Source: a bacterium (GTDB lineage Bacteria > Patescibacteriota > Minisyncoccia > UBA6257 > JAGOQP01). From it: a stretch of 64,000 nt of DNA. The notes under the pieces were generated by a model, which ran no database searches, was not told the DNA's origin, and worked only from the letters and a program-made list of their open reading frames with translations. The translations under genes were made by a program, and so were the position numbers. Positions 1 through 64,000 of the stretch are shown here, one piece after another. The stretch covers positions 8,889 through 72,888 of the forward strand of contig JAJXZH010000032.1 of NCBI GenBank assembly GCA_021780155.1, written 5' to 3'. The stretch's first letter is position 1. Each line of letters begins with the position of its first letter.

Positions 1-1
1 T

Positions 2-1510
2 ATTACTCACTGGATAATAAAGTTAAGAAATTGGAGAAAAGAATATGATGACACCGGATTAATTACAACTCCAAATGTCGAAAAAGTTTATGGAGCCATA
101 AGAGAAAAAGCTAAAAGAGCATTAAACGATGAAAATAAAGTTGGCGTTTTCACGCTATTGGGTGAAACAGGAACTGGAAAAACGGTCGCCGCCAGAAGAA
201 TTGCCAAGGAAATGTCCGGTGAGCATAATTATGAATTTATTCAAGCGCATTCCAGGATGGTGCCCGAAGAATTAATCGCCAGATTTGGACTGACGGTAAA
301 TGAAGTTGATCCTCAAAAAGTTCCGGAAATGATTAAATTGGCTCAAGAAAATTTTGCCAAGGATAATCCGGGAGTTGTCGGTGATGATAAAAAATTTGCT
401 TTTGATACGATAGAGCAGGTGGTAAAAAGTAGCGCGGCTCAAAAACAACTTGAAACCAAAACAATATATGAGCCGGTTGCAAGAGCGGCTCAGGAGGGTA
501 AAGTGGTGGTTATTGATGAGTTTAATTATCTATCTCCGGAAACTTTGGCGTCGCTTAACGCTTTTTTGGCGTCAGAACCGGGTAAAAATGGAGTTTTTAG
601 TATGGGTGGGAGAAGCGAACAATTTTTGGTACAAAGAGGATTTGGAATTATTTTTACCGGAAATATAGGAAAGAATTTTTTAAACAGAAGTAAGCTTGAT
701 CAGGCATCCGTCAACAGAATTTTAACAAATGTTTATGAATATCAATATCCGGATCAAGAAATAAATAAACCACTTGCCGAATCAATTGTTAATCCATCAA
801 AAAATAAAGGGTATTCAAGGGATCTTTTTGATTCTGCCGTTACTTTGTTGGCTGATAAAAAAGGTAATGTTTCGGCACCCATCGGAGCTATGGAGAAAGT
901 TTGGAATATGACGCGGGCATTTTCTATAATTCAAAGACTAAATGCCGGCGAAGATTTTAGATCGCTTGGAATAGATGCAGATGGAGGATTGGAGCAAAAG
1001 ATAACTGGATTTAAATTTGAATCTATAGCACTTTCGTTTAGGCAGTTAAATTCAATAATTGAGGCCTGGAGATCTGAAGGGTTTAGTCAGCCACTTGATT
1101 ATTATTTGTATGACATGATAGTGAGGCCAGCTTTTATATTGGCTCCAAAAGAGGCGGCTCAGATTTTATATGTTTTTAGAAGTTGGGGTGGATTATTTGA
1201 GGGAGAGCCATGGAATTTAATTGAAGTTGATCCAAAGAGTTGGTCAATTAAGGGTTTAAAGATGATAAATAAAAAAGATATAAAATATGATTCCAAGATT
1301 AGCTCGGTAGAATTATCTGATGTTGCTCAGGAAATTTCCGGGCAAGAAATACCGGCATACCAAAAATTTGAAGGTGATGGTGAAGAAGTTAAAAAAAATA
1401 GTGAAAGAATAGAGATGGAGCTTGAAGAAATAGAAACAAATTTTGCCAACGCCGTCAAAGAAATGGAGTCTGTTAGTAATTTAGCTGATATTATTTGTGG
1501 CGATAAATAA
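2..1510 (+). CDS. AAA+ ATPase, MoxR/AAA_5-like; 5' end lies outside the window
   Basis: Reading frame is open from the window edge. Walker A GETGTGKT, Walker B VVVIDEF, and a MoxR-like segment FGIIFTGN...ASVNRI. Long C-terminal extension of unknown function. Confidence 0.6.
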   Translation: MTHWIIKLRNWRKEYDDTGLITTPNVEKVYGAIREKAKRALNDENKVGVFTLLGETGTGKTVAARRIAKEMSGEHNYEFIQAHSRMVPEELIARFGLTVNEVDPQKVPEMIKLAQENFAKDNPGVVGDDKKFAFDTIEQVVKSSAAQKQLETKTIYEPVARAAQEGKVVVIDEFNYLSPETLASLNAFLASEPGKNGVFSMGGRSEQFLVQRGFGIIFTGNIGKNFLNRSKLDQASVNRILTNVYEYQYPDQEINKPLAESIVNPSKNKGYSRDLFDSAVTLLADKKGNVSAPIGAMEKVWNMTRAFSIIQRLNAGEDFRSLGIDADGGLEQKITGFKFESIALSFRQLNSIIEAWRSEGFSQPLDYYLYDMIVRPAFILAPKEAAQILYVFRSWGGLFEGEPWNLIEVDPKSWSIKGLKMINKKDIKYDSKISSVELSDVAQEISGQEIPAYQKFEGDGEEVKKNSERIEMELEEIETNFANAVKEMESVSNLADIICGDK

Positions 1511-1531
1511 ATAAATTTGTTTTTATTTATA

Positions 1532-2260
1532 ATGCCTCTTAACTGCCCAAACATCAAAGAACTCAAAGAAAAGACCAAACAATCTCTGGCCTTGTTAGAA
1601 CAACTCAAAGAAGAGTTCTCTCAAACAGGAAGTGATAAAACAAGACAAGAAATCATCCCACTTCAAAAAGAGGTAGATTCCAATCTGGAAAAGATGAAAG
1701 AGTCCCTTTCTCAATCCATATCCGAAACTCTCAAAGAACAAGGAAATGATACTGTCCCTCCAATCCCCATTAATCCCGAAGGATTTGTTATTGGTGGAGG
1801 TATTATTCTTAAAACCCCAGACATAAAACAACTTCCCATTCTTACAGCTCTCAAAGAAGTTTGTGGAGAGCTTTATGCCCCCTCCGCCACATCCATAAAT
1901 CTCCCCAATCTCAAAGAAATTCATAAATATCTTTATGCCCTCTCCGCCACATCCATAAATCTCCCTAACCTTAAGAAAGTTAATGGAGGTCTTAATGCCT
2001 ACTCCGCCACATCCATAGATCTCCCCAATCTTAAAGAAGTTGATGGAGATCTTGATGCCTACTCCGCCACATCCGTAAATCTCCCTAGCCTTAAGAAAGT
2101 TAATGGAGATCTTTATGTCCTCTCCGCCACATCTATAGATCTTCAATCAATAACGTTAATTAAAGATGATGTCTTTATATCTCAAAAAACATCACCCAAA
2201 GTCGTCAAATATATCCAAGACCTCAAAGAGAGGGGAATAATCAAAGGAGAGATAGCGTAA
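1532..2260 (+). CDS. Repeat protein: N-terminal coiled-coil-like region followed by about five 20-aa LRR-like tandem repeats (consensus LYA.SATSINLPNLK.V.G.)
   Basis: ATG at 1532 is in frame with the track ORF that starts at 1517. A 60-nt DNA period is visible across 1877-2140. Confidence 0.55.
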   Translation: MPLNCPNIKELKEKTKQSLALLEQLKEEFSQTGSDKTRQEIIPLQKEVDSNLEKMKESLSQSISETLKEQGNDTVPPIPINPEGFVIGGGIILKTPDIKQLPILTALKEVCGELYAPSATSINLPNLKEIHKYLYALSATSINLPNLKKVNGGLNAYSATSIDLPNLKEVDGDLDAYSATSVNLPSLKKVNGDLYVLSATSIDLQSITLIKDDVFISQKTSPKVVKYIQDLKERGIIKGEIA

Positions 2261-2359
2261 CAATAAATTTTTTTATCAAATTGTATTCTATATTGTTAAA
2301 TAATAATTATAATTTATTTGATTTTGTCTGTCGTGAGTTTTTTTGTTGCAGGTTGTTAG

Positions 2360-4963
2360 TTATTCAAGGTGCACCTGCTCTCTGAACATTTTAACATAGG
2401 CGGCCAGATAGGGATGATTTTCAAGTTCCGGATCGGATTTTATAATTTCATAAGCGCTGTCTCGGGCAGTCTGGACCAGCTGAGGATTTTGAATGGCTTT
2501 CATTGCCAGGTCGGGTAGTCCAGATTGTTCTTGCCCCAAAAACTGACCCGGACCTCTTAATTTCAAATCAATTTCTGCCAGCTCAAATCCATTTTTGGCG
2601 TTTACCAGCGCCTTCATTCTGTAAGCGGTTGTTTTTGAATTAATATCCGAAAACAAAAAACAATATGATTGATGCTCTCCTCGGCCCACGCGCCCTCTAA
2701 ACTGATACAATTGGGAAAGACCGAAATGTTCGGAACCTTCAATAAGCATTACGGTAGCGTTGGGGATGTCTATGCCGACTTCAATTACTGAAGTGGAAAC
2801 CAGAATATCATATTTTTTATCTTTGAAATCCGTCATTATCTTTTGTTTTTCCGCCGACTTCATTCGTCCGTGCAAAGAAGCGATTTTGAAATTCGGAAAT
2901 ATTTTTTTGGATAATTTTTCCGTTTCTTCTTTAACCGATTTTACCTCCAAATTAAATAACTGGCGGCCAGTCAGGGGAGCTTCCGGATCGGGTGGTTCTA
3001 TTCGCGGACAAATAACAAAAGCTTGTCTCCCGGATTTTATTTGTTGAGTGACAAAATCATAGGCCTTCTGGCGATTAGCTGAAGTCACGGCTTTGGTGAT
3101 AATTGGTTTTCTGTTTTTTGGCAGTTCATTTATCAAGGATAAATCCAAATCTCCAAAGGCGGTTAAGGCGAGAGTGCGGGGTATTGGTGTTGCGCTCATA
3201 CTCAACAGGTGTGGTATCACCAACTCGGATTTACTCTGATTAGACTCGGATTTATTCGGATTATCATAATTTTTGTCGTAAATAATCCTTTGTATTTCTA
3301 GTTTTACATTTCCGAAATTCACCAATAGAGCTAATTTATATTCAGAACCTTTAAGATAATTCCATACTTGTCTTTTTTCAATATTTCCAATAAATGGCAA
3401 TGCTTTCAATTCTAATATTATTTTATTTTCTATTATCAGGTCTGGTTTATACGCGCCAACCTTTTTATCGTTATATTTTATCGTGATGGATTTTTCAGTA
3501 TCGAAATTAATTCTCTTGCTCCGTAGTTCTTCGAGTAGTGCTTTGTGATAAATAACTTCTTTATGACCCGATCCAATTTGATTGTAAACATTAAATAGCG
3601 CTCCTCTTATTTTGTATGTAAGATCTTCGTAAATTAAGTTCGGTTTGGCATCATCCGTTTTTATCCGTGTATTAATCTGTGAATATCCGCGTGTGAGCAA
3701 TGCGCGCTGATTGACTCCGAAACGATGCTGTTCATCAATTACCACCAATGCCGGATTTTTGAATTCAACTCCTTTTTGAATTATAGAGTGAGTTCCTATA
3801 ATTATTTTTATTTTTCCGGATTTGATTTGGGAAAGAAGTTCCTTTTTCGAGATTTCCGTTTCCAGCCCATCTCCATGAAAAGATAATGTTTGGGCCGACG
3901 TTAGTAGCGCTATGCCGTCAGAAAATTCTTCAAAATATTTTTTGAACGTTTCATAGTGCTGGCGGGCAAGGACTTCCGTTGGAGCCATCAAAATTGCTTG
4001 TTTATTATTGTTGGCTACAATTAGCGATGCGATTGCGGCAACGATGGTTTTTCCCGAACCAACATCTCCCTGAAGTAGACGGCTTGTCGGGTGCGTTTTT
4101 TTTAAATCTTCAAGAATTTCATAGAGTGATTTTTTTTGAGCCAGCGTCAATTCAAATGGTATATATGAAAAAAGCTTTTTTATGTATTCCGGAGAATAAT
4201 CGCATGAGTAGGCATCTTGTTTTGAAAGATGCTCCCGCTCGGAAGCGTTTACCAGTTGCAGTAAAAATAAATCTTGAAAAGAAAACCTCCTTTCAGCTTC
4301 TTGAGCTTGTTCTATCGTGTCCGGGTAATGAATTTGAGCAAACGAGTCGGCGAGTGAAGGAAAATTAAATTCTTGAACTACATTTTCCGGCAAAAATTCG
4401 GGACTGTCGGCAAAATCAGGCAATATTTTACTGACAACAAAACGAATCATTTTTGATGTGACCCCTTCGGTTTGGGGATAGACCGGAACCAATCGGCCGG
4501 TGTGGCGAGTTTCCTGAAATTCATCATTAATAATTTCAAACATTGGATTTTGGAATGTAAGATGTTTTCCCTGAAGCATCGGTTTTCCGGCAAAATTAGC
4601 AAACTTTCCTTCTTTTAAAGTGTTAATTAGAAATTTTTGATTAAACCAAACGGCTTTAACCTTTCCGGTTTCATCAGAAATGGTTGCCTCCACTATCCAC
4701 ATTTTTTTGTGGAAAGTTTTATAGATGCCGACTTTTTCTATTTTTCCATAAACTGTCGCTATTTGACCTTCGGCAAGGTCGGATATTTTTGATATTTTTG
4801 AAAAATCCAAATATCTGAAAGGAAAGTAATATAAAACATCTTTAACCGTTTTGAGCTTAAGCTTGGAAAGTTTTTCTGAAATTTTTTGTCCGATGCCTGA
4901 AATTGAAGTTAATGGTGATGAAAAAGAAATCATAAAAAACATTTTACTACTTATTGTCTCCAA
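2360..4963 (-). CDS. recG: ATP-dependent DNA helicase RecG carrying an in-frame ~155-aa insertion (GxxExxY / PD-(D/E)xK-like) between motifs II and III
   Basis: Walker A GDVGSGKT, DEQHRFGV, SATPIPRTL and QLYQFRGRVGRG motifs, plus the N-terminal wedge/OB region. The true start may be the internal Met at 4933. Confidence 0.85.
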   Translation of the reverse strand: METISSKMFFMISFSSPLTSISGIGQKISEKLSKLKLKTVKDVLYYFPFRYLDFSKISKISDLAEGQIATVYGKIEKVGIYKTFHKKMWIVEATISDETGKVKAVWFNQKFLINTLKEGKFANFAGKPMLQGKHLTFQNPMFEIINDEFQETRHTGRLVPVYPQTEGVTSKMIRFVVSKILPDFADSPEFLPENVVQEFNFPSLADSFAQIHYPDTIEQAQEAERRFSFQDLFLLQLVNASEREHLSKQDAYSCDYSPEYIKKLFSYIPFELTLAQKKSLYEILEDLKKTHPTSRLLQGDVGSGKTIVAAIASLIVANNNKQAILMAPTEVLARQHYETFKKYFEEFSDGIALLTSAQTLSFHGDGLETEISKKELLSQIKSGKIKIIIGTHSIIQKGVEFKNPALVVIDEQHRFGVNQRALLTRGYSQINTRIKTDDAKPNLIYEDLTYKIRGALFNVYNQIGSGHKEVIYHKALLEELRSKRINFDTEKSITIKYNDKKVGAYKPDLIIENKIILELKALPFIGNIEKRQVWNYLKGSEYKLALLVNFGNVKLEIQRIIYDKNYDNPNKSESNQSKSELVIPHLLSMSATPIPRTLALTAFGDLDLSLINELPKNRKPIITKAVTSANRQKAYDFVTQQIKSGRQAFVICPRIEPPDPEAPLTGRQLFNLEVKSVKEETEKLSKKIFPNFKIASLHGRMKSAEKQKIMTDFKDKKYDILVSTSVIEVGIDIPNATVMLIEGSEHFGLSQLYQFRGRVGRGEHQSYCFLFSDINSKTTAYRMKALVNAKNGFELAEIDLKLRGPGQFLGQEQSGLPDLAMKAIQNPQLVQTARDSAYEIIKSDPELENHPYLAAYVKMFREQVHLE

Positions 4964-5141
4964 ATTACAGAAATAGCCAATAAATTTTTCTCGATTTTCA
5001 TCTAAAACTTTATCTTTGTTTGGTGCTCATATTTGCCACCGATCTGAAATTTGACCCGTGGTCAATATCAATAATACTAACAAATTTCACTCAAAATAAG
5101 GTTTGGGGCGTATATTTGAGACGGCAAAAAACAATAAAATC

Positions 5142-5183
5142 AATCTGTCAAGTATCTCACGATCGTGAGATACTTGACAGATT
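5142..5183. promoter_or_regulatory. Perfect 42-bp palindrome (21-bp arms) in the divergent recG/glutaredoxin intergenic region; candidate operator
   Basis: aatctgtcaagtatctcacga|tcgtgagatacttgacagatt reads identically on both strands. No T-run follows and both flanking genes diverge from it. Confidence 0.5.
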
Positions 5184-5331
5184 TGTGTCGGTCGCTTATA
5201 TTTACTCAATTGATTTTTGATATGATTTCCGAAGCAAGTTTGCATTCAATTTTGTCCGATATGATTTTTTGAAAATGTTTTTCCGTTATTTGTGAACGAT
5301 TTGATGGTAGTTTTTTTAATTTATTTTTTGG

Positions 5332-5340
5332 TGTTATAAT
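5332..5340 (+). promoter_or_regulatory. Extended -10 element TGTTATAAT upstream of the glutaredoxin gene
   Basis: The same 9-mer precedes the znuA-like gene (15068-15076) and the 164-aa ORF (16776-16784). Confidence 0.4.
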
Positions 5341-5441
5341 TAAATTAAATATTATAGAATATGAAAACTTGTAAATTCTCAAAAAATTGCAGGAGGTAAA
5401 ATTCAAACGATACTTTAGAAAATATAATTAATTTAAAAAAT

Positions 5442-5675
5442 ATGATAAAAATTTATTCAACTACGCATTGCCCGTATTGCAAAATGGCAAAAGATTACTT
5501 TGATAAAAATAAAGTGGAATATAAAGATTACAACGTTGAGGCTGATGAAGAAGCGCTGGCGGATATGGTTAAAAAATCTGGCCAGATGGGAGTCCCGGTA
5601 ATAGATATTAACGGCACTATTATTGTCGGTTTTGACAGGGGAGCTATTGATCAAGTATTGAGTTCCAAAAAATAA
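5442..5675 (+). CDS. Glutaredoxin / NrdH-like redoxin
   Basis: CPYC active site near the N-terminus; 77 aa; thioredoxin fold. Confidence 0.8.
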   Translation: MIKIYSTTHCPYCKMAKDYFDKNKVEYKDYNVEADEEALADMVKKSGQMGVPVIDINGTIIVGFDRGAIDQVLSSKK

Positions 5676-5766
5676 AATCAATTACCAAAATCCCAACAAT
5701 AAGCTATAATTAAACTAATCGGTATTTGTTAGACCGAATTTATTAAAATTAAAAAATAATTTTATT

Positions 5767-6222
5767 ATGTTAACTCTTGAACAGATGTTAATCAGGTTGG
5801 TTATAGCTTTGGCGTTGGGATTTATTATGGGATTTGAAAGAGAGCTTATAGGTAAAGAGGCCGGAGTTAGAACTTGTATGACGGTGGCTTCCGGTGCCGC
5901 TATTTTTGCCATGATATCTATAACCCTTCCTTATATTGTGGCAATTTCTCCGGAAAATCTTTCCGATGTTATTGCCAGAAATAGCGGGTTTTTGACGGTT
6001 GTTGCCAATATCGTTGTTGGTATCGGATTTTTAGGAGCAGGCATAATTATAAAAACAGAAGAAAAAATAAAAGGAGTAACAACTGCCGCGTTGATCTGGT
6101 TTGTGGCGGCGGTTGGCGCTTTGGTTGGATTGGGACTTGTTGATTTTGCAATAATTGCCTCAATAACCATAACCTTGATTTTGTATGTTTTAAGGAATAT
6201 TAGTTTTGGAAAAAAATCTTAG
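5767..6222 (+). CDS. MgtC/SapB family membrane protein
   Basis: N-terminal LALGFIMGFEREL...GVRT signature and hydrophobic helices. Confidence 0.7.
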   Translation: MLTLEQMLIRLVIALALGFIMGFERELIGKEAGVRTCMTVASGAAIFAMISITLPYIVAISPENLSDVIARNSGFLTVVANIVVGIGFLGAGIIIKTEEKIKGVTTAALIWFVAAVGALVGLGLVDFAIIASITITLILYVLRNISFGKKS

Positions 6223-6262
6223 ATTTTTTGTGGTGATTGTTAATTATTAATCAATAAAAAAT

Positions 6263-7189
6263 ATGTATGATGTTGCAATAATCGGCGGAGGACCGTCAGG
6301 AGTGGCTGCCGGTATTTATGCCTCAAGAAAAAAATTAAAATCGGTTTTAATTACCAAAGATTTTGGTGGTCAATCGGTCAATTCTGCGTCTATTGAAAAT
6401 TTTATCGGATATAAATCAATTAGCGGAGTTGATTTTGCAAAAACCATCGAAGAGCAACTAAGAGCCAATGACGGAATTGAAATTAAAGACGGATTGCTTG
6501 TTGTCTCCGTAAAAAAGCTTGGTGATTATCTTTTTGAAATAACCGATAGCGCCGGCGGAATTTATCAAACAAAAACCATTTTGTATGCGGCGGGTAGCGT
6601 TTATAAAAAATTAGAAGTTCCCGGAGAAAAAGAATATGAAGGCAAAGGAGTTTTTTATTGTTCTATCTGTGATGCTCCGCTGATGAAAGGCAAATCGGCG
6701 GCGGTAATCGGCGGAGGAAACAGCGCGCTTGAAGCGGTTATAGATCTTTTGCCGTATGCTTCAAAAATTTATTTAATTACCAGAAGTGGCATAAAAGGCG
6801 ATGCCGTTTATAGAGAAAAAATAGAAAAAGAAAGCAAGGTGGAAATTATAAACAATGCCAATACTCAAGAAATTTTTGGAGATGCTTTTGTCAAAGGAAT
6901 GAAATACAAAGATTCAACAACAAACGAAGAAAAAACTCTCGATGTTTCCGGAGTTTTTGTTTCTATAGGATGGACGCCAAACTCCGGATTGATAAAGGAT
7001 TTGGTCAAGGCCGACGCCAAGGGGCATATTTTAGTTGACTCTAAAACTCAACAATCATCAATGCCGGGTATCTGGGCGGCGGGAGATGTAGCAGACGGTC
7101 TTTATGCCCAAATCGGTCCGGCGATAGGCGAAGGTATAGTGGCACTATTGAATATCTATGACTATATTGTTTCCGAAAATAAAGCATAA
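6263..7189 (+). CDS. trxB: Thioredoxin-disulfide reductase
   Basis: FAD motif GGGPSG, redox CSICD (CxxC), NADPH motif GGGNSA and C-terminal GDVAD. Confidence 0.85.
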   Translation: MYDVAIIGGGPSGVAAGIYASRKKLKSVLITKDFGGQSVNSASIENFIGYKSISGVDFAKTIEEQLRANDGIEIKDGLLVVSVKKLGDYLFEITDSAGGIYQTKTILYAAGSVYKKLEVPGEKEYEGKGVFYCSICDAPLMKGKSAAVIGGGNSALEAVIDLLPYASKIYLITRSGIKGDAVYREKIEKESKVEIINNANTQEIFGDAFVKGMKYKDSTTNEEKTLDVSGVFVSIGWTPNSGLIKDLVKADAKGHILVDSKTQQSSMPGIWAAGDVADGLYAQIGPAIGEGIVALLNIYDYIVSENKA

Positions 7190-7243
7190 AAACTTTTTGG
7201 ATTTTGGATTAAAGAAAAAATCTTTTCTTTAAATTACAAAAAA

Positions 7244-7618
7244 GTGCCTTTTGAGGCGCTTTTTGTTATAATAGAAGTAATTATGATTTTGGTTTATTCT
7301 CTCAAAAATTTTATATTAGATATCCTTCTTTTTTTCAAGCATTGGTATTGGGACGGATTTCATTTTATCTACGGTAAAGCGCTTGGAATTATAAGAGGAT
7401 TGGAAAGGAGTTTGGCAATAAGAATCAATTTAAGATTTCTCTTTCAGCCGTTGTATCAGGAATATAATATTTATGGCTATGTTTTGGGCTTTCTGTTTAG
7501 ATTATTTAGAATTTTATTTGGCGGATTGGGATATTTATTGATAATGGCATTTTTTCTACTCGTTTATTTATTGTGGGCGGTTTTTCCAATTTTTGCCGTT
7601 TATAAAATATTTAAATAA
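7244..7618 (+). CDS. Small hydrophobic membrane protein, hypothetical
   Basis: ORF only; several predicted TM helices. Confidence 0.35.
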   Translation: MPFEALFVIIEVIMILVYSLKNFILDILLFFKHWYWDGFHFIYGKALGIIRGLERSLAIRINLRFLFQPLYQEYNIYGYVLGFLFRLFRILFGGLGYLLIMAFFLLVYLLWAVFPIFAVYKIFK

Positions 7619-7638
7619 TTTTTAAATTAAAGATATTT

Positions 7639-10191
7639 ATGTCTGAAAATAACGAAAACGAAAAAAATAAATATTTGAGAATTGGAATTGAGCAGGTAAG
7701 TTTTAATCATTATTTGTTTAATGCCGATAGAATGGGTAGGTCGCTATCCAGAATATTTTTTTATGTTTTTTTTATTTTCGTTTTAGGAGCTATCGTCGCC
7801 GGATTTCTTTCCAATATTTCGCATTTGAATTGGGCGGCAGTTTTGGGGTCCCTTTTTGTATTGGATTATATTTTTCATTTTCGCTCATCGCATTTTTCCA
7901 TTAAAGCTTTATTAAAGGGAGAAATCCCGAAAAACAATGTCGCTCTTTGTGTTGATAGAGAATCTATCCATTATTCGGTTAATGCTTTTGAAAAAATATT
8001 GAGTTTGGGAGGAGATTTGAATTTGGCGATGATTATGGAGCTTATGGATACCGGTCCGGTAGAATTGGCGTTATCGAGATTGGACGTCTCAATAAAAGAT
8101 TTTAAGGAAAAAACGGAAAAAGAATTACAAAACTCAATAAACAATTCAAGTAAAGTTTCAAAAAGCGAACTCTTGGAGCAGATGAAAAAAATTTTTTGGC
8201 TAGCTGCAATTGATGCCGATTTTCACGGAAGACATTCGGTAGAAAGCGATCTACTGTTTTCATCTTTAACATCCGTCAACGATCCGTATATCTCAAAAAT
8301 AATGGATTTTTTTTCAATTAGCGCCCAAGACGTGGATTCGGCGATGGTTTTTGGAAAGTTTTCCAAAAGCAGATGGAGAATTCCTTTTTTTACCGGAGGA
8401 TTTGGAATGAAAATGGTAAAAATAAAACCATCAAGGGTTAATAGAACCTTTACTTCTCGCCCGACTCCGCTTTTGGACAATTTTTCGGAGGATATAACCG
8501 ATTTGGCCAGAGCCGGAGTGGAAGGTTTTTTGATAGGTCATCAAAAAGAATATGATCAGATGGTTGATATTTTATCAAGGCAGGGGAGCAGAAATGTTCT
8601 TTTAATAGGGGAACCCGGTATTGGCAAGGAATCTTTAGTGGCTCATTTGGCTTTGAATATTGTTTCCGACAATGTTCCAAAAACTCTTTTTGACAGAAGA
8701 TTGGTTAAGTTTTCGATAGGAGATTTAATATCACAAAGTTCTGAAAATGAAACTTCCGATCTTTTTGCCAAAATAGTCAAAGAAATAATAGCGGCGGGAA
8801 ATATAATTTTATACATACCAGAAATTCACTTGCTTGCCCAAAAAGCTCAATCCAGCTCCATTCAACTTTATGATTTTTTGATGCCGGTTATAAAGAGCGA
8901 TGCTTTTCCCGTCATCGGAGCGACTTATCCAAAAGAGTATAAAGAATATATTCAAAATGAAACCGGATTTTCCGAAGTTTTTGAAAACTTAAATATCGGA
9001 GAAATATCGCAACAAGAAGCGATAACTCTTTTGACTTACGATTCATTGGTTATGGAAAAAACATATAAAGTGTCTATAAATTTTTCAGCTATAAAGCAAG
9101 CGGTTTTTCTAGCGGGAAAATATTTCAATTATAAGCCATTGCCGGCAAATGCCAGAGAAATTTTTAAAGAAGCTCTTGCTTCTGCCACGCAAAAAGGGCA
9201 AAAAAGCATAAACGGAGACGATATTGCCGAAGTTGTAGAGAGAAAGATAAATGTTCCAATACACAAAACAGGGAAAGCGGAGGCTCAAACGCTTTTAAAT
9301 TTGGAGTCGATTATTCATGAAAATTATATAGACCAAGACAAAGCGGTGTCGGCAGTCTCCGAAGCTCTCAGGGCTTATCGTAGTGGTCTTTCTCGCAAAG
9401 GCGGGCCAATAGCAACTTTTCTTTTTGTTGGACCGACTGGAGTGGGGAAAACGGAATTATCCAAGATTTTGACCGAAATCCAATTCGGTTCGGAAAAATT
9501 CATGGTTCGTTTTGATATGTCCGAATATCAACAAAAAGAGAGCATCTCCCGTTTTATCGGTTCGACTGACGGAAAAATTGCCGGTTCTTTAACTGAGGCA
9601 ATTATTCAGAGCCCTTACAGTTTAATTTTGTTGGACGAGTTTGAAAAAGCTCATCCGGATATTTTAAATTTGTTTTTACAGGTTTTTGATGACGGAAGAT
9701 TGACCGATAGTTTGGGACGAGTGGTTGATTTTCAAAATACGATCATCATTGCGACATCGAACGCCCAGTCGGTTTATATTCAAGAACAGATTGCTGCCGG
9801 TAAAAAAATTCAGGATTTTGCCGATGAAATAAAGAAAAAATTATTTGATTATTTTAAGCCGGAATTGATTAACAGATTTTCTGACATTATAGTTTTCAAG
9901 CCGTTATCAAAAGAAGATATTACTAGTATCGCCAAAATAAATTTGGCGAGCTTGGCAAAAAATCTTGACGAATCACAAGGAATAGTTATTAAATTTGATG
10001 AAGACGCAATTGAAAAAATAGCCGCCTTAGGGTATGATCCGGCTTTTGGTGCCAGACCATTAAGAAGGGCAATTGACGAAAGTATCAAGTCGGAACTTTC
10101 CAAAGAAATTCTATCCGGTCGGATTTCAAAGGGGCAATCCGTTAATGTTGTTTTGGATCAATCCCAAAATTTTAAATTTGATATAATTTAA
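7639..10191 (+). CDS. Clp-family AAA+ chaperone ATPase (ClpA/B/C-like) with an atypical N-terminal TM region
   Basis: D2 domain has GPTGVGKTEL and LLDEFEKAHPDILNLFLQVFDDGRLTD. D1 Walker A reads GEPGIGKE, with E in place of T/S. A Clp_N-like repeat and TM helices lie at the N-terminus. Confidence 0.75.
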   Translation: MSENNENEKNKYLRIGIEQVSFNHYLFNADRMGRSLSRIFFYVFFIFVLGAIVAGFLSNISHLNWAAVLGSLFVLDYIFHFRSSHFSIKALLKGEIPKNNVALCVDRESIHYSVNAFEKILSLGGDLNLAMIMELMDTGPVELALSRLDVSIKDFKEKTEKELQNSINNSSKVSKSELLEQMKKIFWLAAIDADFHGRHSVESDLLFSSLTSVNDPYISKIMDFFSISAQDVDSAMVFGKFSKSRWRIPFFTGGFGMKMVKIKPSRVNRTFTSRPTPLLDNFSEDITDLARAGVEGFLIGHQKEYDQMVDILSRQGSRNVLLIGEPGIGKESLVAHLALNIVSDNVPKTLFDRRLVKFSIGDLISQSSENETSDLFAKIVKEIIAAGNIILYIPEIHLLAQKAQSSSIQLYDFLMPVIKSDAFPVIGATYPKEYKEYIQNETGFSEVFENLNIGEISQQEAITLLTYDSLVMEKTYKVSINFSAIKQAVFLAGKYFNYKPLPANAREIFKEALASATQKGQKSINGDDIAEVVERKINVPIHKTGKAEAQTLLNLESIIHENYIDQDKAVSAVSEALRAYRSGLSRKGGPIATFLFVGPTGVGKTELSKILTEIQFGSEKFMVRFDMSEYQQKESISRFIGSTDGKIAGSLTEAIIQSPYSLILLDEFEKAHPDILNLFLQVFDDGRLTDSLGRVVDFQNTIIIATSNAQSVYIQEQIAAGKKIQDFADEIKKKLFDYFKPELINRFSDIIVFKPLSKEDITSIAKINLASLAKNLDESQGIVIKFDEDAIEKIAALGYDPAFGARPLRRAIDESIKSELSKEILSGRISKGQSVNVVLDQSQNFKFDII

Positions 10192-10195
10192 TAAA

Positions 10196-10753
10196 ATGAT
10201 TAAAAACGAATCAAAGCCGTATTTTAGAAAAGAAAAAACCGATTTTAAGACAAATCCCTCAGAGAGAGAAATTTCTTCCGGCATTATAATTTATCGCAGA
10301 TATAAAGGAGAAATTCAGTTTTTGTTGCTTTATTACGGCAGGTCTCAATGGACTTTCCCAAGAGGGAAAATAGAAAAAGAAGAAAAAAGTTTTGCCACCG
10401 CCTTGAGAGAAACAAAAGAAGAAACCGGAATAGCAAAAAACGATATTCATTTTATTGACGGCTTTAGGGCTTATGAAAATTGGATTTATATCAAAAACAA
10501 TAAAAAAGTATTTAAGACGGTGATTTTTTATCTTGGCGAAACAGATAGAAGCAATGTAAAATTAGAAGAGCGCTCTCAGGGATTTGGTTGGTTTGGGTAT
10601 AGAGATGCGTTGAAAATTTTTTATGGACCGAGAAATAATGAAAACAGAAAGGTCTTGGTTAAAGCGAGCAATTTTTTGAACAATCAAGAAAGAAACAACA
10701 AAAAAGTTTCGACTTTGGCAAAAAAAGTTTTAAGTGGTGATGGGGGTGAATAA
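10196..10753 (+). CDS. NUDIX hydrolase
   Basis: Nudix box GKIEKEEKSFATALRETKEETGI. Confidence 0.75.
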   Translation: MIKNESKPYFRKEKTDFKTNPSEREISSGIIIYRRYKGEIQFLLLYYGRSQWTFPRGKIEKEEKSFATALRETKEETGIAKNDIHFIDGFRAYENWIYIKNNKKVFKTVIFYLGETDRSNVKLEERSQGFGWFGYRDALKIFYGPRNNENRKVLVKASNFLNNQERNNKKVSTLAKKVLSGDGGE

Positions 10754-10764
10754 AAAATAAAAAA

Positions 10765-12114
10765 ATGAACAAGGAAATTTTTAGACTCTATGACATCAGA
10801 GGGGAGTATCCTTCTTTAATCAATGAAAAAGAAGTTTTTGAAATTGGTTTCAAATTGACCTCAATTTTTAAGAGAGGCGCCAAAATAGTTATTGGGAGAG
10901 ATTCTCGATTAAGCTCTCCAAATTTAAGCAAAGCGCTTGAAGATGGACTTAACTCTGCCGGGTTTAATGTGGTGGATGTCGGAATTATTACCACTCCCAT
11001 GCTTGATTTTGCCGTCGATTTTTTTAAAGCCGAAGGCGGAGTGGTGGTAACGGCATCGCATAATCCAAAAAACGACAATGGTTTGGGGGTGGTTGATTCT
11101 TCGGGGCTTTTTATTGGAGGAGAGGATTTATTTTTAAAAATGTCTTCTTTAAAGAATAACTCTAAAACAAAGTTAAAGAAGACAAAAAACAAAACCATAA
11201 GAAAAAATATTGACTTAAAATATGCAGAAGAGCTCTCCCGTTATTTTGATGTTTCTAAAAAAACAAAAGCGGTAATAGACTGCTCCAATGGCTCTGCTTC
11301 GCCGGTAATAAATAAAATTAAATTTCCAAAAAATGTAGAAGCAATTATAATCAACGATAATCTTGATGGAAATTTTCCGGCGCATGGTCCGGATCCGACT
11401 CAAAAAATAGCTCAAAAATATATTGCTGATGCAGTTTTAAAATATAAAGCCGATATCGGGATTGTTTTTGATGGAGACGGCGACAGGGCTCTTTTTGCCG
11501 ATGGCAAAGGAAAAGTTATCAGACCCGAAAATATTTGGAGAATATTAGCGCAGGAGTCGGACAACAAGAAGCAACCGGTTGTTTTTACCGTCCTTTGTCG
11601 ATATATGATGGGTTTGATTAAAAATTCATCCGAGATTTCAGACGAGTTTGATTTTATAGAAACAAGAGTCGGTCATTTATTTATGAAAGACGTTTGTCGA
11701 AAAAATAAAGCTTTTGCCGGAGTGGAATCGTCTATGCATTATTATTTTCCGGAAGATAATTTTTCCGGCTCGGCGATTTTGGCAATGATAAAAGTTGTTG
11801 GTGCCGTTTCAAAATTGCCTTATGATTTTTATCAACTATTGGATATGTTACCCAAAATTTTTGTTTCTCAAGAAATTAATTTCAAATTTGATTTAAAAAA
11901 GCTTTCCGAGAGTTATTCAAAAATAAAGAAAATATTTTCCAAAAAAGGCAATAAAATTTATTTTATTGACGGAATTTCAGTTTTGTCTTCGGATTGGTGG
12001 TTTAATATTAGGCCATCAAACACGGAAGATCTGGTGAGGTTAAATATAGAAGCCAAAGAAAATAAAAAACTGGAAGAAATAAAAAAACATTTAACAAAAA
12101 TTTTATCAAAATAA
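10765..12114 (+). CDS. Phosphoglucomutase/phosphomannomutase family (phosphohexomutase)
   Basis: Active-site TASHNP motif; roughly 450 aa. Confidence 0.8.
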   Translation: MNKEIFRLYDIRGEYPSLINEKEVFEIGFKLTSIFKRGAKIVIGRDSRLSSPNLSKALEDGLNSAGFNVVDVGIITTPMLDFAVDFFKAEGGVVVTASHNPKNDNGLGVVDSSGLFIGGEDLFLKMSSLKNNSKTKLKKTKNKTIRKNIDLKYAEELSRYFDVSKKTKAVIDCSNGSASPVINKIKFPKNVEAIIINDNLDGNFPAHGPDPTQKIAQKYIADAVLKYKADIGIVFDGDGDRALFADGKGKVIRPENIWRILAQESDNKKQPVVFTVLCRYMMGLIKNSSEISDEFDFIETRVGHLFMKDVCRKNKAFAGVESSMHYYFPEDNFSGSAILAMIKVVGAVSKLPYDFYQLLDMLPKIFVSQEINFKFDLKKLSESYSKIKKIFSKKGNKIYFIDGISVLSSDWWFNIRPSNTEDLVRLNIEAKENKKLEEIKKHLTKILSK

Positions 12115-12136
12115 AATCCTCTAGCGAGGATTTTTG
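12110..12136. terminator. Bidirectional rho-independent terminator
   Basis: Hairpin aaatcctc/tagc/gaggattt flanked by A-runs and T-runs, between convergent genes. Confidence 0.55.
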
Positions 12137-12540
12137 TTATGGACGAAATCAGGCATTGGGCCGAGGTCTAACGTTTCTTCGGCTGGAATCGGGTCGCTTT
12201 CGTCGTTAATTGGGGGGATTTTCATAAAAACATTTCCGTTTTTCTCATAGCACAAGGACAAAACGACATTGCGGACATTTTCGGTAATGTGGCCGTCATT
12301 GTTGCAAAGAAAGAATTTGGAGAGAAGGTCGCAATAATCGGATTCCATTTCATACTTTGGGAATGCCGATTTTATCCAGAGTTTTCTGATGGCAATCAAT
12401 CCAACCCAGATATTTTCAAAATATTTTTTATCGTTTTTGATTTTGATTATGGCGGCAACGTTTTTTAACGCCTTGCAAATCCCATTGAACAAAATAATCT
12501 CAACTTCATGGTCGTTGGACAATCCGATGACGCTCGTCAT
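12121..12540 (-). CDS. Hypothetical protein
   Basis: ORF of 139 aa; no recognised motifs. Confidence 0.4.
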   Translation of the reverse strand: MTSVIGLSNDHEVEIILFNGICKALKNVAAIIKIKNDKKYFENIWVGLIAIRKLWIKSAFPKYEMESDYCDLLSKFFLCNNDGHITENVRNVVLSLCYEKNGNVFMKIPPINDESDPIPAEETLDLGPMPDFVHNKNPR

Positions 12541-12689
12541 TATCGCTTGCTCCTTTCCGAGTTGTTCTGATTAATAAAATACAATTTTAAATCGATTATG
12601 TCAAATATCGGTATTTGTTTAAATTAGTTTTGATTTGTGATAGAATAATTTTAATTATGGAGTTTTTAAAATTAAATTATTTTTAAAAA

Positions 12690-13727
12690 ATGGAATCAAA
12701 CAGGTCTCAGTCTTTACTTTTGGCGTTTCTCTTCTTCTTTTTGTTGATTGTGTCGTTTTTTATTGTTGAGCCGTATTTAACGGCAATTATCTTGTCGGCG
12801 GTGTTTGCTATAGCTTTTTGGCCGGTATATTTGAAAGTTTTGGAGATAATAAAATCAAAAGCGGCATCATCGCTTTTGATGGTGTTTTTGGTTTTGGTTG
12901 TTTTTTTGTTGCCGTTATTTTTTGTTGGTTCACAAGTTTTAAACGAAACATATAGTCTTTATAATTCATTTTTTTCCTCTTCGGGCAATGCTCAAATATC
13001 AAACTCCGTAAGTTGGCTTAATCAAAAGATAAACGAATCACTGCCGGCCTTTATGGGTCCTTTTGATTTGGCTTCTTATGCGCGTTCGGTTTTGGACTGG
13101 TTTTTGGGAAATGTCGCTCAAATTTTTACCGGCATTGCCAGGGGTTTTTTGATGTTTATTTTGAGTTTATTTATTTTATTTTATTTATTTAAAGACGGCA
13201 GAAGAATCAAAAAATTTCTCATCGAACATAGCCCGCTTAACGAGCCATACAACAGCTTATTTATAGAGAAAATGAAAGAGGCGACTAATTCGGTAGTAAG
13301 AGGTTCTTTGACTGTTGCTTTTTTACAAAGCATTGTTAGTGGCATCGGATTTTATATTTTTGGAATTCCCAATCCTTCTTTGTGGGGAGGCCTGACTTTT
13401 GTCGCTGCCTTTGTCCCGACTCTGGGAACTTCATTGATTATCATCCCGGTGATTATTTATAGTTTTTTTACTTCAAGCTTGATTATGTCGCTTGGACTTT
13501 TGATTTGGGGAATCTTGGCTGTTGGGTTGATAGATAATACTTTGGGGCCGATTCTTGTGGGCAAGGGAATGAAAGTCCATCCGCTCGTTGTTTTTATCGG
13601 GGTGATTGGAGGGGTGAGTGTTTTTGGGCCGATGGGTTTTGTGGTGGGGCCGATTGTTTTTGCTTTGCTTTATGCGGTTTCCGATGTTTATTTTAATTTA
13701 GTTAGAAAAGACAGGGAGGTCTCTTGA
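12690..13727 (+). CDS. AI-2E family transporter (UPF0118/PerM-like)
   Basis: Polytopic membrane protein with the characteristic GIPNPSLWGGLTFVAAFVP segment. Confidence 0.7.
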   Translation: MESNRSQSLLLAFLFFFLLIVSFFIVEPYLTAIILSAVFAIAFWPVYLKVLEIIKSKAASSLLMVFLVLVVFLLPLFFVGSQVLNETYSLYNSFFSSSGNAQISNSVSWLNQKINESLPAFMGPFDLASYARSVLDWFLGNVAQIFTGIARGFLMFILSLFILFYLFKDGRRIKKFLIEHSPLNEPYNSLFIEKMKEATNSVVRGSLTVAFLQSIVSGIGFYIFGIPNPSLWGGLTFVAAFVPTLGTSLIIIPVIIYSFFTSSLIMSLGLLIWGILAVGLIDNTLGPILVGKGMKVHPLVVFIGVIGGVSVFGPMGFVVGPIVFALLYAVSDVYFNLVRKDREVS

Positions 13728-13879
13728 GTTTGATTCTGCACCTTTTGATAATATTTTTTTGGAGCTTGTATTTTAAGATTTCCTATTCTATAACATAGCA
13801 AACATAGTGGGGCAAAGATTTTAATTGCCAAAAGGTGTGGGGTTGATTTTAACTTTAAAATAAATAAAATTGATAAACT

Positions 13880-14203
13880 ATGATAAATTATGATACTTTC
13901 AAACAAGTTGAGTTAAAAGTCGCCAAGATTTTTGAAGCCGAAAGAGTAGAAGGTTCCGAAAAGTTGATAAAGCTCCGAATTTCTTTAGGGGTCGAAGAGA
14001 GACAAATAGTTGCCGGAATTGGTTTAAAATATAATCCCGAAGATCTAATCGGAAAAAATATTATTGTCGTTTACAATTTGGAGCCGAGAAAATTAATGGG
14101 ATTGGAAAGCAATGGAATGTTGCTTGCGGCAAGCAATGAAGGGGATGGGCCGATTCTTTTGACGACAATGGAAGATATTTTGCCCGGTTCAAATATTAAT
14201 TAA
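13880..14203 (+). CDS. tRNA-binding domain protein (CsaA/Trbp111-like)
   Basis: OB-fold tRNA-binding signature VELKVAKIFEAERVEGSEKLIKLRISLG. Confidence 0.75.
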   Translation: MINYDTFKQVELKVAKIFEAERVEGSEKLIKLRISLGVEERQIVAGIGLKYNPEDLIGKNIIVVYNLEPRKLMGLESNGMLLAASNEGDGPILLTTMEDILPGSNIN

Positions 14204-14285
14204 ATCAGAAATTATCAAACTTCAATACTCAACATCTAAAAATTTTTGGATTTGAGTATTAAAGTTTGCCGCATTTGTGACTTTT

Positions 14286-14359
14286 GGGCCTGTAGTAAAA
14301 CGGTATTACGCAGCATTCGCATTGCTGAAGTAGGGGTTCAATTCCCCTCAGGTCCACCA
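14286..14359 (+). tRNA. tRNA-Ala(CGC)
   Basis: Cloverleaf with anticodon loop TTCGCAT, a G3:U70 wobble pair, T-loop TTCAATT, discriminator A and encoded CCA. Confidence 0.85.
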
Positions 14360-14394
14360 AGTATTTAAAAATTTTATAGAGTTGTTTAGACATC

Positions 14395-14421
14395 AACACT
14401 CTTGCCAAAGAGTGTTTTTTT
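14395..14421 (+). terminator. Rho-independent terminator after tRNA-Ala
   Basis: Stem aacactctt / loop gcca / aagagtgtt, followed by a T7 run. Confidence 0.65.
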
Positions 14422-14464
14422 ATGTATTGTTTGGTTAGCATTTTTCAAACGAAAGGAGACGGTT

Positions 14465-15034
14465 ATGGAAATCGATGATGGCTTGGAAGTTTTCGAAGGA
14501 AGCGATTGCCAAGGATCCGATTGTTACACTAAGAGGTGTCCGATCGATGGATTTGTCCAATTCAGCGAAGTGGTTGAATTGGAAAACCAGGAAATTTACA
14601 GAGCGGTTCTTTTGGATGAATCCAAAAAAGAGGTAGCAATCGGATTTATTGAAACGACAAAATTGGAAAACCAGGAAATTTACAGAGCAGTTCTTTTGGA
14701 TGAATCCAAAAAAGAGGTAGCGGTCGGATTTTTCCATCGTTCGGAAATTAAGCCATTTGATGCGGTTTATGTAAAAGTTATGAATGAAAACGAGGGTGGG
14801 TATCTGGTTTATTACAATGCCACATCTCAAAGTTATGGGTTTATGCAGGGAGGCGCCGTCTGGATTCCCAAAAATTTGTTGTCGGTAATGACAACTCGAA
14901 CGATCAGGGGTATTGCTGATGGCAGGATGGTAACTCTCAAGTGCAAATGTGGGGAAGAACTGGTGATGGCCGTTGGCCTACCAAGAACTTTGGCCGCGTG
15001 TCCCAAGTGCAAGTGTGTTGACCATGTTGTTTAA
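14465..15034 (+). CDS. Cys-rich hypothetical protein with an internal ~32-aa tandem duplication and a C-terminal zinc-ribbon-like CKC...CPKCKC motif
   Basis: RBS aaggaga sits 6 nt before the ATG at 14465. The 96-bp segments at 14576 and 14672 are about 97% identical. Confidence 0.5.
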   Translation: MEIDDGLEVFEGSDCQGSDCYTKRCPIDGFVQFSEVVELENQEIYRAVLLDESKKEVAIGFIETTKLENQEIYRAVLLDESKKEVAVGFFHRSEIKPFDAVYVKVMNENEGGYLVYYNATSQSYGFMQGGAVWIPKNLLSVMTTRTIRGIADGRMVTLKCKCGEELVMAVGLPRTLAACPKCKCVDHVV

Positions 15035-15047
15035 TTAATATCTTTTT

Positions 15048-15068
15048 GGGCGCTAAGCGCCCTTTTTT
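15048..15068 (+). terminator. Rho-independent terminator
   Basis: Stem gggcgc / loop taa / gcgccc, followed by a T6 run. Confidence 0.6.
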
Positions 15069-15082
15069 GTTATAATAAAATT

Positions 15083-15985
15083 ATGAGAAAAATAATTTAT
15101 TATGTGATTGTTTTATTGCTAATTTTTGTCGGAATTTTTTTATATTTTTATTTTAATAAAAACTCAAACTCAATTTCTACAAATCAAACGGGAGAAAAAA
15201 TTAAAATAGCCGCCACGATATTTCCGGTTTATGATATCGCCAGAAATATTGTTGGCGATAAAATTCAGGTTATTCAAGTAGTTCCTCCGGGAGCTAGTCC
15301 TCATACTTTTGAAGTTTCTCCCAAAACGGCAACAGAACTCCAAGGGGTTAAGGCAATATTTAAAATAGGAAACGGACTTGATGATTGGATTGATGGTGTC
15401 GCTCAAAGTGGCGCCCCCGATGCTCCGATTTTTATTCTTTCCCAAGGGATTGATTTGAGACGATTTTCTGATGGTAGTGTTGATCCTCATTACTGGTTGG
15501 CACTAAATAATGCGCAAACAATTGCTAAAAATATTTTTCAGGATATTTTGGAAATTGATCCTGCTAATAAAGATTATTATCAAAACAATCTGGATGCTTA
15601 TTTAATAAAACTTGATGTCGCCGACAAAAAAATATCGGCAACTTTGGCTAATGTCTCCCAAAAAAATATCGCTGTTTTTCATGATGCTTGGTATTATTTT
15701 ACTCAAAGATATGGGCTTAACGTTGTTACCGCCTTTGAGCCGTTTCCCGGAAAAGAGCCCACCCCCCAATACCTCTCGCAATTTATAAATGATATAAAAA
15801 AATATAATTTGAAAGTCGTTTTCATTGAGCCGCAATTTTCGGCTCAAAGCTTGGAACAGATTGCCAAAGACCAAGGGGTTAATCTAGTTTTAATCAATCC
15901 GGCCGATGGTGGCTCTTCGGGAAACGACGACTTGATAACATTACTTGAAAATGATGCTCAAATAATGGCATCTGTGCTAAAATAG
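15083..15985 (+). CDS. znuA: Metal (Zn/Mn) ABC transporter substrate-binding protein, ZnuA/TroA family
   Basis: N-terminal signal/TM segment, DPHYWL motif, cluster 9 SBP architecture. Metal specificity is not determinable from sequence. Confidence 0.7.
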   Translation: MRKIIYYVIVLLLIFVGIFLYFYFNKNSNSISTNQTGEKIKIAATIFPVYDIARNIVGDKIQVIQVVPPGASPHTFEVSPKTATELQGVKAIFKIGNGLDDWIDGVAQSGAPDAPIFILSQGIDLRRFSDGSVDPHYWLALNNAQTIAKNIFQDILEIDPANKDYYQNNLDAYLIKLDVADKKISATLANVSQKNIAVFHDAWYYFTQRYGLNVVTAFEPFPGKEPTPQYLSQFINDIKKYNLKVVFIEPQFSAQSLEQIAKDQGVNLVLINPADGGSSGNDDLITLLENDAQIMASVLK

Positions 15986-15989
15986 AAAA

Positions 15990-16697
15990 ATGGAACCTCT
16001 ACTGGATGTTAAAAATCTATCGGTAAAATTTGGTGACGTTTCCGTCTTGGAGAATGTTAATTTTTCTTTGGATAAAGGAGATATTTTAACGATTATCGGT
16101 CCCAATGGAGCCGGTAAGACGGTTTTGATAAAATCAATTTTGGGGCTGGTGGAACACAAAGGAGAGGTTAATTTTTTGGGCGATTCAATAATGAAACGAA
16201 TTGATGAAATTGGATATGTCCCTCAACGATTGGACTTTGACCGGACGTTTCCCATTACGGCAAAAGAGCTGATGGATTTAGTTTTAAAAAAATCAGACAT
16301 AAAAAATATGGAAATTGTTTGCAATCATTTGGAAATTGATAAATTACTTTCCAAAAAAATTGGAACACTTTCAGGAGGGCAATTGCAGAGAGTTTTAATC
16401 GCTCGCGCTGTTGCCGGCAGTCCAAAGCTTTTGATTATGGACGAACCGACGGCGGGGGTAGACATTGGAGGGGTAAGGAGTTTTTATGATATTGTTGGAC
16501 ATTTAAACAAGGAACACGGCATAACTATCATTTTGATTTCTCACGAAATAAACATGGTTTATTCTCTGGCAAGCAAAGTTTTGTGTTTAAATAAAAAAAT
16601 GATTTGCGTCGGTAATCCAAAAGAAGCAATCAGCAGAAACATTTTAGACAAGCTTTATGGAGGAAGCGTTGAACCAAGAGAGCATACTCATTTATAA
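15990..16697 (+). CDS. znuC: Metal ABC transporter ATP-binding protein
   Basis: Walker A GPNGAGKT, ABC signature LSGGQLQRV, Walker B LLIMDEPT. Confidence 0.8.
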   Translation: MEPLLDVKNLSVKFGDVSVLENVNFSLDKGDILTIIGPNGAGKTVLIKSILGLVEHKGEVNFLGDSIMKRIDEIGYVPQRLDFDRTFPITAKELMDLVLKKSDIKNMEIVCNHLEIDKLLSKKIGTLSGGQLQRVLIARAVAGSPKLLIMDEPTAGVDIGGVRSFYDIVGHLNKEHGITIILISHEINMVYSLASKVLCLNKKMICVGNPKEAISRNILDKLYGGSVEPREHTHL

Positions 16698-16755
16698 AAT
16701 TTCAGATTATAAAAAGCGTTTTATTGGTGGCAAGTTATCAAATTTAAATGAGCTA

Positions 16756-16784
16756 TTGATTTTTTATCATATTTGTGTTATAAT
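16756..16784 (+). promoter_or_regulatory. Sigma70-like promoter: -35 TTGATT, 17-nt spacer, extended -10 TGTTATAAT
   Basis: Located inside the znu cluster, upstream of the 164-aa ORF. Confidence 0.5.
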
Positions 16785-16858
16785 CTATTCAGAACGTTGA
16801 ATCAAACCGTGCTCATGAGTGTATAAAACACTAATGAGCCAAAAGAAGGAGGGCAAAA

Positions 16859-17353
16859 ATGTTTTTTAAGCGTAAAAGAATTACCGTGTTTGAGCATGGG
16901 GTTTTTTCTGTGGATGTTGATAGGTCTCAGAATTTTATTGACACTGTTGGGCGTTACGATGTGGTTAATGGCGATGTCGTTTCTTATCATTTTCCATCGT
17001 TGGACATGACTAGGGCAAAAAATCGAGAAGTAAAAATTTTGCTTGTCAGTTTCAACAAGGGGATGGAAGATGTTGAAGTAATGAGTGAGTTTTCTAGACG
17101 GGGACTAGATTTTGCTGATTTTTTTGAACTTCTCTCATTAGGCAATCAATATCCGGAAATCCAGAAAAAAATCAATGTATTAACTCTGGATTTTCATTCT
17201 ACATGGTATGAATTTTACAAGCCGATGGATGCGTATCGGCACTATCCATTTTTGTGCGTAGGAAATTCGCATTGTGGCCGCGGAATTGGAATGTTTCATT
17301 CCAACGAAGAGATCACTGCGGGGGCATTTTGGTTTGCGGCCGTGAGTAAATAA
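16859..17353 (+). CDS. Hypothetical protein with a Cys/His cluster, inserted between the znuC-like and znuB-like genes
   Basis: Strong RBS aaggaggg. C-terminal CVGNSHCGRGIGMFH. No recognised family. Confidence 0.45.
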   Translation: MFFKRKRITVFEHGVFSVDVDRSQNFIDTVGRYDVVNGDVVSYHFPSLDMTRAKNREVKILLVSFNKGMEDVEVMSEFSRRGLDFADFFELLSLGNQYPEIQKKINVLTLDFHSTWYEFYKPMDAYRHYPFLCVGNSHCGRGIGMFHSNEEITAGAFWFAAVSK

Positions 17354-17402
17354 TCATACGCATCAATACGGCTATTCAGAAAGGGGGTGTGATCATTGTT
17401 TT

Positions 17403-17437
17403 AAAAAACCCTACGCAGAATATTGTGTAGGGTTTTT
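17403..17437 (+). terminator. Rho-independent terminator
   Basis: Stem ccctacgc / gtgtaggg, followed by a T5 run. Confidence 0.6.
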
Positions 17438-17857
17438 ACTTAGTTTGACAAGAGTTTTCTAAAATATATAATAAAAAGAATTAATTATTATTTTTTTCTA
17501 TTTCAGAAAATCTCGCTCGAAGGCGGCGTCCTCGTGTTATTTTAGTCGCCGAGAGGGCGGGGATGAATGGGGGGTGCGTCACGGCTCTGCTGTGATACAC
17601 TAGTTTCATGAGGATTCAAAACCTAAATCATTCCACATATCAACATCAATATCACATTGTTTGATAAGGGCAGGGTATGCAGAATGGAATCCCAAAGAAT
17701 TAATTGAGAAAAAAGTTTTAGAAAGGATATTTCTTGGAAATTGACTTTTGTATTTTATATATAATTTTATTGATCGTTCCTAAATGTTATTAATTTTAAA
17801 AAAGCTATAATATTATCTAAACCAATAATTTAAATAATTAATAATCAATTTTGATAA

Positions 17858-18667
17858 ATGGAAAACATAATCAATCTAATTTCATATCCGTTTGTTTTGA
17901 GAGCAATATTTGCCGGTATTGTTACTGCGGCACTGCTGGCTTTCTTGGGAGTTTTTGTGGTGTTAAGAAAAATGTCTTTTTATAGCGATGGCATTGCACA
18001 TGCGTCTTTGGCTGGAGTGGCGGCGGGGATTTTGCTTTCCAGCCAGCCACTTTTATGGGCAATGATTGTTGGAGTTATTTTTGCGATTTTGGTTTTTTGG
18101 CTGGAAAAAAAGACAACGGTTTCGGTTGATGCTATTATTGGCGTTTTGTTTACCGCCAGTTTGGCTTTGGGAGTTGTTTTAATCAATCTCAAATCGGGAT
18201 ATCAGCCGGATTTAATCAGTTTTCTTTTCGGAAATATTTTAACGATTCAATATTCGGATATCTGGCTAATTTTAATTGTCGCTTTAATCACCGGCATTTT
18301 TATGATTGTGAAATACAAGCAATATTTACTCTTGTCGCTCAATAAGGATTTGGCTTATCTTTCCGGAATAAATCTTTCTTTATACGAGTTATTGTTTTAT
18401 ATCGCTCTATCGGTTTCGGTAATTTTGGGGATAAAAATAGTCGGAGTTGTTTTAGTGAGCGCTTTGGTGATTGTTCCGGTTTCTTCGGCGAAACTTTTTT
18501 CGTCATCGGCAAAATCTCTGGCCATTTGGAGCGTTATTTTGTCGGAGATATCAATGCTTCTGGGAATATTTTTATCGCTGGCGTTTAATCTGCCGACCGG
18601 CGCAACTATCGTTTTAACCGAGGCATTCATTTTCTTTGTATTGGTTTTAGCTCCGGCAAAGTCGTGA
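17858..18667 (+). CDS. znuB: Metal ABC transporter permease (ZnuB-like)
   Basis: Polytopic membrane protein resembling ZnuB/MntB. Confidence 0.75.
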   Translation: MENIINLISYPFVLRAIFAGIVTAALLAFLGVFVVLRKMSFYSDGIAHASLAGVAAGILLSSQPLLWAMIVGVIFAILVFWLEKKTTVSVDAIIGVLFTASLALGVVLINLKSGYQPDLISFLFGNILTIQYSDIWLILIVALITGIFMIVKYKQYLLLSLNKDLAYLSGINLSLYELLFYIALSVSVILGIKIVGVVLVSALVIVPVSSAKLFSSSAKSLAIWSVILSEISMLLGIFLSLAFNLPTGATIVLTEAFIFFVLVLAPAKS

Positions 18668-18693
18668 TAATTTTTTGAAATTTGAATTTTTAG

Positions 18694-19224
18694 ATGTATA
18701 ATTTTTTTATGAAAAAAAGGATAAATATATTGGCGTCTGTCGCTGTTTTTTTTGTCGGATTTTTTTGGGCTTTTTCGGCGCAAGCAATTTGTCCCATCTG
18801 CACGGTGGCGGTTGCCGGAGGAGTTGGGTTGGCAAGGTATTTTGGGGTTGATGATACGGTAACCGGAACTTGGGTTGGGGGGCTTATTGTTTCTTTGATT
18901 ATGTGGACTTTTGACTGGTTTAATAAAAAAAATATAAATTTTTGGGGGAAGAAAACTTTAACCGTTATTCTTTATTATGCGCTTGTCGCGGCGCCGTTGT
19001 TTTTTACTAATATTATTGGTCATCCGCTCAATAAGATGTGGGGAATGGATAAATTACTTTTGGGAATTTTAGCCGGAAGTTTGATTTTTTTGATTGCGGT
19101 TAATTTATATGAATATTTGAAAAAGAAAAATAACAATCACGCTCATTTTCCCTATGAGAAGGTTGTTTTCCCGGTGCTTGCTTTGTCTATTGTAAGCGGT
19201 ATATTTTATTTTATTACCAAATAA
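18694..19224 (+). CDS. Secreted/membrane hypothetical protein with CPIC just after the signal peptide
   Basis: Signal peptide ending ...FSAQA followed by ICPIC, then four TM helices. Starts 26 nt after the znuB-like gene. Confidence 0.45.
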   Translation: MYNFFMKKRINILASVAVFFVGFFWAFSAQAICPICTVAVAGGVGLARYFGVDDTVTGTWVGGLIVSLIMWTFDWFNKKNINFWGKKTLTVILYYALVAAPLFFTNIIGHPLNKMWGMDKLLLGILAGSLIFLIAVNLYEYLKKKNNNHAHFPYEKVVFPVLALSIVSGIFYFITK

Positions 19225-19253
19225 TTTAACGACAAATCTTTTTGCTTAAAAAT

Positions 19254-19790
19254 ATGGAAAAAGAAAATAATTTAAAAAAATTAAACGACTTTATTCAAAA
19301 AGTCGACGAAATGAAAAAGAAAGACAAAATGGATTTGTCTTCGGATCAGGATTTGAGTATCGCCATAATGAATCTGGTTTCTATTGAGGAGCATTTTTTC
19401 TTTACCGGAGCCAAGCTGGGAAAAACCGAATATTACGATATGATAAAAGACGTTCGCGAGATGAGAAAGGAGTTGCTTAAAAAAATAATCAAAGAATATG
19501 AAGGAGAGGTTTGGTGCATTTCAAAGCATTTACTCGCCGCTTCGATGCGTCTTATGGAGGTGGGGACAAAACAATTGGGTATGGGAAAAAAAGATGAGGC
19601 CTACGAACTTTTTGACAAGGCATATAACTTATACTCTCTTTTTTGGGGGTTAAATATGAAATTGATTAATGTTGGTGATGTGAAGAAAATAGATGACGAT
19701 GCTTTAAATCGTCATGATACAAAAAAAGGTGGTTTTATGGGAAAACTTGGGGAATTGGTTAAAAAAGCAATTGACTGTTGTGTGGAATAG
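19254..19790 (+). CDS. Hypothetical cytoplasmic protein
   Basis: ORF; ATG at 19254 is in frame with the track ORF at 19242. Confidence 0.4.
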   Translation: MEKENNLKKLNDFIQKVDEMKKKDKMDLSSDQDLSIAIMNLVSIEEHFFFTGAKLGKTEYYDMIKDVREMRKELLKKIIKEYEGEVWCISKHLLAASMRLMEVGTKQLGMGKKDEAYELFDKAYNLYSLFWGLNMKLINVGDVKKIDDDALNRHDTKKGGFMGKLGELVKKAIDCCVE

Positions 19791-19844
19791 AATAGAACCT
19801 AAATAAACACGGATTTTATACTCAGATTAACGCAGATTAAAATC

Positions 19845-19868
19845 AAAAAAGACCGGAGGGTCTTTTTT
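19845..19868. terminator. Bidirectional terminator
   Basis: aaaaaagaccggagggtctttttt, between convergent genes. Confidence 0.6.
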
Positions 19869-19896
19869 GATGGTAATAAAACAAAGTGTTTTGTAT

Positions 19897-20361
19897 TTAT
19901 TTTTTCTGTAAGTTTTTTATCTTTAAAATTTTATTTGCTATAAAAGCGCAAGCGATGGCAATAACAAAAGCGCCCGCGATGTCTAAATAGTGGTGTATTC
20001 CGACAGCAACCCTTGAAAGGCCAACCAATATTGCTATCAGCCACAAAATCAAGCTCAGGCGATTGTTAATAAACATCCAAATTGAAGCTATCGCTCCCAC
20101 CAACATGGCGTGGTCAGAAGGAAATCCATTGTCGGGAGAATGGGGGATTAATGGAATAAAGTTGTTCTGGACAAACGGTCGTGGATCATAATAAAAATGA
20201 CCCAAAATCTTTCCCAAAATGTAAGTGAGTGGCAAAGCAATAATTGCCATTAAAATCGTTTTGATTCTTTTGTCTTTTGATTGTCTCAAAAAATCGGCCA
20301 AGGCGATGAGTAGAACAAAGATATAAAGATATTTTGCTCCAAAAATAAGAATTGAGTCCAT
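19897..20361 (-). CDS. PAP2 family phosphatase (undecaprenyl-diphosphatase-like)
   Basis: Conserved PSDH...H motifs (GFPSDHAMLV) in a membrane protein. Confidence 0.65.
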   Translation of the reverse strand: MDSILIFGAKYLYIFVLLIALADFLRQSKDKRIKTILMAIIALPLTYILGKILGHFYYDPRPFVQNNFIPLIPHSPDNGFPSDHAMLVGAIASIWMFINNRLSLILWLIAILVGLSRVAVGIHHYLDIAGAFVIAIACAFIANKILKIKNLQKK

Positions 20362-20490
20362 ATTTTTTATGTTAAATATTTCAATTATTTATGATAGCAG
20401 ATTTTTTTAAAATTGTAATTTTTTATTTGACTAAGTCTTTATTTTGTTTTATAAATGTATTTAGCAGTTTGAAAAGAAAGGAGAGCTAAA

Positions 20491-21039
20491 ATGCCAAAGG
20501 AGTCAATAACAGCGGGGATTTGTTTGCTGTCTTTGAGTCCGCCGTCAATCTTGATGGTGTATGATGTGGGGGAGGTTATCATCCAAAAAGATGGCAGTAA
20601 ATATGTCAAACCACCGGCTTGGAAATTGCCGAGCGGTCGAGCAAAACATTTTGATGCGAGTCCAGCATCGACTGCCGTAAGGGAATTATTTGAAGAAACA
20701 GGTATTGAGATTGCAGAAAACAAATTGGACAAAGACTTGATGTTTCAGAGAGTAAAGCGTTCGTTTCGTCCCGACTCCGATTTTCATAGAGATATATTTT
20801 TTATGGTAATTTTGGAAAAGAGGGTCGCGACCGGAACTCCCATAGACCCCAAAATCAGGAAATCAAAGTTTGTACCCATTGATGATATTCCAATTCCGGG
20901 GAGCGGAATTGGGGAAGCGGAAGTTCCGTTGAGCCATATTGAGGCGATTAACGCCTTGATCGACAAAGCGTCGGATAGATTGATTTCTTTTGGAAAAAAT
21001 CCTTTCAGTTTTTATTTGCCGACAGAGGCAAGAGAATAA
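20491..21039 (+). CDS. NUDIX hydrolase
   Basis: Nudix box ...AVRELFEETGIEI. Confidence 0.65.
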   Translation: MPKESITAGICLLSLSPPSILMVYDVGEVIIQKDGSKYVKPPAWKLPSGRAKHFDASPASTAVRELFEETGIEIAENKLDKDLMFQRVKRSFRPDSDFHRDIFFMVILEKRVATGTPIDPKIRKSKFVPIDDIPIPGSGIGEAEVPLSHIEAINALIDKASDRLISFGKNPFSFYLPTEARE

Positions 21040-21056
21040 ATAGACAAATTAATTCC

Positions 21057-21081
21057 GTAAATTACAAATCCGCCATGCCGG
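21057..21081 (+). terminator. Rho-independent terminator
   Basis: Stem aatccgcc / loop atgcc / ggcggatt, followed by a T-run. Confidence 0.6.
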
Positions 21082-21160
21082 CGGATTTTTGTTGGCGAAA
21101 ACGGGAAGGATTTGAATCTTTGATGTTGTTGTTAGTGTAACGATTTTTTCCCGCACAAAG

Positions 21161-21247
21161 CGGAAGGTGGAGGATTCGAACCTCCGATCCCGTTTCCGGG
21201 ATACCGCATTTCAAGTGCGGCGCATTAGACCACTCTGCCAACCTTCC
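21161..21247 (-). tRNA. tRNA-Ser(UGA)
   Basis: 87 nt. Anticodon loop CTTGAAA, long variable arm CCCGGAAACGGG, T-loop TTCGAAT, discriminator G. Confidence 0.85.
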
Positions 21248-21295
21248 GCTTTAAGCGGGATTGCAATTTATAATTTTGTCTCGCTCAAACAAATC

Positions 21296-21670
21296 GGGAA
21301 AAATACCAAAAATCCAAAACCAATAAATGGTTTTGAATTTTGTGGACCGTAGCGGAATCTCACATCGTCCCGATAAATCGGGACTCTCTAAAACCATTCG
21401 GTTTTAGTATTTCCTCTACGGGGTATTTACAAAATACCCCGACCCCCAAAGATTCTAATCCACAAATATCCAAAAATCCAAAACCAATAAATGGTTTTGA
21501 ATTTTGTGGACCGTAGCGGAATCTCACATCGTCCCGATAAATCGGGACTCTCTAAAACCATTCGGTTTTAGTATTTCCTCTACGGGGTATTTACGAAATA
21601 CCCCGACCCCCAAAGATTCTAATCCGCAAATATCCAAAAATCCAAAACCAATAAATGGTTTTGAATTTTG
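21296..21670. repeat. Tandem 163-165-bp repeat (2 full copies plus a partial) directly downstream of tRNA-Ala(UGC); each copy contains the tRNA 3'-terminal 15-mer plus its trailer
   Basis: The string tgtggaccgtagcgga recurs at 21341, 21504 and 21669; the last instance is the real tRNA. Copies are over 95% identical. Confidence 0.8.
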
Positions 21671-21743
21671 TGGACCGTAGCGGATTCGAACCGCTGACCT
21701 CCTCGTTGCAAACGAGGCGCTCTACCAACTAAGCTAACGGCCC
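21671..21743 (-). tRNA. tRNA-Ala(UGC)
   Basis: Anticodon loop TTTGCAA, G3:U70, discriminator A, T-loop TTCGAAT. CCA is not encoded. Confidence 0.8.
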
Positions 21744-21749
21744 ATTTTT

Positions 21750-22349
21750 TTAACTCTTGTCAAAGCTCTTCATATAATCGACAAATTGGATATTGAGCCC
21801 GTTAATCTCGTCAATTTCGGAATTAATGGAATCTATAACCGAATTTATTTGCGCCACTCCATACAATCTTCCGGTCAATTTTTGTCTTAAAAGTTCCAGC
21901 AAATTTGAAAGATAATTATTGTAAGCGACTAGTTTATATATCAGCGTTGTTTCAGAACTTATCGCCACCAGCGCTGCTTCACCGGATTTTTGGGGTTTTA
22001 TGTTCGGAATTTCTTTTGCCATCGTTTCCAATTCTCCCGAAAGCTTAATGGCGGCATCTTGAGCGGAGGCATTTTTTTTCGCTTCTTCAATCAAAACATT
22101 TAACGCCTGAGTGCTTTGTCCGGCATTTTCAAGTTGCTGAATCAGTTTGAGATTTTGGGGGGTGTCCTTAACCGCGCCGGCGATTATTTGGGAATAATTC
22201 CAAGCCAATTGTCTGGCATTGGAAAAGTCGTCGGGGATTATTGAGCTGGAGCGAATCCAAATAAAATAGGAAATTAAAATAATTGCGATTAAAACAATTA
22301 TTGCTATCATAATCGCTCTGGTTTTTTTTGTCATCTTTCCCAAAGTCAT
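21750..22349 (-). CDS. Membrane-anchored hypothetical protein
   Basis: N-terminal TM helix; remainder helical and Ala/Gln-rich. Confidence 0.4.
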   Translation of the reverse strand: MTLGKMTKKTRAIMIAIIVLIAIILISYFIWIRSSSIIPDDFSNARQLAWNYSQIIAGAVKDTPQNLKLIQQLENAGQSTQALNVLIEEAKKNASAQDAAIKLSGELETMAKEIPNIKPQKSGEAALVAISSETTLIYKLVAYNNYLSNLLELLRQKLTGRLYGVAQINSVIDSINSEIDEINGLNIQFVDYMKSFDKS

Positions 22350-22482
22350 AAAATAAGATTACTTTTTGTTATTGAAAAAATCAAGAAATCTCAGTGGTAT
22401 TGTTTTTGGCGGTTTTTAAAAATAAAAACAGCATTGATTCACTTGTATTATTTTTTGATTTTTGATATTTTATCTTAAAGTT

Positions 22483-22553
22483 TCAAAAAATCGCGGGTAT
22501 CGTATATCGGTATTACCTCAGCTTTCCAAGCTGATGAGAGGGGTTCGACTCCC
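22483..22553 (+). tRNA. tRNA-Gly(UCC)
   Basis: Anticodon loop TTTCCAA, T-loop TTCGACT, discriminator T. A terminator hairpin aaatcccc/acca/ggggattt follows. Confidence 0.8.
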
Positions 22554-22788
22554 CTTACCCGCTCACGACAAAATCCCCACCAGGGGATTTTTGCTGTGAG
22601 TAGAAAGAGAGACAAATTTTTGCGACAGAAGAAATTTATTTGAGGGAGACCGACTTGACAACTAAAACAAAGACCATCTTGAATAAAGTGATTTTTTTAA
22701 TATAATGAATTATTAACTATCGGTTCAGTAAGGATTTTTTTGCCGTAAAACATTCTTTTGATATTTTTATAAATTTATTTAAACTCAA

Positions 22789-23790
22789 ATGAGCATCGAC
22801 TTTAATTTTTTAAAAGATAGAAAAAAATTTATTTTTTTTATTGCCGCCGTGTCGGCATTTTTAATTTTGGTTTTAATTTATTGGTTTTTTTTCAGCGCTC
22901 CGCAAAGGGGAGCCAAAGAAGAAACGTTTTCAATTTTGTCTTCCTATAGTTATTCTCAGGTAGTTGGTCAATTAAGGTCGTCGGGTTTTATAAGAAGCCG
23001 AACGGCTTTTGATTTTGCTTTTAGAGGAATTTCGAGAAGCAAAAAAATTTATTCCGGCGGATATATGATTTCAAAGTCAATGAACGTTTTTGAAATTGCG
23101 CGAATTTTATCGCATTCGCCATATTTAAGATGGGTGGTTATTCCCGAAGGATTAAGAAAGGAAGAAATTGCCGCCATTTTACAAAAAAATCTTAGCTGGA
23201 GCGATGCGCAAAAAAATGAATGGATAAATGTCGATACCAATCAATCACCGGATTATTTTGAAGGAGTTTACTTTCCCGATACTTATTTGGTTCCGATTTC
23301 GGAAAGCCCCTCTGATATAGCCAAAAGATTGGTGGCAAAATTTGAACAAGAATTTTCTCCTTACGCCCAACAAGCTCAAAAACAAAACATGAAGTGGACG
23401 ACGGTTCTAAAAATCGCATCAATTATTCAAAGAGAGGCGGCCGGGGCAAATGACGCCAAATTAATTTCGGGAATCATTTGGAATCGGCTTTTGAAAGGAA
23501 TGAAACTTGATATGGATTCTACCGTCCAATATGCCAGAGGAAACACCGGCGATGGCTGGTGGGCTCCAATTACGACAGCGGACAAACAGCTGGATTCCCC
23601 CTACAATACTTATAAATATTCAGGACTTCCCCCTCACCCGATAGACAATCCCGGAGTTATAGCCATTGATGCCGCTATAAATCCACAAAAAACTGATTGT
23701 CTCTATTATTTGCACGACCATTCCGGGCAAATTCACTGCGCCGTTGATTATCAACAGCATTTGAAAAATGTCCAAACTTATTTAAGATAA
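22789..23790 (+). CDS. mltG: Endolytic murein transglycosylase MltG (YceG-like)
   Basis: N-terminal TM helix; YceG domain with conserved Y.PDTY and later conserved blocks. Confidence 0.7.
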   Translation: MSIDFNFLKDRKKFIFFIAAVSAFLILVLIYWFFFSAPQRGAKEETFSILSSYSYSQVVGQLRSSGFIRSRTAFDFAFRGISRSKKIYSGGYMISKSMNVFEIARILSHSPYLRWVVIPEGLRKEEIAAILQKNLSWSDAQKNEWINVDTNQSPDYFEGVYFPDTYLVPISESPSDIAKRLVAKFEQEFSPYAQQAQKQNMKWTTVLKIASIIQREAAGANDAKLISGIIWNRLLKGMKLDMDSTVQYARGNTGDGWWAPITTADKQLDSPYNTYKYSGLPPHPIDNPGVIAIDAAINPQKTDCLYYLHDHSGQIHCAVDYQQHLKNVQTYLR

Positions 23791-23834
23791 AAAATAATAA
23801 TAAAGGCCGGAATTATTTAATTAAAAATAAAAAT

Positions 23835-24083
23835 ATGTTTTACGGATGTAACCCCACTTGGGGATTTGGTTGGATTTTTGGATTTATTTTTTGGATTTTG
23901 GTAATAGTTTTTATCGTCTCGGTTATAAAATGGGTTAAGCGGGGAAAATTTGAAAATTGTAAGAAAGATTTTCGGCACAACTGGTCTTGGCACAAATCAG
24001 CGGTTGATATTTTGAAAGAAAGATACGCCAAAGGAGAAATAGATAAAAAAGAGTTTGAAGAAAAAAAGAGAGATTTGGAATAG
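23835..24083 (+). CDS. SHOCT-domain small membrane protein
   Basis: One TM helix followed by a C-terminal YAKGEIDKKEFEEKKRDL SHOCT-like motif. Confidence 0.55.
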   Translation: MFYGCNPTWGFGWIFGFIFWILVIVFIVSVIKWVKRGKFENCKKDFRHNWSWHKSAVDILKERYAKGEIDKKEFEEKKRDLE

Positions 24084-24164
24084 GAAGACATTTTCCAAAA
24101 ACCGCTCATTTGTTTGGGGCGGTTTTTATTTTATTTAAATTGTGATAAAATAAAAAAATAAAAC

Positions 24165-24500
24165 ATGATTGAATATATTTTCTCTTTTTTTATTGGGGGA
24201 GTGGTAACGCTTGTTATAACTTATTTTGAAATCAACGGAATGCCGTTAGTTTCAAGATTAGCGGCGTTATTTCCCATATTCACCTGGCTTTCTTATGTTT
24301 TTATTGGTCAAGTTTCCGGTCCGGAAGCGGTTGCCAAACATTCACTTTTTGTTTTACTTGGAACTCTTGTTGCCTGGGTGCCTTATATGTTGGTGATTTA
24401 TTTTTTGGCTCCCAAAATCGGATCGACTAAAGCAATTGCCGCCGGCATTGTCACCTTCTTGATTTTAGCGACGATATTTTCTCTTATTTATAAAAAATAA
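24165..24500 (+). CDS. Small polytopic membrane protein, hypothetical
   Basis: ORF; four hydrophobic helices. Confidence 0.4.
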   Translation: MIEYIFSFFIGGVVTLVITYFEINGMPLVSRLAALFPIFTWLSYVFIGQVSGPEAVAKHSLFVLLGTLVAWVPYMLVIYFLAPKIGSTKAIAAGIVTFLILATIFSLIYKK

Positions 24501-24508
24501 TTTTTATT

Positions 24509-25003
24509 ATGCCAAAAACAAAATTAGCGGATATAAAAGAAATTCGCTCTCAGATAAAAGACATAACTACTCCCGGCAGATTTCAACAATTTACTCGTCT
24601 TGAAAAGGTGGCTATCTTTATAACCAAACGTGTCGGGACGATGGGATTTTTTCTGACGATTGCCGTTTGGAGTATCGGTTGGGTTTGCTGGAACTTGTTC
24701 GCTTCTCAGGGTTTAAGATTTGATCCGTTTCCGGCCTTTGTCTTGTGGCTTTTTATTTCTAATTTTATTCAAATTCTTTTGATGCCCCTTTTAATGGTGG
24801 GGGAAAATCTTTTGAATAAATATGCCGAGGCCAGAGCCGAAGCCGACTTTGCCATCAATAAAGTTTCCGAAAAGGAAATAGAATTGATTATTGAATATCT
24901 GGAAGATATTTCCGACAAAATAGAAAAAATGACCAAAACCGAAAAAGGGCAAACGGATGTCATGAAAGAAGTAAAAAGAAAAATCAGACAAACCCAAAAA
25001 TAA
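24509..25003 (+). CDS. DUF1003-like membrane protein
   Basis: Two TM helices with the FDPFPA motif typical of the family; coiled-coil C-terminus. Confidence 0.5.
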   Translation: MPKTKLADIKEIRSQIKDITTPGRFQQFTRLEKVAIFITKRVGTMGFFLTIAVWSIGWVCWNLFASQGLRFDPFPAFVLWLFISNFIQILLMPLLMVGENLLNKYAEARAEADFAINKVSEKEIELIIEYLEDISDKIEKMTKTEKGQTDVMKEVKRKIRQTQK

Positions 25004-25007
25004 TTTT

Positions 25008-25718
25008 TTATGCTTTGGCGACAACAAGAGCAATTATTTTTTTAGCGCCGTATTTTTTCAAAACCCTTGATGCTTCAAAAAGAGTGGCTCCGGAAGTAGA
25101 AACGTCATCCACTAAAATTATTTTTTTGCCGGCAATTTTTTGGGAATTTAATGATTGAAAACAATTTTTTACATTCTCTTTTCTATTTGAGAAATCTTTT
25201 TGTTTTGCTTGTTGGGGATTATTTTTTACTCTTTGGAGGAGATTTTCCTGAGGTAGTGAAAAATAATTTGCTACTGATTTTGCCATAACTTCCGACTGAT
25301 TAAATCCTCTTTTGCGAAGCTTTGTCGGATAAAGTGGTATTTGGGTGACTACAAAATCTTTCAGTTCGATCCCGGAGTTTTTAAGGCAAACAATAACCAT
25401 CGCCGAAAGAATATCTCCGATTTTAATTAATTCTTTATATTTAAAATTATGAATTAGAGCGGGGATTGGCGGAAAAAATTTTGATGCCGGAGCTAAAACA
25501 TAATTTGATTTGTGGCAGGCGGAATCGGAATTTGCCAACCTGGCTCCGCATTCGGGACAACGCAATGCCGAAAGGATTTGAATTTCGTCAAAGCAATTTT
25601 GACAAAGAAATTTTGATTGATCTTCTATATCTGTTCCACAATTGACACAAATTGGAGGGAAGATGATGTCCCAAGCGAGTTTCCAGATTGAAGAGGTGAT
25701 TTTTTTTGTTTTTTCCAT
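25008..25718 (-). CDS. comF: ComF family protein (double zinc-ribbon plus phosphoribosyltransferase domain)
   Basis: N-terminal CxxC...CxxC pairs; C-terminal PRTase motif ILVDDVSTSGATL. Confidence 0.75.
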   Translation of the reverse strand: MEKTKKITSSIWKLAWDIIFPPICVNCGTDIEDQSKFLCQNCFDEIQILSALRCPECGARLANSDSACHKSNYVLAPASKFFPPIPALIHNFKYKELIKIGDILSAMVIVCLKNSGIELKDFVVTQIPLYPTKLRKRGFNQSEVMAKSVANYFSLPQENLLQRVKNNPQQAKQKDFSNRKENVKNCFQSLNSQKIAGKKIILVDDVSTSGATLFEASRVLKKYGAKKIIALVVAKA

Positions 25719-25788
25719 TATAATGATTATAAAAGAAAATCAAAAAAATATTAATATTTTTTGAGGTTATTTTTCCAAGCGATTTTAT

Positions 25789-26874
25789 ATGTTTATATTT
25801 GATATATTTAAAAAAATTAGTTTAGGTCCATCTTCTTTTTTGGGGGTGGATATTGGCACGACTTCCATAAAGATTGCCGAATTATCAAAAGGAAAATCCA
25901 ATCCCAACTTGGTAAACTACGCCGTTTTAGAAAGTTATAGCCATTTTGAAAGAGCCAATAATGTAATTCAGGCCAATTCTCTTAAAATTTCAGAACCGGA
26001 AGCGACCGCTTTATTAAAGACGCTTTTAAAACAAGTAAAATTTTCCAGTAAAGCGGTTGTTGCCTCCATACCATCGTATGCTTCTTTTATAACTTTTATG
26101 GAAATGCCGGTGATGAGCCAGGCCGATACCGAAAAGGCGATGGGGTTTCAAATCAAACAAAATATCCCTTTGCCTCTTTCGGAAATTGCCGTCGATTGGA
26201 TAAGAGTAGGAGAGCGAACCGATGAAAATGGATTTTCAAAACAACAGATAATGCTCATCGCCATTCCTAATGAAACTATTAATAAATATAAAACTATTTT
26301 CAGAAATGCCGGATTGTCTTTGAGGGCGCTTGAAGTTGAAAATTTGGCTTTTTCAAGGGCGATAATTGGAGGTGATAAAACTGCAACTTTGGTTGTTGAT
26401 ATTGGAGCTCATTCTACTAATATCAGTGTCGTGGACCAATCGTTTTTAAAGCATAACACTCAAATTGATTATGCCGGAGATACGCTAACGGAAGCGGTCG
26501 TTAAGGGATTGGGGATAAGTTATAAAAGAGCCGAAGAATTAAAAAAACAAAGAGGTATTACCGGCGGCGTGGGCGAGTATGAGTTATCCACTTTGGAAAC
26601 TCCGTTCATTGATGTTATAATAAGTGAGGTCATTAAAGTAAAAGATAATTTTGAAAATAGTTTTGGAGTAAAAATTCAGCGATGTCTTTTAATCGGAGGG
26701 ACGGCTAATCTTTTGGGAATGGATAAATATTTTGAAAATCAATTGGGGTTGACGACGGCTTTGGGAAACGGATTGCTTTTTATATCAGTCCCACCACAAT
26801 TGAATGTCGTTGAAAAAGAACTTCAAACAAGATTTGCCGTTGCTATCGGACTGGCAATTAAAAATTTTATTTAG
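25789..26874 (+). CDS. pilM: Type IV pilus assembly protein PilM
   Basis: Actin-like ATPase fold with N-terminal GVDIGTTSIKIAEL. Confidence 0.75.
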   Translation: MFIFDIFKKISLGPSSFLGVDIGTTSIKIAELSKGKSNPNLVNYAVLESYSHFERANNVIQANSLKISEPEATALLKTLLKQVKFSSKAVVASIPSYASFITFMEMPVMSQADTEKAMGFQIKQNIPLPLSEIAVDWIRVGERTDENGFSKQQIMLIAIPNETINKYKTIFRNAGLSLRALEVENLAFSRAIIGGDKTATLVVDIGAHSTNISVVDQSFLKHNTQIDYAGDTLTEAVVKGLGISYKRAEELKKQRGITGGVGEYELSTLETPFIDVIISEVIKVKDNFENSFGVKIQRCLLIGGTANLLGMDKYFENQLGLTTALGNGLLFISVPPQLNVVEKELQTRFAVAIGLAIKNFI

Positions 26875-26890
26875 TAAAATACATACAACA

Positions 26891-27463
26891 ATGCCTGATA
26901 ACATTAATTCAACTGTTGGAAGAGCGAGAGCGGCCGGAATGCCTTCAACCGGATTTCCTTGGCGACTTTTGGTTGTTTCCATTATTATCTTCGGATTGAT
27001 GATTTTAATTTGGGCAGGAATTTCTTTTGGATATATTCCTTATTTAAATTCTCAAATCAGTTCGATTGATTCGGCATTCAACAGCTTGTCATCGCAGATA
27101 GACACAAATCAACAAAAAGATCTCGCTCAATTTTATTCGCAACTTTATAATATTCAGACATTATCAAACACCCACTCCTATTCTTCGAAGCTGTTTGATT
27201 TTTTGGAAAAAGATATTTATCCAACGGTTAAAATCAATAACGCGCAAGTGGATATGAGTTCGGGAAGTCTTTCTATTGACGGGACTGCCACGGATTATGC
27301 CACCTTAATAAATCAATTGGCGATTTTGAAAGCCGACCCGGATATCGCTTCCGTTTCTTTGGATTCTTCAAAACAAAATTCATCCAAGGAAGGTAACGGA
27401 GTTTTGTTCTCTATAAAATTGATTTTTAATGGAAAGTTTTTTTATCAACCGCCAAAACAATAA
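26891..27463 (+). CDS. pilN: PilN-like pilus assembly protein
   Basis: Single TM helix plus periplasmic domain, immediately after pilM. ATG at 26891 is in frame with the track ORF. Confidence 0.6.
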   Translation: MPDNINSTVGRARAAGMPSTGFPWRLLVVSIIIFGLMILIWAGISFGYIPYLNSQISSIDSAFNSLSSQIDTNQQKDLAQFYSQLYNIQTLSNTHSYSSKLFDFLEKDIYPTVKINNAQVDMSSGSLSIDGTATDYATLINQLAILKADPDIASVSLDSSKQNSSKEGNGVLFSIKLIFNGKFFYQPPKQ

Positions 27464-27476
27464 TTTTAAATAATTT

Positions 27477-28043
27477 ATGAAACCGACTTCAAAAAGAATT
27501 TTATTTATATTGCTGACGATGTTATTTCTGATTGCCTCAGTGGTGGTTTATTCGTCTTTTATTCAGAGCGCTTATAGCCAGGTAGTTTTGTTGAGAGGGC
27601 AACTAGCTTCAAAACAAAGCAATTATCAACAATTGAGTCAGACAATTTCTCAAATAAAATCATTAATTGATAAATTTCAGAGTCAATCTGCCGATCGCAG
27701 TAAAATTTCCCTGATCCTTCCATTATCAAAAGACCCGAGTTATTTATTGAGTCAAATTATTGGGCTATCCCAAATAAATGGAGTTTCCGTATCTTCGGTT
27801 GGAACTCAAATTCTTCCGATTCAGCCATCGCAGTCAAATATTATTAAAGGCATAGGGCAAATCAAAGCTGATGTTGCTCTTTCGGGAAGCTATGCTTCTT
27901 TTAAGGCCTTTTTGAGACAATTGGAAACAAATATTTTGATTCTGGATGTGAGCAATCTGAAACTATCTTCTTCACAACAATCGGGGAGCGCTCCTACTTT
28001 AAATTACAACATTTCCTTGACCAGTTATTATCAATCCAATTAA
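27477..28043 (+). CDS. pilO: PilO-like pilus assembly protein
   Basis: N-terminal TM helix and coiled coil; position within the pilMNO triad. Confidence 0.55.
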   Translation: MKPTSKRILFILLTMLFLIASVVVYSSFIQSAYSQVVLLRGQLASKQSNYQQLSQTISQIKSLIDKFQSQSADRSKISLILPLSKDPSYLLSQIIGLSQINGVSVSSVGTQILPIQPSQSNIIKGIGQIKADVALSGSYASFKAFLRQLETNILILDVSNLKLSSSQQSGSAPTLNYNISLTSYYQSN

Positions 28044-28059
28044 TCAATTTAAATAAAAT

Positions 28060-28353
28060 ATGGCAATTTTTATAGAAGAAGAAAAAAATAATGGAGGATG
28101 GTTTGGATTCGGGGTTGTTGCGATTGTTTTGATAATAGTGGCGGTTGCTATCTATTATTTGTTTTTTGTTTCTCCGGAATTGATAAGTGTGGTCATTCCT
28201 CCAAACCTTCAGGTTATAAACGATGTTAAACAACTTTCCAGTTTTGACCCAAATACGGTTTTAAATAGCGCTTTTTATAACAGCTTAAAGTCGGTAGTTA
28301 GTCCTCCAAATCCGCCACCGCCGGGCAATGCCACTCCTTTTGGAGTTTTCTGA
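28060..28353 (+). CDS. Small membrane protein inside the pilus cluster, hypothetical
   Basis: One TM helix; Pro-rich C-terminus. Confidence 0.4.
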   Translation: MAIFIEEEKNNGGWFGFGVVAIVLIIVAVAIYYLFFVSPELISVVIPPNLQVINDVKQLSSFDPNTVLNSAFYNSLKSVVSPPNPPPPGNATPFGVF

Positions 28354-28416
28354 TTTTTAATTAATAAACCGCAAGTCGCATTCTTAATAAAAATTAAAGT
28401 TTAAAAATATCGGCAA

Positions 28417-30156
28417 ATGGAAAATAAAATTTTAATAGATAAATTGATTTCGGCCGGATTTTTAACTCAGGACAATGGACAGAAGCTTCTTCAGGAGGCT
28501 TCTTTTGCCAAACGACCGGTTGAGGATTTAATCTATGAAAGAAGAATTGTTCCGGAAGAATCTCTACTTGAAACCAAAAGTAAAATTTTGAATGTTCCTT
28601 ATAAAAATGTAGATGTTGCGTCGATCGGCGATAATTTGATTAAAATTGTTCCCGAAATGACGGTTAGAAATTTCAGAGTGGTTCCGATGGAATTGAAAGA
28701 CGATTTGCTTATTGTTGGGATGGTCAACCCGGATGATTCAAGAGCTCAGGATGCGCTTAAATTTATCGCTCGACAAGTTAAGGCCAATTTGGGAATTTAT
28801 TTAATTCCGATGTCTTTATGGGAAGCGGTTTTGAGAAAATATTCTCCTTATCGTAGCGAAGTGGAAGAAGCGGTTAAATCTATTTCTTCGGTGAGTATTA
28901 AAAAAATGTCTTCCGGCCAGCAAATTGTTCAACTGGAAGCGGGACAATCGGCGGGAGAAGATGCGCCAATTATTCGTATTGTGGCCTCAACCCTAAAAGA
29001 GGCGGTTTATCAGCGCTCTTCGGATATTCATATCGAACCGCAAAGAAACAGATTGAGAATCAGATTTCGTTTGGACGGAGAACTTCAAGAAGTGGCATCA
29101 ATGCCGATAGAGCTCTATCAACCGATAGTTTCCCGCATAAAAGTTTTGTCCAATTTAAAAATTGATGAAACCAGAATCCCTCAAGACGGAAGATTTAGAA
29201 CAATGCTTTTGGGACGAGATATAGATTTTCGTGTAGCGACATTTCCGACTCCGGTTGGTGAAAAAGTCGCTATTCGTGTTTTGGATCCAACGGTCGGACT
29301 TAAAGGATTGGAAGAGCTTGGTCTTTTGGGTAGGAATTTAACTATCATAAAAGACGGGATTCAAAAGCCATACGGAATGATTTTAATTACCGGACCAACC
29401 GGTTCCGGAAAATCAACCACTCTTTATGCATTAATGCAGGTTTTAAATAAAGAAGATGTAAATATTGTGAGCTTGGAGGACCCGGTTGAATATTATATGG
29501 ACGGACTCAATCAATCGCAGGTTCATCCGGAAATAGGATATGATTTTGCCTCAGGTCTAAGACAAATTTTGCGTCAGGACCCGGATATTATTATGGTTGG
29601 TGAAATTAGAGATAACGAGACGGCAGCGTTGGCGGTTCATGCCGCCTTGACTGGTCATATAGTTCTTTCGACTTTACATACCAACAATGCCGCCGGTGTT
29701 ATTCCGAGGTTGATAGATATGAAGGTTGACGAATTTTTGTTGCCGGCCTCGCTAAACTTGATGGTTGGTCAAAGATTGGTTCCGCGTCTTTGTCAGCAGT
29801 GTAAGAGAGAAAAAGAAATGACTTCTGAATTGAAGGAAATAGTAGAAAGCGTTGTCTCCGAAATGGGTCCTTCGGATTTGAAAGATTTTGGGATTTCTCC
29901 TCCTTATAAAATTTACGAATCACCGGGATGTTCGGCTTGCAACAATAAAGGTGTTTCCGGAAGAGTGGCGATGTTTGAAGTGTTAAAAATGACTTCCGAA
30001 TTGGCGGAAATAGTCGATAAAAAAGGAACAGAAGGAGATATTGTTAATGAAGCAAAAAGGCAAAAAATGATAACTCTAAGACAGGATGGAATAGTTAAAG
30101 CGCTTAAAGGACTTGTGTCGCTTGAAGTTGTTTTGAGAGAAACCGAAGAGCTGTGA
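28417..30156 (+). CDS. pilB: Type IV pilus assembly ATPase PilB (GspE family)
   Basis: Walker A GPTGSGKSTT, Asp/His boxes and tetracysteine CSAC...C. Confidence 0.85.
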   Translation: MENKILIDKLISAGFLTQDNGQKLLQEASFAKRPVEDLIYERRIVPEESLLETKSKILNVPYKNVDVASIGDNLIKIVPEMTVRNFRVVPMELKDDLLIVGMVNPDDSRAQDALKFIARQVKANLGIYLIPMSLWEAVLRKYSPYRSEVEEAVKSISSVSIKKMSSGQQIVQLEAGQSAGEDAPIIRIVASTLKEAVYQRSSDIHIEPQRNRLRIRFRLDGELQEVASMPIELYQPIVSRIKVLSNLKIDETRIPQDGRFRTMLLGRDIDFRVATFPTPVGEKVAIRVLDPTVGLKGLEELGLLGRNLTIIKDGIQKPYGMILITGPTGSGKSTTLYALMQVLNKEDVNIVSLEDPVEYYMDGLNQSQVHPEIGYDFASGLRQILRQDPDIIMVGEIRDNETAALAVHAALTGHIVLSTLHTNNAAGVIPRLIDMKVDEFLLPASLNLMVGQRLVPRLCQQCKREKEMTSELKEIVESVVSEMGPSDLKDFGISPPYKIYESPGCSACNNKGVSGRVAMFEVLKMTSELAEIVDKKGTEGDIVNEAKRQKMITLRQDGIVKALKGLVSLEVVLRETEEL

Positions 30157-30230
30157 GTTTCTGTTTTTATTGAAGTTTAAAATGCTCCACCTTTTTTGAA
30201 TTAAAAAACATAATAGGATATAATATAAAT

Positions 30231-31301
30231 ATGATTGACTACAAACAAAAACTAAATGATTTGCTTTTAATGTGCGCCAAACAGGACGCTTCCGATTTGC
30301 ACATTGCCGTTGGAAGGCATCCAACTTTAAGAATTGATGGCGCGCTGGTTCCTTTGACTAAAGAATCTATTTTAACTCCTCAAGACGCCGAGGGATTGGT
30401 TGGCGCCATTTTAACCGAACCCCAAAAAGGGGAATTGTCTTTAAAAAAACAAGTTGACTTTTCATACACCTTTGAAGACAAGGCGCGTTTCAGAGTTAAT
30501 GCTTATTATCAAAGAGGATTTATGGCGATGGCTTTGCGCTTGATCCCGGCGAAAGTAAAAACTATTGAGGAATTGAGATTGCCTCCCATAGTCCACGATT
30601 TTTCTTCCATATCACAGGGGTTTGTTTTAGTTGTCGGTCCCGCCGGCCATGGAAAATCAACCACCTTGGCGGCAATTATCGACGAAATCAATCACAATAG
30701 AACCGATCACATTATCACTATTGAAGATCCAATAGAATATCTTTTTTTGCAGGATAAAAGTATTGTTTCTCAAAGAGAGGTAAAAATAGACACTGTTGAT
30801 TTTTCTGATGCTTTAAGATCGCTTTTAAGGCAAGACCCGGATGTGGTCATGATAGGAGAAATGAGAGATACCGAATCAATTTCAACTGCGCTTACCGCCG
30901 CCGAAACCGGACACTTGGTGCTTGCCACCCTACACACCAATTCGGCTTCGCAAACAATAGACCGTATCATTGATAGTTTTTCGGCAGAACAGCAAAGTCA
31001 GGTTGCTTCTCAGCTTTCGGCGGTGCTAGTGGGAATAGTTTCCGAGCGTCTTATCCCCAGAATTGATGGCGGAAGAATTCCGGCCTGTGAAATTATGATA
31101 GCCAATCCGGCTATAAGAAATTTGATTCGCGAGAGAAAAACTTATCAGATAGATTTGGTTATTGAAACCAATTCTCAAGAGGGAATGATAACCTTGAATC
31201 GTTCACTTGCCGATTTGGTAAAAAGAAGAGAAATAAGTTTGGAAAATGCGGAAACATATTCTCTAAATCCATCGGAATTGAGAATTTTGTTGGAAAAATA
31301 A
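30231..31301 (+). CDS. pilT: Twitching motility retraction ATPase PilT
   Basis: Walker A GPAGHGKSTT; PilT-size protein (356 aa); AIRNLIRE motif. Confidence 0.85.
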   Translation: MIDYKQKLNDLLLMCAKQDASDLHIAVGRHPTLRIDGALVPLTKESILTPQDAEGLVGAILTEPQKGELSLKKQVDFSYTFEDKARFRVNAYYQRGFMAMALRLIPAKVKTIEELRLPPIVHDFSSISQGFVLVVGPAGHGKSTTLAAIIDEINHNRTDHIITIEDPIEYLFLQDKSIVSQREVKIDTVDFSDALRSLLRQDPDVVMIGEMRDTESISTALTAAETGHLVLATLHTNSASQTIDRIIDSFSAEQQSQVASQLSAVLVGIVSERLIPRIDGGRIPACEIMIANPAIRNLIRERKTYQIDLVIETNSQEGMITLNRSLADLVKRREISLENAETYSLNPSELRILLEK

Positions 31302-31346
31302 TTTTAATTTTTGTTTTTACGGTAAATATTAATTGGCTGAAGAATT

Positions 31347-32561
31347 ATGAAATTCAAATATCAAGCAAGAAATAAAACAGGAGAGCTTCAGGTAGGGTTT
31401 GTGGAGGGACCAAGCAAAGACGTTGCCATAAACACGCTCACTTCTCATGAGCTTTTTGTCTTGAGTTTGGAGTTAGCCGAAAGAAAAAGCCCTTTTGACA
31501 GCATTTTGGGTTTTTTTAACAGAGTCAAAACAAAGGATTTGATGGTTTTTACCAGACAGCTGGCGACAATGCTTGAATCCGAAATGCCCCTAAACAGCGC
31601 TTTGCAATCTCTCTACCAGCAAACTCCCAAAGTTGCTTTAAAAGAAGCTGTCTTTGAAATTTTGCAGGATGTTGAAGCCGGACTTTCTTTATCGCAAGCC
31701 CTTGAAAGACAGCAGCCAATTTTTTCCGATTTTTATGTAAGCATGGTACGCTCAGCGGAAGTAACCGGACGACTTGAAGAATCAATGATATTTTTGGCAA
31801 GTTATATAGAAAAAGAGGCCAACTGGAAAGGCAAGATTTCAACGGCAATGATTTATCCGGCAGTTTTGATAACGATGTTTGTCGTTGTTGCCGGCGTAAT
31901 GGTGGCGTTTGTTTTCCCAAAAATCGGTCCGGTTTTTCAAGATTCGGGAGTTCAACTCCCTTGGATGACTCAGGCGCTTCTTGTTGCCGGTTCGTTTTTA
32001 ACCAATTGGTGGTGGTTGGCGATAATGCTTATTGCCGGAATCGCTTTTATCGTTATTGATTATTTTAAAAGCCAGGAAGGGAAAGCGGTTGGCAATCAAT
32101 TAGTTTTAATTGTTCCGGTTTTTGGAGAACTTTTTAGGAAAATTTATATTGCCCGATTTTCTCAATCTTTGAGCGTCTTGATTAAAGGAGGAATTCCCAT
32201 TACTCAAGCGATTGAAATTGCTTCTTCCACTATCGGTAATGTGGTTTATGAAGAAATTTTAAAAGACATCGCCGAAGGAGTCAGAGAGGGGGCTTTGCTT
32301 TCCAATTTGCTTTCTTCTTATCCCAAATATTTTCCTTTGATGGTGGGACAGATGGCGGCGGTTGGAGAAAGCACCGGAAGGGTTGATGAAATGATGAGCA
32401 AAATATCCGATTTTTATGATAATGAAGTCAATGACATGATGGCAAACTTGTCCGAGCTTATTCAGCCGATATTAATTTTGATTATTGGAGTTTTAATCGG
32501 GCTTTTGTTTGCCGCTATCTTGCTTCCAATTTACAATCTGGCGCAGTCGTTTAAGATTTAA
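31347..32561 (+). CDS. pilC: Type IV pilus inner-membrane platform protein PilC (GspF family)
   Basis: Duplicated GspF domains; about 400 aa with three TM helices. Confidence 0.8.
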   Translation: MKFKYQARNKTGELQVGFVEGPSKDVAINTLTSHELFVLSLELAERKSPFDSILGFFNRVKTKDLMVFTRQLATMLESEMPLNSALQSLYQQTPKVALKEAVFEILQDVEAGLSLSQALERQQPIFSDFYVSMVRSAEVTGRLEESMIFLASYIEKEANWKGKISTAMIYPAVLITMFVVVAGVMVAFVFPKIGPVFQDSGVQLPWMTQALLVAGSFLTNWWWLAIMLIAGIAFIVIDYFKSQEGKAVGNQLVLIVPVFGELFRKIYIARFSQSLSVLIKGGIPITQAIEIASSTIGNVVYEEILKDIAEGVREGALLSNLLSSYPKYFPLMVGQMAAVGESTGRVDEMMSKISDFYDNEVNDMMANLSELIQPILILIIGVLIGLLFAAILLPIYNLAQSFKI

Positions 32562-32676
32562 AAAGATAAAAAATCTGATATAATAACAAATATATTTTTA
32601 AGGTCGATTGGCAAGTTGAAAACAATATTTTTGGTCTTTTTAAAAAAAAATTAAAAAAATAATTAAATAAAAAAAT

Positions 32677-33189
32677 ATGGAAAAAAATATTTTCAAAAAA
32701 AGTTCGGGTTTTACCTTAATTGAAATGCTTATCGTGGTTGCTATTATTGCCGTTTTGGCTTCAATTTTTTTGGTGGGGTTAAGCGGTTTTAGAGGAGCGG
32801 CAAACGATTCAAGAAGATTGTCCGATTTACAAAAAGTTCAAAGCTATCTTGAGTTGTATTACAATAAGAATGGTAAATATCCGGTGGCAGCTACTTGGAC
32901 TGATTTAGGCACCGCCTTGGGAACAGCCAGTATTGGAGTTAATGTTATTCCTAGCGATCCGGTATCTGGTCAAAGTTATTATTATATATATAATCCCCCC
33001 AGTAGCCCTCAACAATATGTGATGGCGGCTATTCTCTCTGATGCAACATCAAAATCTGTTACAGATGAAAATGGATCAAAGCTAGACGTCACATTTAGTG
33101 GCTGGGGAGGAGCTTTTCCTACTTCCAATTGCGGTCATGCTTCTACGGCTCCAATAGGTGGTGTTTATTGCGTTTCGTCCGGATTTTAA
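32677..33189 (+). CDS. Type IV pilin (major pilin candidate)
   Basis: Prepilin leader ending at G|FTLIEMLIVVAIIAVLASI, the class III signal. Confidence 0.75.
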   Translation: MEKNIFKKSSGFTLIEMLIVVAIIAVLASIFLVGLSGFRGAANDSRRLSDLQKVQSYLELYYNKNGKYPVAATWTDLGTALGTASIGVNVIPSDPVSGQSYYYIYNPPSSPQQYVMAAILSDATSKSVTDENGSKLDVTFSGWGGAFPTSNCGHASTAPIGGVYCVSSGF

Positions 33190-33198
33190 TTTAAAAGT

Positions 33199-34086
33199 AT
33201 GAGCACATATTTGGAAATTGGCTTGTTTTTGCTTGGTCTTGCTTTTGGGAGTTTTTTGAATGTCGTGACTTTGCGCTACTCTCCGGAAGAGGGCTTTTAT
33301 CACAAGAAACATTATTCGGGCAGGTCGCGCTGTCTTTATTGCCAAAGAAATCTTTCGTGGTATGAGATGATTCCGTTGTTTAGTTATCTTTTTTTGAAAG
33401 GGAAATGTCATTCTTGCCAATCGAAATTAACCGTTCAATATCCTTTAGTGGAGCTTGTTTCGGGTTTAATTTTTGTTTTTGTTCCGATTATTTTGCGCGG
33501 ATTATTTTTGTCTTTGTCGCCCAATGTTTTGGTTTTAATTGCAACCTCTTCAATTATTTGGATAACGGCTTTTATGTTTATGCTGGCAATGCTGGTTATA
33601 GATTGGAGGCATTATGTTATTCCCAATTCCGTGAGCTTGACATTGTTTATAGTGGCTTTGATTTGGATTGTTGTTGGTCAGTATAATGGAGCTTTCAGTA
33701 GTATTTATGGGTCATCCTTTTTGAAGCAGTTTGCCGCTATTTTTCCTCAATTTTCTTTCCAGATTTTAAATCATCTGACCGGAGCTTTGCTCGGACTCTT
33801 GTTTTTCTTGGCAATATTTGTGTTTTCCAAAGGCAGAGCAATGGGAATGGGAGATGTTAAATTGATGGGAGTTTTGGGGCTCTTGTTCGGATGGCCGGAT
33901 ATTTTAGTCGTTATGCTTTTGTCGTTTATTATTGGAGCTTTAACTTCGGTTTTTTTGATGCTTCGCGGTAAAAAGAAAATAACCGACAAAATTCCATTTG
34001 GGCCGTTTATTGTCATCTCGGCGGCAATAGTTTTCTTCTTTGGGGCTGGATTAATGAGTGCTTATTTTGGTATAATTGGAGCGTGA
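33199..34086 (+). CDS. pilD: Prepilin peptidase PilD (A24 family)
   Basis: N-terminal Cys cluster plus catalytic MGMGDVKLMG region. Confidence 0.8.
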   Translation: MSTYLEIGLFLLGLAFGSFLNVVTLRYSPEEGFYHKKHYSGRSRCLYCQRNLSWYEMIPLFSYLFLKGKCHSCQSKLTVQYPLVELVSGLIFVFVPIILRGLFLSLSPNVLVLIATSSIIWITAFMFMLAMLVIDWRHYVIPNSVSLTLFIVALIWIVVGQYNGAFSSIYGSSFLKQFAAIFPQFSFQILNHLTGALLGLLFFLAIFVFSKGRAMGMGDVKLMGVLGLLFGWPDILVVMLLSFIIGALTSVFLMLRGKKKITDKIPFGPFIVISAAIVFFFGAGLMSAYFGIIGA

Positions 34087-34670
34087 AGTTTCCAATAAAA
34101 AAATTAAATATTATTTTTGAATCGAAGGGATTTACATTGGTTGAATTATTGGTAACCGTTTCGTTGATGGCGGTTTTTGTTACTTTTGCTTTGGGTTATA
34201 ACAGAACTGCCGACCAGCAATTATCTTTGTTTAGGGAAGAGGGAAAATTTGTTAATGAAATTTATAAAGCCCGCTCTTTGGCAATTACCACATTTAATAG
34301 AACCGGAAAATCAGTTGATGTTCCTTGCGGGTACGGAATCCACATAGCGTCTTCGACTGCCGTAACTCTTTTCAAAGATTTGCCTGATATTTCCGGAAAT
34401 TGTAAGACTTACACTCAACCGGCTTTAAATATTTATTCACCAAATAGCGGAGAAGACGTTGAAACAATCTCTTTGAATAAAATTTATATTTCTTATGCTG
34501 GTAGCAGTGATTTTTCATTAAACTCGGTTGATTTTCTATTCGTTCCTCCCGATCCATCGGTTTATTCGAATAAAGATTTTCCGATAAATCTTCAATTAAC
34601 TTCTCCGGCGCTTCCAACCTCTCCTATTTCTATTACTATAAATCAATTTGGTCAGGTCTCAATTCAATAA
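34083..34670 (+). CDS. Minor pilin (prepilin-type N-terminal domain)
   Basis: KGFTLVELLVTVSLMAVFV leader. Confidence 0.65.
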   Translation: MKFPIKKLNIIFESKGFTLVELLVTVSLMAVFVTFALGYNRTADQQLSLFREEGKFVNEIYKARSLAITTFNRTGKSVDVPCGYGIHIASSTAVTLFKDLPDISGNCKTYTQPALNIYSPNSGEDVETISLNKIYISYAGSSDFSLNSVDFLFVPPDPSVYSNKDFPINLQLTSPALPTSPISITINQFGQVSIQ

Positions 34671-34679
34671 ATAACATTT

Positions 34680-35207
34680 ATGAATTTATTTAAAGAAAAC
34701 TCAGGACAGGTATTGGTGGAAACAATGGTTGCTTTAACGATGGTTACAATCGGTCTTTTGGGAATTTTGAGTTTACTTTCTTATTCTATTGGATTAAACA
34801 AAGTTATTTCCGACCAATATGTTGCCTCTTATCTTGCCGCTGAGGGAATAGAACTCGTTAAAAATATAATAGACAACAACGTTGCCTCCGGAATAGGTGC
34901 TTATAATTCAGGATTGAGCTCCGTTGGAAACTATACTGCCGATTATAAAAGCAATTTTCTTACTCCGCTTGATGTAACCAACAGTGTCCCGTTGAGTTTT
35001 GATAACTGTTCTTCTGGGACAATGAGATATACATATAGTCCAAGTTGTGGCAATGCCGCCGTAAAGACGTTTTTTTATAGAACCATAAATATTTCTTACT
35101 ACGACGCAGATGAGATGATAGTTAAATCAACGATTGATTGGACCAGCAGAGGGGGGCTTACCAATGAGATTGTTTTAGAAGATCATTTTTATAATTGGCG
35201 TCAATAA
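34680..35207 (+). CDS. Minor pilin-like protein
   Basis: GQVLVETMVALTMV prepilin-like N-terminus. Confidence 0.55.
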   Translation: MNLFKENSGQVLVETMVALTMVTIGLLGILSLLSYSIGLNKVISDQYVASYLAAEGIELVKNIIDNNVASGIGAYNSGLSSVGNYTADYKSNFLTPLDVTNSVPLSFDNCSSGTMRYTYSPSCGNAAVKTFFYRTINISYYDADEMIVKSTIDWTSRGGLTNEIVLEDHFYNWRQ

Positions 35208-35215
35208 AATAAAAA

Positions 35216-35770
35216 ATGAAATTTAATGAGTTTGTAAAATTTAAAAGTCAGGACGGACAGTCGTTGGTTGAAATGCTTATCGCAATGAGTATTTTTGTGA
35301 TATTTATAGTTATCGCCGTTGGGGGATTTCTTCAAGCGATGGCAAACCAAAGGATTGTTTTAAAACTCAGCGCCGCGACCGATAATATGAGTTTTACTTT
35401 GGAACAAATGATGAGGGAAATGAGAGTGGGTAGCAATTTTTCTGTTTCTCCAGATGGCTCCAAGATTAGTTTTAACGGCTATGACGAAAACGGCAACCAA
35501 GAAGATATAGATTATGCTCTTAATAGCCTCACCGGAGCAGTCGATAGAACTTTTTCTATTCCCAATCCCGTAGTTGGCAGTATTGTTAATCCAACAACCG
35601 CTCCAATGACCGCCGATAATGTGACTGTAAGTTATTTTAACGTTATTAAATCTCAGCCCCATAATCCGGGACCGACGCTGATTAATATTGTGGTGGGAAT
35701 TACCGCTTCTGATAGAGGAGTTTCCATTACTAATTATATTCAAACAAGTGTAAGTTCGAGGGTATTTTAA
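35216..35770 (+). CDS. Minor pilin-like protein
   Basis: GQSLVEMLIAMSIFVIF prepilin-like N-terminus. Confidence 0.55.
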   Translation: MKFNEFVKFKSQDGQSLVEMLIAMSIFVIFIVIAVGGFLQAMANQRIVLKLSAATDNMSFTLEQMMREMRVGSNFSVSPDGSKISFNGYDENGNQEDIDYALNSLTGAVDRTFSIPNPVVGSIVNPTTAPMTADNVTVSYFNVIKSQPHNPGPTLINIVVGITASDRGVSITNYIQTSVSSRVF

Positions 35771-35777
35771 ATAAAAA

Positions 35778-36179
35778 ATGAAAACAAAAAAAATAAAAAT
35801 AAATAATAACTTTCAATCAGGACAGGCGATGTTGATTGTAGTTTTAATATTAGGAGCGACAATGCTTGGAGTAACCACTGTTGTCGGCTACATTTCTCTT
35901 CAAAAAATAAAAAATGTCGCCAACATTACCGACTCAACCAAGGCCATTTACGCCGCCGATTCGGGAGTGGAGTGGTGTTTTTATAATAAATTCAGTTCCA
36001 ATGGTACTTCAACTTTTAGTTGTGATGGAAGTTCTCCGACAACCGGCACAAGTAGTTTGTCTTTAAGCAATGGCGCTTCGGTTTCTGTTTCCAATGTTGG
36101 CCAAGAAATAAAATCAATTGGAACCGTCAATAATTCCTACAGAGCTTTCGGTATATTTTTAAATGAATTTAATCAATAA
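35778..36179 (+). CDS. Minor pilin-like protein (PilX-like)
   Basis: GQAMLIVVLILGATMLGV N-terminus. Confidence 0.5.
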   Translation: MKTKKIKINNNFQSGQAMLIVVLILGATMLGVTTVVGYISLQKIKNVANITDSTKAIYAADSGVEWCFYNKFSSNGTSTFSCDGSSPTTGTSSLSLSNGASVSVSNVGQEIKSIGTVNNSYRAFGIFLNEFNQ

Positions 36180-36213
36180 ATTCTTTTAAAAAACATAAAA
36201 TTTGATTTTTATT

Positions 36214-38319
36214 ATGACTGAAGAACAGGCAAAAGAAAGAATCGCCAAATTAAGAAAGTTTATAAATTATCACCGGACTTTATATCACACTTTTGATGAG
36301 CCGATTTTATCGGATGAAGCGTTTGATACTTTAAAAAACGAGCTTGAAGAATTGGAATACAAATTTCCCAATCTTGTTGTTGCAAATTCCCCCACTCAAG
36401 TCGTTGGAGGAAAGCCACTTGATAAGTTCACTAAAGTTAAGCATGAATTTCCGATGCTTTCTTTTGATGACGCTTTTTCCGACCAAGAGATGAAAGAATG
36501 GCTGGAGCGTCTGAAAAATTATCTTGGCAAATCGCTGATTGATGCCAATGACGCGCAGATTAATGCGGAAAGAAATTTACACAAGTTGGCGTCAAGTCAA
36601 CAAAAATTTGCGTCTTTATTTTATTGTGAATTAAAATTGGATGGACTCGCCATAGAACTGGTTTATGATAATGGAAATTTAGTGTTAGGGGCGACTCGAG
36701 GAGACGGAGTTTTAGGAGAGGACGTGACTCAAAACGTGAAAACAATACCGTCAATTCCTCAAAAACTTACTCAATTTGGTTTATGGAAAATTCCAAAACA
36801 TCTTGTGGTAAGGGGAGAAATTTTGGTTTCCAAAATAGAATTGGAAAGAATAAATAAAGAACAAGAAAAAAAAGGATTAAAAATGTTTGCTAACGTAAGG
36901 AATCTTGCCGCCGGTTCCATCCGCCAGCTTGATCCTAAAATTGCCACCTCAAGAAAATTGGAATCTTTTCAATATGACATCGTAAACAATTGCGGACAAA
37001 AAAATCACGAAGAGGAGCATAAAATGTTGGCCTCTTGGGGATTTAGCATAAATCCTCATAATCGTCCGGCAAAAGATCTAAAAGAAGTGATTGATTTCAG
37101 AAATTATTGGGAAAAGCGCAGAGAAAGTTTGGATTATGACATTGATGGAATTGTTGCCATCGTTAATGATAATAAAATTTTTGACTCCGCCGGAATTATC
37201 GGTAAAGCGCCCAGAGCGGCAATTGCTTATAAATTTTCTCCTCGTCAGGCATCAACTGTTGTTGAAGATGTCATTGTTCAAGTAGGGAGAACCGGAATTT
37301 TAACTCCGGTGGCGGTTTTAAAGCCGACGGAAGTTGGGGGGACGACAATTACTCACGCGACATTACATAATTTTGATGAAATAAAACGACTGGGATTGAA
37401 AATCGGAGACACGGTAATTGTTACTCGCGCCGGAGATGTTATCCCTAAAATCATCGGAGTTTACAAAGAGTTGAGAACGGGAAAAGAGAAGGAAATAAAG
37501 ATTCCGTCAGAATGTCCAATCGACAACGCGCCAATCAAAAAAGATGGAGTCTTTTTGAAATGTTCAAATCCCAGATGTGGGGCGATGAACAGAAATTCAA
37601 TAATTCATTTTGCTTCCCGAGACGCATTTGATATTAGGGGACTTGGAGACAAAATTGTTGATAGGTTTTTGGACGAAGGATTAATTTCTGGTTCGGCGGA
37701 CATTTTTCTTTTGAAAGAGGGCGACATTTCTTCTTTAAAAAAATTCGGAGAAAAGTCGGCTCAAAATATTATTAGTCAAATAGAAAAATCAAAAAAAATT
37801 TCATTAGACAGATTTATTTATGCGTTGGGAATTTTTCATGTCGGACAAGAAACGGCAAAAACTTTGGCAAAAAAATTTACGTCTTCTGGCAAGGGAATAT
37901 CTATTTTAGAACTTCAAAAATATTTTGAAAATTTATCTCAAGAGGAGCTTGAAGAAATATCCGATATCGGCCCCAAAGTGGCTTTGAGCATAAAAAATTG
38001 GTTTAAAGATTATCACAACCGACAATTTTTAAAGAAAATAGAAAAAGCCGGAGTAGAAGTTTTGGGATATTATGAAAAAAATAAGGGTATTTTTGCCGGT
38101 CTTAATATTTGTTTAACCGGAGGATTGAAATCGATGTCTCGCTCAAGAGCCAAAGAAATAATTGAAAACAATGGAGGGCATTTTAATTCGGAAATAACAT
38201 CAAAAACCGACATTGTCATTGTTGGCGACAACCCCGGTTCTAAATTAAAAAAAGCCAAAGATTTGAAAATAGAAATCTGGGATGAAAAAAAATTTTTAAA
38301 AAAAACGGGAGAAAAATAA
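36214..38319 (+). CDS. ligA: NAD-dependent DNA ligase LigA
   Basis: Adenylation motif KLDGLA, OB fold, Zn finger CPIDNAPIKKDGVFLKCSNPRC, HhH and BRCT regions. Confidence 0.9.
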   Translation: MTEEQAKERIAKLRKFINYHRTLYHTFDEPILSDEAFDTLKNELEELEYKFPNLVVANSPTQVVGGKPLDKFTKVKHEFPMLSFDDAFSDQEMKEWLERLKNYLGKSLIDANDAQINAERNLHKLASSQQKFASLFYCELKLDGLAIELVYDNGNLVLGATRGDGVLGEDVTQNVKTIPSIPQKLTQFGLWKIPKHLVVRGEILVSKIELERINKEQEKKGLKMFANVRNLAAGSIRQLDPKIATSRKLESFQYDIVNNCGQKNHEEEHKMLASWGFSINPHNRPAKDLKEVIDFRNYWEKRRESLDYDIDGIVAIVNDNKIFDSAGIIGKAPRAAIAYKFSPRQASTVVEDVIVQVGRTGILTPVAVLKPTEVGGTTITHATLHNFDEIKRLGLKIGDTVIVTRAGDVIPKIIGVYKELRTGKEKEIKIPSECPIDNAPIKKDGVFLKCSNPRCGAMNRNSIIHFASRDAFDIRGLGDKIVDRFLDEGLISGSADIFLLKEGDISSLKKFGEKSAQNIISQIEKSKKISLDRFIYALGIFHVGQETAKTLAKKFTSSGKGISILELQKYFENLSQEELEEISDIGPKVALSIKNWFKDYHNRQFLKKIEKAGVEVLGYYEKNKGIFAGLNICLTGGLKSMSRSRAKEIIENNGGHFNSEITSKTDIVIVGDNPGSKLKKAKDLKIEIWDEKKFLKKTGEK

Positions 38320-38351
38320 TTTTTTACGATAAAATAAATGATATTGCTATT

Positions 38352-39854
38352 ATGAAAAAAGATTTAGGCACATTTTATAGATTGATGGAAATTTTACCGG
38401 CATTTTTAACATGGCTCACCGTTGTTTTGATGTTTCTTTTGTCGTGGAAAATTCCGATCGCGGTCGCCATTTTTATCATACTTTTTGATATTTATTGGTT
38501 GCTTAAAACTATTTATTTGTCTTTTCACTTAAAAAGCAGTTTTAATCGGCTCAAAAAAAACTTAAAGATAGATTGGTTAAAATCGTTGGATTTGAATCAA
38601 GAAACGGCTCAAAAATGGAAAGAAATTTATCATTTGATTATTTTGCCGATGTATCAGGAGCCGTATTCGGTTGTTAAAGAAACCTTTGATCGGTTGGCTG
38701 AATCTAATTATCCGCTTGATAAATTTTTGGTTGTTTTGGCTATTGAAGAAAGAGCCGGTAAGCAAGCGCAGGATGTGGCTTTGGAGATTGAAAAAAATTA
38801 TGGGAATAAATTTTTTAAATTTTTGATTTCCGTTCATCCGGATGGATTAGAGGGCGAAATTCCCGGCAAAGGCTCAAACGAATCATGGGCCGCCAAGAAG
38901 GCCAAGTCGGAAATAATCGATTCAATCGGCATTCCTTATGGCGATATATTGGTTTCTGTTTTTGATGTTGATACTCAGGTTTTTAAAAATTATTTTGGGA
39001 TTTTAACCGAAACGTTTTTGACCGAAAAAGACGGTCAATTTTCAAGTTATCAACCGGTGCCGTTATTTTTAAATAATATTTATCAAGCGCCGGCCCTGGC
39101 GAGAATTATAGGATTTTCTTCGACTTTTTGGCATTTGATGCAACAATCGCGGGCAGAAAAATTGACAACCTTTTCTTCTCATTCGGTTCCATTCAAGGCA
39201 CTTTGTGAGATTGATTTTTGGCAAAAAAATATAGTTTCCGAGGACTCGAGAATTTTTTGGCAATTTTTTCTTCATTTTGACGGTCATTGGAAAACGGTTC
39301 CTCTTTTTTATCCGGTCTCAATGGATGCCAATGTGGCACCAACATTTTGGGGGACAATGATGAATCTTTATAAACAACAAAGGCGATGGGCTTGGGGAAG
39401 CGAAAATGCCGCTTTTCTTTTTTCGGGATTTAAGAAGAATAAAAAAATATCTTTTGGGAAAAAAATCTATTGGACATTTCATTTGCTTGAGGGCTATCAT
39501 TCCTGGGCAACCAGTTCTTTGATTATTTTTGCCTTAGGTTGGCTTCCGATTATGCTGGGAGGAGTTTCTTTTGGAGCGACTTTAATTGCTTATAATTTAC
39601 CCAGCATTACCAGGTGGATTATGACTTTGGCTTCTTTGGGAATTGTCAGCTCCGCCTTCTTATCCATGGCTTTATTGCCACCAAAACCTTTCGAATTTAA
39701 AAAAATAAACAGTTTGTGGTATTTTTTTTCATGGATTTTAATGCCCGCGACACTTATATTTTTTGGATCTTTGCCGGCCATTGAAGCTCAAACGAGATTG
39801 GCTTTGTCCGGGAAATTCAGCTTGGATTTTTGGGTGACGCCAAAGCATAGATGA
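38352..39854 (+). CDS. Membrane-embedded family-2 glycosyltransferase (processive, cellulose/chitin synthase-like)
   Basis: DVD (DxD) motif and QQRRW (QxxRW) motif, flanked by multiple TM helices. Confidence 0.65.
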   Translation: MKKDLGTFYRLMEILPAFLTWLTVVLMFLLSWKIPIAVAIFIILFDIYWLLKTIYLSFHLKSSFNRLKKNLKIDWLKSLDLNQETAQKWKEIYHLIILPMYQEPYSVVKETFDRLAESNYPLDKFLVVLAIEERAGKQAQDVALEIEKNYGNKFFKFLISVHPDGLEGEIPGKGSNESWAAKKAKSEIIDSIGIPYGDILVSVFDVDTQVFKNYFGILTETFLTEKDGQFSSYQPVPLFLNNIYQAPALARIIGFSSTFWHLMQQSRAEKLTTFSSHSVPFKALCEIDFWQKNIVSEDSRIFWQFFLHFDGHWKTVPLFYPVSMDANVAPTFWGTMMNLYKQQRRWAWGSENAAFLFSGFKKNKKISFGKKIYWTFHLLEGYHSWATSSLIIFALGWLPIMLGGVSFGATLIAYNLPSITRWIMTLASLGIVSSAFLSMALLPPKPFEFKKINSLWYFFSWILMPATLIFFGSLPAIEAQTRLALSGKFSLDFWVTPKHR

Positions 39855-39889
39855 TTTAAAATAAAAAAATTAATTTTAATTTAAAAACG

Positions 39890-41035
39890 ATGATTATACT
39901 GGCAATTGAGACAAGTTGCGATGAAACCGCCATTGCTCTCGTGGAGGCAAGAGGCGGAATAAATAATTTTGAATTTAAAATTATAAAAAGTTTAGTTGCC
40001 TCTCAGATAAAACTTCATGCCAAGTTTGGCGGCGTTGTTCCCAATTTGGCAAAAAGAGAACATCTTAAAAATCTTCCGATTCTTTTGGATAAAATAATGA
40101 ATGCCAAATACAAAATACGGGATATAGATTTGATTGCCGTTACTGTTGGTCCCGGACTTGAGCCGGCGCTTTGGACGGGGGTGCAATTTGCCAAAGAACT
40201 TTCCGATAAATATAAAAAACCGATTATTGGCGTTAATCATCTTGAGGGTCATTTATATAGTTTTTTGTTATCGCAAAAATCAGTAAATATCAAACATCAG
40301 TCTGGAAATTTTGGGAAAATACAAAATATAAAATACAAAATAAAAAGTGCGTCCAATTTATTTCCGGCAATTTCTCTGATTGTGAGTGGCGGACACACGA
40401 TTCTGTCTGAATTAAAAAATATAAAAAAATATGAAAAGTTGGGAGAGACATTGGATGACGCAGTGGGCGAATCGTTCGATAAGGTGGCTCGTTTATTAAA
40501 TCTTCCTTATCCGGGAGGTCCGGCATTGGAAAAATTGGCAAAACAAGGAGATGAAAAATCAATTTCTTTCCCATCGCCAATGATAAATCAAAACAATTAT
40601 AATTTTAGTTATTCGGGACTCAAAACTTCCGTTTTGTATTATTTAAAAAATCTTGGCTCAACCGCGGGCGATTTTTCACTTTCAACCAAAGAAAAAAATA
40701 ATCTGAGAAAAATAGAATCCAAAAAAAATATCAGAGCAGATATTGCGGCTTCATTTCAGCGTGCCGCTTTTAGTTCTCTTGTTAAGAAAGCGCTGCGTGC
40801 TGTCAAAGAAAAAAAGGCAAAAACCATTGTTATTGGTGGCGGAGTAGCGGCAAACAAAAATCTTCATGATTTTTTTATTTCGGAAATAGAAAAAAACAAT
40901 TTGAAAATCAGGCTGATTTTTCCTCCATTGGAGTATTGTATGGATAATGGCGTAATGATTGCTTTGGCGGCATACATAAATAAATCAAAACACAACAAAT
41001 ACCCCATAAAGGCCAACAGCAACTTGAACTTATAA
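39890..41035 (+). CDS. tsaD: tRNA N6-adenosine threonylcarbamoyltransferase TsaD (Kae1/Gcp), with a ~30-aa lineage-specific insert
   Basis: N-terminal ILAIETSCDETAIAL and metal-binding VNHLEGH...SGGH motifs. Confidence 0.85.
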   Translation: MIILAIETSCDETAIALVEARGGINNFEFKIIKSLVASQIKLHAKFGGVVPNLAKREHLKNLPILLDKIMNAKYKIRDIDLIAVTVGPGLEPALWTGVQFAKELSDKYKKPIIGVNHLEGHLYSFLLSQKSVNIKHQSGNFGKIQNIKYKIKSASNLFPAISLIVSGGHTILSELKNIKKYEKLGETLDDAVGESFDKVARLLNLPYPGGPALEKLAKQGDEKSISFPSPMINQNNYNFSYSGLKTSVLYYLKNLGSTAGDFSLSTKEKNNLRKIESKKNIRADIAASFQRAAFSSLVKKALRAVKEKKAKTIVIGGGVAANKNLHDFFISEIEKNNLKIRLIFPPLEYCMDNGVMIALAAYINKSKHNKYPIKANSNLNL

Positions 41036-41068
41036 AAAAGCGCCCTTTTGTTTTGGCGCTTCAAAATG
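41035..41068. terminator. Bidirectional terminator
   Basis: aaaagcgccc ttttgtttt ggcgctt, between convergent genes. Confidence 0.55.
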
Positions 41069-41306
41069 ATACATTGTCTATGAAAAGTCCGTCGGCAATT
41101 TTGTGGCGAGAGATTTCAATCAGCTTTTTTTCCCGCCAATTGGACCGTTTCATTAGGGCGGCGATAGTCGGATTTTGAGAGGCAATCTCAATGACTTTGG
41201 TTAAATTGGCTCTTTTAAATTCTTCCACAAAGATTATCGTTGTGATTGTTTTTTGACTTCCTCTGTATAAAAAACTTTGATTGATTTTGAAAATGTAGGC
41301 AGTCAT
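41061..41306 (-). CDS. Hypothetical small protein
   Basis: ORF of 81 aa; its start overlaps the stop of the upstream ORF by 4 nt (ATGA). Confidence 0.4.
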   Translation of the reverse strand: MTAYIFKINQSFLYRGSQKTITTIIFVEEFKRANLTKVIEIASQNPTIAALMKRSNWREKKLIEISRHKIADGLFIDNVSF

Positions 41307-41608
41307 TTCTCTTCCTTATCCTTCCCATTTTTTGTGAGAATAATGTTTTGGCCAATAGTAAGTTGAGAGATACCCAAACGATTTTCTCCCATCTGATGAA
41401 AAACAAATGTTTCGGTGTCTATGACTATGCTTTTTGTTGATTCTTTTATTGATTTCCCTCCGATTATTTTTTTGAGATCGCCTATGTCAATTGTTATCTC
41501 TCCGGAAACAACGCTGATATCATTGATTATTCCGCTATAAATTTGAAAGTCGATAATTTCAATGGATCCGCCTTTAAATTTTTTAAGCTGAGAGTCCGTG
41601 ATGTTCAT
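41303..41608 (-). CDS. Hypothetical small protein with a beta-rich repeat pattern; weak resemblance to bactofilin
   Basis: ORF of 101 aa with repetitive G..I.G.I..V.G pattern. Confidence 0.35.
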   Translation of the reverse strand: MNITDSQLKKFKGGSIEIIDFQIYSGIINDISVVSGEITIDIGDLKKIIGGKSIKESTKSIVIDTETFVFHQMGENRLGISQLTIGQNIILTKNGKDKEEK

Positions 41609-41722
41609 CCGTCTTCTCCTTTTTGCCGTTTGATTTTAAAGATCTTGTTTTAATATACTGATTATTTATATTGTGTCAAGTTTTGTTTTTTGATTTTTTA
41701 AGTGATAAAGTTAATTTAATTT

Positions 41723-42796
41723 ATGAATTCAATTTTCAGAAAAATAGATTGGCAGATGATGGTTTCCATTTTTATCTTGATTTCTGCCGGATTATTAAGC
41801 TTGTTTAGTTCAAGCGCTGATTTTTTTCACAAACAGATTTATTGGATAATTTTAGCTTTGGCCTTATTTGTTTTTCTTGTTTTTGTGGACTTAAGGTCTT
41901 TTTTTAGTCATCGATCGGTTGTTAGGGGAATTTATGTTTTAATGGTTATTATTTTGATTTTTGCTCTTTTATTTGCTCCGAGAATAAAAGGGAATCGTTC
42001 CTGGATAGTTTTTGGTCCGTTTCAATTTCAACCTTCGGAATTTGCCAAAGTCGTTTTGATTATTGCTTTGGCTTATTTTTTCTCAAAATCTCATGTTGGA
42101 ATTGGAAGGTGGAAAATTGTTTTGAATTCGTTTTTTTATTTTGCTCTTTTGGGAATAATTGTGGCGGCGCTTCCGGATATGGGATCAGCTTTTGTTTTAT
42201 TTGCTCTGTGGTTTGGATTTGTATTGGTTTCCGGAATGCCATTTAAAAAAATTGTTATATCTTCATTGGTTTTTATTTTTATTTTTGTTTTGATGTGGTC
42301 TTTTATTTTTAAGCCGTATCAGAAAGAAAGAATTTTAGGGGTTCTCTTGCCTCAAAGCGATCCATTGGGCGCAAATTATCACGCCATTCAATCCAAAATT
42401 GCCATAGGTTCGGGGGGGATTTTTGGTCAAGGTTTTAGGCAGGGAACTCAGGTGCAACTTGGATTTCTTCCGGAAGCTCAAACCGATTTTATATTTGCCG
42501 CCATTGCCGAAGAAGGCGGATTGTTGGCGATGATTATATTGCTCGGCGCTTTTGGCTGGCTGGTTTTGAGAATTATAAAAATGGCAAGCATGATAGAGGG
42601 CAATTTTGACAAATTTTTGTGTTTGGGGACGGCAATTTTGTTTTTGTCTCAATTCGTTTTGAATGTTGGCTCTAATTTGGGAGTTCTGCCGATTGTAGGA
42701 GTTACTTTTCCTTTTGTGAGTTATGGCGGATCAAGCTTGATTGCCAATACTATTTTAGTGGGGATGATGCAGTCGGCTTGGGTTAAGCGAAGATAA
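41723..42796 (+). CDS. SEDS family peptidoglycan glycosyltransferase (FtsW/RodA)
   Basis: Ten-TM architecture with conserved GSGGIFGQG...PEAQTDFIFA block. Confidence 0.8.
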   Translation: MNSIFRKIDWQMMVSIFILISAGLLSLFSSSADFFHKQIYWIILALALFVFLVFVDLRSFFSHRSVVRGIYVLMVIILIFALLFAPRIKGNRSWIVFGPFQFQPSEFAKVVLIIALAYFFSKSHVGIGRWKIVLNSFFYFALLGIIVAALPDMGSAFVLFALWFGFVLVSGMPFKKIVISSLVFIFIFVLMWSFIFKPYQKERILGVLLPQSDPLGANYHAIQSKIAIGSGGIFGQGFRQGTQVQLGFLPEAQTDFIFAAIAEEGGLLAMIILLGAFGWLVLRIIKMASMIEGNFDKFLCLGTAILFLSQFVLNVGSNLGVLPIVGVTFPFVSYGGSSLIANTILVGMMQSAWVKRR

Positions 42797-42806
42797 CAGG
42801 GCGCAA

Positions 42807-43370
42807 ATGAAGCAAAAAATAATAAAAAATAATTTTTTTAAAAACAATCCTGAATTTGTTGCCAAAAATCTTTTGGGCAAGGTTATAGTCAGAAAAATAA
42901 AAAACAGAGAGATAAAAATATTAATTTTAGAAACCGAAGCTTATTTGGGAGAAAATGATTTGGCATCTCACGCTCATTTTGGGAAAACCGAAAGAAATAA
43001 AGCGATGTTTGAAGATGGGGGTATTTGGTATGTTTATTTGGTTTATGGAATACACTGGCTTTTAAATATCGTCACCGAAAAACAAGACAAGCCGTCGGCT
43101 GTTTTAATCAGGAGAGGACTTTCTTTAAATAAAACCAAAAAAATTTTAAATGGTCCGGCAATTGTCGCGCGAACTTTGAAAATTGACGGAAAATTTTATG
43201 GCAAAAAAAGTTTGAGAGAATCAGGGTTATGGATTGAAGATTGGGGGATTGATTTAAAAAAAATAAAGATAAGAAAACTTACCAGGGTTGGAGTCGATTA
43301 TGCCGGCAGATGGGCTGATAAAAAATTAAGGTTTAATCTTGATAATTTAGAGGAATTAGCTATTTTTTGA
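42807..43370 (+). CDS. mpg: DNA-3-methyladenine glycosylase (Mpg/AAG family)
   Basis: ETEAYLGENDLASHA...VYLVYGIH signature. Confidence 0.75.
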   Translation: MKQKIIKNNFFKNNPEFVAKNLLGKVIVRKIKNREIKILILETEAYLGENDLASHAHFGKTERNKAMFEDGGIWYVYLVYGIHWLLNIVTEKQDKPSAVLIRRGLSLNKTKKILNGPAIVARTLKIDGKFYGKKSLRESGLWIEDWGIDLKKIKIRKLTRVGVDYAGRWADKKLRFNLDNLEELAIF

Positions 43371-43653
43371 ATAAATAGCTCAAAATGAGATGTTTGAGCC
43401 GGGCGTTCTTTTGGGGGGGGCTTGATTTTTATTTTTTAATATGGCATTATTACTTTAACTTCTGCCACCGATTTTTTGGATAATTTTTAAATTAAGGCGA
43501 CTTTTGTCAATTTCGAAAAATGTGAATTTGACAAGTCCCAAATTTATAGTGTTTAACACCAATTAATTTTATAAAATTGACAAAAATAATCCTCTCGCAT
43601 ACGGAGACGGGGGGATTGATTTTTTTGCGTAAATAAAATAATTAAAATTTTTT

Positions 43654-46600
43654 ATGTCGACAAAAAATATTGAGGTCAAAAAATTCTCTACTCACCCGGG
43701 CGATTTCATAAAAATTCCTTTTATGGGAGAGATCCAATTCAATTCTTGGAATTGGTTTTTAAAAAAAGGGATTAAAGAACTTTTTAAGGAGATATCTCCA
43801 ATCAGAGATTATACGACAAAAGAATACGAACTTTATTTTGAAGATTATGCTTTTGACGAGCCGAAATTTTCCGAAGAAGAATCATGGCAGAGAAGTTCAA
43901 CTTTTGAGGCCTCTTTGAGGGCTAAAGTTCGTTTGGTTAATTTAAATACAAAAAGAGAGGTTGTCCAAGAGGTGTATCTTGGAGATTATCCGATGATGAC
44001 CAAAAGAGGAACGTTTACTATAAATGGAGTTGAAAGAGTGGTTGTTTCTCAATTTATAAGATCATCGGGAGTTTATTTCAATGCCAGAGCCATAAGAGGT
44101 AAAAAATATTTTGGCGCTAAAATTATTCCAGATAGAGGAAGTTGGATGGAGTTTGAGACCGAAGCCGATGGATTTATTGGAGTTAAAATAGATAAACACA
44201 GAAAGGTGGCGGTTACCGACCTTTTGAGGGTGTTTGGGTTGGAACACAACGAAGATATTTTAAAAACATTTTCCGACACAGACAATGGCCAAATCAAATA
44301 CATTCAAGCAACCTTAAAAAAGGATGCCGCTTCAGATGTCTCAAATTCTTATGTTGAAATTTATAAGAGATTAAGGCCGGGAGATTTAGCCAGCCCGGAA
44401 AATGCCAAAGGACTGATAGATGGAATGTTTAAGCGATCCGATAGGTTTTCTTTGTCTGAAGTTGGTCGCTACAAAATGAATCAGAGATTATCCGTTTCAT
44501 CCAAAGAAAAAATAGATACTCAGCTCATTCGTCTTGAAGATTTGATTTTAATTGTTAAAGAAATAATCAGATTGAATAATGATGACCATGCGGAGCCGGA
44601 TGATATTGATTCTCTTTCCAATAGACGCGTCAGATCGGTCGGAGAATTGCTTCAATCAAGAATGAGAGTTGGTTTTGCCAGAATGAGAAGAATTATTCAG
44701 GACAGAATGTCTACCTTGGAAGTGGAACAAGTTACTCCATTACAATTAATTAATCCAAAGCCACTTTCTTCGGTTGCCAGAGAATTTTTGATTTCTTCGC
44801 AGCTTTCCCAATTTATGGATCAAGTTAATCCGTTGGCGGAGCTTTCTCATAAAAGAAGATTATCAGCCTTGGGTCCCGGAGGACTAACTCGCGAACGAGC
44901 CGGCTTTGAGGTGCGCGATGTTCACGAATCTCATTATGGGAGAATTTGTCCGGTAGAAACTCCGGAAGGACAAAATATCGGTCTTATAAACCATCTATCT
45001 AATTTTGCCAGAGTTAATGATTATGGTTTTTTGGAAACTCCTTATGCCAAAGTAAAAAATGGAAAAGTTACCGATGAAATAGTTTGGATGACGGCTGCCG
45101 AAGAAAAAAAACATAAAATTGCCGAAGGAGGAGTAGCGCTTGATAATTTAAAAAGGATTGTAAATGAATCGGTTGAAGCGAGAATCAATGGAGAGCCGGA
45201 AGTTTGTTCAAAAGAGGATGTTGATTTTATAGACGTTTCTCCAACTCAAGTAATCAGTGGGGCAACAAATCTTATCCCATTTTTGGAGCATGACGATGGA
45301 AACAGGGCTTTGATGGGAGCAAACATGCAAAGACAAGCCGTCCCTTCTATTAGAGCTGAGGCTCCTTTGGTTGGAACCGGAATTGAAGAGCAAATCGCCA
45401 AAGATTCCGGAAGAGTAATTATGGCCATAGAAGATGGAGAGGTAATAGAATCCGACGCTCGCCATATTGTTGTTAAAAATAAAAATGGTTCCAAAAATTA
45501 TTATGATGTTTTGAAATTCAGGCGCTCAAACCAATATACTTCTATTAACAATAAGACTATCGCTAAGGTTGGGCAAAAAGTAAAAAAAGGAGATGTTTTA
45601 GCCGATGGTCCGGCGACTGAAAATGGAGTGTTGGCTTTGGGACAAAACCTTTTGGTTGCCTTCATACCTTATTTTGGAGGAAATTATGACGACTCAATTG
45701 CTATTTCGGAAATTGTCGCAAGACAAGATAGATTCACCTCTATTTATATAGAAGATTTTTCATGCGATGTGAGAGATACCAAACTTGGACCTGAAGTTAC
45801 CACCTCAGACATTCCCAATGTTTCGGAGGATAAATTAAGAAATCTCGATGAAGAGGGAGTTATCAGAATCGGCGCGGAAATCAGAGCCGGAGATATTTTG
45901 GTCGGAAAAATATCACCCAAAGGAGAAACCGAACTTACAGCCGAAGAAAAACTATTGCGTTCCATCTTTGGAGAGAAAGCAAGAGACGTTAAAGATTCGT
46001 CTTTATATCTTCCTCACGGAAAATCAGGAAGAGTTATCGGTATAAAAGTTTTTTCAAGAGAAAGAGGCGACAAACTTGAGCCGGGAATAATAAAAAGAAT
46101 TCAAGTTGAAGTGGCTCAATTGAGAAAAATAAGAGCCGGAGACAAGCTTGCGGGTAGACACGGAAACAAAGGAGTTATTTCGAGAATTTTTCCGGTTGAA
46201 GATATGCCTTATTTAGCCGACGGCACTCCGGTTGATATTGTGTTAAATCCTCTCGGAGTCGCTTCGCGTATGAATTTGGGACAAATTTTGGAAACTCATT
46301 TGGGAATGGCTGCAAAAAAGTTGAATTACAGAGCAGTAAGCGAGGTTTTCGTCGGAGCCACCGAAGAAGAAATAAGCGCCGAACTTAAAAAGGCGGGATA
46401 TCCGGAAAATGGAAAACTTGCCGTTTATAACGGAAAGACCGGAAAGAAATTTGACCAAGATGCGACTGTCGGATACATTTATATGCTTAAACTTAATCAC
46501 TTAGTTGAAGATAAAATACACATGCGTTCAATTGGTCCTTATTCTTTGGTTACTCAACAGCCACTTGGAGGAAAGGCTCAATTTGGAGGCCAGAGATTTG

Positions 46601-46842
46601 GAGAAATGGAAGTCTGGGCTCTTGAAGGTTATGGATCCGCTTATACTTTGCAGGAAATGTTAACGATAAAATCGGACGATGTTTTGGGAAGAGCCGCCGC
46701 TTTTGAAGCTATTGTTAAAGGTGAAGAATTAAAAATGTCCACAAGCCCTTCGGCATTTAATGTTTTAACTAACGAAATAAACGCGCTTGGATTAAAGGTT
46801 GAGCCAATTAAAAAAGAAGATTTGCCCGACGAATCTTTGTAA
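43654..46842 (+). CDS. rpoB: DNA-directed RNA polymerase subunit beta
   Basis: 1062 aa with conserved blocks throughout (GDK.AGRHGNKGV, LGGQRFGEME). Confidence 0.95.
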   Translation: MSTKNIEVKKFSTHPGDFIKIPFMGEIQFNSWNWFLKKGIKELFKEISPIRDYTTKEYELYFEDYAFDEPKFSEEESWQRSSTFEASLRAKVRLVNLNTKREVVQEVYLGDYPMMTKRGTFTINGVERVVVSQFIRSSGVYFNARAIRGKKYFGAKIIPDRGSWMEFETEADGFIGVKIDKHRKVAVTDLLRVFGLEHNEDILKTFSDTDNGQIKYIQATLKKDAASDVSNSYVEIYKRLRPGDLASPENAKGLIDGMFKRSDRFSLSEVGRYKMNQRLSVSSKEKIDTQLIRLEDLILIVKEIIRLNNDDHAEPDDIDSLSNRRVRSVGELLQSRMRVGFARMRRIIQDRMSTLEVEQVTPLQLINPKPLSSVAREFLISSQLSQFMDQVNPLAELSHKRRLSALGPGGLTRERAGFEVRDVHESHYGRICPVETPEGQNIGLINHLSNFARVNDYGFLETPYAKVKNGKVTDEIVWMTAAEEKKHKIAEGGVALDNLKRIVNESVEARINGEPEVCSKEDVDFIDVSPTQVISGATNLIPFLEHDDGNRALMGANMQRQAVPSIRAEAPLVGTGIEEQIAKDSGRVIMAIEDGEVIESDARHIVVKNKNGSKNYYDVLKFRRSNQYTSINNKTIAKVGQKVKKGDVLADGPATENGVLALGQNLLVAFIPYFGGNYDDSIAISEIVARQDRFTSIYIEDFSCDVRDTKLGPEVTTSDIPNVSEDKLRNLDEEGVIRIGAEIRAGDILVGKISPKGETELTAEEKLLRSIFGEKARDVKDSSLYLPHGKSGRVIGIKVFSRERGDKLEPGIIKRIQVEVAQLRKIRAGDKLAGRHGNKGVISRIFPVEDMPYLADGTPVDIVLNPLGVASRMNLGQILETHLGMAAKKLNYRAVSEVFVGATEEEISAELKKAGYPENGKLAVYNGKTGKKFDQDATVGYIYMLKLNHLVEDKIHMRSIGPYSLVTQQPLGGKAQFGGQRFGEMEVWALEGYGSAYTLQEMLTIKSDDVLGRAAAFEAIVKGEELKMSTSPSAFNVLTNEINALGLKVEPIKKEDLPDESL

Positions 46843-46860
46843 AAATTAAATTAAAAAAAT

Positions 46861-49800
46861 ATGAGTTCAACAGAATTTGATTATTTAAGACTTAAGGTGC
46901 CTTCTCCCGAAGAAGTTTTGGCGCAATCCTATGGAGAAGTTACCAAACCGGAAACTATAAATTATAGGACTCAACGCCCCGAAAAAGACGGCCTGTTTTC
47001 CGAAAGAATTTTTGGACCGACAAAAGATTACAGGTGTTACTGCGGAAAATTTAAAGGCATTAGATATAAAGGAACGATCTGTGACAAATGCGGAGTGGAA
47101 GTTACCCGCGCCATAGTCAGAAGAGAAAGAATGGGACACATTAAATTGGCGGCCCCCGTTACTCATGTTTGGTTTTTGAAAACCGGTAATTCAAAAATCG
47201 GAATATTTTTTGATATTCCTTCCCACAAATTAGAAAAAGTCGTTTATTACGCCGCTTATATAATAACTTCGATTAACGAAGAAAAAAGAAAAGAAATTTT
47301 AGAGAATCTCGCCGATGAATTTAAAGAAAAGAAAAAAGGACTCAAAGAAAAAACTTCCGAACTAAAAGTCATAGAAGATTCATTTAATCATTCAAAAGAT
47401 TTTTTGTCTTCTATTAAATTGGGATATGTTTTGGGAGAATCCGACTATTTTGAATTTGCCAGAAAATTTGGAGATGTCTTTGAGGCCGGAAGTGGAGCAG
47501 AAGCGTTAAGAAAAATATTGGAAAAAATAAATTTGAAAAAAGAAATTGTGGAAACGGAAAAGCAATTGGAAGCAATTTCCAAAAAAAGAAACAGCATTCA
47601 TGAAAAGAAGATTTTACAGAAATTGAGAATTTTGCACTCTTTTTATAAAAATGACATCAGGCCGGAGTGGATGATAATGACTGTTTTGCCGGTTTTGCCT
47701 CCGGATTTAAGACCGATGGTTGCTCTGGATGGGGGGCGCTACGCCAGTTCCGATTTAAATGATCTTTATAGGAGAGTTATAAATCGCAATAATCGCCTTC
47801 AAAAATTGATGGAATTGAGAGCTCCGGAAATTATTATTACCAACGAAAAAAGAATGCTCCAGGAAGCGGTTGACGCTTTAATAGACAATACCGCTCGTTT
47901 GGGAAGACAACAACTTTCCAGTCAAAATAGACCGCTTAAATCGTTGGCTGATATTTTGAAAGGAAAGCAGGGTAGATTCAGACAGAATCTTTTGGGAAAA
48001 AGAGTGGATTATTCGGCGCGTTCGGTAATTGTTGTCGGTCCGGATTTAAAACTCAACGAATGCGGAATACCAAAGAAAATGGCCCTGGAACTTTTTAAGC
48101 CGTTTGTTATAAAAGAAATTTTAGAAAGAGGAATGGCTCATAACATAAAAAATGCCAATCGTTTAATAGAACAAGGAATTCCTGAAGTTTGGGAAATATT
48201 GGAAGAAGTTATTACCGACAAATCGGTTTTGTTAAATCGTGCTCCAACATTGCATAGATTGAGTGTTCAAGCGTTTAAGCCGGTTTTGATAGAGGATTTG
48301 GCGATCAGAGTTCCTCCAATGGCTTGTGCCGCTTTTAATGCCGACTTTGATGGAGACCAGATGGCTGTTCACTTGCCTCTTTCCAAAGAAGCGCAAAATG
48401 AGTCGTGGAACAGAATGCTTTCTTCTAAAAATATTATCAAGCCATCAAATGGGGAACCGAGCGCTACTCCTGCTCAAGATGTGGTTTTGGGGGTTTATTA
48501 TTTGACTAAAATTTTGGGAGACGTCAAAGACGAATCCAAAATGAAAATTTACAACGATAAAAACGAAGCATTAAAAGCGTTGGAATTTGGTTATATAAAA
48601 ATAAATGAATCAATAAAAGTTGGTTCCTTAAAATCGGAAATAACTTCCGCTGGGAGATTGATTTTTAATGAAATTCTTCCCAAAGAATTTGGATTTGTTA
48701 ATTCGGTAATGGATAAAAAGTTTTTGTCCAATTTAGTTTCAAAACATATCAGTATATTTGGTTCCGAAAACACTTGGGAGTTTTTGGACAGAATAAAAAA
48801 AGTAGGGCTTGAATATGCCGCTTTGTCAGGAATAACTTGGAGTATGTATGATCTGAAAATTCCAAAAGAAAAGAAAGAAATTGTTCAAAGGGCCTACAAA
48901 GATGTTGAAGAAATAAGAAAACAATATGAAAATGGACTTTTGGATTCTTTGGAAAAGAAAGTTAGAACGGTTAGAGTTTGGGAAAAAGTTAAAGATGAAA
49001 TAGCCAAGCTTGTTCCCGGAGCGCTTTCAGAGACCAATCCGATATTTTATATTATTGACTCAAAAGCCAAGGGGTCTTGGGAGCAGGCGGTTCAAACTAC
49101 GGGAATGAAGGGACTGGTGGCAAATCCTCAGGGGCAGACAATAGAACTGCCGGTCATTTCTTCTTATAAAGAAGGACTTTCAGTTTTGGAATTTTTCATC
49201 AATACCCACGGACTCAGAAAAGGATTGACCGATACCGCTTTAAAAACGGCTCAAGCCGGATACTTAACCAGAAGAATGGTTGATGTTTCTCAGGATATAA
49301 TAATTGACAGCAAAGATTGTAAAACCAAAGAAGGAAGAGAAATAGACAGAGAAAGCGGAGATAAATATGGATATGATTTTGCCCAAAGAATTTTTGGAAG
49401 AGTTTTGGCGCAAGATGTTAAAGAGGGAAATAAAATTATCGCTCAATCCGGAGAGGATGTAACCAAAGAACTTGCCGAAAAAATAGCCAAATCATCGGCT
49501 GATAAAGTGATTGTTCGCTCTCCGATAACTTGTAAATCTCTTCACGGCGTTTGCGCTAAATGTTACGGGCTTGATTTGGGACGATTGGAGGAAGTTAAAG
49601 AAGGGGAGGCAGTTGGAATTATTGCCGCGCAATCCATCGGAGAGCCGGGCACTCAGCTTACTTTAAGAACTTTCCATTTGGGAGGAGTTGCCGGTCAAGA
49701 TATAACCTTGGGACTTCCGAGAATTGAAGAAGTTTTTGAAGCCCGTCCTCCAAAAGGAAGAGCGGCTCTTGCCGAAGAAGATGGAATTGTCCAAGATATA

Positions 49801-50463
49801 GAAGAAACGATGTTTTTGAGAGTTATAAAAGTGAAAGCTCATGGCAAACAGTTGTCTAAATTAAAATCCAAATCAAAGGTAAAAGAATATTCCGCTCCGA
49901 GAAATGTGAGTTTATTTGTTAACATCGGAGATAAGGTTAAAAAAGGACAGCAATTATTTGAAGGAAATTTGGATATAAAAGAACTTTTCAAATTGAGAGG
50001 CGTGGAAGAAGCCCAAAAATATATCATAAACGAAGTTCAAAAAATATATATTTCCAACGGAAATGTTATTAATGACAAACACATCGAATTGATTGTCAGA
50101 CAGATGTTTGCCAGAGTATCAATTAAAGAATCCGGAGACACCGACCTTGTTCAAGGCCAAGTGGTTGAAAAGGGGAGATTTTTGGAAATAAACAGACGAA
50201 TAAAAACCGCGGGCAAAAATCCTGCCAAAGCAAAACAGCTTTTGATGGGAATAACCAGATCCGCTTTGTCGACTGATAGTTTTCTTTCCGCTGCTTCTTT
50301 CCAGGAAACTGCCAGAGTATTGGTTAATGCCGCTACTGAGGCAAAAGTGGATAGAATTAGGGGTTTGAAAGAGAATGTTATTATCGGAAAATTGATTCCT
50401 GCCGGAACCGGATATGTCAATAATCAAAAAATGAAAGATTCGGAAAAAAACGATGAAGAATGA
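46861..50463 (+). CDS. rpoC: DNA-directed RNA polymerase subunit beta'
   Basis: Zn-binding CYCGKFKGIRYKGTICDKCGVEV, catalytic NADFDGDQM, and trigger-loop/bridge-helix blocks. Confidence 0.95.
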   Translation: MSSTEFDYLRLKVPSPEEVLAQSYGEVTKPETINYRTQRPEKDGLFSERIFGPTKDYRCYCGKFKGIRYKGTICDKCGVEVTRAIVRRERMGHIKLAAPVTHVWFLKTGNSKIGIFFDIPSHKLEKVVYYAAYIITSINEEKRKEILENLADEFKEKKKGLKEKTSELKVIEDSFNHSKDFLSSIKLGYVLGESDYFEFARKFGDVFEAGSGAEALRKILEKINLKKEIVETEKQLEAISKKRNSIHEKKILQKLRILHSFYKNDIRPEWMIMTVLPVLPPDLRPMVALDGGRYASSDLNDLYRRVINRNNRLQKLMELRAPEIIITNEKRMLQEAVDALIDNTARLGRQQLSSQNRPLKSLADILKGKQGRFRQNLLGKRVDYSARSVIVVGPDLKLNECGIPKKMALELFKPFVIKEILERGMAHNIKNANRLIEQGIPEVWEILEEVITDKSVLLNRAPTLHRLSVQAFKPVLIEDLAIRVPPMACAAFNADFDGDQMAVHLPLSKEAQNESWNRMLSSKNIIKPSNGEPSATPAQDVVLGVYYLTKILGDVKDESKMKIYNDKNEALKALEFGYIKINESIKVGSLKSEITSAGRLIFNEILPKEFGFVNSVMDKKFLSNLVSKHISIFGSENTWEFLDRIKKVGLEYAALSGITWSMYDLKIPKEKKEIVQRAYKDVEEIRKQYENGLLDSLEKKVRTVRVWEKVKDEIAKLVPGALSETNPIFYIIDSKAKGSWEQAVQTTGMKGLVANPQGQTIELPVISSYKEGLSVLEFFINTHGLRKGLTDTALKTAQAGYLTRRMVDVSQDIIIDSKDCKTKEGREIDRESGDKYGYDFAQRIFGRVLAQDVKEGNKIIAQSGEDVTKELAEKIAKSSADKVIVRSPITCKSLHGVCAKCYGLDLGRLEEVKEGEAVGIIAAQSIGEPGTQLTLRTFHLGGVAGQDITLGLPRIEEVFEARPPKGRAALAEEDGIVQDIEETMFLRVIKVKAHGKQLSKLKSKSKVKEYSAPRNVSLFVNIGDKVKKGQQLFEGNLDIKELFKLRGVEEAQKYIINEVQKIYISNGNVINDKHIELIVRQMFARVSIKESGDTDLVQGQVVEKGRFLEINRRIKTAGKNPAKAKQLLMGITRSALSTDSFLSAASFQETARVLVNAATEAKVDRIRGLKENVIIGKLIPAGTGYVNNQKMKDSEKNDEE

Positions 50464-50529
50464 TAAATTCATTATTTAACTTGCAAATCCGATAAAATTC
50501 GTGCTATTGTATAAAAAATTTAAAACACA

Positions 50530-50943
50530 ATGAAAGAAGAAAAAAATAAAAAAGAATATGAATTGTCTTTTTGGCTCAAAGAGGGGGCTCCTTTGAACAA
50601 GATTGAATTGATGTTAAATAACATGGGAGCTCAAATAACGCACAATTCTGAAATAAAGAAAAACCGTCTTTCTTATCCGATAAAAAAGGAAGTTGAAGGT
50701 TATTTTGGATTTGTTCATTTTAACGGAGACGAGCAAGACATTAATGCCATAAATCATGAATTAAAAGTAGATCCGGAAGTTTTGAGATTTTTAATTTCAA
50801 AAAATCCGATAAAGAAATCGGAACCGAGGGAATCAAGAAGACAAGCTCCGGAAGAAAAATTTTCCCAAAAGGTTGAAGAAAAGTCCTCAGACCTTGTTAC
50901 CAATGAAGAATTAGAAAAAAAATTGGAAGAAATATTAAAATAA
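50530..50943 (+). CDS. rpsF: 30S ribosomal protein S6
   Basis: S6 fold pattern; sits in the conserved rpsF-ssb-rpsR arrangement; acidic C-terminal tail. Confidence 0.7.
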   Translation: MKEEKNKKEYELSFWLKEGAPLNKIELMLNNMGAQITHNSEIKKNRLSYPIKKEVEGYFGFVHFNGDEQDINAINHELKVDPEVLRFLISKNPIKKSEPRESRRQAPEEKFSQKVEEKSSDLVTNEELEKKLEEILK

Positions 50944-50988
50944 AAAGTCGGGTAAGTATTTAATTTTTGTTTTTATTTAATTTATTTT

Positions 50989-51459
50989 ATGAACCTGAAT
51001 AAAGTATTCATCATTGGGAGAATAACAAATGATATTGTTTTAAAAGCGACCAGCACCAATCAGGCGGTAACCAGTTTTAATGTGGCGACCAACAGAGTTT
51101 GGACTGATAAGTCGGGGCAAAAACAAGAAGAGGCGGAATTTCATACCGTAGTCGTTTGGGGGAGACAAGCGGAATTGGCGAGTCAATTTCTCTCAAAAGG
51201 AAGCCTGGTGTTGATTGAGGGAAGATTAAAAACAAGAAGCTGGAAAGATGCCAACAATCAAAATCATAAAGTAACCGAGATAATTTGCGAAAGAATGCAG
51301 TTCGGCCCAAAATCACAAAATTCCGGGTTTAAATCTTCTCAACCGCCACAATCTTACGGAAAATCAAAAAGTGAGCCGACCGCAGAAGAGGATATTCCTC
51401 AGATTTCAATGGACGAATCTTTAGAAGATGAAATAAAACCCGAAGATCTTCCGTTTTAA
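50989..51459 (+). CDS. ssb: Single-stranded DNA-binding protein
   Basis: OB-fold N-terminus NKVFIIGRITNDIVLKAT and acidic C-terminal tip ...EDLPF. Confidence 0.85.
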   Translation: MNLNKVFIIGRITNDIVLKATSTNQAVTSFNVATNRVWTDKSGQKQEEAEFHTVVVWGRQAELASQFLSKGSLVLIEGRLKTRSWKDANNQNHKVTEIICERMQFGPKSQNSGFKSSQPPQSYGKSKSEPTAEEDIPQISMDESLEDEIKPEDLPF

Positions 51460-51483
51460 AATTAATTTTTTTAAAAATATTTT

Positions 51484-51684
51484 ATGAAACAATGTTATTT
51501 TTGTTCGCAAAACTTAAAAGATGTTGACTTCAAGGACAGCGCTTTGTTGAGGCGTTTTATTTCTTCTCAAGGAAAAATTATTGACCCTCAACATACCAAT
51601 ACTTGCGCCAAACACCAAAGAAAATTAGCTAAAGCCATAAAACGTGCCAGAAATATGGGGATAGTTTCAGCCGTTAGAAAATAG
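51484..51684 (+). CDS. rpsR: 30S ribosomal protein S18
   Basis: CYFC...IDPQHTN...ARNMGI S18 signature. Confidence 0.85.
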   Translation: MKQCYFCSQNLKDVDFKDSALLRRFISSQGKIIDPQHTNTCAKHQRKLAKAIKRARNMGIVSAVRK

Positions 51685-51727
51685 ACGCTGTTTGGTGGTT
51701 TTTTATTTTTTAAATTAAATATTTTTT

Positions 51728-52312
51728 ATGTTTTCGCTCGATATCTCTCTTTTTTATTTTTTATTTAATCTTGGTCAGAGTTTAAAAATAAATTGGCTTT
51801 TTATTTTTTTTGCTTCTTATTTGCCGTATTTTATAGGATTTGCTTTTTTATACCTGATTTACAAAACTAAAGGTGTCAAGGAAAAATTTTATTATTTTAG
51901 TTTTGCCGCTTTAACCTCTATTTTAAGCCTTGGAGTTATTACTCAGACCATAAGATTTTTTTTCCATCATCTTCGTCCGTTTATCGCCTTGAATTTAACC
52001 CCAATGATTATTGATAATTCGTGGTCCTTTCCTTCCGGGCATTCGGCTTTCTTTTTTGCCGTAGCTTTTTGCACCTTTTTGATTAGCAAAAAATGGGGAT
52101 GGATTTTAACCGGTTCCACAATTATTGTTGTTGTCTCAAGAATTATTGTTGGCGTTCATTGGCCTTCCGATATTTTGGGTGGGGCAATTGTTGCTTATAT
52201 TTCTTTTGCTGTTTTTTATTATTGGCTTTTGCCACCTCAAAAAATTATTTTTTCTTCCGAAAATAAAGAGAAGGACAATTCAAAAGACCCGGCTTTAATC
52301 CAAGAAAAATAA
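51728..52312 (+). CDS. PAP2 family phosphatase
   Basis: PSGHS...SRIIVGVHWPSD phosphatase motifs in a membrane protein. Confidence 0.65.
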   Translation: MFSLDISLFYFLFNLGQSLKINWLFIFFASYLPYFIGFAFLYLIYKTKGVKEKFYYFSFAALTSILSLGVITQTIRFFFHHLRPFIALNLTPMIIDNSWSFPSGHSAFFFAVAFCTFLISKKWGWILTGSTIIVVVSRIIVGVHWPSDILGGAIVAYISFAVFYYWLLPPQKIIFSSENKEKDNSKDPALIQEK

Positions 52313-52340
52313 AACATCTTATACAAGATGTTTTATTTTT
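52311..52340. terminator. Bidirectional terminator
   Basis: Stem aacatctt / loop atac / aagatgtt, followed by a T-run. Confidence 0.55.
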
Positions 52341-52382
52341 GAAATGTAAAATAAGACCAATTAATTAGCAAAAAATAAATTT

Positions 52383-52937
52383 TTATTCTTTTTTGTTACA
52401 AACCTCAATTGCTTTTCGGATAATAACCCTGTCTTTTTCTTTTTCCTCTTCAGAAAGTTCGGCATAAGGCTTGTTTTGTTCTGCTGGAGCCCAACTTCCA
52501 TTTCTCTCCAACCATTTGTCATGAAGCGTAGAGCTGGCGGTTTCGATAAATGATTCGTCGAGTGGTGTACCGGCCTCAATGGCTTTTTCAACTTCAGTTA
52601 CTGCAATTTCAGCAGAAATTTTATTTTCTCCCTGCCATTCGCTTGGCAAACCCTCATAAGGAGTGTTGGCTATGTCAACCTCTACTGCTCCACCATGAAC
52701 TTGTGACCATGCTTCATCTTTTGTCTTTTTTATTCTCGGTTCATAATCTTTTGACTCTTCTCTCCAGCGAGGCTTGCGCCACTCTTCGTGAAGTTGGCTA
52801 CCGAGGATAGCAATTCTTTCAGCTGTTTTGTTAATTTTTTCCTCCCTTTGTTTGCTTGCCTCTCTTTGTTCATCGGTCATCATCTCTTCGGCTTTTGCCA
52901 ATTCTTCCGATGACGGATTGTATTTTTCCATGGACAT
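52383..52937 (-). CDS. Highly charged (Glu/Lys/Trp-rich) hypothetical protein
   Basis: ORF of 184 aa; no recognised domain. Confidence 0.45.
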   Translation of the reverse strand: MSMEKYNPSSEELAKAEEMMTDEQREASKQREEKINKTAERIAILGSQLHEEWRKPRWREESKDYEPRIKKTKDEAWSQVHGGAVEVDIANTPYEGLPSEWQGENKISAEIAVTEVEKAIEAGTPLDESFIETASSTLHDKWLERNGSWAPAEQNKPYAELSEEEKEKDRVIIRKAIEVCNKKE

Positions 52938-53056
52938 ATTTTTTCTTTCTTAATAATTAACTTGTCAATTTTTATAGAAAGTTGACTAGACTTTATATAA
53001 ATTTATTTGTGCCGTTGATTTATTTTTTTCTCCAAAACTATTTAATTTTTCTTACA

Positions 53057-53143
53057 TGGTGCCCGGGGAGAGACTCGAACTCTCAAGACCTTGCGATCAC
53101 AGGATTTTGAGTCCTGCGTGTCTACCAGTTCCACCACCCGGGC
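53057..53143 (-). tRNA. tRNA-Leu(CAA)
   Basis: 87 nt. Anticodon loop CTCAAAA, long variable arm, T-loop TTCGAGT, discriminator A, encoded CCA. Confidence 0.85.
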
Positions 53144-53240
53144 ATATTTAAATAACCTATTATTTTTTTATTATTAACAATGAACGGAATCAAGACGAGC
53201 GGAAGTTCTGATTAATTGTTTATCATTGCCTTTGATTTTT

Positions 53241-53269
53241 TTGATAATACATTGTTTTTTCGGTATAAT
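53241..53269 (+). promoter_or_regulatory. Sigma70-like promoter for parA: -35 TTGATA, 17-nt spacer, -10 TATAAT
   Basis: Canonical hexamers and spacing, about 45 nt upstream of the parA ATG. Confidence 0.5.
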
Positions 53270-53312
53270 CAACCCGTATTGTTATTTTATATTGATTTTT
53301 TTACAAAAATAT

Positions 53313-54125
53313 ATGACTCGTGTTATTGCTGTTTGCAATCAAAAAGGAGGAGTGGGGAAAACAACGACCTCAATAAATCTTGGAGGATATTTGGCGGCTC
53401 TGGGAAAAAAAGTTTTGATTATTGATTTTGACCCGCAAGGAAATGCTTCTTCAGGACTTGGATTTCCACCTAGATTTTTGAAAGAAAGCGTTTACCATGC
53501 TTTATTTGGATATGCTCACCACGAATCGGTTATTAAACAATCTTCTTTGATAAATTTGCGCGTTATGCCATCAAGTCCCGATTTGGCCGGAGCATTAGTG
53601 GAATTGGTTGATGTCCCGGAAAGAGAATTTGTTTTAAAAAAATTAATTAATCGACTGCGTCATGATTATCAATATATATTAATAGATCTTCCGCCGAGTT
53701 TGAGTTTGCTGACCGTTAATGGATTGGTTGCTTCCGACGAAGTCCTGGTTCCGATTCAAGCCGAATATTACAGCTTGGAGGGTTTAGGACAGCTTTTGGA
53801 AACGATAGAGATGATAAATATAAATCTAATGACCAACATAAAAATAACCGGAGCGATTATTACCATGTTCAATAAAAGAGAAACATTAAGCCGGGAAGTG
53901 GCTCGTGATGTTAGACGTCATTTTCCGCATCATGTTTTTCAAGTAGAAATACCGCGCTCAATTTCTCTGGCTGAAAGTCCGAGCTTTTCAAAGCCGGTTA
54001 TTCTCTATGATCCGTCTTCTCCGGGCGCCAGGGCTTATGAGGCGTTAGCGAGAGAGATTATTGCTCAGGAAAAAGACGATTATAATTTGATGTTGAATAG
54101 AGGATTTGGAAGCGTTATTATGTGA
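53313..54125 (+). CDS. parA: Chromosome partitioning ATPase ParA/Soj
   Basis: Deviant Walker A KGGVGKTT; ATG at 53313 is in frame with the track ORF. Confidence 0.85.
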   Translation: MTRVIAVCNQKGGVGKTTTSINLGGYLAALGKKVLIIDFDPQGNASSGLGFPPRFLKESVYHALFGYAHHESVIKQSSLINLRVMPSSPDLAGALVELVDVPEREFVLKKLINRLRHDYQYILIDLPPSLSLLTVNGLVASDEVLVPIQAEYYSLEGLGQLLETIEMININLMTNIKITGAIITMFNKRETLSREVARDVRRHFPHHVFQVEIPRSISLAESPSFSKPVILYDPSSPGARAYEALAREIIAQEKDDYNLMLNRGFGSVIM

Positions 54126-54167
54126 ATGTTGAATATTTGTTTAATTTATAAATCTATTTTTTAATTT

Positions 54168-55172
54168 ATGTTAGGGAAAGGGCTGGAATCTTTAATCCCC
54201 AAAAAAAATATGTCTTCGGGTCAATCTTCCGGAGATAATTTTCAAGGAAGTAATTTTATAACCGATGATAAAAAAAATTCATCGGATTTAAATTTTGAAC
54301 ATAGCCAATCTATTCAGGAAAAATCAAATAATTTAACCACTGATGAACCAAAAATATTGGGTCCGATTTTTCATATTGAAGTTGAAAAAATAATTTTAAA
54401 TCCTTATCAACCGAGAAAAGAATTTGACCAGGAGGCGTTAAGGGAGCTTTCTATTTCAATCAGAGAATTTGGGATACTTCAGCCGTTAGTGGTATCAAAA
54501 ATTGAAGAAGAAACAGAACAGGGGACAAAAGTTTCTTATCAACTCATTGCCGGACAAAGACGTCTTATGGCATCAAAGATAGCCGGACTAAAAACTGTTC
54601 CTGTAGTTATCAGAAATGCTCTCAAAAAAGCCGAGGCCTTAGAGATGGCAATAGTGGAAAATATTCAGCGCGCCGATTTGAATACTATAGAAACCGCTCG
54701 CGCGTATTCGCGATTGTCGGATGAGTTTGGTTTGACTCAAAGAGAAATTGCCGCTCGTCTGGGAAAAAGCAGAGAGGTAATTGCCAATGCTTTACGTCTT
54801 CTTTCTTTGCCGACCGAGATCCAAGAGGCGATTTCAAAAGGAAAAATAAACGAAAGTCATGCTCGACTTTTGCTTCAGATAGAAGAACCCGATAAGCAAA
54901 TGGAAATTTTTAATAAAATTATCAATGAAAATTTGGGAGTTCGCGATATTCGTCTTCATCTTAAACACGATAGAGAGGCGGGTCCACGGGAAAAATCGAT
55001 AACGGCCGATGATTTGGAATTAAAACGCCTCGAAAAAGATCTGTCCGAATTTTTGGGCGCTCCGGTCAATGTTGAATTTTCAAGAGCGGGAGGCAAAATT
55101 GTTATTCATTTTTATTCCCCAGAAGAAGCCAGAGGAATAGCCAATAAAATAAAGCCGGAAGATTTGATGTAA
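54168..55172 (+). CDS. parB: Chromosome partitioning protein ParB/Spo0J
   Basis: ParB box IAGQRRLMAS, HTH region, N-terminal GKGLESLIP. Confidence 0.85.
   Translation: MLGKGLESLIPKKNMSSGQSSGDNFQGSNFITDDKKNSSDLNFEHSQSIQEKSNNLTTDEPKILGPIFHIEVEKIILNPYQPRKEFDQEALRELSISIREFGILQPLVVSKIEEETEQGTKVSYQLIAGQRRLMASKIAGLKTVPVVIRNALKKAEALEMAIVENIQRADLNTIETARAYSRLSDEFGLTQREIAARLGKSREVIANALRLLSLPTEIQEAISKGKINESHARLLLQIEEPDKQMEIFNKIINENLGVRDIRLHLKHDREAGPREKSITADDLELKRLEKDLSEFLGAPVNVEFSRAGGKIVIHFYSPEEARGIANKIKPEDLM
55111..55163 (+). repeat. 53-bp direct repeat, copy 1 (covers the last 15 codons of parB)
   Basis: Identical to 57047-57099. Confidence 0.9.
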
Positions 55173-55185
55173 ATTCAATATAAAA

Positions 55186-64000: not shown

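Follow-up and report, generated by a model that had tools for sequence, protein, structure and literature searches.

Two open reading frames with tandem repeats are found in the window, the 64,000-nt stretch of a Patescibacteriota contig that is analyzed here. The first, gene A, follows an ATPase gene that is cut by the start of the window, while the second, gene B, is considerably longer and lies towards the other end. In the first-pass annotation, both were described as members of one family of candidate hypervariable surface proteins, the length of which would vary by slippage and which would serve in the attachment of an episymbiotic bacterium to its host. The question raised by the locus is whether gene A acts at the cell surface in this manner or inside the cell, together with the ATPase encoded beside it. 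The genomes of CPR and DPANN organisms are tiny, and most of their lineage-specific genes carry no annotation. Here, the repeats, predicted fold, localization, genomic linkage and diversification of gene A are analyzed, and gene B is compared with it. The positions of the features discussed are listed in Table 1.

Table 1. Positions of the features of the ATPase gene, gene A and gene B within the window, with the basis of each assignment.
Feature	Coordinates	Strand	Basis
3' 1.5 kb of the AAA_5 (MoxR/midasin-clade) ATPase gene	2..1510	+	Translation identical to the full-length 691-aa protein of L001
Gene A, 242-aa LRR-solenoid protein, cytoplasmic by hydropathy	1532..2260	+	ORF; start backed by homolog N-termini
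Cys5 codon, N-terminal cysteine of gene A	1544..1546	+	Invariant in 10-sequence family alignment
Antiparallel two-helix hairpin, residues 6-69, with conserved 'TG[DSN]' turn	1547..1738	+	AF2 helices; paralog dN/dS 0.13; same module 3' of the ATPase in P0163
Chimera switch interval in gene A	1711..1747	+	Discriminating sites against L001 copies 1 and 2
Predicted right-handed LRR-like solenoid, three strands per turn, residues 84-215	1781..2176	+	
Five in-frame 60-nt (20-aa) tandem units	1865..2164	+	TRF; unit identities; entropy; paralog dN/dS
C-terminal capping helix and conserved tail (..DLKERGIIKGEIA)	2195..2257	+	K238, G239, I241 invariant
Gene B, 617-aa protein of a very large separate family	55186..57039	+	
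Gene B N-terminal alpha/beta domain, residues 1-440	55186..56505	+	43 homologs; 12-sequence alignment; AF2
C278 codon in gene B motif GTGWCTAG (W277-C278)	56017..56019	+	
Gene B LRR array, half unit and seven 63-nt (21-aa) units	56512..56988	+	

Repeats, predicted fold and localization of gene A

The tandem repeats that were noticed at first inspection are real and far beyond chance, with TRF periods of 60 nt in gene A and 63 nt in gene B and with five and seven units in frame, respectively. In gene A, the array extends over positions 1853-2142 (period 60, 4.8 copies, 79% matches, score 345) and is also detected at a period of 120 (85% matches, score 412). The 20-residue units, in order GELYAPSATSINLPNLKEIH, KYLYALSATSINLPNLKKVN, GGLNAYSATSIDLPNLKEVD, GDLDAYSATSVNLPSLKKVN and GDLYVLSATSIDLQSITLIK, follow the consensus xGxLxAxSATSINLPNLKEV, in which a 12-residue core, SATSINLPNLKE, is conserved and an 8-residue block, (V/I)xGxLxAx, is hypervariable. 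Within each gene, the units had been described as 85-98% identical at the DNA level. For gene A this does not apply, its units displaying pairwise identities of 65-87%, and for gene B it holds only among the central units 3-6 (0.90-0.97), the remaining comparisons giving values of 0.73-0.89.

The array of gene A is predicted to fold as an LRR solenoid. In the AF2 model built with the family alignment (pLDDT 90.6, pTM 0.79), helices at residues 6-32 and 35-69 precede the solenoid, every 20 residues of which contribute three short strands, and a capping helix follows at residues 222-233. A solenoid is also obtained in the model of gene B (pLDDT 86.4), and the fold suspected in the first-pass annotation is accordingly recovered for both proteins. 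At the level of fold, gene A displays the tandem turns of 20-30 residues and the hydrophobic ladder that characterize LRR and LRR-like right-handed solenoids. At the level of sequence profiles, it reaches no Pfam LRR model; LRR_5 (PF13306) gives no match to A or B even at an E-value of 1 and is found only in the distant relatives P0011-P0013. The cut-off of Pfam Recep_L_domain (PF01030, 21.8 bits) is passed by P0003 (36.3 bits) and P0007 (23.8 bits), whereas the window protein gives no match to this model. Searches of Pfam, NCBIfam, PHROGs and PADLOC with the A and B proteins returned nothing above noise, and Rfam and tRNA scans revealed no RNA element at either locus.

The sole significant match of gene A among PDB sequences (E = 4.9e-4), which is also its top structural match, is FlrP (PDB 8z5u), an LRR protein of the polar flagellar motor of Vibrio that is Sec-exported, periplasmic and bound to the rod (bioRxiv 10.64898/2025.12.04.692373). 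FlrP differs from gene A in having neither an N-terminal Cys-hairpin module nor an ATPase partner, while A and B differ from FlrP in lacking a signal peptide. Gene A is likewise set apart from the TpLRR/BspA-type LRR_5 proteins (PDB 6mlx, 4fs7, 4h09, 4fdw), both by the absence of an LRR_5 match and by its unit of 20 residues. Furthermore, BspA-like proteins are mostly located at the surface, whereas a cytoplasmic location is predicted for the product of gene A.

The family to which gene A belongs has a common architecture. An N-terminal cysteine is followed by a helical hairpin that turns at 'TG[DSN]', by 3-9 or more LRR units of 20 residues, and by a C-terminal helix and a K-G-x-I tail, and all of these can be observed in the window protein. 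Residues C5, G89, L124, P125, K238, G239 and I241 are invariant in the family alignment. Of 23 A-like proteins, 21 have the cysteine within positions 4-8 and one more has it at position 17; it is often part of the sequence 'YCQ'. The family is small, with 13 word-index matches among 5.8 billion proteins. In an exhaustive search with the A profile, covering 1.84 billion representatives, 17 of the best 150 were small proteins (<500 aa) that aligned from the N-terminal end of the profile; the 14 of these 17 that were inspected mostly share the architecture described above. A literature search on LRR proteins in Patescibacteria found nothing relevant.

The localization of the two proteins was assessed by hydropathy. 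The maximum Kyte-Doolittle value over 19 residues is 1.18 for A and 0.59 for B, and the N-termini of both are hydrophilic. By this measure neither protein possesses a signal peptide, lipobox or transmembrane segment, and neither resembles a Sec/Tat-exported or membrane-anchored protein, a finding that leaves room for non-classical export. The product of gene A looks, from its sequence, like a soluble and intracellular protein, and the proposed surface attachment is unsupported. Annotation as a surface adhesin is an easy error in such cases, and the presence of LRR repeats in an episymbiont need not imply it. Some observations do accord with A and B being hypervariable surface or secreted proteins that mediate host attachment and change in phase or length by slippage. 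Large proteins with the A-type repeat number in the thousands and reach 6498 aa, and about 31% of the large proteins (35/113) have a hydrophobic N-terminus; repeat number varies; and members of the B family occur mainly in lineages labelled CPR, DPANN, Bdellovibrionales and Bacilli/Tenericutes. Among the small A-like representatives, however, a hydrophobic N-terminus is present in only 3 of 34, and the limited identity between the units of gene A also argues against this explanation, as does the genomic linkage of gene A that is described in the following section.

The putative partner ATPase and linked loci

The ATPase frame is cut by the start of the window at residue 190 of 691, leaving the last 502 codons. 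The full-length protein matches Pfam AAA_5 with an E-value of 3e-15 (56.9 bits against a cut-off of 22), in agreement with the earlier recognition of a MoxR-like AAA+ ATPase directly upstream of gene A. The Walker A (GETGTGKT) and Walker B (VIDEFNY) motifs are evident, and the residues invariant in the family, namely GxTGxGKT, IDEFN, TGN (sensor 1) and R418/R428, are those of a MoxR-type AAA_5 protein. With a profile of 15 homologs, the AAA modules of midasin were the best solved match (E = 4.8e-17), ahead of McrB and NorQ, which were weaker (0.018 for NorQ), and the ATPase is therefore placed in the MoxR/midasin clade of AAA_5. A STAND/NACHT identity was considered and rejected, the matches to NACHT, NB-ARC and nSTAND being below threshold and confined to the P-loop, with far higher scores for AAA_5 and midasin. 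The family comprises about 50 members of 600-700 aa among 5.8 billion proteins, and a scan of genome contigs with the ATPase alone found no relative.

Only 21 nt separate the stop codon of the ATPase gene from the start of gene A, and no promoter-like site on the + strand was found within positions 1300-1532, an interval that includes the gap between the two genes. Whether such pairs recur had been raised at first inspection, and they do. The same distance of 21 nt separates the ATPase from the downstream gene A in L001 (GCA_027423175.1). In L002, an ATPase with 64% identity precedes P0004, which has three units. In L099 and L100, from a MAG labelled Aenigmatarchaeota, a 693-aa homolog of the ATPase is followed, at a distance of 0 nt, by an A-family gene with the N-terminus MPFCQTFKQ.... 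A-family genes are thus located directly 3' of an AAA_5 ATPase in three lineages, and in a fourth, the Magasanikbacteria (L096-98), small LRR proteins with the same N-terminal module flank the ATPase, in the order LRR249, MazE-like, ATPase661, 674-aa protein, LRR250, LRR230. These small LRR proteins contain the N-terminal Cys and the 'QTGTD' motif as in A, but their repeats are of the classical LRR_4 type. The Magasanikbacteria module adjoins pilM, a pilin and a prepilin peptidase. Copy number varies from 1 to 3.

Moreover, the two components are found in a single polypeptide. P0163 (1167 aa) is a natural fusion in which a coiled coil and the ATPase are followed by an A-like hairpin (EEYKKTGDEELAQ) and about 18 classical LRRs, in the order coiled coil, ATPase, LRR. 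Orientation and linkage therefore bear directly on surface attachment: gene A is co-oriented with the gene of a soluble ATPase, at most 21 nt downstream of it, is operonic with it, and is fused to it in one lineage. Taken with the hydropathy results, this makes a surface or secreted role for A and B improbable.

A third protein is associated with the pair in some lineages. In L003-L005, a 638-aa protein adjoins the tandem A paralogs; it contains HELAHL (HExxH) and DLSGSM (DxSxS, MIDAS-like) and is 36% identical to the 674-aa protein of the Magasanikbacteria. The HExxH motif and DLSGSM or DLSSSM are common to the 638-aa and 674-aa proteins, and the adjacency is seen in two lineages. The description of these proteins as putative vWA proteins derives from the DxSxS motif, Pfam VWA giving no match and the PDB profile search a weak one to proabylysin (E = 0.18). 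A partner of the HExxH/VWA type was found neither in the 64-kb window nor, within the same species, in the ~6 kb that precede the ATPase gene.

A further feature concerns the termini of the two proteins. The ATPase of the window has a conserved cysteine, C688, 4 residues before its C-terminus (..IICGDK). Most partner ATPases have a Cys within the last 4-14 residues, often in the sequence 'LYCQDE', which echoes the N-terminal 'YCQ' of A. In the fusion P0163, no corresponding Cys is present at its own C-terminus or in the linker between ATPase and hairpin. Since the cysteine of the ATPase mirrors that of A and is absent where the two are fused, the pattern suggests a possible metal or disulfide junction between the proteins, or a recognition site common to both.

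Diversification and proposed role of gene A

The locus in L001 provides the closest comparison for the diversification of gene A. There, the ATPase gene precedes a tandem pair of paralogs, P0002 (224 aa, 4 units) and P0001 (242 aa, 5 units), the second of which is 99% identical to the window protein. The difference between the two loci amounts to exactly one gene unit of 676 nt. From nt 1 to 180, the window gene matches copy 1 of L001 at 6/6 discriminating sites, and from nt 216 to 729 it matches copy 2 at 59/59, with one private substitution at gene nt 142. Judged by these sites, gene A of the window is a clean chimera of the two copies of L001. Such a structure fits unequal crossover at window positions 1711-1747, and equally a jump of the short-read assembler across the near-identical 5' ~200 nt of the paralogs.

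In the latter case, the single chimeric copy would be an artefact and the genome would really contain two tandem copies, as in L001. This is a substantial possibility. The switch is located where the paralogs cease to be nearly identical, with 7 differences in the first 215 nt and 59 in the next 335. Among the six other contigs of the species at this locus, four assemblies end 0-222 nt into gene A, indicating that the region is ambiguous in reads. Conversely, the same chimeric gene is present in two independent assemblies, the window and L006, between which there are 2 mismatches in 3469 nt, and the window has the private substitution at nt 142; a collapse of two copies would be compatible with both observations.

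The distribution of substitutions between the two paralogs of L001 is markedly uneven. The dN/dS is 0.13 for the hairpin and 0.23 for the 12-residue repeat core, and about 0.9 for the repeat region as a whole. In the exposed 8-residue block it reaches 3.95, with 20 nonsynonymous and 2 synonymous changes, a value obtained from 24 codons of one pair. A comparable picture emerges from the entropy at each position of the unit, calculated from 60 units of 12 family members, which peaks at positions 17, 19, 1 and 2 (2.5-3.5 bits) and is at most about 1 bit at positions 3, 6-9, 11 and 14. In the AF2 model, variable and buried positions alternate (GGxLxAxx) about the third strand of every turn, a pattern that an exposed binding face should show.

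Slippage had been proposed as a ready source of length variation in these proteins. For gene A, the units are a poor substrate for slippage, as they are only 65-87% identical, and both the window protein and its 99%-identical relative P0001 possess five. The variation observed in gene A arises instead from duplication of paralogs, recombination between them and point substitutions in the exposed block, and not chiefly from slippage. The expected variation in repeat number is observed across the A family (3-9 or more units) and, in short-read assemblies, in one lineage of the B family, in steps of 21 or 42 aa.

From these observations, we favor, with moderate confidence, the interpretation that gene A encodes a soluble LRR protein that serves as an exchangeable target-recognition subunit, a sensor or adaptor, of the upstream AAA_5 ATPase, for which a function in conflict or surveillance fits better than that of a housekeeping chaperone. 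In this mechanism, the conserved N-terminal Cys and hairpin would dock the product of gene A onto the ATPase. The hypervariable face of the solenoid (x in GGxLxAxx) would then bind a variable ligand, most likely a protein. Subsequently, the ATPase would remodel the bound target or the complex at the expense of ATP, in some lineages together with the 640-670-aa HExxH and DxSxS (MIDAS-like) protein. The recognition subunit would diversify as its gene is duplicated in tandem and the copies recombine, as units are gained or lost, and as positive selection acts on the exposed block. The inclination towards conflict or surveillance arises from the sporadic distribution, the variable copy number and the positive selection on one face.

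An alternative for an intracellular protein is that gene A serves a MoxR-type chaperone as a housekeeping adaptor or client in the assembly of one specific machine, such as a type IV pilus or another envelope complex, its variability reflecting relaxed constraint, with no role in conflict. Pairs of MoxR and VWA proteins are classically assembly or maturation chaperones (PMC7159879), the top structural match FlrP is an LRR protein that binds the flagellar rod, and the dN/dS of about 0.9 over the whole repeat region is compatible with relaxation. The pilus genes beside the Magasanikbacteria module point in the same direction, but such a neighborhood occurs in one lineage only. Nonsynonymous change is, moreover, focused in one block, with purifying selection elsewhere. 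The spread is sporadic, as reflected in the 13 word-index matches of the A family and the 50 homologs of the ATPase among 5.8 billion proteins, and copy number varies between 1 and 3. With these points against it, a housekeeping role is considered unlikely.

In comparison with known systems, the proposed recognition module resembles the MoxR-vWA ternary conflict systems (Kaur, Burroughs, Iyer, Aravind 2020, PMC7159879), with which it shares an AAA_5-type ATPase, a putative vWA/MIDAS protein (in two lineages) and a variable third component. In those systems, the third component is VMAP, an inactive STAND, FtsH or a (vWA-fused) beta-propeller, and the systems are concentrated in multicellular bacteria; in the main text of that study, 'LRR' appears once only, in the reference list. 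Here, by contrast, the third component is a small LRR protein, which is none of those described, and the hosts are CPR and DPANN organisms. The module would add an LRR-based branch to the MoxR-centered ternary systems. A likeness to the NTPase-LRR receptors of the NLR/STAND type can also be perceived, in that an NTPase module is combined with a C-terminal, diversifying LRR sensor, but it is a likeness in logic only, as the ATPase is of the AAA_5/midasin clade and the LRR is a separate polypeptide in most lineages.

A bolder form of this interpretation is that the ATPase, the interchangeable set of small, positively selected LRR proteins and, where present, the HExxH/MIDAS-like protein constitute an undescribed, 'split NLR-like' intracellular system of immunity or surveillance in the ultra-small bacteria and archaea of CPR/DPANN, in which the LRR paralogs would be sensors of pathogen or host, joined through the Cys-bearing junction. 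We regard it as speculative and rather doubtful. In PADLOC-DB 2.0, gene A, gene B and the HExxH protein have no meaningful match, and the ATPase gives only weak matches at the level of the P-loop (E >= 2e-4). Irrespective of that broader system, the module is a testable candidate for the intracellular recognition of foreign or partner proteins in these organisms.

Gene B and its repeat array

Gene B combines a large N-terminal domain with an LRR array. In its AF2 model (pLDDT about 86), an alpha/beta N-domain (residues 1-435) is followed by a solenoid (440-598) and a helical cap. The array is detected at 56512-56983 (period 63, 7.5 copies, 87% matches, score 578), and its seven full units, at 56548-56988, follow the consensus GLKLPEHIGGxLxLxxLTSAE, with a half unit upstream. 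In the N-domain, W277-C278 in the motif GTGWCTAG, P309-R310, E322, R324-G325 and D399-P400-R401 are invariant (43 homologs, 12-sequence alignment). Searches of Pfam, NCBIfam, PDB sequences and Foldseek gave no match for this domain. The family is very large, with more than 3880 matches among 8000 candidates scored, and is confirmed in at least 576 loci of GTDB species genomes, labelled as Patescibacteria/CPR, Nanoarchaeota (DPANN), Bdellovibrionales and uncultured Bacilli/Tenericutes. A family of this extent (at least 576 species and more than 3800 proteins) that is unannotated and contains a domain without match in Pfam, NCBIfam or solved structures merits structural or biochemical work.

The repeats of A and B had been considered related, and this is confirmed. 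The alignment of the two family alignments by hhalign gives a probability of 95% (E = 4e-8), with 3 residues inserted and 2 deleted in every unit, and within the window the A-family profile matches gene B (E = 1.5e-9) and nothing else. Among the 1.84 billion representatives, the A profile also finds B-family proteins, such as P0321 with units of 21 aa (E = 1.8e-27). Furthermore, in P0197 and P0190 the N-domain of B is joined to A-type units of 20 aa, for example ATSFEAPQLQSVGGHLDASD. The repeat types are thus homologous. The genes themselves are not paralogs, contrary to the first description, because the N-terminal domains of the two proteins are unrelated and their families are distinct and very unequal in size (13 against more than 3880 matches), the class of repeat being all that they share.

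Compared with the LRR effectors of the YopM/IpaH/SspH type, which have repeats of 20-22 residues, gene B has the reverse order of domains, and its N-domain has no detectable similarity to NEL; no link of gene B to a secretion system was found. In tblastn searches, neither A nor the B N-domain had a relative in phages, and the B N-domain had none in plasmids, so that an origin as mobile-element or 'cargo' gene is without support. In the window, gene B follows parA-parB with a gap of 13 nt. A link to parAB was considered and rejected, as the contexts of three B homologs (two distinct loci) contain no parAB.

Two identical copies of the gene B of the window are on record. Changes in length can be observed in one lineage of the family, represented by 53 proteins in short-read assemblies, in which pairs that are 100% identical over their first 440 and last 60 residues have lengths exactly 21 or 42 aa apart. 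Tandem B paralogs of the same lineage, likewise from short-read assemblies, vary between strains, with lengths of 571 and 634 aa (three 21-aa units) and of 820 and 885 aa. Gene B consists of a conserved, Cys-containing domain and an LRR array that is homologous to that of A but evolves independently, changing in length in steps of 21 aa.

Terminal cysteines of the ATPase and A-family proteins

A cysteine is located within the last 4-14 residues of most partner ATPases (P0134-P0183), often as 'LYCQDE', and the A-family proteins carry one at position 4-8, often as 'YCQ'. Judged from these sequences, the C-terminal cysteine of the ATPase and the N-terminal cysteine of the A-family protein possibly form a bridge at the junction or represent a shared recognition motif. 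In the natural ATPase-LRR fusion P0163, the corresponding cysteine is absent both from its own C-terminus and from the linker between the ATPase and the hairpin.

Features of the window and of related loci
Feature	Sequence	Position	Strand	Details
ATPase C-terminal end (Cys)	window	1499-1510		
Gene A N-terminal Cys codon	window	1544-1546		
recG helicase gene	window	2360-4963	-	inserted PD-(D/E)XK_3 (PF13366) domain between DEAD and Helicase_C
84-nt repeat	window	14577-14731		1.8 copies, 95% identity; within ORF 14402-15034
tRNA-Ser(tga)	window	21160-21247	-	
164-nt repeat	window	21301-21684		2.3 copies, 98% identity
tRNA-Ala(tgc)	window	21670-21743	-	
Gene B N-domain	window	55186-56505		
ATPase/LRR module	L096 (Magasanikbacteria)	3937-9811		
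ATPase/LRR module	L098 (Magasanikbacteria)	476-7094		
B-family tandem pair	L007	3172-4887 and 5001-7463		
B-family tandem pair	L012	2983-4887 and 5001-7658		

The A-type unit and the ATPase/LRR module elsewhere

Giant proteins of 5000-6500 aa, exemplified by the representatives P0188, P0204, P0211, P0213, and P0226, are partly built from the 20-aa A-type solenoid unit. A hydrophobic N-terminus was observed in 35 of the 113 large proteins matching this repeat (~31%), a proportion suggesting that surface versions of it probably exist elsewhere. In the Magasanikbacteria, the ATPase/LRR module also contains a gene of a MazE-like antitoxin family, immediately 5' of the ATPase, and the module adjoins genes for type IV pili, namely pilM and those encoding a pilin and a prepilin peptidase.

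Gene B and its family

In the N-terminal domain of gene B, a Trp and the adjacent Cys are invariant and mark the N-end of a helix, after which comes a three-stranded sheet; the domain contains no invariant His and matched no known fold. It may be enzymatic, with an unusual chemistry. In another lineage (loci L007 and L012), genes of the B family are arranged in tandem as pairs of paralogs, and the length of the repeat array varies between strains in both members: the first comprises 571 versus 634 aa, a difference of three 21-aa units, and the second 820 versus 885 aa.

The recG gene and other tandem repeats

The PD-(D/E)XK_3 domain of RecG was assigned from the Pfam list of the identical gene in L006, another assembly with the same locus, and the insert appears in the translation as ..LIYEDLTYKIRGALFNVYNQIGSGHKEVIYHKAL.. 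Tandem repeats also occur elsewhere in the window, with units of 84 and 164 nt, the latter situated between the two tRNA genes and overlapping the end of tRNA-Ala.

Follow-up and report, generated by a model that had tools for sequence, protein, structure and literature searches.

A predicted GxxExxY-family nuclease between inverted repeat arms, in frame within RecG of a CPR bacterium: a probable translated-through mobile element

The recG locus and its in-frame insert

The window, meaning the whole 64,000-nt stretch of DNA analysed here, contains a recG gene into which a 156-codon element has been inserted without interruption of the reading frame (Table 1). The gene product is a RecG branch-migration helicase, as indicated by the RecG equivalog HMM NF008168 (787.9 bits, cutoff 718), by NF008165 (734.8, cutoff 711), by profile matches to RecG_wedge, DEAD, Helicase_C and RecG_dom3_C, the C-terminal domain, and by the presence of SF2 motifs I-VI. 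The corresponding database protein (P0001) has 860 aa, compared with 867 aa for the ORF read from its TTG. The structure of T. maritima RecG (1GM5) aligns with the product (E = 7.8e-129) over aa 14-426 and again over aa 586-844, and in its chain only 4 residues separate the two blocks. On sequence grounds, the host gene is intact and under selection, with a dN/dS of 0.043-0.044 in its host parts when compared with the insert-bearing relative L002.

An earlier note on this DNA had proposed an in-frame insertion between helicase motifs II and III, placing it at 3224-3688 (aa 426-580), DEQHRFGV at aa 410-417 and SATPIPRT at aa 589-596. The insertion is confirmed and is stop-free through the host frame; motif II lies exactly where it had been placed, and the layout proposed around motif III also stands, its position being shifted by one residue, to aa 590-597. 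The junctions were set by DNA alignment with insert-less L001 and insert-bearing L002, with an accuracy of about 2 codons. They read LTR/GYSQ and SKSE/LVIPH, and their residues vary among 52 insert-bearing RecGs.

Table 1. Coordinates of the recG element, its host gene and a related repeat array within the window
Feature	Position	Strand	Description
recG ORF, host of the element	2360..4963	minus	867 aa from TTG start; wedge domain, motifs I-VI intact
Helicase motif II, DEQHRFGV (aa 410-417)	3713..3736	minus	residue numbering on the recG ORF
Inserted element, 468 nt = 156 codons (R425/G426 to E580)	3224..3691	minus	ORF continuous with recG on both sides
5' arm	3653..3691	minus	CGGAT / CAGAT units at ~10-nt spacing, CGCGGATATTCACAGATTAATACACGGATAAAAACGGAT; translated RGYSQINTRIKTD
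GxxExxY motif: G466, E469, Y472	3548..3568	minus	conserved in embedded copies
GxxExxY / PDDEXK_3 nuclease core, predicted (aa 447-561)	3281..3625	minus	profile matches; AF2 core pLDDT above 90; dN/dS 0.046 vs L002
PD-(D/E)xK catalytic block, predicted	3404..3442	minus	D508 (3440-3442), E518-L-K520 (3404-3412)
3' arm	3224..3263	minus	ATCCG units, AATCCGAATAAATCCGAGTCTAATCAGAGTAAATCCGAG, inverted relative to the 5' arm; translated NPNKSESNQSKSE
Helicase motif III, SATPIPRT (aa 590-597)	3173..3196	minus	residue numbering on the recG ORF
Orphan array of the same repeat units	19806..19840	plus	AACACGGATTTTATACTCAGATTAACGCAGATTAAAATC; intergenic, not part of the recG element

A nuclease domain of the GxxExxY family

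Two profiles match the insert over essentially their full length: TIGR04256 over 1-116/116 (E = 1.5e-33, 115.6 bits, cutoff 35) and PF13366 PDDEXK_3 over 2-117/117 (E = 3.5e-33, 114.9 bits, cutoff 22). These matches bear out the GxxExxY assignment that the earlier note had made, and the residues it had singled out, G466-xx-E469-xx-Y472, D508 and E518-L-K520, were all found at the positions given. Rather than forming a stand-alone protein of ~125 aa, the domain is embedded at aa 447-561 of 867; judged by its profiles, the insert belongs to the GxxExxY family as a domain and lacks the usual form of a family protein. Both E469 and Y472 are invariant among embedded copies (66/66 in RecG, 31/31 in LepA), and G466 is kept in 65/66 and 30/31, respectively. 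All 107 embedded copies, which were sampled by homology to an intact copy, have the catalytic E, D and ExK unchanged, and the catalytic E, D, E and K are also invariant in 105 free copies, bar one K-to-R change. This conservation and the dN/dS of 0.046 against L002 show an intact active site and strong purifying selection on the core of the predicted nuclease.

The AF2 model of the domain (pLDDT 86.7 overall, above 90 in the core) has a helix-helix-four strands-helix-two strands topology, and the modelled domain adopts a restriction-endonuclease-like alpha/beta fold. Its Foldseek matches in the PDB are PD-(D/E)xK nucleases, all weak (best E = 1.4e-3), the best being Cas4 SSO0001, lambda exonuclease, RecE, Hjc and EndA; single-sequence and profile searches found no solved structure for the domain. 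The linkers around the insert have a pLDDT below 50, as do aa 426-433 within the 5' arm, and the model shows nothing unusual in the strands that bear motifs II and III. The looping out of the insert that had been anticipated agrees with this model, in which low-confidence linkers run from the motif II helix to the motif III strand. PADLOC and PHROG searches gave no match to the insert, and its membership of a defence system or among phage proteins was rejected on that basis. A tblastn search revealed no second nuclease copy within the 64-kb window.

Inverted repeat arms

The two ends of the element are imperfect inverted arrays with a period of ~10 bp, built from a CGGAT-type unit here and from ACGCGGAT in relatives; the outermost units are CGCGGAT and ATCCGAG. 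The pattern CGGATN5CGGAT occurs twice in 64 kb (expected 0.09), both times at the ends of the insert and in inverted orientation. TRF describes the 3' arm as 3.9 copies of period 10 at 3223-3262, and the autocorrelation of the arms peaks at lags 10 and 21, with a consensus unit ACGC(G/A/T)GA(T/C). Both the MFE and the centroid fold pair the 3' arm with the 5' arm.

Pairing between the arms is a general property of the family. Across 80 loci, pairing between the 90-nt stretches on either side of the core is better than for shuffled sequences in 54/54 embedded and 25/26 free-standing copies, and in 48/54 embedded copies cognate arms pair better than non-cognate ones (-53.5 kcal/mol for cognate, -40.4 for non-cognate and -33.5 for shuffled arms). 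The arms amount to terminal inverted repeats in the plain sense, with some 70-80% of positions matched along 40-80 nt. Where a second GxxExxY subfamily occupies this recG site, its arms are made from a different unit, with pairing kept. Synonymous divergence from L002 is 0.115 in the 3' arm, compared with 0.58-0.72 in the host parts and the nuclease core, and 0.56 in the 5' linker (18 codons); by this measure, synonymous sites of the 3' arm are constrained at the nucleotide level.

The window holds one full copy of the element and one orphan arm, the latter possibly a solo-arm remnant. No target-site duplication was seen at element ends defined to a few nt in recG, lepA and free-standing copies, and the signature of classical DDE-type transposition is therefore absent.

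Absence of splicing signatures

Pfam and NCBIfam searches detected no Hint or intein match in the recG product. An intein was rejected given this lack of a Hint domain and of a Cys/Ser/Thr N-terminal or a His-Asn + Cys/Ser/Thr C-terminal junction, in agreement with the missing junction features described previously. Rfam covariance models run against positions 2900-4000 of the window gave no match at E <= 1; a group I or group II intron, or another known structured RNA, was rejected on this result and on the continuity of the frame with the host. Selection for a stem in the sense RNA is likewise not supported: mismatches between arms comprise 94 sense G:U-compatible changes, 160 antisense-compatible ones and 444 transversions, showing no G:U enrichment, and the fold of the whole insert is no more stable than that of shuffled sequences (z = 0.53).

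Presence and absence among RecG relatives

Among the 120 best RecG homologues, 52 carry the element at this site, or about 43% of the closest CPR RecGs. The 68 insert-less proteins have 20-43 residues between motifs II and III, mostly 20-21, as opposed to 172 in the RecG described here. The presence/absence polymorphism that the earlier note had suggested looking for is real among the closest RecGs. The same architecture recurs at 79-100% identity in P0001-P0004, L002 and L003, and about 50 further, more distant RecGs share it; an assembly chimera was rejected, since the recurrence spans independent NCBI, ENA and JGI assemblies. Some of these whole RecG proteins are named 'GxxExxY protein' in databases.

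The insert-bearing clade is nested among insert-less RecGs. Within it, P0005, whose host parts are 91% identical, is the sister of insert-bearing P0003, yet its site is empty and pristine; the loops of P0005 and P0006 are both ancestral-looking, and where the nested clade has an empty site, its ancestral length and sequence are preserved (SEKEMI vs SEKEIL). The occupied site is identical even in RecGs that share only 50-60% identity. Other lineages use a second insertion site, in the RecG wedge domain, and nuclease-less scars are found in the RecGs P0089/L084 and P0070.

The DNA around the insertion carries a further signal. Far from it, three-taxon informative sites grouping L002 with L001 number 165 vs 155, and within 300 nt of it 34 vs 115 (Fisher p = 2.5e-9); this single three-sequence comparison shows the host DNA flanking the site to be locally mosaic. 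The tract could just as well mean that L001 lost the insert by recombining with an empty allele from a foreign source. Same-site occupancy, empty close relatives and mosaic flanks, the last from that one comparison, are the marks of a homing element. In the closest clade, the core is 79% and 76% identical, vs 90% and 83% for the host parts. Host and insert identities are uncorrelated (Spearman 0.02), a value kept as weak evidence because most pairs fall in a narrow 50-60% band, where it could reflect saturation. RecG-borne and LepA-borne nucleases interleave in an NJ tree of 121 columns, which is awkward for strict site-specific homing lineages; the tree is weak and does not settle whether the nucleases of RecG and LepA form separate lineages.

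Other host proteins and nuclease-less derivatives

In-frame copies of this element are also present in LepA, SecA, LeuRS, YdjC, GT4, Wzy_C and riboflavin kinase, and further in GatB, transketolase, pilin-like proteins and glycosyltransferases, with 43 host Pfam families among 62 long representatives. In embedded loci, the ORF runs into the host protein on both sides, apart from a few that are cut off by the end of a contig; RibF-type copies are C-terminal fusions. Arm-only hairpins of ~80 nt without a nuclease are present in frame in LepA (L008, L009, L013, L020, L025, L028, L045 and L047) and in a Wzy_C protein (L036). These mini-elements fold at -35 to -54 kcal/mol and, with the RecG scars, constitute non-autonomous derivatives that share the ends of the element. 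The GxxExxY (PDDEXK_3) family itself is large, the representative library containing 8,789 clusters at E <= 1e-3, and similar inverted arrays with a 10-bp period lie on both sides of its free-standing genes in Omnitrophota, Verrucomicrobiota, Bacteroidota and CPR. The inverted arrays, the nuclease-less derivatives and the breadth of hosts did not figure in the earlier note.

Interpretation and alternative explanations

The insert is probably a non-splicing, translated-through selfish mobile element lodged in frame in RecG, and not a functional fusion specific to RecG. The earlier note had offered a nuclease module fused into the helicase or a domesticated mobile nuclease; with at least 43 unrelated host families, the mobile nuclease is the better fit of the two, and the evidence gives no support to its being 'domesticated'.

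According to the proposed mechanism, the element would have landed in frame in a 4-5-residue turn between motifs II and III. Its 5' array, its ~120-aa GxxExxY PD-(D/E)xK nuclease and its inverted 3' array, all stop-free in the host frame, would be transcribed and translated as part of RecG. The arms would become two disordered hydrophilic linkers and the nuclease would fold independently, as a domain tethered to RecA-like domain 1, and RecG would therefore keep working; RNA or protein splicing would be neither needed nor likely. Inside a conserved gene, the element may be protected from loss because only precise deletion would be tolerated. The nuclease would be the element's own mobility enzyme, most likely binding the helically phased arrays or the hairpin or cruciform that they can form. 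The breaks it makes would be repaired by recombination, and in a process resembling homing, empty alleles would thereby receive a copy of the element along with some of the host DNA beside it. Rare ectopic insertions would survive only in frame and in permissive surface loops, and the ~80-nt arm-only hairpins may behave as non-autonomous copies. How the element moves, including its predicted cleavage and its target recognition, is thus a part of the model that we infer. The homing model by itself does not explain the need for repeat arms, and we know of no strand-transfer activity for a 120-aa PD-(D/E)xK nuclease. Purely selfish homing genes often decay, and invariant catalytic residues are unusual for such genes, although the copies compared here were chosen by their homology to an intact one.

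Vertical inheritance offers a different account, in which one or a few gains took place early in Paceibacteria-like CPR and the insertion, now immobile, was passed on vertically and repeatedly lost, its repeats being slippage-prone low-complexity linkers. The shared site in distantly related RecGs, the lack of a target-site duplication and of a second copy in the window, and a core whose divergence in the closest clade approximately tracks that of the host would all suit this history. It is nevertheless unlikely: the ancestral length and sequence seen at empty sites would not return after imprecise loss, and the locally mosaic flanks, the strong purifying selection with an invariant active site, and the many unrelated hosts and additional sites all stand against it. 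Arms that match their own partner better than those of other elements speak against it too, as do the 10-bp phasing and the synonymous constraint of the 3' arm, neither of which is required of linkers. We regard as somewhat less probable again a functional (domesticated) helicase-nuclease fusion, in which the PD-(D/E)xK domain lets RecG cut the branched DNA that it remodels, like Hef or AddAB-type helicase-nucleases, and perhaps offsets resolvases missing from reduced CPR genomes. Such a role would be compatible with invariant catalytic residues, a dN/dS as low as that of the host, occupancy of the same site in a large minority of the closest CPR RecGs, structural neighbours that include Hjc, RecB-family and Cas4-family nucleases, and a domain held on flexible tethers beside the motor domain. 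However, the same element and linkers occur in LepA, SecA, LeuRS and other proteins where a role for a DNA nuclease is not obvious, and sister RecGs with 91% identical host parts do without it and have pristine loops. Arm-only derivatives, the use of a second RecG site by other lineages, and nucleotide-constrained arms that also surround free-standing genes in other phyla weigh in the same direction.

Removal of the insert after transcription or translation, either as an unconventional intein or as an IVS-like stem cut by an RNase III- or EndA-like enzyme and religated, is the least probable of these explanations, and we consider it very improbable. At the level of sense RNA, the arms are able to pair into a long stem in both predicted folds, the mini-elements fold stably, tRNA-splicing endonucleases are among the weak fold matches, and 23S rRNA IVS elements share the layout of an ORF between inverted repeats and are excised by RNase III (PMC4990558). 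Against this, every embedded copy keeps the frame, has stop-free arms and a length that is a multiple of three, all needless if the insert were spliced, and the Hint domain, the Cys/Ser/Thr or His-Asn junction residues and any Rfam intron match are lacking. Neither the distribution of arm mismatches nor the comparison of the whole-insert fold with shuffles points to a selected RNA stem.

A wider proposal, which we hold tentatively and with slightly less than even confidence, is that GxxExxY proteins may be the mobility nucleases of widespread, undescribed palindrome-armed elements, one CPR lineage of which would live like an intein, in frame and unspliced, in RecG, LepA, SecA, aminoacyl-tRNA synthetases and dozens of further proteins, and spawn translated hairpin mini-elements. 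No description of this element was found in the open-access literature on GxxExxY, PDDEXK_3 and CPR in-frame or RecG insertions.

Significance

If this interpretation is correct, a large protein family of unknown function acquires a role as an element-borne mobility nuclease. It would also define a third lifestyle for nuclease-bearing selfish elements in essential genes, in which the element is translated through as a tethered domain, in contrast to introns, which are spliced at the RNA level, and inteins, which are spliced at the protein level. The element would further provide a candidate autonomous partner for RPE-type in-frame palindromic repeats, whose origin and mobility are still unexplained, and would partly explain why housekeeping proteins in CPR bacteria are so unusually long and rich in inserts. 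From a practical standpoint, such inserts cause mis-annotation, as when RecG is named after the GxxExxY family, and their sites map naturally permissive loops in RecG, LepA, SecA and LeuRS that could serve for domain-insertion engineering.

Comparison with known systems

Inteins with homing endonucleases are selfish in-frame insertions at conserved sites in essential proteins, often helicases and other ATPases. The recG element is like them in its patchy occurrence among close relatives, its pristine empty sites and its signs of co-converted flanks, and its relatives lie in frame in LepA, SecA, LeuRS and dozens more proteins; it therefore resembles an intein without the splicing signature. Unlike inteins, it has neither a Hint domain nor junction nucleophiles and therefore apparently remains part of mature RecG. 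The nuclease that it carries is of the PD-(D/E)xK type, unlike the LAGLIDADG or HNH enzymes of inteins, and it has inverted arms and arm-only derivatives. In REP/RAYT (REPIN) systems, too, short palindromic repeats in inverted orientation surround a mobility gene, and non-autonomous copies of the repeats are numerous; the RAYTs belong to the HUH tyrosine transposases and are extragenic. I-Ssp6803I, an intron-encoded PD-(D/E)xK homing endonuclease, illustrates that such enzymes can home. Neither of these is known to be translated within a host protein, whereas the recG element is predicted to be translated as part of its host.

Free-standing GxxExxY proteins (TIGR04256; PF13366 PDDEXK_3) are listed as being of unknown function (PMC3424549). 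The recG domain shares with them the full-length profile, the GxxExxY motif, the D...ExK residues and the inverted flanks with a 10-bp period, and differs from these ~125-aa proteins in being embedded in a helicase, with its arms predicted to be translated as linkers. The 23S rRNA IVS of Coxiella (S23p ORF) is a small ORF between inverted repeats that is excised from the transcript by RNase III (PMC4990558). The recG element is similarly a small ORF between inverted repeats, and both lodge as selfish elements within an essential gene; the IVS host is an rRNA and its ORF encodes a four-helix-bundle protein, whereas the recG element has a protein-coding host, a preserved frame and a predicted nuclease.

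Rickettsia palindromic elements (RPEs) are palindromic repeats found in frame in unrelated housekeeping genes, where they are translated and compatible with the fold of the host, and no nuclease or other enzyme is reported for them in a review (PMC10969869). In-frame MITEs are also reported from Coxiella (PMC5896051). The ~80-nt arm-only hairpins in LepA and Wzy_C are like RPEs, in behaviour only; unlike RPEs, the present elements have an autonomous-looking version with a conserved nuclease between the arms, and their hosts are CPR bacteria. The ShiLan domain, a homing insertion carried by a phage DNA methylase, does not splice and conceals an HNH endonuclease (PMC11855218). Both insertions are in frame and stop-free, show a homing-like distribution without intein or intron features, and are predicted to loop out of the host protein. 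The ShiLan HNH enzyme is encoded in a different frame, whereas the recG element carries its predicted PD-(D/E)xK nuclease in the frame of the host and is bounded by repeats.

The nuclease domain inside RecG

Curated equivalog models identify the window protein as RecG (NF008168, 787.9 bits; cutoff 718), and a profile search recovers its wedge, DEAD, Helicase_C and RecG C-terminal domains. All RecG models match it as two blocks that skip aa ~427-580, and the solved structure of T. maritima RecG (1GM5) covers aa 14-426 and 586-844, leaving just four residues of its own chain between the two blocks. This split and this four-residue gap indicate that the extra 155 aa are real and far beyond the normal range, confirming the in-frame insertion that an earlier note had read from the DNA. 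Its coordinates, 3224-3688, correspond to aa 426-580, and G466, E469, Y472, D508 and E518-L-K520 all lie where they had been placed; of the flanking helicase motifs, DEQHRFGV stood at its reported position and SATPIPRT was one residue off.

On its own, the insert matches NCBIfam TIGR04256 'GxxExxY protein' over 1-116 of 116 positions (E = 7.5e-35) and Pfam PF13366 PDDEXK_3 over 2-117 of 117 (E = 1.6e-34). These full-length matches support its interpretation as a nuclease-family module, which the repeat arms, nuclease-less derivatives and wide host range described below extend. By its profiles, the insert is a GxxExxY/PDDEXK_3 member at the domain level, not a typical stand-alone protein of the family, and a survey of PD-(D/E)xK nucleases lists PF13366 with function unknown (PMC3424549). 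No solved structure is detectable for it by sequence. An AF2 model built from 25 homologues has pLDDT above 90 at residues ~21-140 and low confidence over the 20 N-terminal and 15 C-terminal residues. Its best PDB matches, all weak (E >= 1.4e-3), are all PD-(D/E)xK nucleases, namely Cas4 SSO0001, lambda exonuclease, RecE, TT1808, Hjc and tRNA-splicing endonuclease. A model of the whole protein shows normally folded RecG domains with the nuclease as a separate domain; pLDDT is below 50 at aa 426-433 and 575-580, the two predicted flexible tethers that join it to the helix following motif II and to the motif III strand.

None of the embedded copies examined varies at E469, D508, E518 or K520 (66/66 RecG-borne, 31/31 LepA-borne and 10/10 others). 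Purifying selection is equally strong on both partners, with dN/dS of 0.046 in the nuclease core and 0.043-0.044 in the matching RecG parts. Together, the invariant catalytic residues and the equal, low dN/dS suggest that the nuclease has been kept active and the host gene functional.

Coordinates of the recG element, of nuclease-less derivatives at other loci (L-numbers) and of tandem repeats in the window
Feature	Position	Strand	Remarks
recG ORF	2360-4963	minus	867 aa
Motif II, DEQHRFGV	aa 410-417 of window RecG		
Motif III, SATPIPRT	aa 590-597 of window RecG		
5' arm of recG element			CGCGGATATTCACAGATTAATACACGGATAAAAACGGAT
3' arm of recG element			AATCCGAATAAATCCGAGTCTAATCAGAGTAAATCCGAG
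CGGATN5CGGAT, copy 1	3653-3667	minus	one insert end
CGGATN5CGGAT, copy 2	3247-3261	plus	other insert end, opposite orientation
Mini-elements in LepA (after KVGDTIT, after IPPP; other loops than full element) and Wzy_C	L008 2240-2321; L009 4078-4159; L013 4043-4129; L020 4145-4228; L025 3658-3741; L028 2136-2217; L045 3869-3940; L036 1880-1960		
60-nt (20-aa) tandem repeat	1853-2142		4.8 copies; in 247-aa ORF 1517-2260 (+); encodes ...SATSINLPNLKE(V/I)..., a leucine-rich-repeat-like array
84-nt tandem repeat	14577-14731		1.8 copies, 95% identical
164-nt tandem repeat	21301-21684		2.3 copies, 98% identical; between tRNA-Ser(tga) 21160-21247 and tRNA-Ala(tgc) 21670-21743

Inverted repeat arms

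As DNA, both linkers are inverted arrays of short units at ~10-nt spacing, and these units delimit the element at window 3224-3691. CGGATN5CGGAT is present in exactly two copies across the 64 kb, against 0.09 expected, and TRF, as an independent check, reports the 3' arm as a repeat of period 10. When the window is compared with L002, an insert-bearing recG orthologue, pS in the 3' arm is 0.115; the 5' linker has 0.56, and the host parts and nuclease core have 0.58-0.72. The low 3'-arm value, from only 18 codons, points to nucleotide-level constraint. Elsewhere in the window, an intergenic array at 19806-19840 (+) consists of units of the 5' arm (AACACGGATTTTATACTCAGATTAACGCAGATTAAAATC), and a terminator-like hairpin (19846-19868) follows closely. 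The array has no visible inverted partner between 19700 and 20500 and could be what is left of a single arm.

Across 80 loci, the 90-nt flanks of the core pair far more stably with each other than with shuffled partners in 54/54 embedded and 25/26 free-standing copies. Cognate arms also pair more stably than arms of different elements in 48/54 embedded copies (means: cognate -53.5, non-cognate -40.4, shuffled -33.5 kcal/mol). Arm autocorrelation peaks at lags 10 and 21, with the consensus unit ACGC(G/A/T)GA(T/C); such spacing, close to one turn of the helix, is what phased protein-binding sites should show. Mismatches between arms comprise 94 sense-strand G:U, 160 antisense-compatible pairs and 444 transversions, with no sense G:U enrichment, and shuffled sequences fold as well as the whole insert does (z = 0.53). 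Both results favour arms that would act at the DNA level rather than as a selected mRNA stem.

Presence and absence among RecG proteins

The 120 best RecG homologues all come from Paceibacteria/Wolfebacteria-like CPR bacteria. The presence/absence polymorphism that the earlier note had proposed looking for is found among them: in 52, motifs II and III are 161-233 aa apart, the extra length always falling at the same site, and in the other 68 they are 20-43 aa apart. In the window's own clade, nested in a large insert-less group, P0001 (the window RecG) to P0004 carry the insert and P0005 and P0006 lack it; P0005, with 91% identical host parts, is the sister of insert-bearing P0003. Empty loops retain the ancestral length and sequence (SEKEMI in P0006, SEKEIL in insert-less P0007) and look like never-occupied or cleanly converted sites, not deletion scars.

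At the DNA level, one triplet was compared, consisting of the window and L002, both with the insert, and L001, an orthologue without it. Far from the insert, 165 informative sites group L002 with L001 and 155 show one of the other two patterns; less than 300 nt away, the counts are 34 and 115 (Fisher p = 2.5e-9). Identity between L002 and L001 drops from about 0.88 to 0.69-0.75 beside the insertion site. Such a local mosaic, in this one triplet, is the pattern that flank co-conversion in a recombinational gain or loss would leave.

Several RecGs scored as insert-less carry arm-only remnants, such as the four forward units and single reverse unit of P0089/L084. The recG site is also used by a second, divergent GxxExxY subfamily, whose arms consist of a different unit (TGCGAAT/CTCGAAT) and still pair; at L083, an RVT_1 reverse-transcriptase gene (3066-3562, -) lies directly downstream of such a RecG. 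In P0036, with 233 aa between the motifs, both arms are symmetrically expanded to about five units each (...TQINAD... repeated on the N side, ...LRESAS... on the C side), and arms appear to grow or shrink together. P0039 and P0051 have normal motif II-III spacing and carry the element, with arms TQTEAD... / ...ESVSS, in a wedge-domain loop just before KHTGRLVPVYPET, corresponding to the low-confidence loop aa 150-164 of the window RecG.

Other hosts and derivatives

The closest relatives of the insert include GxxExxY domains inside LepA and C-terminal on riboflavin kinase, with the same linker peptides. A scan of one genome per GTDB species, with each match extended stop-to-stop, places the domain in a long ORF at about 58/80 loci, nearly all CPR. 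These hosts are mostly RecG and LepA, with SecA (before the C-terminal zinc motif), LeuRS, a GT4 glycosyltransferase, a Wzy_C membrane protein and YdjC. Free-standing copies of 125-150 aa occur in Prevotella, Verrucomicrobiota, Omnitrophota and others. In a library of 1.84 billion representatives the family comprises 8,789 clusters at E <= 1e-3. Long proteins with an internal domain make up most of the top ~60 matches, and 43 host Pfam families occur among 62 long top-ranked matches, including GT1/GT4, RecG, LepA, transketolase, GatB, GT2 and pilin-like. Such fusions are already in databases, where a whole RecG is sometimes named 'GxxExxY protein'.

Nuclease-less derivatives are in-frame hairpins of ~80 nt, with four forward and four reverse ACGCGGA-type units and folding energies of -35 to -54 kcal/mol (table). 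The LepA fragment P0123 contains the element's C-terminal junction twice, each time with host sequence (...QRNSAQVEGVILNLID...SQRNSAQIEDYVLNLIDTPGH), which points to a local duplication at the insertion site or to a footprint left there by repair. Two tandem GxxExxY domains form the free-standing L082, P0177, P0182, P0205 and many matches of ~260-270 aa; by eye, the second domain of P0205 apparently lacks the ExK motif.

Proposed origin and mobility of the insert

The best-supported reading makes the insert a mobile selfish element with palindromic arms and a nuclease; it would be translated along with its host, not spliced out. Its nuclease would drive mobility, with the arms as its binding substrate or as a structure-specific one. 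Spread would proceed mainly by recombinational copying into empty alleles, ectopic insertion being rare, and the fusion protein would be a working RecG. Three points count against this mechanism and are real: RecG and LepA nucleases are interleaved in a tree that is itself weak, no target-site duplication was seen at the elements examined, and simple homing has no obvious need for arms.

A domesticated nuclease serving RecG specifically is unlikely; one with such a role would not be expected in hosts as varied as the 43 Pfam families. An old, immobile insertion that has since undergone losses only has a small chance of being correct. Removal as a spliced intervening sequence is highly improbable, as the insert has no Hint match and no junction nucleophiles, which rejects an intein, and its region matches no Rfam family, which speaks against a known structured RNA or intron.

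Comparison with known systems

No description of this element was found in the open-access literature on this family, on CPR in-frame insertions or on RecG insertions. The element would belong with in-frame selfish elements. It resembles an intein-borne homing endonuclease in lying in frame at conserved sites of essential proteins with a patchy distribution, but, unlike inteins, the recG element fails every defining intein feature. Rickettsia palindromic elements insert in frame in many genes (PMC10969869), and the arm-only derivatives behave like them. In 23S rRNA IVS elements, too, an ORF sits between inverted repeats (PMC4990558). Among published cases, the closest to an in-frame homing insertion that does not splice is the ShiLan domain, which interrupts a phage methylase and carries its HNH out of frame (PMC11855218).

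Follow-up and report, generated by a model that had tools for sequence, protein, structure and literature searches.

A 42-bp perfect palindrome upstream of a glutaredoxin–clpB gene cluster in Patescibacteria as a candidate operator of a PaaX-like winged-helix/Cas2-like protein

Repressors of chaperone genes described in bacteria include HrcA, HspR, and CtsR. In Streptomyces, Helicobacter, and Campylobacter, the MerR-family repressor HspR is encoded by the last gene of the dnaK operon, and its inverted-repeat operators, named HAIR (consensus CTTGAGT-N7-ACTCAAG), are located at the dnaK operon and at clpB. HrcA is encoded by the first gene of hrcA-grpE-dnaK-dnaJ, and its operator CIRCE is a perfect inverted repeat that is highly conserved across a large bacterial radiation, with a 9-N9-9 architecture (TTAGCACTC-N9-GAGTGCTAA) and a position usually downstream of the -10 hexamer. 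PaaX, the repressor of phenylacetate catabolism, possesses a PaaX_M Cas2-like domain together with an N-terminal winged helix. In REP/RAYT systems, short intergenic palindromes are present in tens to hundreds of copies per genome, two of them enclose a single-copy gene, and the element classes co-vary with their proteins. The dif sites of the Xer system (11-6-11) occur as a single copy per replicon. Transcriptional regulation in the CPR/Patescibacteria, a largely uncultivated group that accounts for a large part of bacterial diversity, is to our knowledge almost undescribed.

Based on conservation, dispersal, and linkage to a protein family, a 42-bp palindrome in a patescibacterial genome is proposed to be the operator of a PaaX-like winged-helix/Cas2-like protein, with a rough probability of 0.55. 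The site would overlap the -35 hexamer of a grx...clpB promoter, and the protein may exert stress-responsive repression on chaperone and protease operons, including grpE-dnaK-dnaJ, and on its own gene. An operator for a symmetric DNA-binding regulator, which the original prediction had put forward for this site, is thereby the best-supported reading of the sequence data. The palindrome lies in the window (the whole stretch of DNA analysed, 64 kb in length), within an intergenic region of ~500 bp between recG on the minus strand and a glutaredoxin gene on the plus strand, which diverge from it as originally described. An inverted-repeat search confirmed the zero-spacer repeat at 5142–5183, with arms of 21+21 nt (AATCTGTCAAGTATCTCACGA and TCGTGAGATACTTGACAGATT) that are 100% complementary, and returned no longer inverted repeat in the window. 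Its length was rightly judged too great for chance, as only 5.8e-8 zero-spacer palindromes with arms of at least 21 nt are expected from the base composition of the window. No second match to the half-site was found in the 64 kb with up to 3 mismatches allowed, and no degenerate or additional copies in the window scored above shuffled controls. Four independent assemblies of the same organism contain the palindrome unchanged, so that it is not an assembly artefact. The features of the locus, compared with those of another species (L010), are as follows.

5142–5183, no strand: perfect 21+21 palindrome (inverted-repeat search, significance, symmetry profile, identity with L010)
5174–5179, plus strand: -35 hexamer TTGACA, inside the right arm of the palindrome; together with the -10 hexamer, an 11/12 match to the sigma-70 consensus (promoter scan)
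5197–5202, plus strand: -10 hexamer TATATT, 17 nt after the -35 hexamer (promoter scan); in L010, the -10 block TCGCTTATATTTACTCAAT is unchanged (19/19)
5332–5340, plus strand: possible second, proximal promoter with an extended -10, TGtTATAAT (sequence reading); TGGTATAAT is found in the corresponding L010 region at another distance
5442–5675, plus strand: glutaredoxin gene, the first downstream of the promoter (PF00462, E = 7.7e-19)
5767–7618, plus strand: mgtC-family gene, thioredoxin-reductase-like gene, and 124-aa ORF, closely spaced in a putative operon (ORFs and domain search; order identical in L010)
7639–10191, plus strand: ClpB-type disaggregase, the classical stress gene among those of the putative operon (AAA_2 and ClpB_D2-small; no Clp_N match)
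2360–4942, minus strand: recG, the divergent neighbour (domain search; real ATG near 4942)

Transcription from the predicted promoter would start at ~5208–5210, and Nudix and PGM (phosphoglucomutase) genes follow clpB with gaps of 4–11 nt. Upstream of grx, no structured leader RNA was recognized, the predicted fold being no better than shuffled sequences (z = -0.17). In the opposite direction, the TTGACA of the left arm is followed by no -10 hexamer at 16–18 nt in either the window or L010, and no evidence was obtained for the palindrome as a recG promoter. The likely targets are chaperone and protease genes (see below) rather than DNA-repair and redox genes as such. A block of ~85 nt just before the glutaredoxin start (5358–5441) is 100% identical to L010, while the coding sequence has synonymous changes; this block contains a 12-codon ORF (MKTCKFSKNCRR, 5361–5399) and a GGAGG sequence 45 nt before the grx ATG. 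RecG of the window carries a 137-aa in-frame insertion (aa 415–551; window 3290–3700, minus strand) with a PD-(D/E)XK_3 nuclease domain inside the helicase core. The insertion is absent from the RecG proteins of L010 and of a second relative, L009 (79% and 89% identical, respectively), and its DNA has a GC content of ~0.28–0.30, below that of the remainder of the gene.

L010 is a different species, in which the synteny recG<>grx-mgtC-trxB-orf-clpB is the same as in the window. Its palindrome core is identical in 38 of 38 nt, and its spacer between the promoter hexamers is still 17 nt with a changed sequence, while the remaining intergenic DNA is diverged or deleted. At the level of sequence, the comparison is a phylogenetic footprint of a predicted promoter with an embedded symmetric site, and the possibility considered originally, that the sequence occurs only here and is absent from orthologous intergenic regions, fails. 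The second palindrome reported with the first, TTGACC-CGT-GGTCAA at 5051–5065, exists as described. However, a perfect 6-3-6 repeat should arise by chance ~23 times in 64 kb (64000 x 0.267^6), and this palindrome is missing from the orthologous region of L010; it therefore carries no weight. In L009, the closest relative with a different synteny, a putative tRNA gene, recognized by eye, lies upstream of recG at 9840–9915 in place of the grx-clpB cluster, which indicates that the recG/grx juxtaposition is not universal in the group. The palindrome core was not found in the 22 kb of L009 examined.

Some contigs break at copies of the palindrome. Among short-read contigs of several public assemblies, L005 and L006 start at window position 5155, inside the palindrome, and L121 and L122 end near the site after the paaX-like gene described below. 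Such breaks are consistent with a multi-copy self-complementary repeat that breaks assembly graphs, and genome bins of the organisms may be split at precisely the putative regulatory sites. As for the composition of the window, GTAC is strongly avoided (7 observed vs 36 under a Markov expectation and 212 under a mononucleotide expectation), and both CTAG (22 vs 45 expected) and GATC (111 vs ~220 expected) are depleted, which suggests restriction-modification pressure. GATC is retained in the palindrome centre CGATCG despite its window-wide depletion.

The 20-nt core of the palindrome, TATCTCACGATCGTGAGATA, occurs in 92 metagenome stretches, mostly from groundwater and aquifer samples, vs ~1 expected, and the core-bearing stretches represent 60 independent contexts when the flanking DNA is grouped by blastn clustering. 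The search for further copies that was recommended originally thus yielded a large family; no match to the core was found in viral contigs. On contigs of at least 30 kb chosen for having at least one site, 17 exact-core sites are present in 760 kb, a regulon-like density, which after ascertainment correction corresponds to ~1 extra core site per 190 kb. Across the 60 contexts, the centre CGA|TCG (5160–5165 in the window) is invariant, and at positions 11–17 from the centre complementarity is 93–100% with variable base identity. The commonest arm variant at these positions is GTCAAG/CTTGAC, and CTCACT/AGTGAG, GTCTTC/GAAGAC, TCGCTCC/GGAGCGA, and others are also found. Complementarity declines to 70–75% at positions 18–19 and ~50% at positions 20–21, and is at background (~0.3) from position 22 on. 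According to this symmetry profile, the constrained unit is ~34 bp (±17 nt, ~5146–5179 in the window), and the 42 bp of the window comprise this unit and 4 extra symmetric positions per arm.

The outer CTGT...ACAG of the palindrome had been compared with the ends of LexA-type sites, and together with the DNA-repair neighbour it could point to an SOS box for recG and the redox genes. This assignment is barely conceivable, and the resemblance does not hold, because LexA boxes have the pattern CTGT-N8-ACAG (16 bp) or CGAAC-N4-GTTCG, whereas CTGT (5145–5148) and ACAG (5177–5180) are 28 nt apart rather than 8, positions 17–20 from the centre are variable across the 60 contexts, no SOS genes were found among those starting beside a site, and the linked protein is not LexA-like. 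The RecA, LexA, and Uvr families are absent from the 25 commonest Pfam families of the 44 genes starting beside a site, and the recA-containing loci L112, L114, and L127 possess no exact-core site beyond those flanking the paaX-like gene.

Sites are found in intergenic regions of all three orientations (convergent, divergent, and tandem), none of which is strongly preferred; ~16 of the 51 classifiable contexts lie between convergent genes and 13 are divergent. Many sites directly follow stop codons, in a few members with the CTCACTT variant an A-tract and a T-tract lie on opposite sides of the site, and a terminator scan flags the minus strand of the window, where 19 pairs are followed by GATTTTATTG. 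These positions and tracts would suit an element whose long perfect stem acts at the RNA level, through termination of transcription (intrinsic or bidirectional), cleavage by RNase III, or stabilisation of the mRNA. Such a role is nevertheless very improbable: the genes of the window diverge, the site is upstream of the predicted transcription start with no known transcript across it, 13 contexts are divergent, and the family-wide T content after the stem is no higher at gene ends (3.08 T per 10 nt on gene-end sides vs 3.0 on gene-start sides). Membership in a known RNA family was likewise rejected, since Rfam searches, whether at the gathering or at permissive thresholds, returned nothing beyond noise from generic hairpins (miRNA models). 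That the palindrome is not a terminator, as first judged from the divergent genes and the missing T-run, is upheld by the plus strand without a T-run, the weak GATTTTATTG of the minus strand, and the lack of T enrichment in the family.

All-against-all clustering of the ORFs flanking the sites revealed one dominant ORF family (~200 aa), which adjoins the site in at least 8 independent contexts. The linked proteins, of ~200–220 aa, contain the PaaX_M central Cas2-like domain (PF20803, E = 1e-12 to 1e-17), which is precomputed on nearly all of 120 listed homologues. In an AF2 model (pLDDT 73.7), a winged helix composed of helices and a beta-hairpin wing is followed by a beta-alpha-beta-beta-alpha-beta domain. 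A structure search with this model gave E. coli PaaX (8a39) as the best PDB match, followed by MarR/PadR-type winged-helix regulators and Cas2, and the N-terminal half of the linked protein is predicted to be a winged helix. The N- and C-terminal Pfam domains of PaaX were not detected, and TIGR02277 scored 18 bits vs a cut-off of 264.55; the linked protein is a distant, shortened relative of PaaX. Neither an HrcA nor a MerR domain was found by domain search. A profile search returned ~1,370 relatives (cluster representatives), essentially all from Patescibacteria, many of which are auto-named "Cas2". A score at the Cas2 model cut-off is obtained from the first ~40 residues of the domain, and some members exceed the TIGR01573 cut-off with only model positions 1–43 of 96 aligned (the beta1-alpha1 region), so that the database names can be attributed to this region of the C-terminal domain. 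Neither a cas1 gene nor a CRISPR array was present near the site or the gene in the gene tables of 11 lineages, and a repeat finder detected single or paired palindrome sites only, without a repeat-spacer array.

The paaX-like gene is flanked by zero-spacer palindromes of lineage-specific sequence in all 11 lineages examined. The same palindrome design is kept where the protein is only 30–40% identical, and 10 of the 11 lineages have CGA|TCG as the centre. Examples of the flanking palindromes are as follows.

L112/L113: arms TTACTATGTTATTCCGCGA and TCGCGGAATAACATAGTAA
L114/L115: arms AAACTATCCCATCCTACGA and TCGTAGGATGGGATAGTTT
L116: first arm ACCTTACATCACTCACGA, two copies
L129: first arm CTATCACTATTATATAAAACGA
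L127: related sites
L128: imperfect pair with a different centre

A site that changes together with the protein is what a cognate DNA-binding partnership predicts. Separately, the palindrome has a perfect DnaA box (TTATCCACA) at a distance of ~5 nt in 15 orthologous metagenome loci (L020, L025, L037, L040, L043, L044, L049, L057, L066, L068, L086, L092, L093, L099, and L105), between the paaX-like gene and the gene for a ~190-aa membrane protein. As there is no cluster of boxes, this region is not an origin. A replication origin was also rejected for the window, in which GC skew is positive on both sides, and no DnaA-box cluster is present either in the window or beside the L068 palindrome.

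The co-variation of palindrome and protein is also known from REP classes and their RAYTs, and the palindrome could be a dispersed element, a ~34-bp unit that spreads by copying or insertion, perhaps assisted by the Cas2-like protein whose gene it flanks. The copy in the window would then be a passenger, with an outward-facing TTGACA that forms a promoter only incidentally, and any regulation would be secondary. Several observations agree with such an element. The protein gene lies between two copies in every lineage examined, the downstream site being present even where the next gene is convergent; the intergenic sites of the family show no strong orientation preference; and the aspartate of the Cas2 beta1 "FDIPE" motif is retained in the linked protein. 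In addition, in a gene for a SAM-dependent methyltransferase (Methyltrans_SAM), the palindrome forms an exact in-frame 12-aa insertion (GQVSHDREILDN) in the interdomain linker (L108 1583–2551, L091, L030, and L023 376–1395), which is absent from the L117 orthologue. The L023 methyltransferase has a far longer low-complexity linker around the palindrome. On the other hand, the copy number is low, and REP-type abundance is not approached by 1 copy in 64 kb and 17 in 760 kb of site-selected contigs. The orthologous copy in L010, the -10 hexamer, and their spacing are kept across species while the flanks decay, and the paaX-like gene is found in stable conserved synteny rather than in variable places. 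Domain and profile searches of the linked protein found no HUH, Y1_Tnp, transposase, or integrase domain, and cas1 is lacking at the loci. Taken together, a copied element of this kind appears doubtful as the main explanation.

The symmetry itself also has to be accounted for. At position 11 from the centre, the information content is 0.34 bits, yet complementarity is 100%. Pairs of sites on the same contig often differ by changes that are mirrored in both arms, as for TATCTCAC vs TCTTTCAC in a 15-member group and in L026, L079, and L083, which indicates that the symmetry itself appears to be maintained. Symmetry at positions free in base identity and mirrored changes within one genome, together with the CGA|TCG centre of nearly all lineages and a single-strand DNA hairpin of dG = -19 kcal/mol (z = -7), could reflect an extruded cruciform or hairpin at which cleavage, resolution, or recombination takes place, or which is the target of a hairpin-dependent protein, instead of a B-form operator. 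A cruciform or recombination site had also been named as the alternative in the original prediction. A XerC-like recombinase gene would fit this picture in several Parcubacteria-type lineages, where it is the upstream neighbour of the paaX-like gene (L112, L113, and L115; nearby in L116). The XerC-like tyrosine recombinase beside the paaX-like gene in L127 (7742–9910) has an intein with a LAGLIDADG endonuclease. A structure-dependent site is nonetheless improbable: unlike dif, the palindrome is present in several copies per genome and has no spacer, no resolvase or HUH gene is consistently linked to it, and its G+C-rich centre disfavours cruciform extrusion. Symmetry can, moreover, also be produced by quasipalindrome correction.

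The operator reading is connected with chaperone genes through gene order. In one clade (loci L032, L054, L073, L096, L067/L108, and L117/L118), the arrangement is corA<-[site]->paaX-like-[site]-grpE-dnaK-(membrane protein)-dnaJ, in which the paaX-like gene occupies the slot where hrcA sits in many bacteria. In L117 and L118, which encode protein P0059, the exact 19+19 palindrome of the window is found before grpE, and a 16/17 + 17/17 copy is found before the paaX-like gene; at these sites, the arm TTGAC(A/G) is followed after 16–17 nt by TAGAAT or TACAAT. The GC content of L117/L118 is 35.8%, similar to that of the window, and their assemblies belong to the same database accession series as those with the window. 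Among the places listed, the P0059 loci and the glutaredoxin gene of the window overlap only at sample ERZ27237541. From the identical palindrome, the similar GC content, and this co-occurrence, P0059 may belong to the organism of the window. The 64-kb window itself contains no PaaX_M homologue, a weak tblastn match at 22885–23265 being YceG/MltG, and no dnaK or groEL motifs were found in it.

Promoter geometry is enriched where TTGAC arms face a gene start: 7 of 28 such arms are followed at 16–18 nt by a -10 hexamer matching at least 5/6, vs 0 of 28 at a control offset and 2 of 24 for arms that face a gene end. A TTGACA arm with a TATAAT-like hexamer 16–17 nt further on is shared by the paaX-like, grpE, and window promoters, and the same geometry is found at paaX-like promoters of other lineages, several of which are apparently leaderless. 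Outside the paaX-like/grpE cassette, strong geometry is found only at the window/L010 site. Among the genes starting next to a site are clpB at an unrelated locus (L107, with the site 171 nt upstream) and clpP (L081), and also the housekeeping genes leuS, mreB, ftsA, dnaE, and tgt. The likely regulated genes are a chaperone/protease set, namely grpE-dnaK-dnaJ, clpB, and clpP. A scan of the window and all loci for CIRCE, with 3 mismatches allowed, gave a single match, at L084 5004–5030, where AAAGCACTC-N9-GAGTGCTAA lies ~100 nt upstream of groES-groEL; the palindrome is present on the same contig (8257). In the L084 genome, the palindrome system probably coexists with HrcA/CIRCE rather than replacing HrcA. 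In other bacteria, HspR and CtsR are each known to coexist with HrcA.

A possible mechanism for repression at the palindrome can be outlined as follows. The C-terminal PaaX_M/Cas2-like domain probably makes the protein a dimer or a dimer of dimers, and the operator would span roughly -65 to -25 of the near-consensus sigma-70 promoter, including the -35 hexamer. The bound protein may exclude RNA polymerase from the promoter, and grx-mgtC-trxB-orf124-clpB(-nudix-pgm) could thus be repressed until a stress signal releases the protein. The protein probably also regulates its own gene and controls grpE-dnaK-dnaJ, in whose operon its gene is the first in the clade described above, as well as clpB and clpP elsewhere, and would be a functional analogue of HspR/HAIR or HrcA/CIRCE. 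The operator reading is drawn from the L010 conservation, the dispersal of the site, its link to the protein, the regulator slot, the promoter geometry, the clpB and clpP contexts, and the protein architecture. We infer binding of the protein to the site, repression rather than activation, the stress signal, and the presence of the protein in the genome of the window.

A plain operator is strained by the share of sites between convergent genes and by the site after the paaX-like gene where its neighbour is convergent, as well as by the housekeeping genes beside sites and the restriction of strong geometry outside the cassette to the window and L010. The mirrored changes of two sites in one genome are not explained by the specificity of one protein. 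These changes, the sites between convergent genes, and the in-frame methyltransferase insertion keep a REP-like or mobile origin alive. Template-switch "quasipalindrome correction" could have produced the mirrored changes, and the gradual loss of symmetry beyond ±17, as a mutational by-product; alternatively, both could result from selection for a cruciform or hairpin. Template-switch correction is known from E. coli genetics and yields symmetry without structural function. It is also conceivable, with low probability, that the palindrome is a self-symmetrising, insertable cis-element, the ~34-bp unit of which is recognised and perhaps processed by the Cas2-like domain, so that new insertions recruit genes to a regulon. 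If so, it would represent a mobile operator system and a CRISPR-independent partnership of a Cas2-like protein with a repeat, with a possible bearing on the origin of repeat-recognising adaptation modules. The maintained symmetry and the in-frame insertion also make the site a naturally occurring model for the persistence and spread of long perfect palindromes.

Literature searches, which included the core sequence, found no published description of the palindrome/protein system, although their coverage is incomplete and an earlier description is possible. The pair of chaperone-gene repressor and operator proposed here would be a new one, in which the protein represents a new family and the site is perfectly symmetric and of unusual length. 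The hypothesis is a concrete one: one small protein family, often misannotated as "Cas2", and one recognisable DNA site that marks the operons of dnaK and clpB. Its confirmation would place a further class of chaperone-gene repressors beside HrcA, HspR, and CtsR, correct a systematic "Cas2" annotation error, and supply a marker sequence by which stress regulons can be recognised in metagenome bins.

Compared with the known systems, the palindrome does not share the defining features of CIRCE, HAIR, the CtsR box, the LexA box, dif, or CRISPR and is not a member of these families; it is probably not a REP element either. The linked protein shares with PaaX the PaaX_M Cas2-like domain and the N-terminal winged helix, but it is ~100 aa shorter, its loci have no paa operon, and the terminal PaaX domains went undetected. 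Its likeness to Cas2 lies in the beta1-alpha1 region of the C-terminal domain; in contrast to Cas2, this domain is fused to a winged helix, and neither cas1 nor a CRISPR array accompanies it. As in REP/RAYT systems, intergenic palindromes flank a single-copy gene and co-vary with its product; unlike REPs, the sites are far fewer, are perfect palindromes, and contain promoter elements, and the protein has no HUH/Y1 domain. In contrast to dif/Xer, at least 3 sites are present in the P0059 lineage when the copy of the window is counted, and they have zero spacer. As in HrcA/CIRCE, the regulator gene would be the first before grpE-dnaK-dnaJ and the site, a perfect inverted repeat, is highly conserved and spread over a large bacterial radiation; however, the palindrome has no 9-nt spacer. 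As in HspR/HAIR, the candidate repressor gene lies within a dnaK operon, and inverted repeats are found at both the dnaK operon and clpB. This resemblance is functional only, because the protein combines a winged helix with a Cas2-like domain instead of belonging to the MerR family, its gene is first rather than last, and the site is a 34–42-bp zero-spacer palindrome of different sequence instead of a repeat with an N7 spacer. By analogy, the palindrome system would work most like HspR/HAIR or HrcA/CIRCE.

Follow-up and report, generated by a model that had tools for sequence, protein, structure and literature searches.

A putative small mobile element with a conserved branched fold at the 3' side of tRNA-Ala(UGC)

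Introduction

In the 64-kb stretch of DNA analysed here (the window), the gene for tRNA-Ala(UGC) is followed by a tandem array in which every repeat unit re-creates the 3' end of the tRNA. How did such a unit come to lie behind this gene, and why is the end of the gene copied along with it? A preliminary description of the locus had offered three readings, namely a decayed series of attL/attR sites left by a large element, a miniature tRNA-targeting element and a tRNA-linked family of structured RNAs, and had set against them a unit unique to this locus, with hairpins conserved nowhere else. That last outcome did not materialize, because the core of the unit recurs elsewhere with compensatory changes in its stems. 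The explanation that we favour, with middling confidence, is that the Ala module is a ~110-nt non-coding, strongly folded and non-autonomous mobile element at the 3' side of tRNA-Ala(UGC).

The array at tRNA-Ala(UGC)

The tandem repeat reported behind tRNA-Ala(UGC) is real. It consists of a 164-nt unit present in 2.3 copies at 98% identity, each ending in the tRNA 3' end and its trailer. Tandem Repeats Finder delimits it to 21301-21684 (period 164, 98% matches, no indels, score 747), and a repeat search returned two 164-nt copies at 99% and three 54-nt copies at 98–100%. The features of the locus, listed in tRNA orientation, are as follows.

21671-21743, minus strand: tRNA-Ala(UGC), identified by ARAGORN and Rfam, no CCA encoded
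21671-21684, minus strand: target segment S, copy 1, TCCGCTACGGTCCA, the last 14 nt of tRNA-Ala(UGC)
21634-21670, minus strand: trailer hairpin T, copy 1, 37 nt, CAAAATTCAAAACCA-TTTAT-TGGTTTTGGATTTTTGG
21517-21626, minus strand: module copy 1, an A-type core of 110 nt, CGGATTAGAATC...GTGAGATTCCG, after a short linker
21583-21605, minus strand: hairpin P1 of module copy 1
21554-21569, minus strand: extra hairpin of module copy 1
21531-21548, minus strand: hairpin P3 of module copy 1
21507-21520, minus strand: target segment S, copy 2 (TCCGCTACGGTCCA)
21470-21506, minus strand: trailer hairpin T, copy 2
21353-21462, minus strand: module copy 2
21343-21356, minus strand: target segment S, copy 3
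21306-21342, minus strand: trailer hairpin T, copy 3
21160-21247, minus strand: tRNA-Ser(UGA), the next gene downstream of the array

The copied tRNA end had been given as 15 nt; the duplication stands, and the length has to be corrected to an exact shared segment of 14 nt (17 nt with one mismatch). The segment comprises the last T-loop base, the 3' strand of the T-stem, the 3' strand of the acceptor and the discriminator. It is exact at all three sites and is followed each time by the identical 37-nt trailer hairpin, which resembles an A/U-rich terminator and, on the minus strand, includes a single U.G pair. The final 4 nt of module copy 1 overlap the second copy of S. Module copy 2 departs from copy 1 at two positions, a C>T at the first base and a C>T in the loop of P1, and beyond the third trailer the likeness to the unit fades (ggtatttttcccgattt versus ggatatttgcggatta).

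The three internal hairpins listed in the preliminary description are all present in the unit, and the helix left open in module copy 1 is P2 (GAATCTT/GAGATTC). A single unit folds at -64.2 kcal/mol, compared with -40.0 +/- 3.9 kcal/mol for shuffled sequences (z = -6.2), and the whole array reaches z = -12.7. When stretches of 34–44 nt of the unit were searched with up to three mismatches, the 64-kb window held no other match, with 0 chance matches expected. The G+C content of the window is low (~36%), and the tRNA genes examined encode no CCA. Together with the CPR labels among carriers of the generic repeat described below, these features point to a Patescibacteria-like host.

One copy, two copies and empty sites

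Syntenic DNA from relatives was retrieved by means of a 199-aa protein encoded just upstream of tRNA-Ala. Three assemblies of the same species (L004, L005 and L007) carry exactly one module between two copies of the tRNA end with its trailer, and their gene spacing is 164 nt shorter; this one-copy state is read from short-read assemblies, where collapse of a tandem repeat could partly account for it. A fourth assembly of the species, L006, breaks inside the repeat. The sister lineage L001/L099, whose neighbour protein is 91% identical, also has one module. Its first hairpin, P1, displays a compensatory change from U-A to C-G (GGGGTATTT/AAATACCCC to GGGGCATTT/AAATGCCCC), and the loop of its second trailer is flipped. 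More distant comparisons reveal empty sites: in L008/L009 tRNA-Ser begins 32 nt after tRNA-Ala, and in L131 the two genes are separated by a 39-nt spacer that has its own, unrelated terminator hairpin.

The window lineage and L001 thus received the module through a single insertion in their shared ancestor. The array itself is a recent local amplification, because just one unit is present in sister assemblies of the species, and the second Ala copy is best explained by unequal homologous recombination or slippage between the 54-nt flanking repeats. The array has the properties of a simple tandem repeat, with near-identical units arranged head to tail and a copy number that varies among relatives; the same description does not fit the origin of the unit.

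A second element at tRNA-Ile(GAU)

A related element lies in the window on the opposite strand, behind tRNA-Ile(GAU).

62892-62963, plus strand: tRNA-Ile(GAU)
62951-62963, plus strand: target segment S of tRNA-Ile, CCTTCCACACGCA
62964-63137, plus strand: I-type unit
62964-62994, plus strand: Ile trailer hairpin, copy 1
62995-63015, plus strand: antisense segment, 21 nt, containing GGAAGGGATCGAA, the exact reverse complement of the tRNA-Ile T-arm
63022-63101, plus strand: I-type core, 80 nt, with P1 open
63125-63137, plus strand: second copy of S, the last 13 nt of tRNA-Ile
63138-63217, plus strand: partial second I-type unit
63138-63168, plus strand: trailer of the partial unit
63169-63189, plus strand: antisense segment of the partial unit
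63196-63217, plus strand: first 22 nt of the core of the partial unit
from 63248: tRNA-Val, after the partial unit

The I-type core is built from the stems P3 (GTCCCGA-CTTG-TCGGGAC) and P2 (AAGAAACC-CTAA-GGTTTCTT), and has GAGTCCCGA-N4-TCGGGACGAYGTRAGA and GGGGGTCGGGG in common with the Ala module. In L127, from a strain of the window species, tRNA-Ile and the same trailer are followed by a variant core in which P3 is reduced to GC-AAA-GC. This variant core is joined to the 3' end of another tRNA and to a different downstream region.

Family members in other genomes and metagenomes

A scan for the shared hairpin across one genome per species returned 103 loci. Most of them represent a widespread generic palindrome, GTCATTGCGAGGA-[hairpin]-GACGTGGCAATCTC with an inverted partner; this repeat is carried by Dehalococcoidia, Omnitrophota, Planctomycetota, CPR and others and itself has no Rfam match. 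Two of the loci come from a single genome, WY5.bin78: the Ala locus already described as L099, and a new locus, L094. In the latter, tRNA-Pro(CGG) is followed by two units, each composed of the Pro terminator, a module and the tRNA-Pro 3' end, and then by the terminator once more. The Pro and Ala cores of WY5.bin78 are identical at 109 of 114 positions (96%), and their trailers are unrelated. This genome hence contains near-identical non-coding copies at unrelated sites, as expected of MITEs, at the two loci that are visible. Between its core and the Pro repeat, the Pro module contains in addition a hairpin formed by a tRNA-like 3' end of foreign origin, CCGCTTGCCCGCC. Foreign ends of this kind in the Pro module and in L127 fit with movement between loci.

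Four further contigs (L118, L120, L121 and L122) were added by a scan of metagenomes. L120 has two different modules after tRNA-Ala(CGC), and in L122 a module is found at tRNA-Leu(UAG), oriented opposite to the tRNA. In L118/L121 the target is a protein-coding gene: the module is flanked on both sides by the same 60 nt, which correspond to the first 20 codons of the EF-G gene (fusA), and it lies on the strand opposite to that gene. A second module family occurs after tRNA-Ser in L001. The known copies are few, about ten loci from five or six sources, and one scan of JGI metagenomes with the A-type pattern gave 0 matches. A covariance model of the contiguous part of the core scores members at 74–98 bits, and a copy truncated at the end of a contig at 62 bits; over ~760 kb it revealed no further members, and the next matches, none above 37 bits, are generic repeats.

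Direct repeats of the tRNA 3' end flank the insert at tRNA-Pro and tRNA-Ile as they do at tRNA-Ala. The target duplications measure ~43–62 nt (93 nt at tRNA-Ile with the partial unit included). Within any one locus they do not differ, and at tRNA loci they begin at the T-stem or at the 3' strand of the acceptor. The earlier suggestion of a miniature tRNA-targeting element gains from the recurrence of the core at other tRNA genes, in the window and in other genomes, and from the empty sites in relatives. The suggestion of a tRNA-linked structured family draws on the same recurrence, together with the compensatory stem changes. A decayed attL/attR series of a large element agrees poorly with these data: the inserts are always ~110–130 nt with one conserved fold, the direct repeat spans the trailer, and one copy resides in the 5' end of the EF-G gene.

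A three-way junction in three circular permutations

All members have a three-way junction in common, and every unit closes into a multibranch structure. P1 starts with CGG/CCG and then varies with full compensation (CGGGGTATTT, CGGGGCATTT, CGGGAAAAC, CGGAGGAAT and CGGGGG(ATTGTGC)); covariation is seen at 5–6 positions in P1 and at 2 in P2. The junction between P1 and P3 is purine-rich, (T/C)G(T/A)(A/T)GGAA(A/G)ATAGGA, with the form ..GTAGGAAAATAGGA, and is split by the extra hairpin in A-type members. P3 is GTCCCGA-N4-TCGGGAC with variable loops; the invariance of its stem is only apparent, as every search required it. From P3 the chain passes through GACGT or GATGT into P2, which is AAGAAACC/GGTTTCTT or, in A-type members, GAGATTC/GAATCTT, with two compensatory pairs between the two versions. 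The junction from P2 back to P1 ends in GGG(G/A)GT.

The point at which this fold is joined to host DNA is not constant. A-type modules (Ala and Pro) are joined through P2, I-type modules (Ile, Leu and the second module of L120) through P1, and the modules of L118 and the first module of L120 through the junction between P2 and P1. Because the join differs by sub-family, the three sub-families are circular permutations of each other. The helices contain G.U wobble pairs on the module strand and no A.C pairs, a slight indication that the module strand is the one that folds.

An antisense copy of the target

In most modules the target end reappears in reverse complement immediately 5' of the core. 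The longest exact runs are 13 nt at tRNA-Ile (GGAAGGGATCGAA), 13 nt in L120 (GGATTTGAACCCG, covering the T-arm only), 13 nt in the second module family after tRNA-Ser in L001 (GAAGGATTCGAAC), 10 nt at the fusA copy (GCATATTGAT) and 9 nt at tRNA-Pro. Each of these five was reached by at most 6 of 5000 shuffles. The signal at tRNA-Ala is weak (7 nt, reached by 55 of 5000 shuffles), and the corresponding 5' segment of A-type modules differs little from the Ala to the Pro locus and has only weak target specificity. The antisense segment pairs with the target copy 3' of the core and closes the unit into one branched fold; target end, trailer hairpin and antisense segment together make up a long imperfect palindrome.

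The antisense segment arrives with the module, because the empty site in L131 lacks it. For the same reason we rejected a palindrome that pre-existed at the target: L131 has a terminator and no antisense segment. A retroelement primer-binding site was likewise discarded, since the antisense segments are not preceded by TGG, which would be complementary to CCA, and the run in L120 covers the T-arm only.

Absent from the preliminary description were the secondary amplification that gave rise to the array, the sister element at tRNA-Ile, the antisense segments and the circular permutations.

A non-autonomous mobile element as the favoured explanation

The mobile-element reading is preferred because the core recurs at unrelated targets, relatives have empty sites, and near-identical cores with unrelated flanks coexist in one genome; it is preferred also because of the structural covariation and the difference in copy number between assemblies. 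From this distribution we infer that the core family is mobile in trans. Against it stands that no transposase, integrase or reverse transcriptase is tied to the core, mobility being deduced from where the copies lie. In addition, the duplications greatly exceed the target-site duplications of known bacterial transposases in both length and variability, and they are identical within a locus, contrary to what an attP brought from elsewhere would predict.

Any proposed insertion route is constrained by the long identical duplications, the inverted target copy beside the core and the circular permutations. The original event would have placed one module between two ~54-nt copies of the target end, that is, the 3' strand of the acceptor and T-stem plus the trailer hairpin. 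Unequal homologous recombination or replication slippage between the 54-nt repeats could then have doubled the module. The route that we prefer is a Campbell-type recombination, within the target-identical segment, of a small circular or tandem intermediate; such a circular or multimeric route is proposed because it explains the permutations, the arrays and the carried-over foreign ends. Alternatively, a nascent strand might snap back at the trailer hairpin and copy the tRNA end into its complement, switch to a donor core, and return to the template at the tRNA end. Through this replicative template switch the antisense and direct copies of the target would be made in one step.

Alternative explanations

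A plausible though doubtful alternative is that the unit is a tRNA-linked structured RNA gene or ribozyme, whose repeats are needed by the RNA; mobility would be compatible with it. The unit would be transcribed with or after the tRNA, with the tRNA-like 3' end and the terminator defining its own 3' end, or else the core would cleave itself. Such a role finds encouragement in the very stable fold of unit and array, in conserved single-stranded junctions next to co-varying stems, and in the occurrence of one junction in three circularly permuted forms, as is otherwise characteristic of small ribozymes. The G.U pairs without A.C pairs on the module strand point the same way, as do the terminator-like hairpin that ends each unit in tRNA orientation and the agreement of module orientation with the host tRNA at four of six loci. 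The orientation relative to host transcription varies nonetheless: in L122 the module runs against tRNA-Leu, and in L118 it runs against fusA. The module is also dispensable, given its absence in close relatives and its varying copy number, and a promoter scan of the module strand was empty. Even at E up to 10, no Rfam family matches, ribozyme classes included, and the hammerhead core CUGAUGA (CTGATGA) occurs on neither strand of the unit.

It is also conceivable, though improbable, that the module is a guide-carrying mobile nucleic acid. Here the antisense segment would pick the insertion site by pairing, and the junction would act as a catalytic RNA or as the scaffold for a recombinase supplied in trans, with a ~110-nt, small circular and permutable intermediate. 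The targeting logic would be comparable to that of a bridge RNA or a group II intron.

Scars of classical integrase-mediated integration, in which a phage or island entered the tRNA 3' end and was later deleted to a stub, possibly through serial accretion, are quite improbable. Direct repeats of a tRNA 3' end are the textbook footprint of such events, cis-mobilizable elements are known to accrete in tandem at att sites, and the tRNA loci of this lineage are clearly recombination hot spots, with a replaced tRNA-Ser gene and other tRNA-end fragments nearby. A classical integrase would account for the direct repeats, but not for a cargo that is tiny and conserved, for the antisense copy, for trailers that are identical or for what is seen at fusA. 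Independent loci keep one conserved 80–110-nt fold in place of random remnants, the repeat takes in the trailer and shows no differences between its copies at a given locus, and one copy duplicates the 5' end of the EF-G gene together with a new upstream segment. Integrase and phage genes are absent in or beside any copy, and collections of phage and viral sequences gave no match to the element.

A purely local tandem duplication of tRNA-flanking DNA is very improbable: the 98% identity of the array and the differing copy number between assemblies of one species speak for it, and as a complete explanation it is already contradicted by the core at tRNA-Pro in a related genome and by related cores, with compensatory changes, at tRNA-Ile and in four metagenomic contigs, so that it holds solely for the step from one copy to two.

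Database screens and rejected identities

At gathering scores, Rfam 15 reports only tRNAs at the Ala locus, and with E up to 10 the A-, I- and S-type regions as well as L121 and L122 yield noise such as plant microRNA models. A blastn search against 50,697 phage records found no match, and two scans of viral contigs returned one unrelated match and none. The absence of a nearby integrase noted in the preliminary description extends to relatives: precomputed Pfam annotation of syntenic loci lists no recombinase gene among the neighbours within ~5 kb. In the window, a PHROG screen of 57 ORFs has no integrase among the best 25 families. Literature searches by sequence strings and by topic turned up no description of the element. 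The family is apparently uncatalogued, as neither Rfam 15 nor the searchable literature describes it, absence there being no proof of novelty.

Several specific identities were considered and rejected. For a tmRNA or permuted tmRNA, ARAGORN found none and Rfam gave only a noise match of 10.5 bits; the S-type sequence GGATTCGAAC resembles the tmRNA 5' region, a likeness supported by no model. A diversity-generating retroelement is incompatible with unit differences that are C/T and not at adenines, and no reverse transcriptase gene lies among the neighbours. Mimicry of an AlaRS substrate through an acceptor-like stem (GGGUCG/CGGUCC, with G3:U70) was dismissed, as this stem, which can be drawn only in competition with the P1 hairpin, has nothing equivalent to it in the Pro, Ile or other modules. 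A degenerate group I intron was set aside because the module lies outside the tRNA and is too short; tRNA introns of Patescibacteria have been reported at anticodon-loop position 35/36 (PMC13011429).

The module was not assigned to the MITEs either. Conserved terminal inverted repeats are lacking, A-type members having only an imperfect pairing of CGGA..AATCT with AGATTCCG, and the inverted pairs of the other members are target-derived and different at every locus. The duplications, at least 43–62 nt, are not short and fixed.

Comparison with known systems

The footprint is like that of integrative elements at tRNA genes and of the cis-mobilizable elements (CIMEs) that derive from them but lack an integrase, which likewise place an insert between direct repeats of a tRNA 3' end, stack in tandem and leave the tRNA gene intact. 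The family differs from them in its ~110–130-nt non-coding insert with a constant folded core, in a repeat of 43–62 nt that runs through the trailer, in the antisense target copy and in having no integrase nearby. With MITEs and REP/REPIN repeats it shares a small, non-coding, hairpin-rich, multi-copy and non-autonomous character. P3 and its flanks (GA-GTCCCGA-N4-TCGGGAC-GACGTGAGA.TC) match the generic GTCATTGCGAGGA-[hairpin]-GACGTGGCAATCTC repeat nearly base for base; on the core model, however, generic repeats score at most 37 bits, compared with 74–98 bits for family members. Unlike MITEs and REPINs, the family has no terminal inverted repeats common to its members, its target duplications are tens of bases long and variable instead of 2–10 bp, its core is a three-way junction and not a simple palindrome, and its copy number per genome is low.

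Tandem ribozymes such as hammerhead satellites and retrozymes offer another parallel, with a three-way junction, conserved junction nucleotides, a permuted open helix and head-to-tail units of 160–200 nt. The modules depart from them in matching no ribozyme of Rfam 15 and in having no known catalytic core sequence. The order of site, spacer, inverted site, cargo and site recalls CTX phage attP/XerCD and integron attC, where pairing can mimic a duplex target and tandem arrays arise. Neither a dif-like site nor attC features nor phage or integron genes are present, and the 'site' of the modules changes with the host gene. Casposon and CRISPR-type (Cas1) integration is similar in that a whole, often hairpin-containing target segment is duplicated on both sides, and the targets of Cas1-type integration include tRNA 3' ends and an elongation-factor gene. 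In contrast to casposons, the modules have no cas1 or any other protein gene, and casposon duplications are ~14–15 bp. To our knowledge, no known bacterial transposase or integrase leaves a target duplication of tens of bases together with an antisense copy.

Significance

If the mobile-element reading is correct, the modules would represent a new kind of structured element, very small in size, that settles at the ends of essential genes without destroying them, in hosts that are uncultured bacteria with small, low-GC genomes, probably of the candidate phyla radiation. The copies create fragments of tRNA ends, break short-read assemblies and join unrelated loci, as in L127, and are likely to give rise to rearrangements at tRNA clusters. 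The conserved junction, in its permuted forms, is a candidate for a new RNA or single-stranded-DNA motif.

A second family member at tRNA-Ile

The folded module that follows tRNA-Ala(UGC) is not a one-off, since another member of its family lies in the window, after a different tRNA gene:

Window 62892-63217, plus strand: element of the Ala-module family, after tRNA-Ile(GAU)

This element comprises 1.5 units and is a circular permutation unlike that of the tRNA-Ala module. In a strain of the window species (L127), the tRNA-Ile module is fused to the 3' end of a different tRNA:

L127 1180-1900: tRNA-Ile module joined to a foreign tRNA 3' end

The foreign end (..CCTCTCCCGCGCA) is present in two copies, and the region downstream also differs. 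The junction is due either to chimeric assembly or to rearrangement via the repeated cores.

Modules and possible scars at other tRNA genes

A second family, designated S-type, follows tRNA-Ser; it is unrelated to the Ala-module family, yet its architecture matches. In the window, tRNA-Ser(UGA) is also flanked by an inverted repeat:

L001 (sister lineage) 5972-6180: S-type module
L127 about 1390-1620: S-type module
Window 21102-21118, minus strand: S-type remnant
Window 21149-21168 and 21241-21260: 13-bp leader-trailer inverted repeat bracketing tRNA-Ser(UGA)

Downstream of tRNA-Ser, the S-type module starts with a terminator and a stretch that runs antisense to the T-arm (GAAGGATTCGAAC); next comes the folded core (..GGAGCATG-[hairpin]-GCGAGTYGGTGCCTAG..), and a tRNA-like 3' end closes the series. 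The module has no match in Rfam, and only gattcaaatccttcccg of it is left in the window. The inverted repeat lengthens the acceptor stem of tRNA-Ser(UGA). The gene itself seems to have been replaced in the window lineage, judging from a sequence that differs from its counterparts in L001 and in two relatives with an empty Ala site (L008 and L131). A further fragment, possibly another scar, resembles the T-loop and 3' end of some other tRNA:

Window 63358-63379, plus strand: tRNA-end-like fragment gattcaatccccgcaaggcgta, 3' of tRNA-Val(GAC)

Other repeats

Three further tandem repeats were found in the window:

Window 1853-2142, 14577-14731 and 56512-56983: tandem repeats with 60/120-, 84- and 63-nt periods

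Each lies inside a long ORF and has a period that is a multiple of 3, so these are probably protein repeats. A widespread repeat was found in about 60 of the 103 loci (L013-L115) retrieved by scanning one genome per species for the hairpin common to the Ala and Ile modules. It is palindromic, has the form GTCATTGCGAGGA-[variable hairpin]-GACGTGGCAATCTC and is accompanied by an inverted partner, ..GAGATTGC..CTCGCAATGAC:

L087 2136-2207 and L020 3402-3447: examples of the palindromic repeat

It occurs in several copies per genome in Dehalococcoidia, Chloroflexota, Omnitrophota, Planctomycetota, Marinimicrobia, Gammaproteobacteria and CPR. Its outer stem co-varies (ATTGC/GCAAT versus ATTCT/AGAAT), and the repeat has no match in Rfam.

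The tRNA-Ala(UGC) locus in more distant relatives

In more distant relatives, tRNA-Ala(UGC) has one small GIY-YIG endonuclease ORF, or two, on its 5' side, and in L012 a hairpin unit follows it:

L010 2100-2802, L012 2690-3087 and L132 717-1095: GIY-YIG ORFs, 5' of tRNA-Ala(UGC)
L012 3088-3160: hairpin unit of roughly 42 nt (tacttcgctccggagagcttcgtagtgc..gcacaaa), present twice in tandem immediately 3' of tRNA-Ala

A hairpin related to the 42-nt unit lies 3' of the foreign tRNA end in L127. Each GIY-YIG ORF terminates within a copy, complete or partial, of the 5' end of the tRNA (gggccgttag...), and one tRNA-Ala pseudo-copy has its D-loop interrupted by a 36-nt GC-rich hairpin. The GIY-YIG ORFs are a mobile system distinct from the module, at the 5' side of the same tRNA-Ala(UGC).
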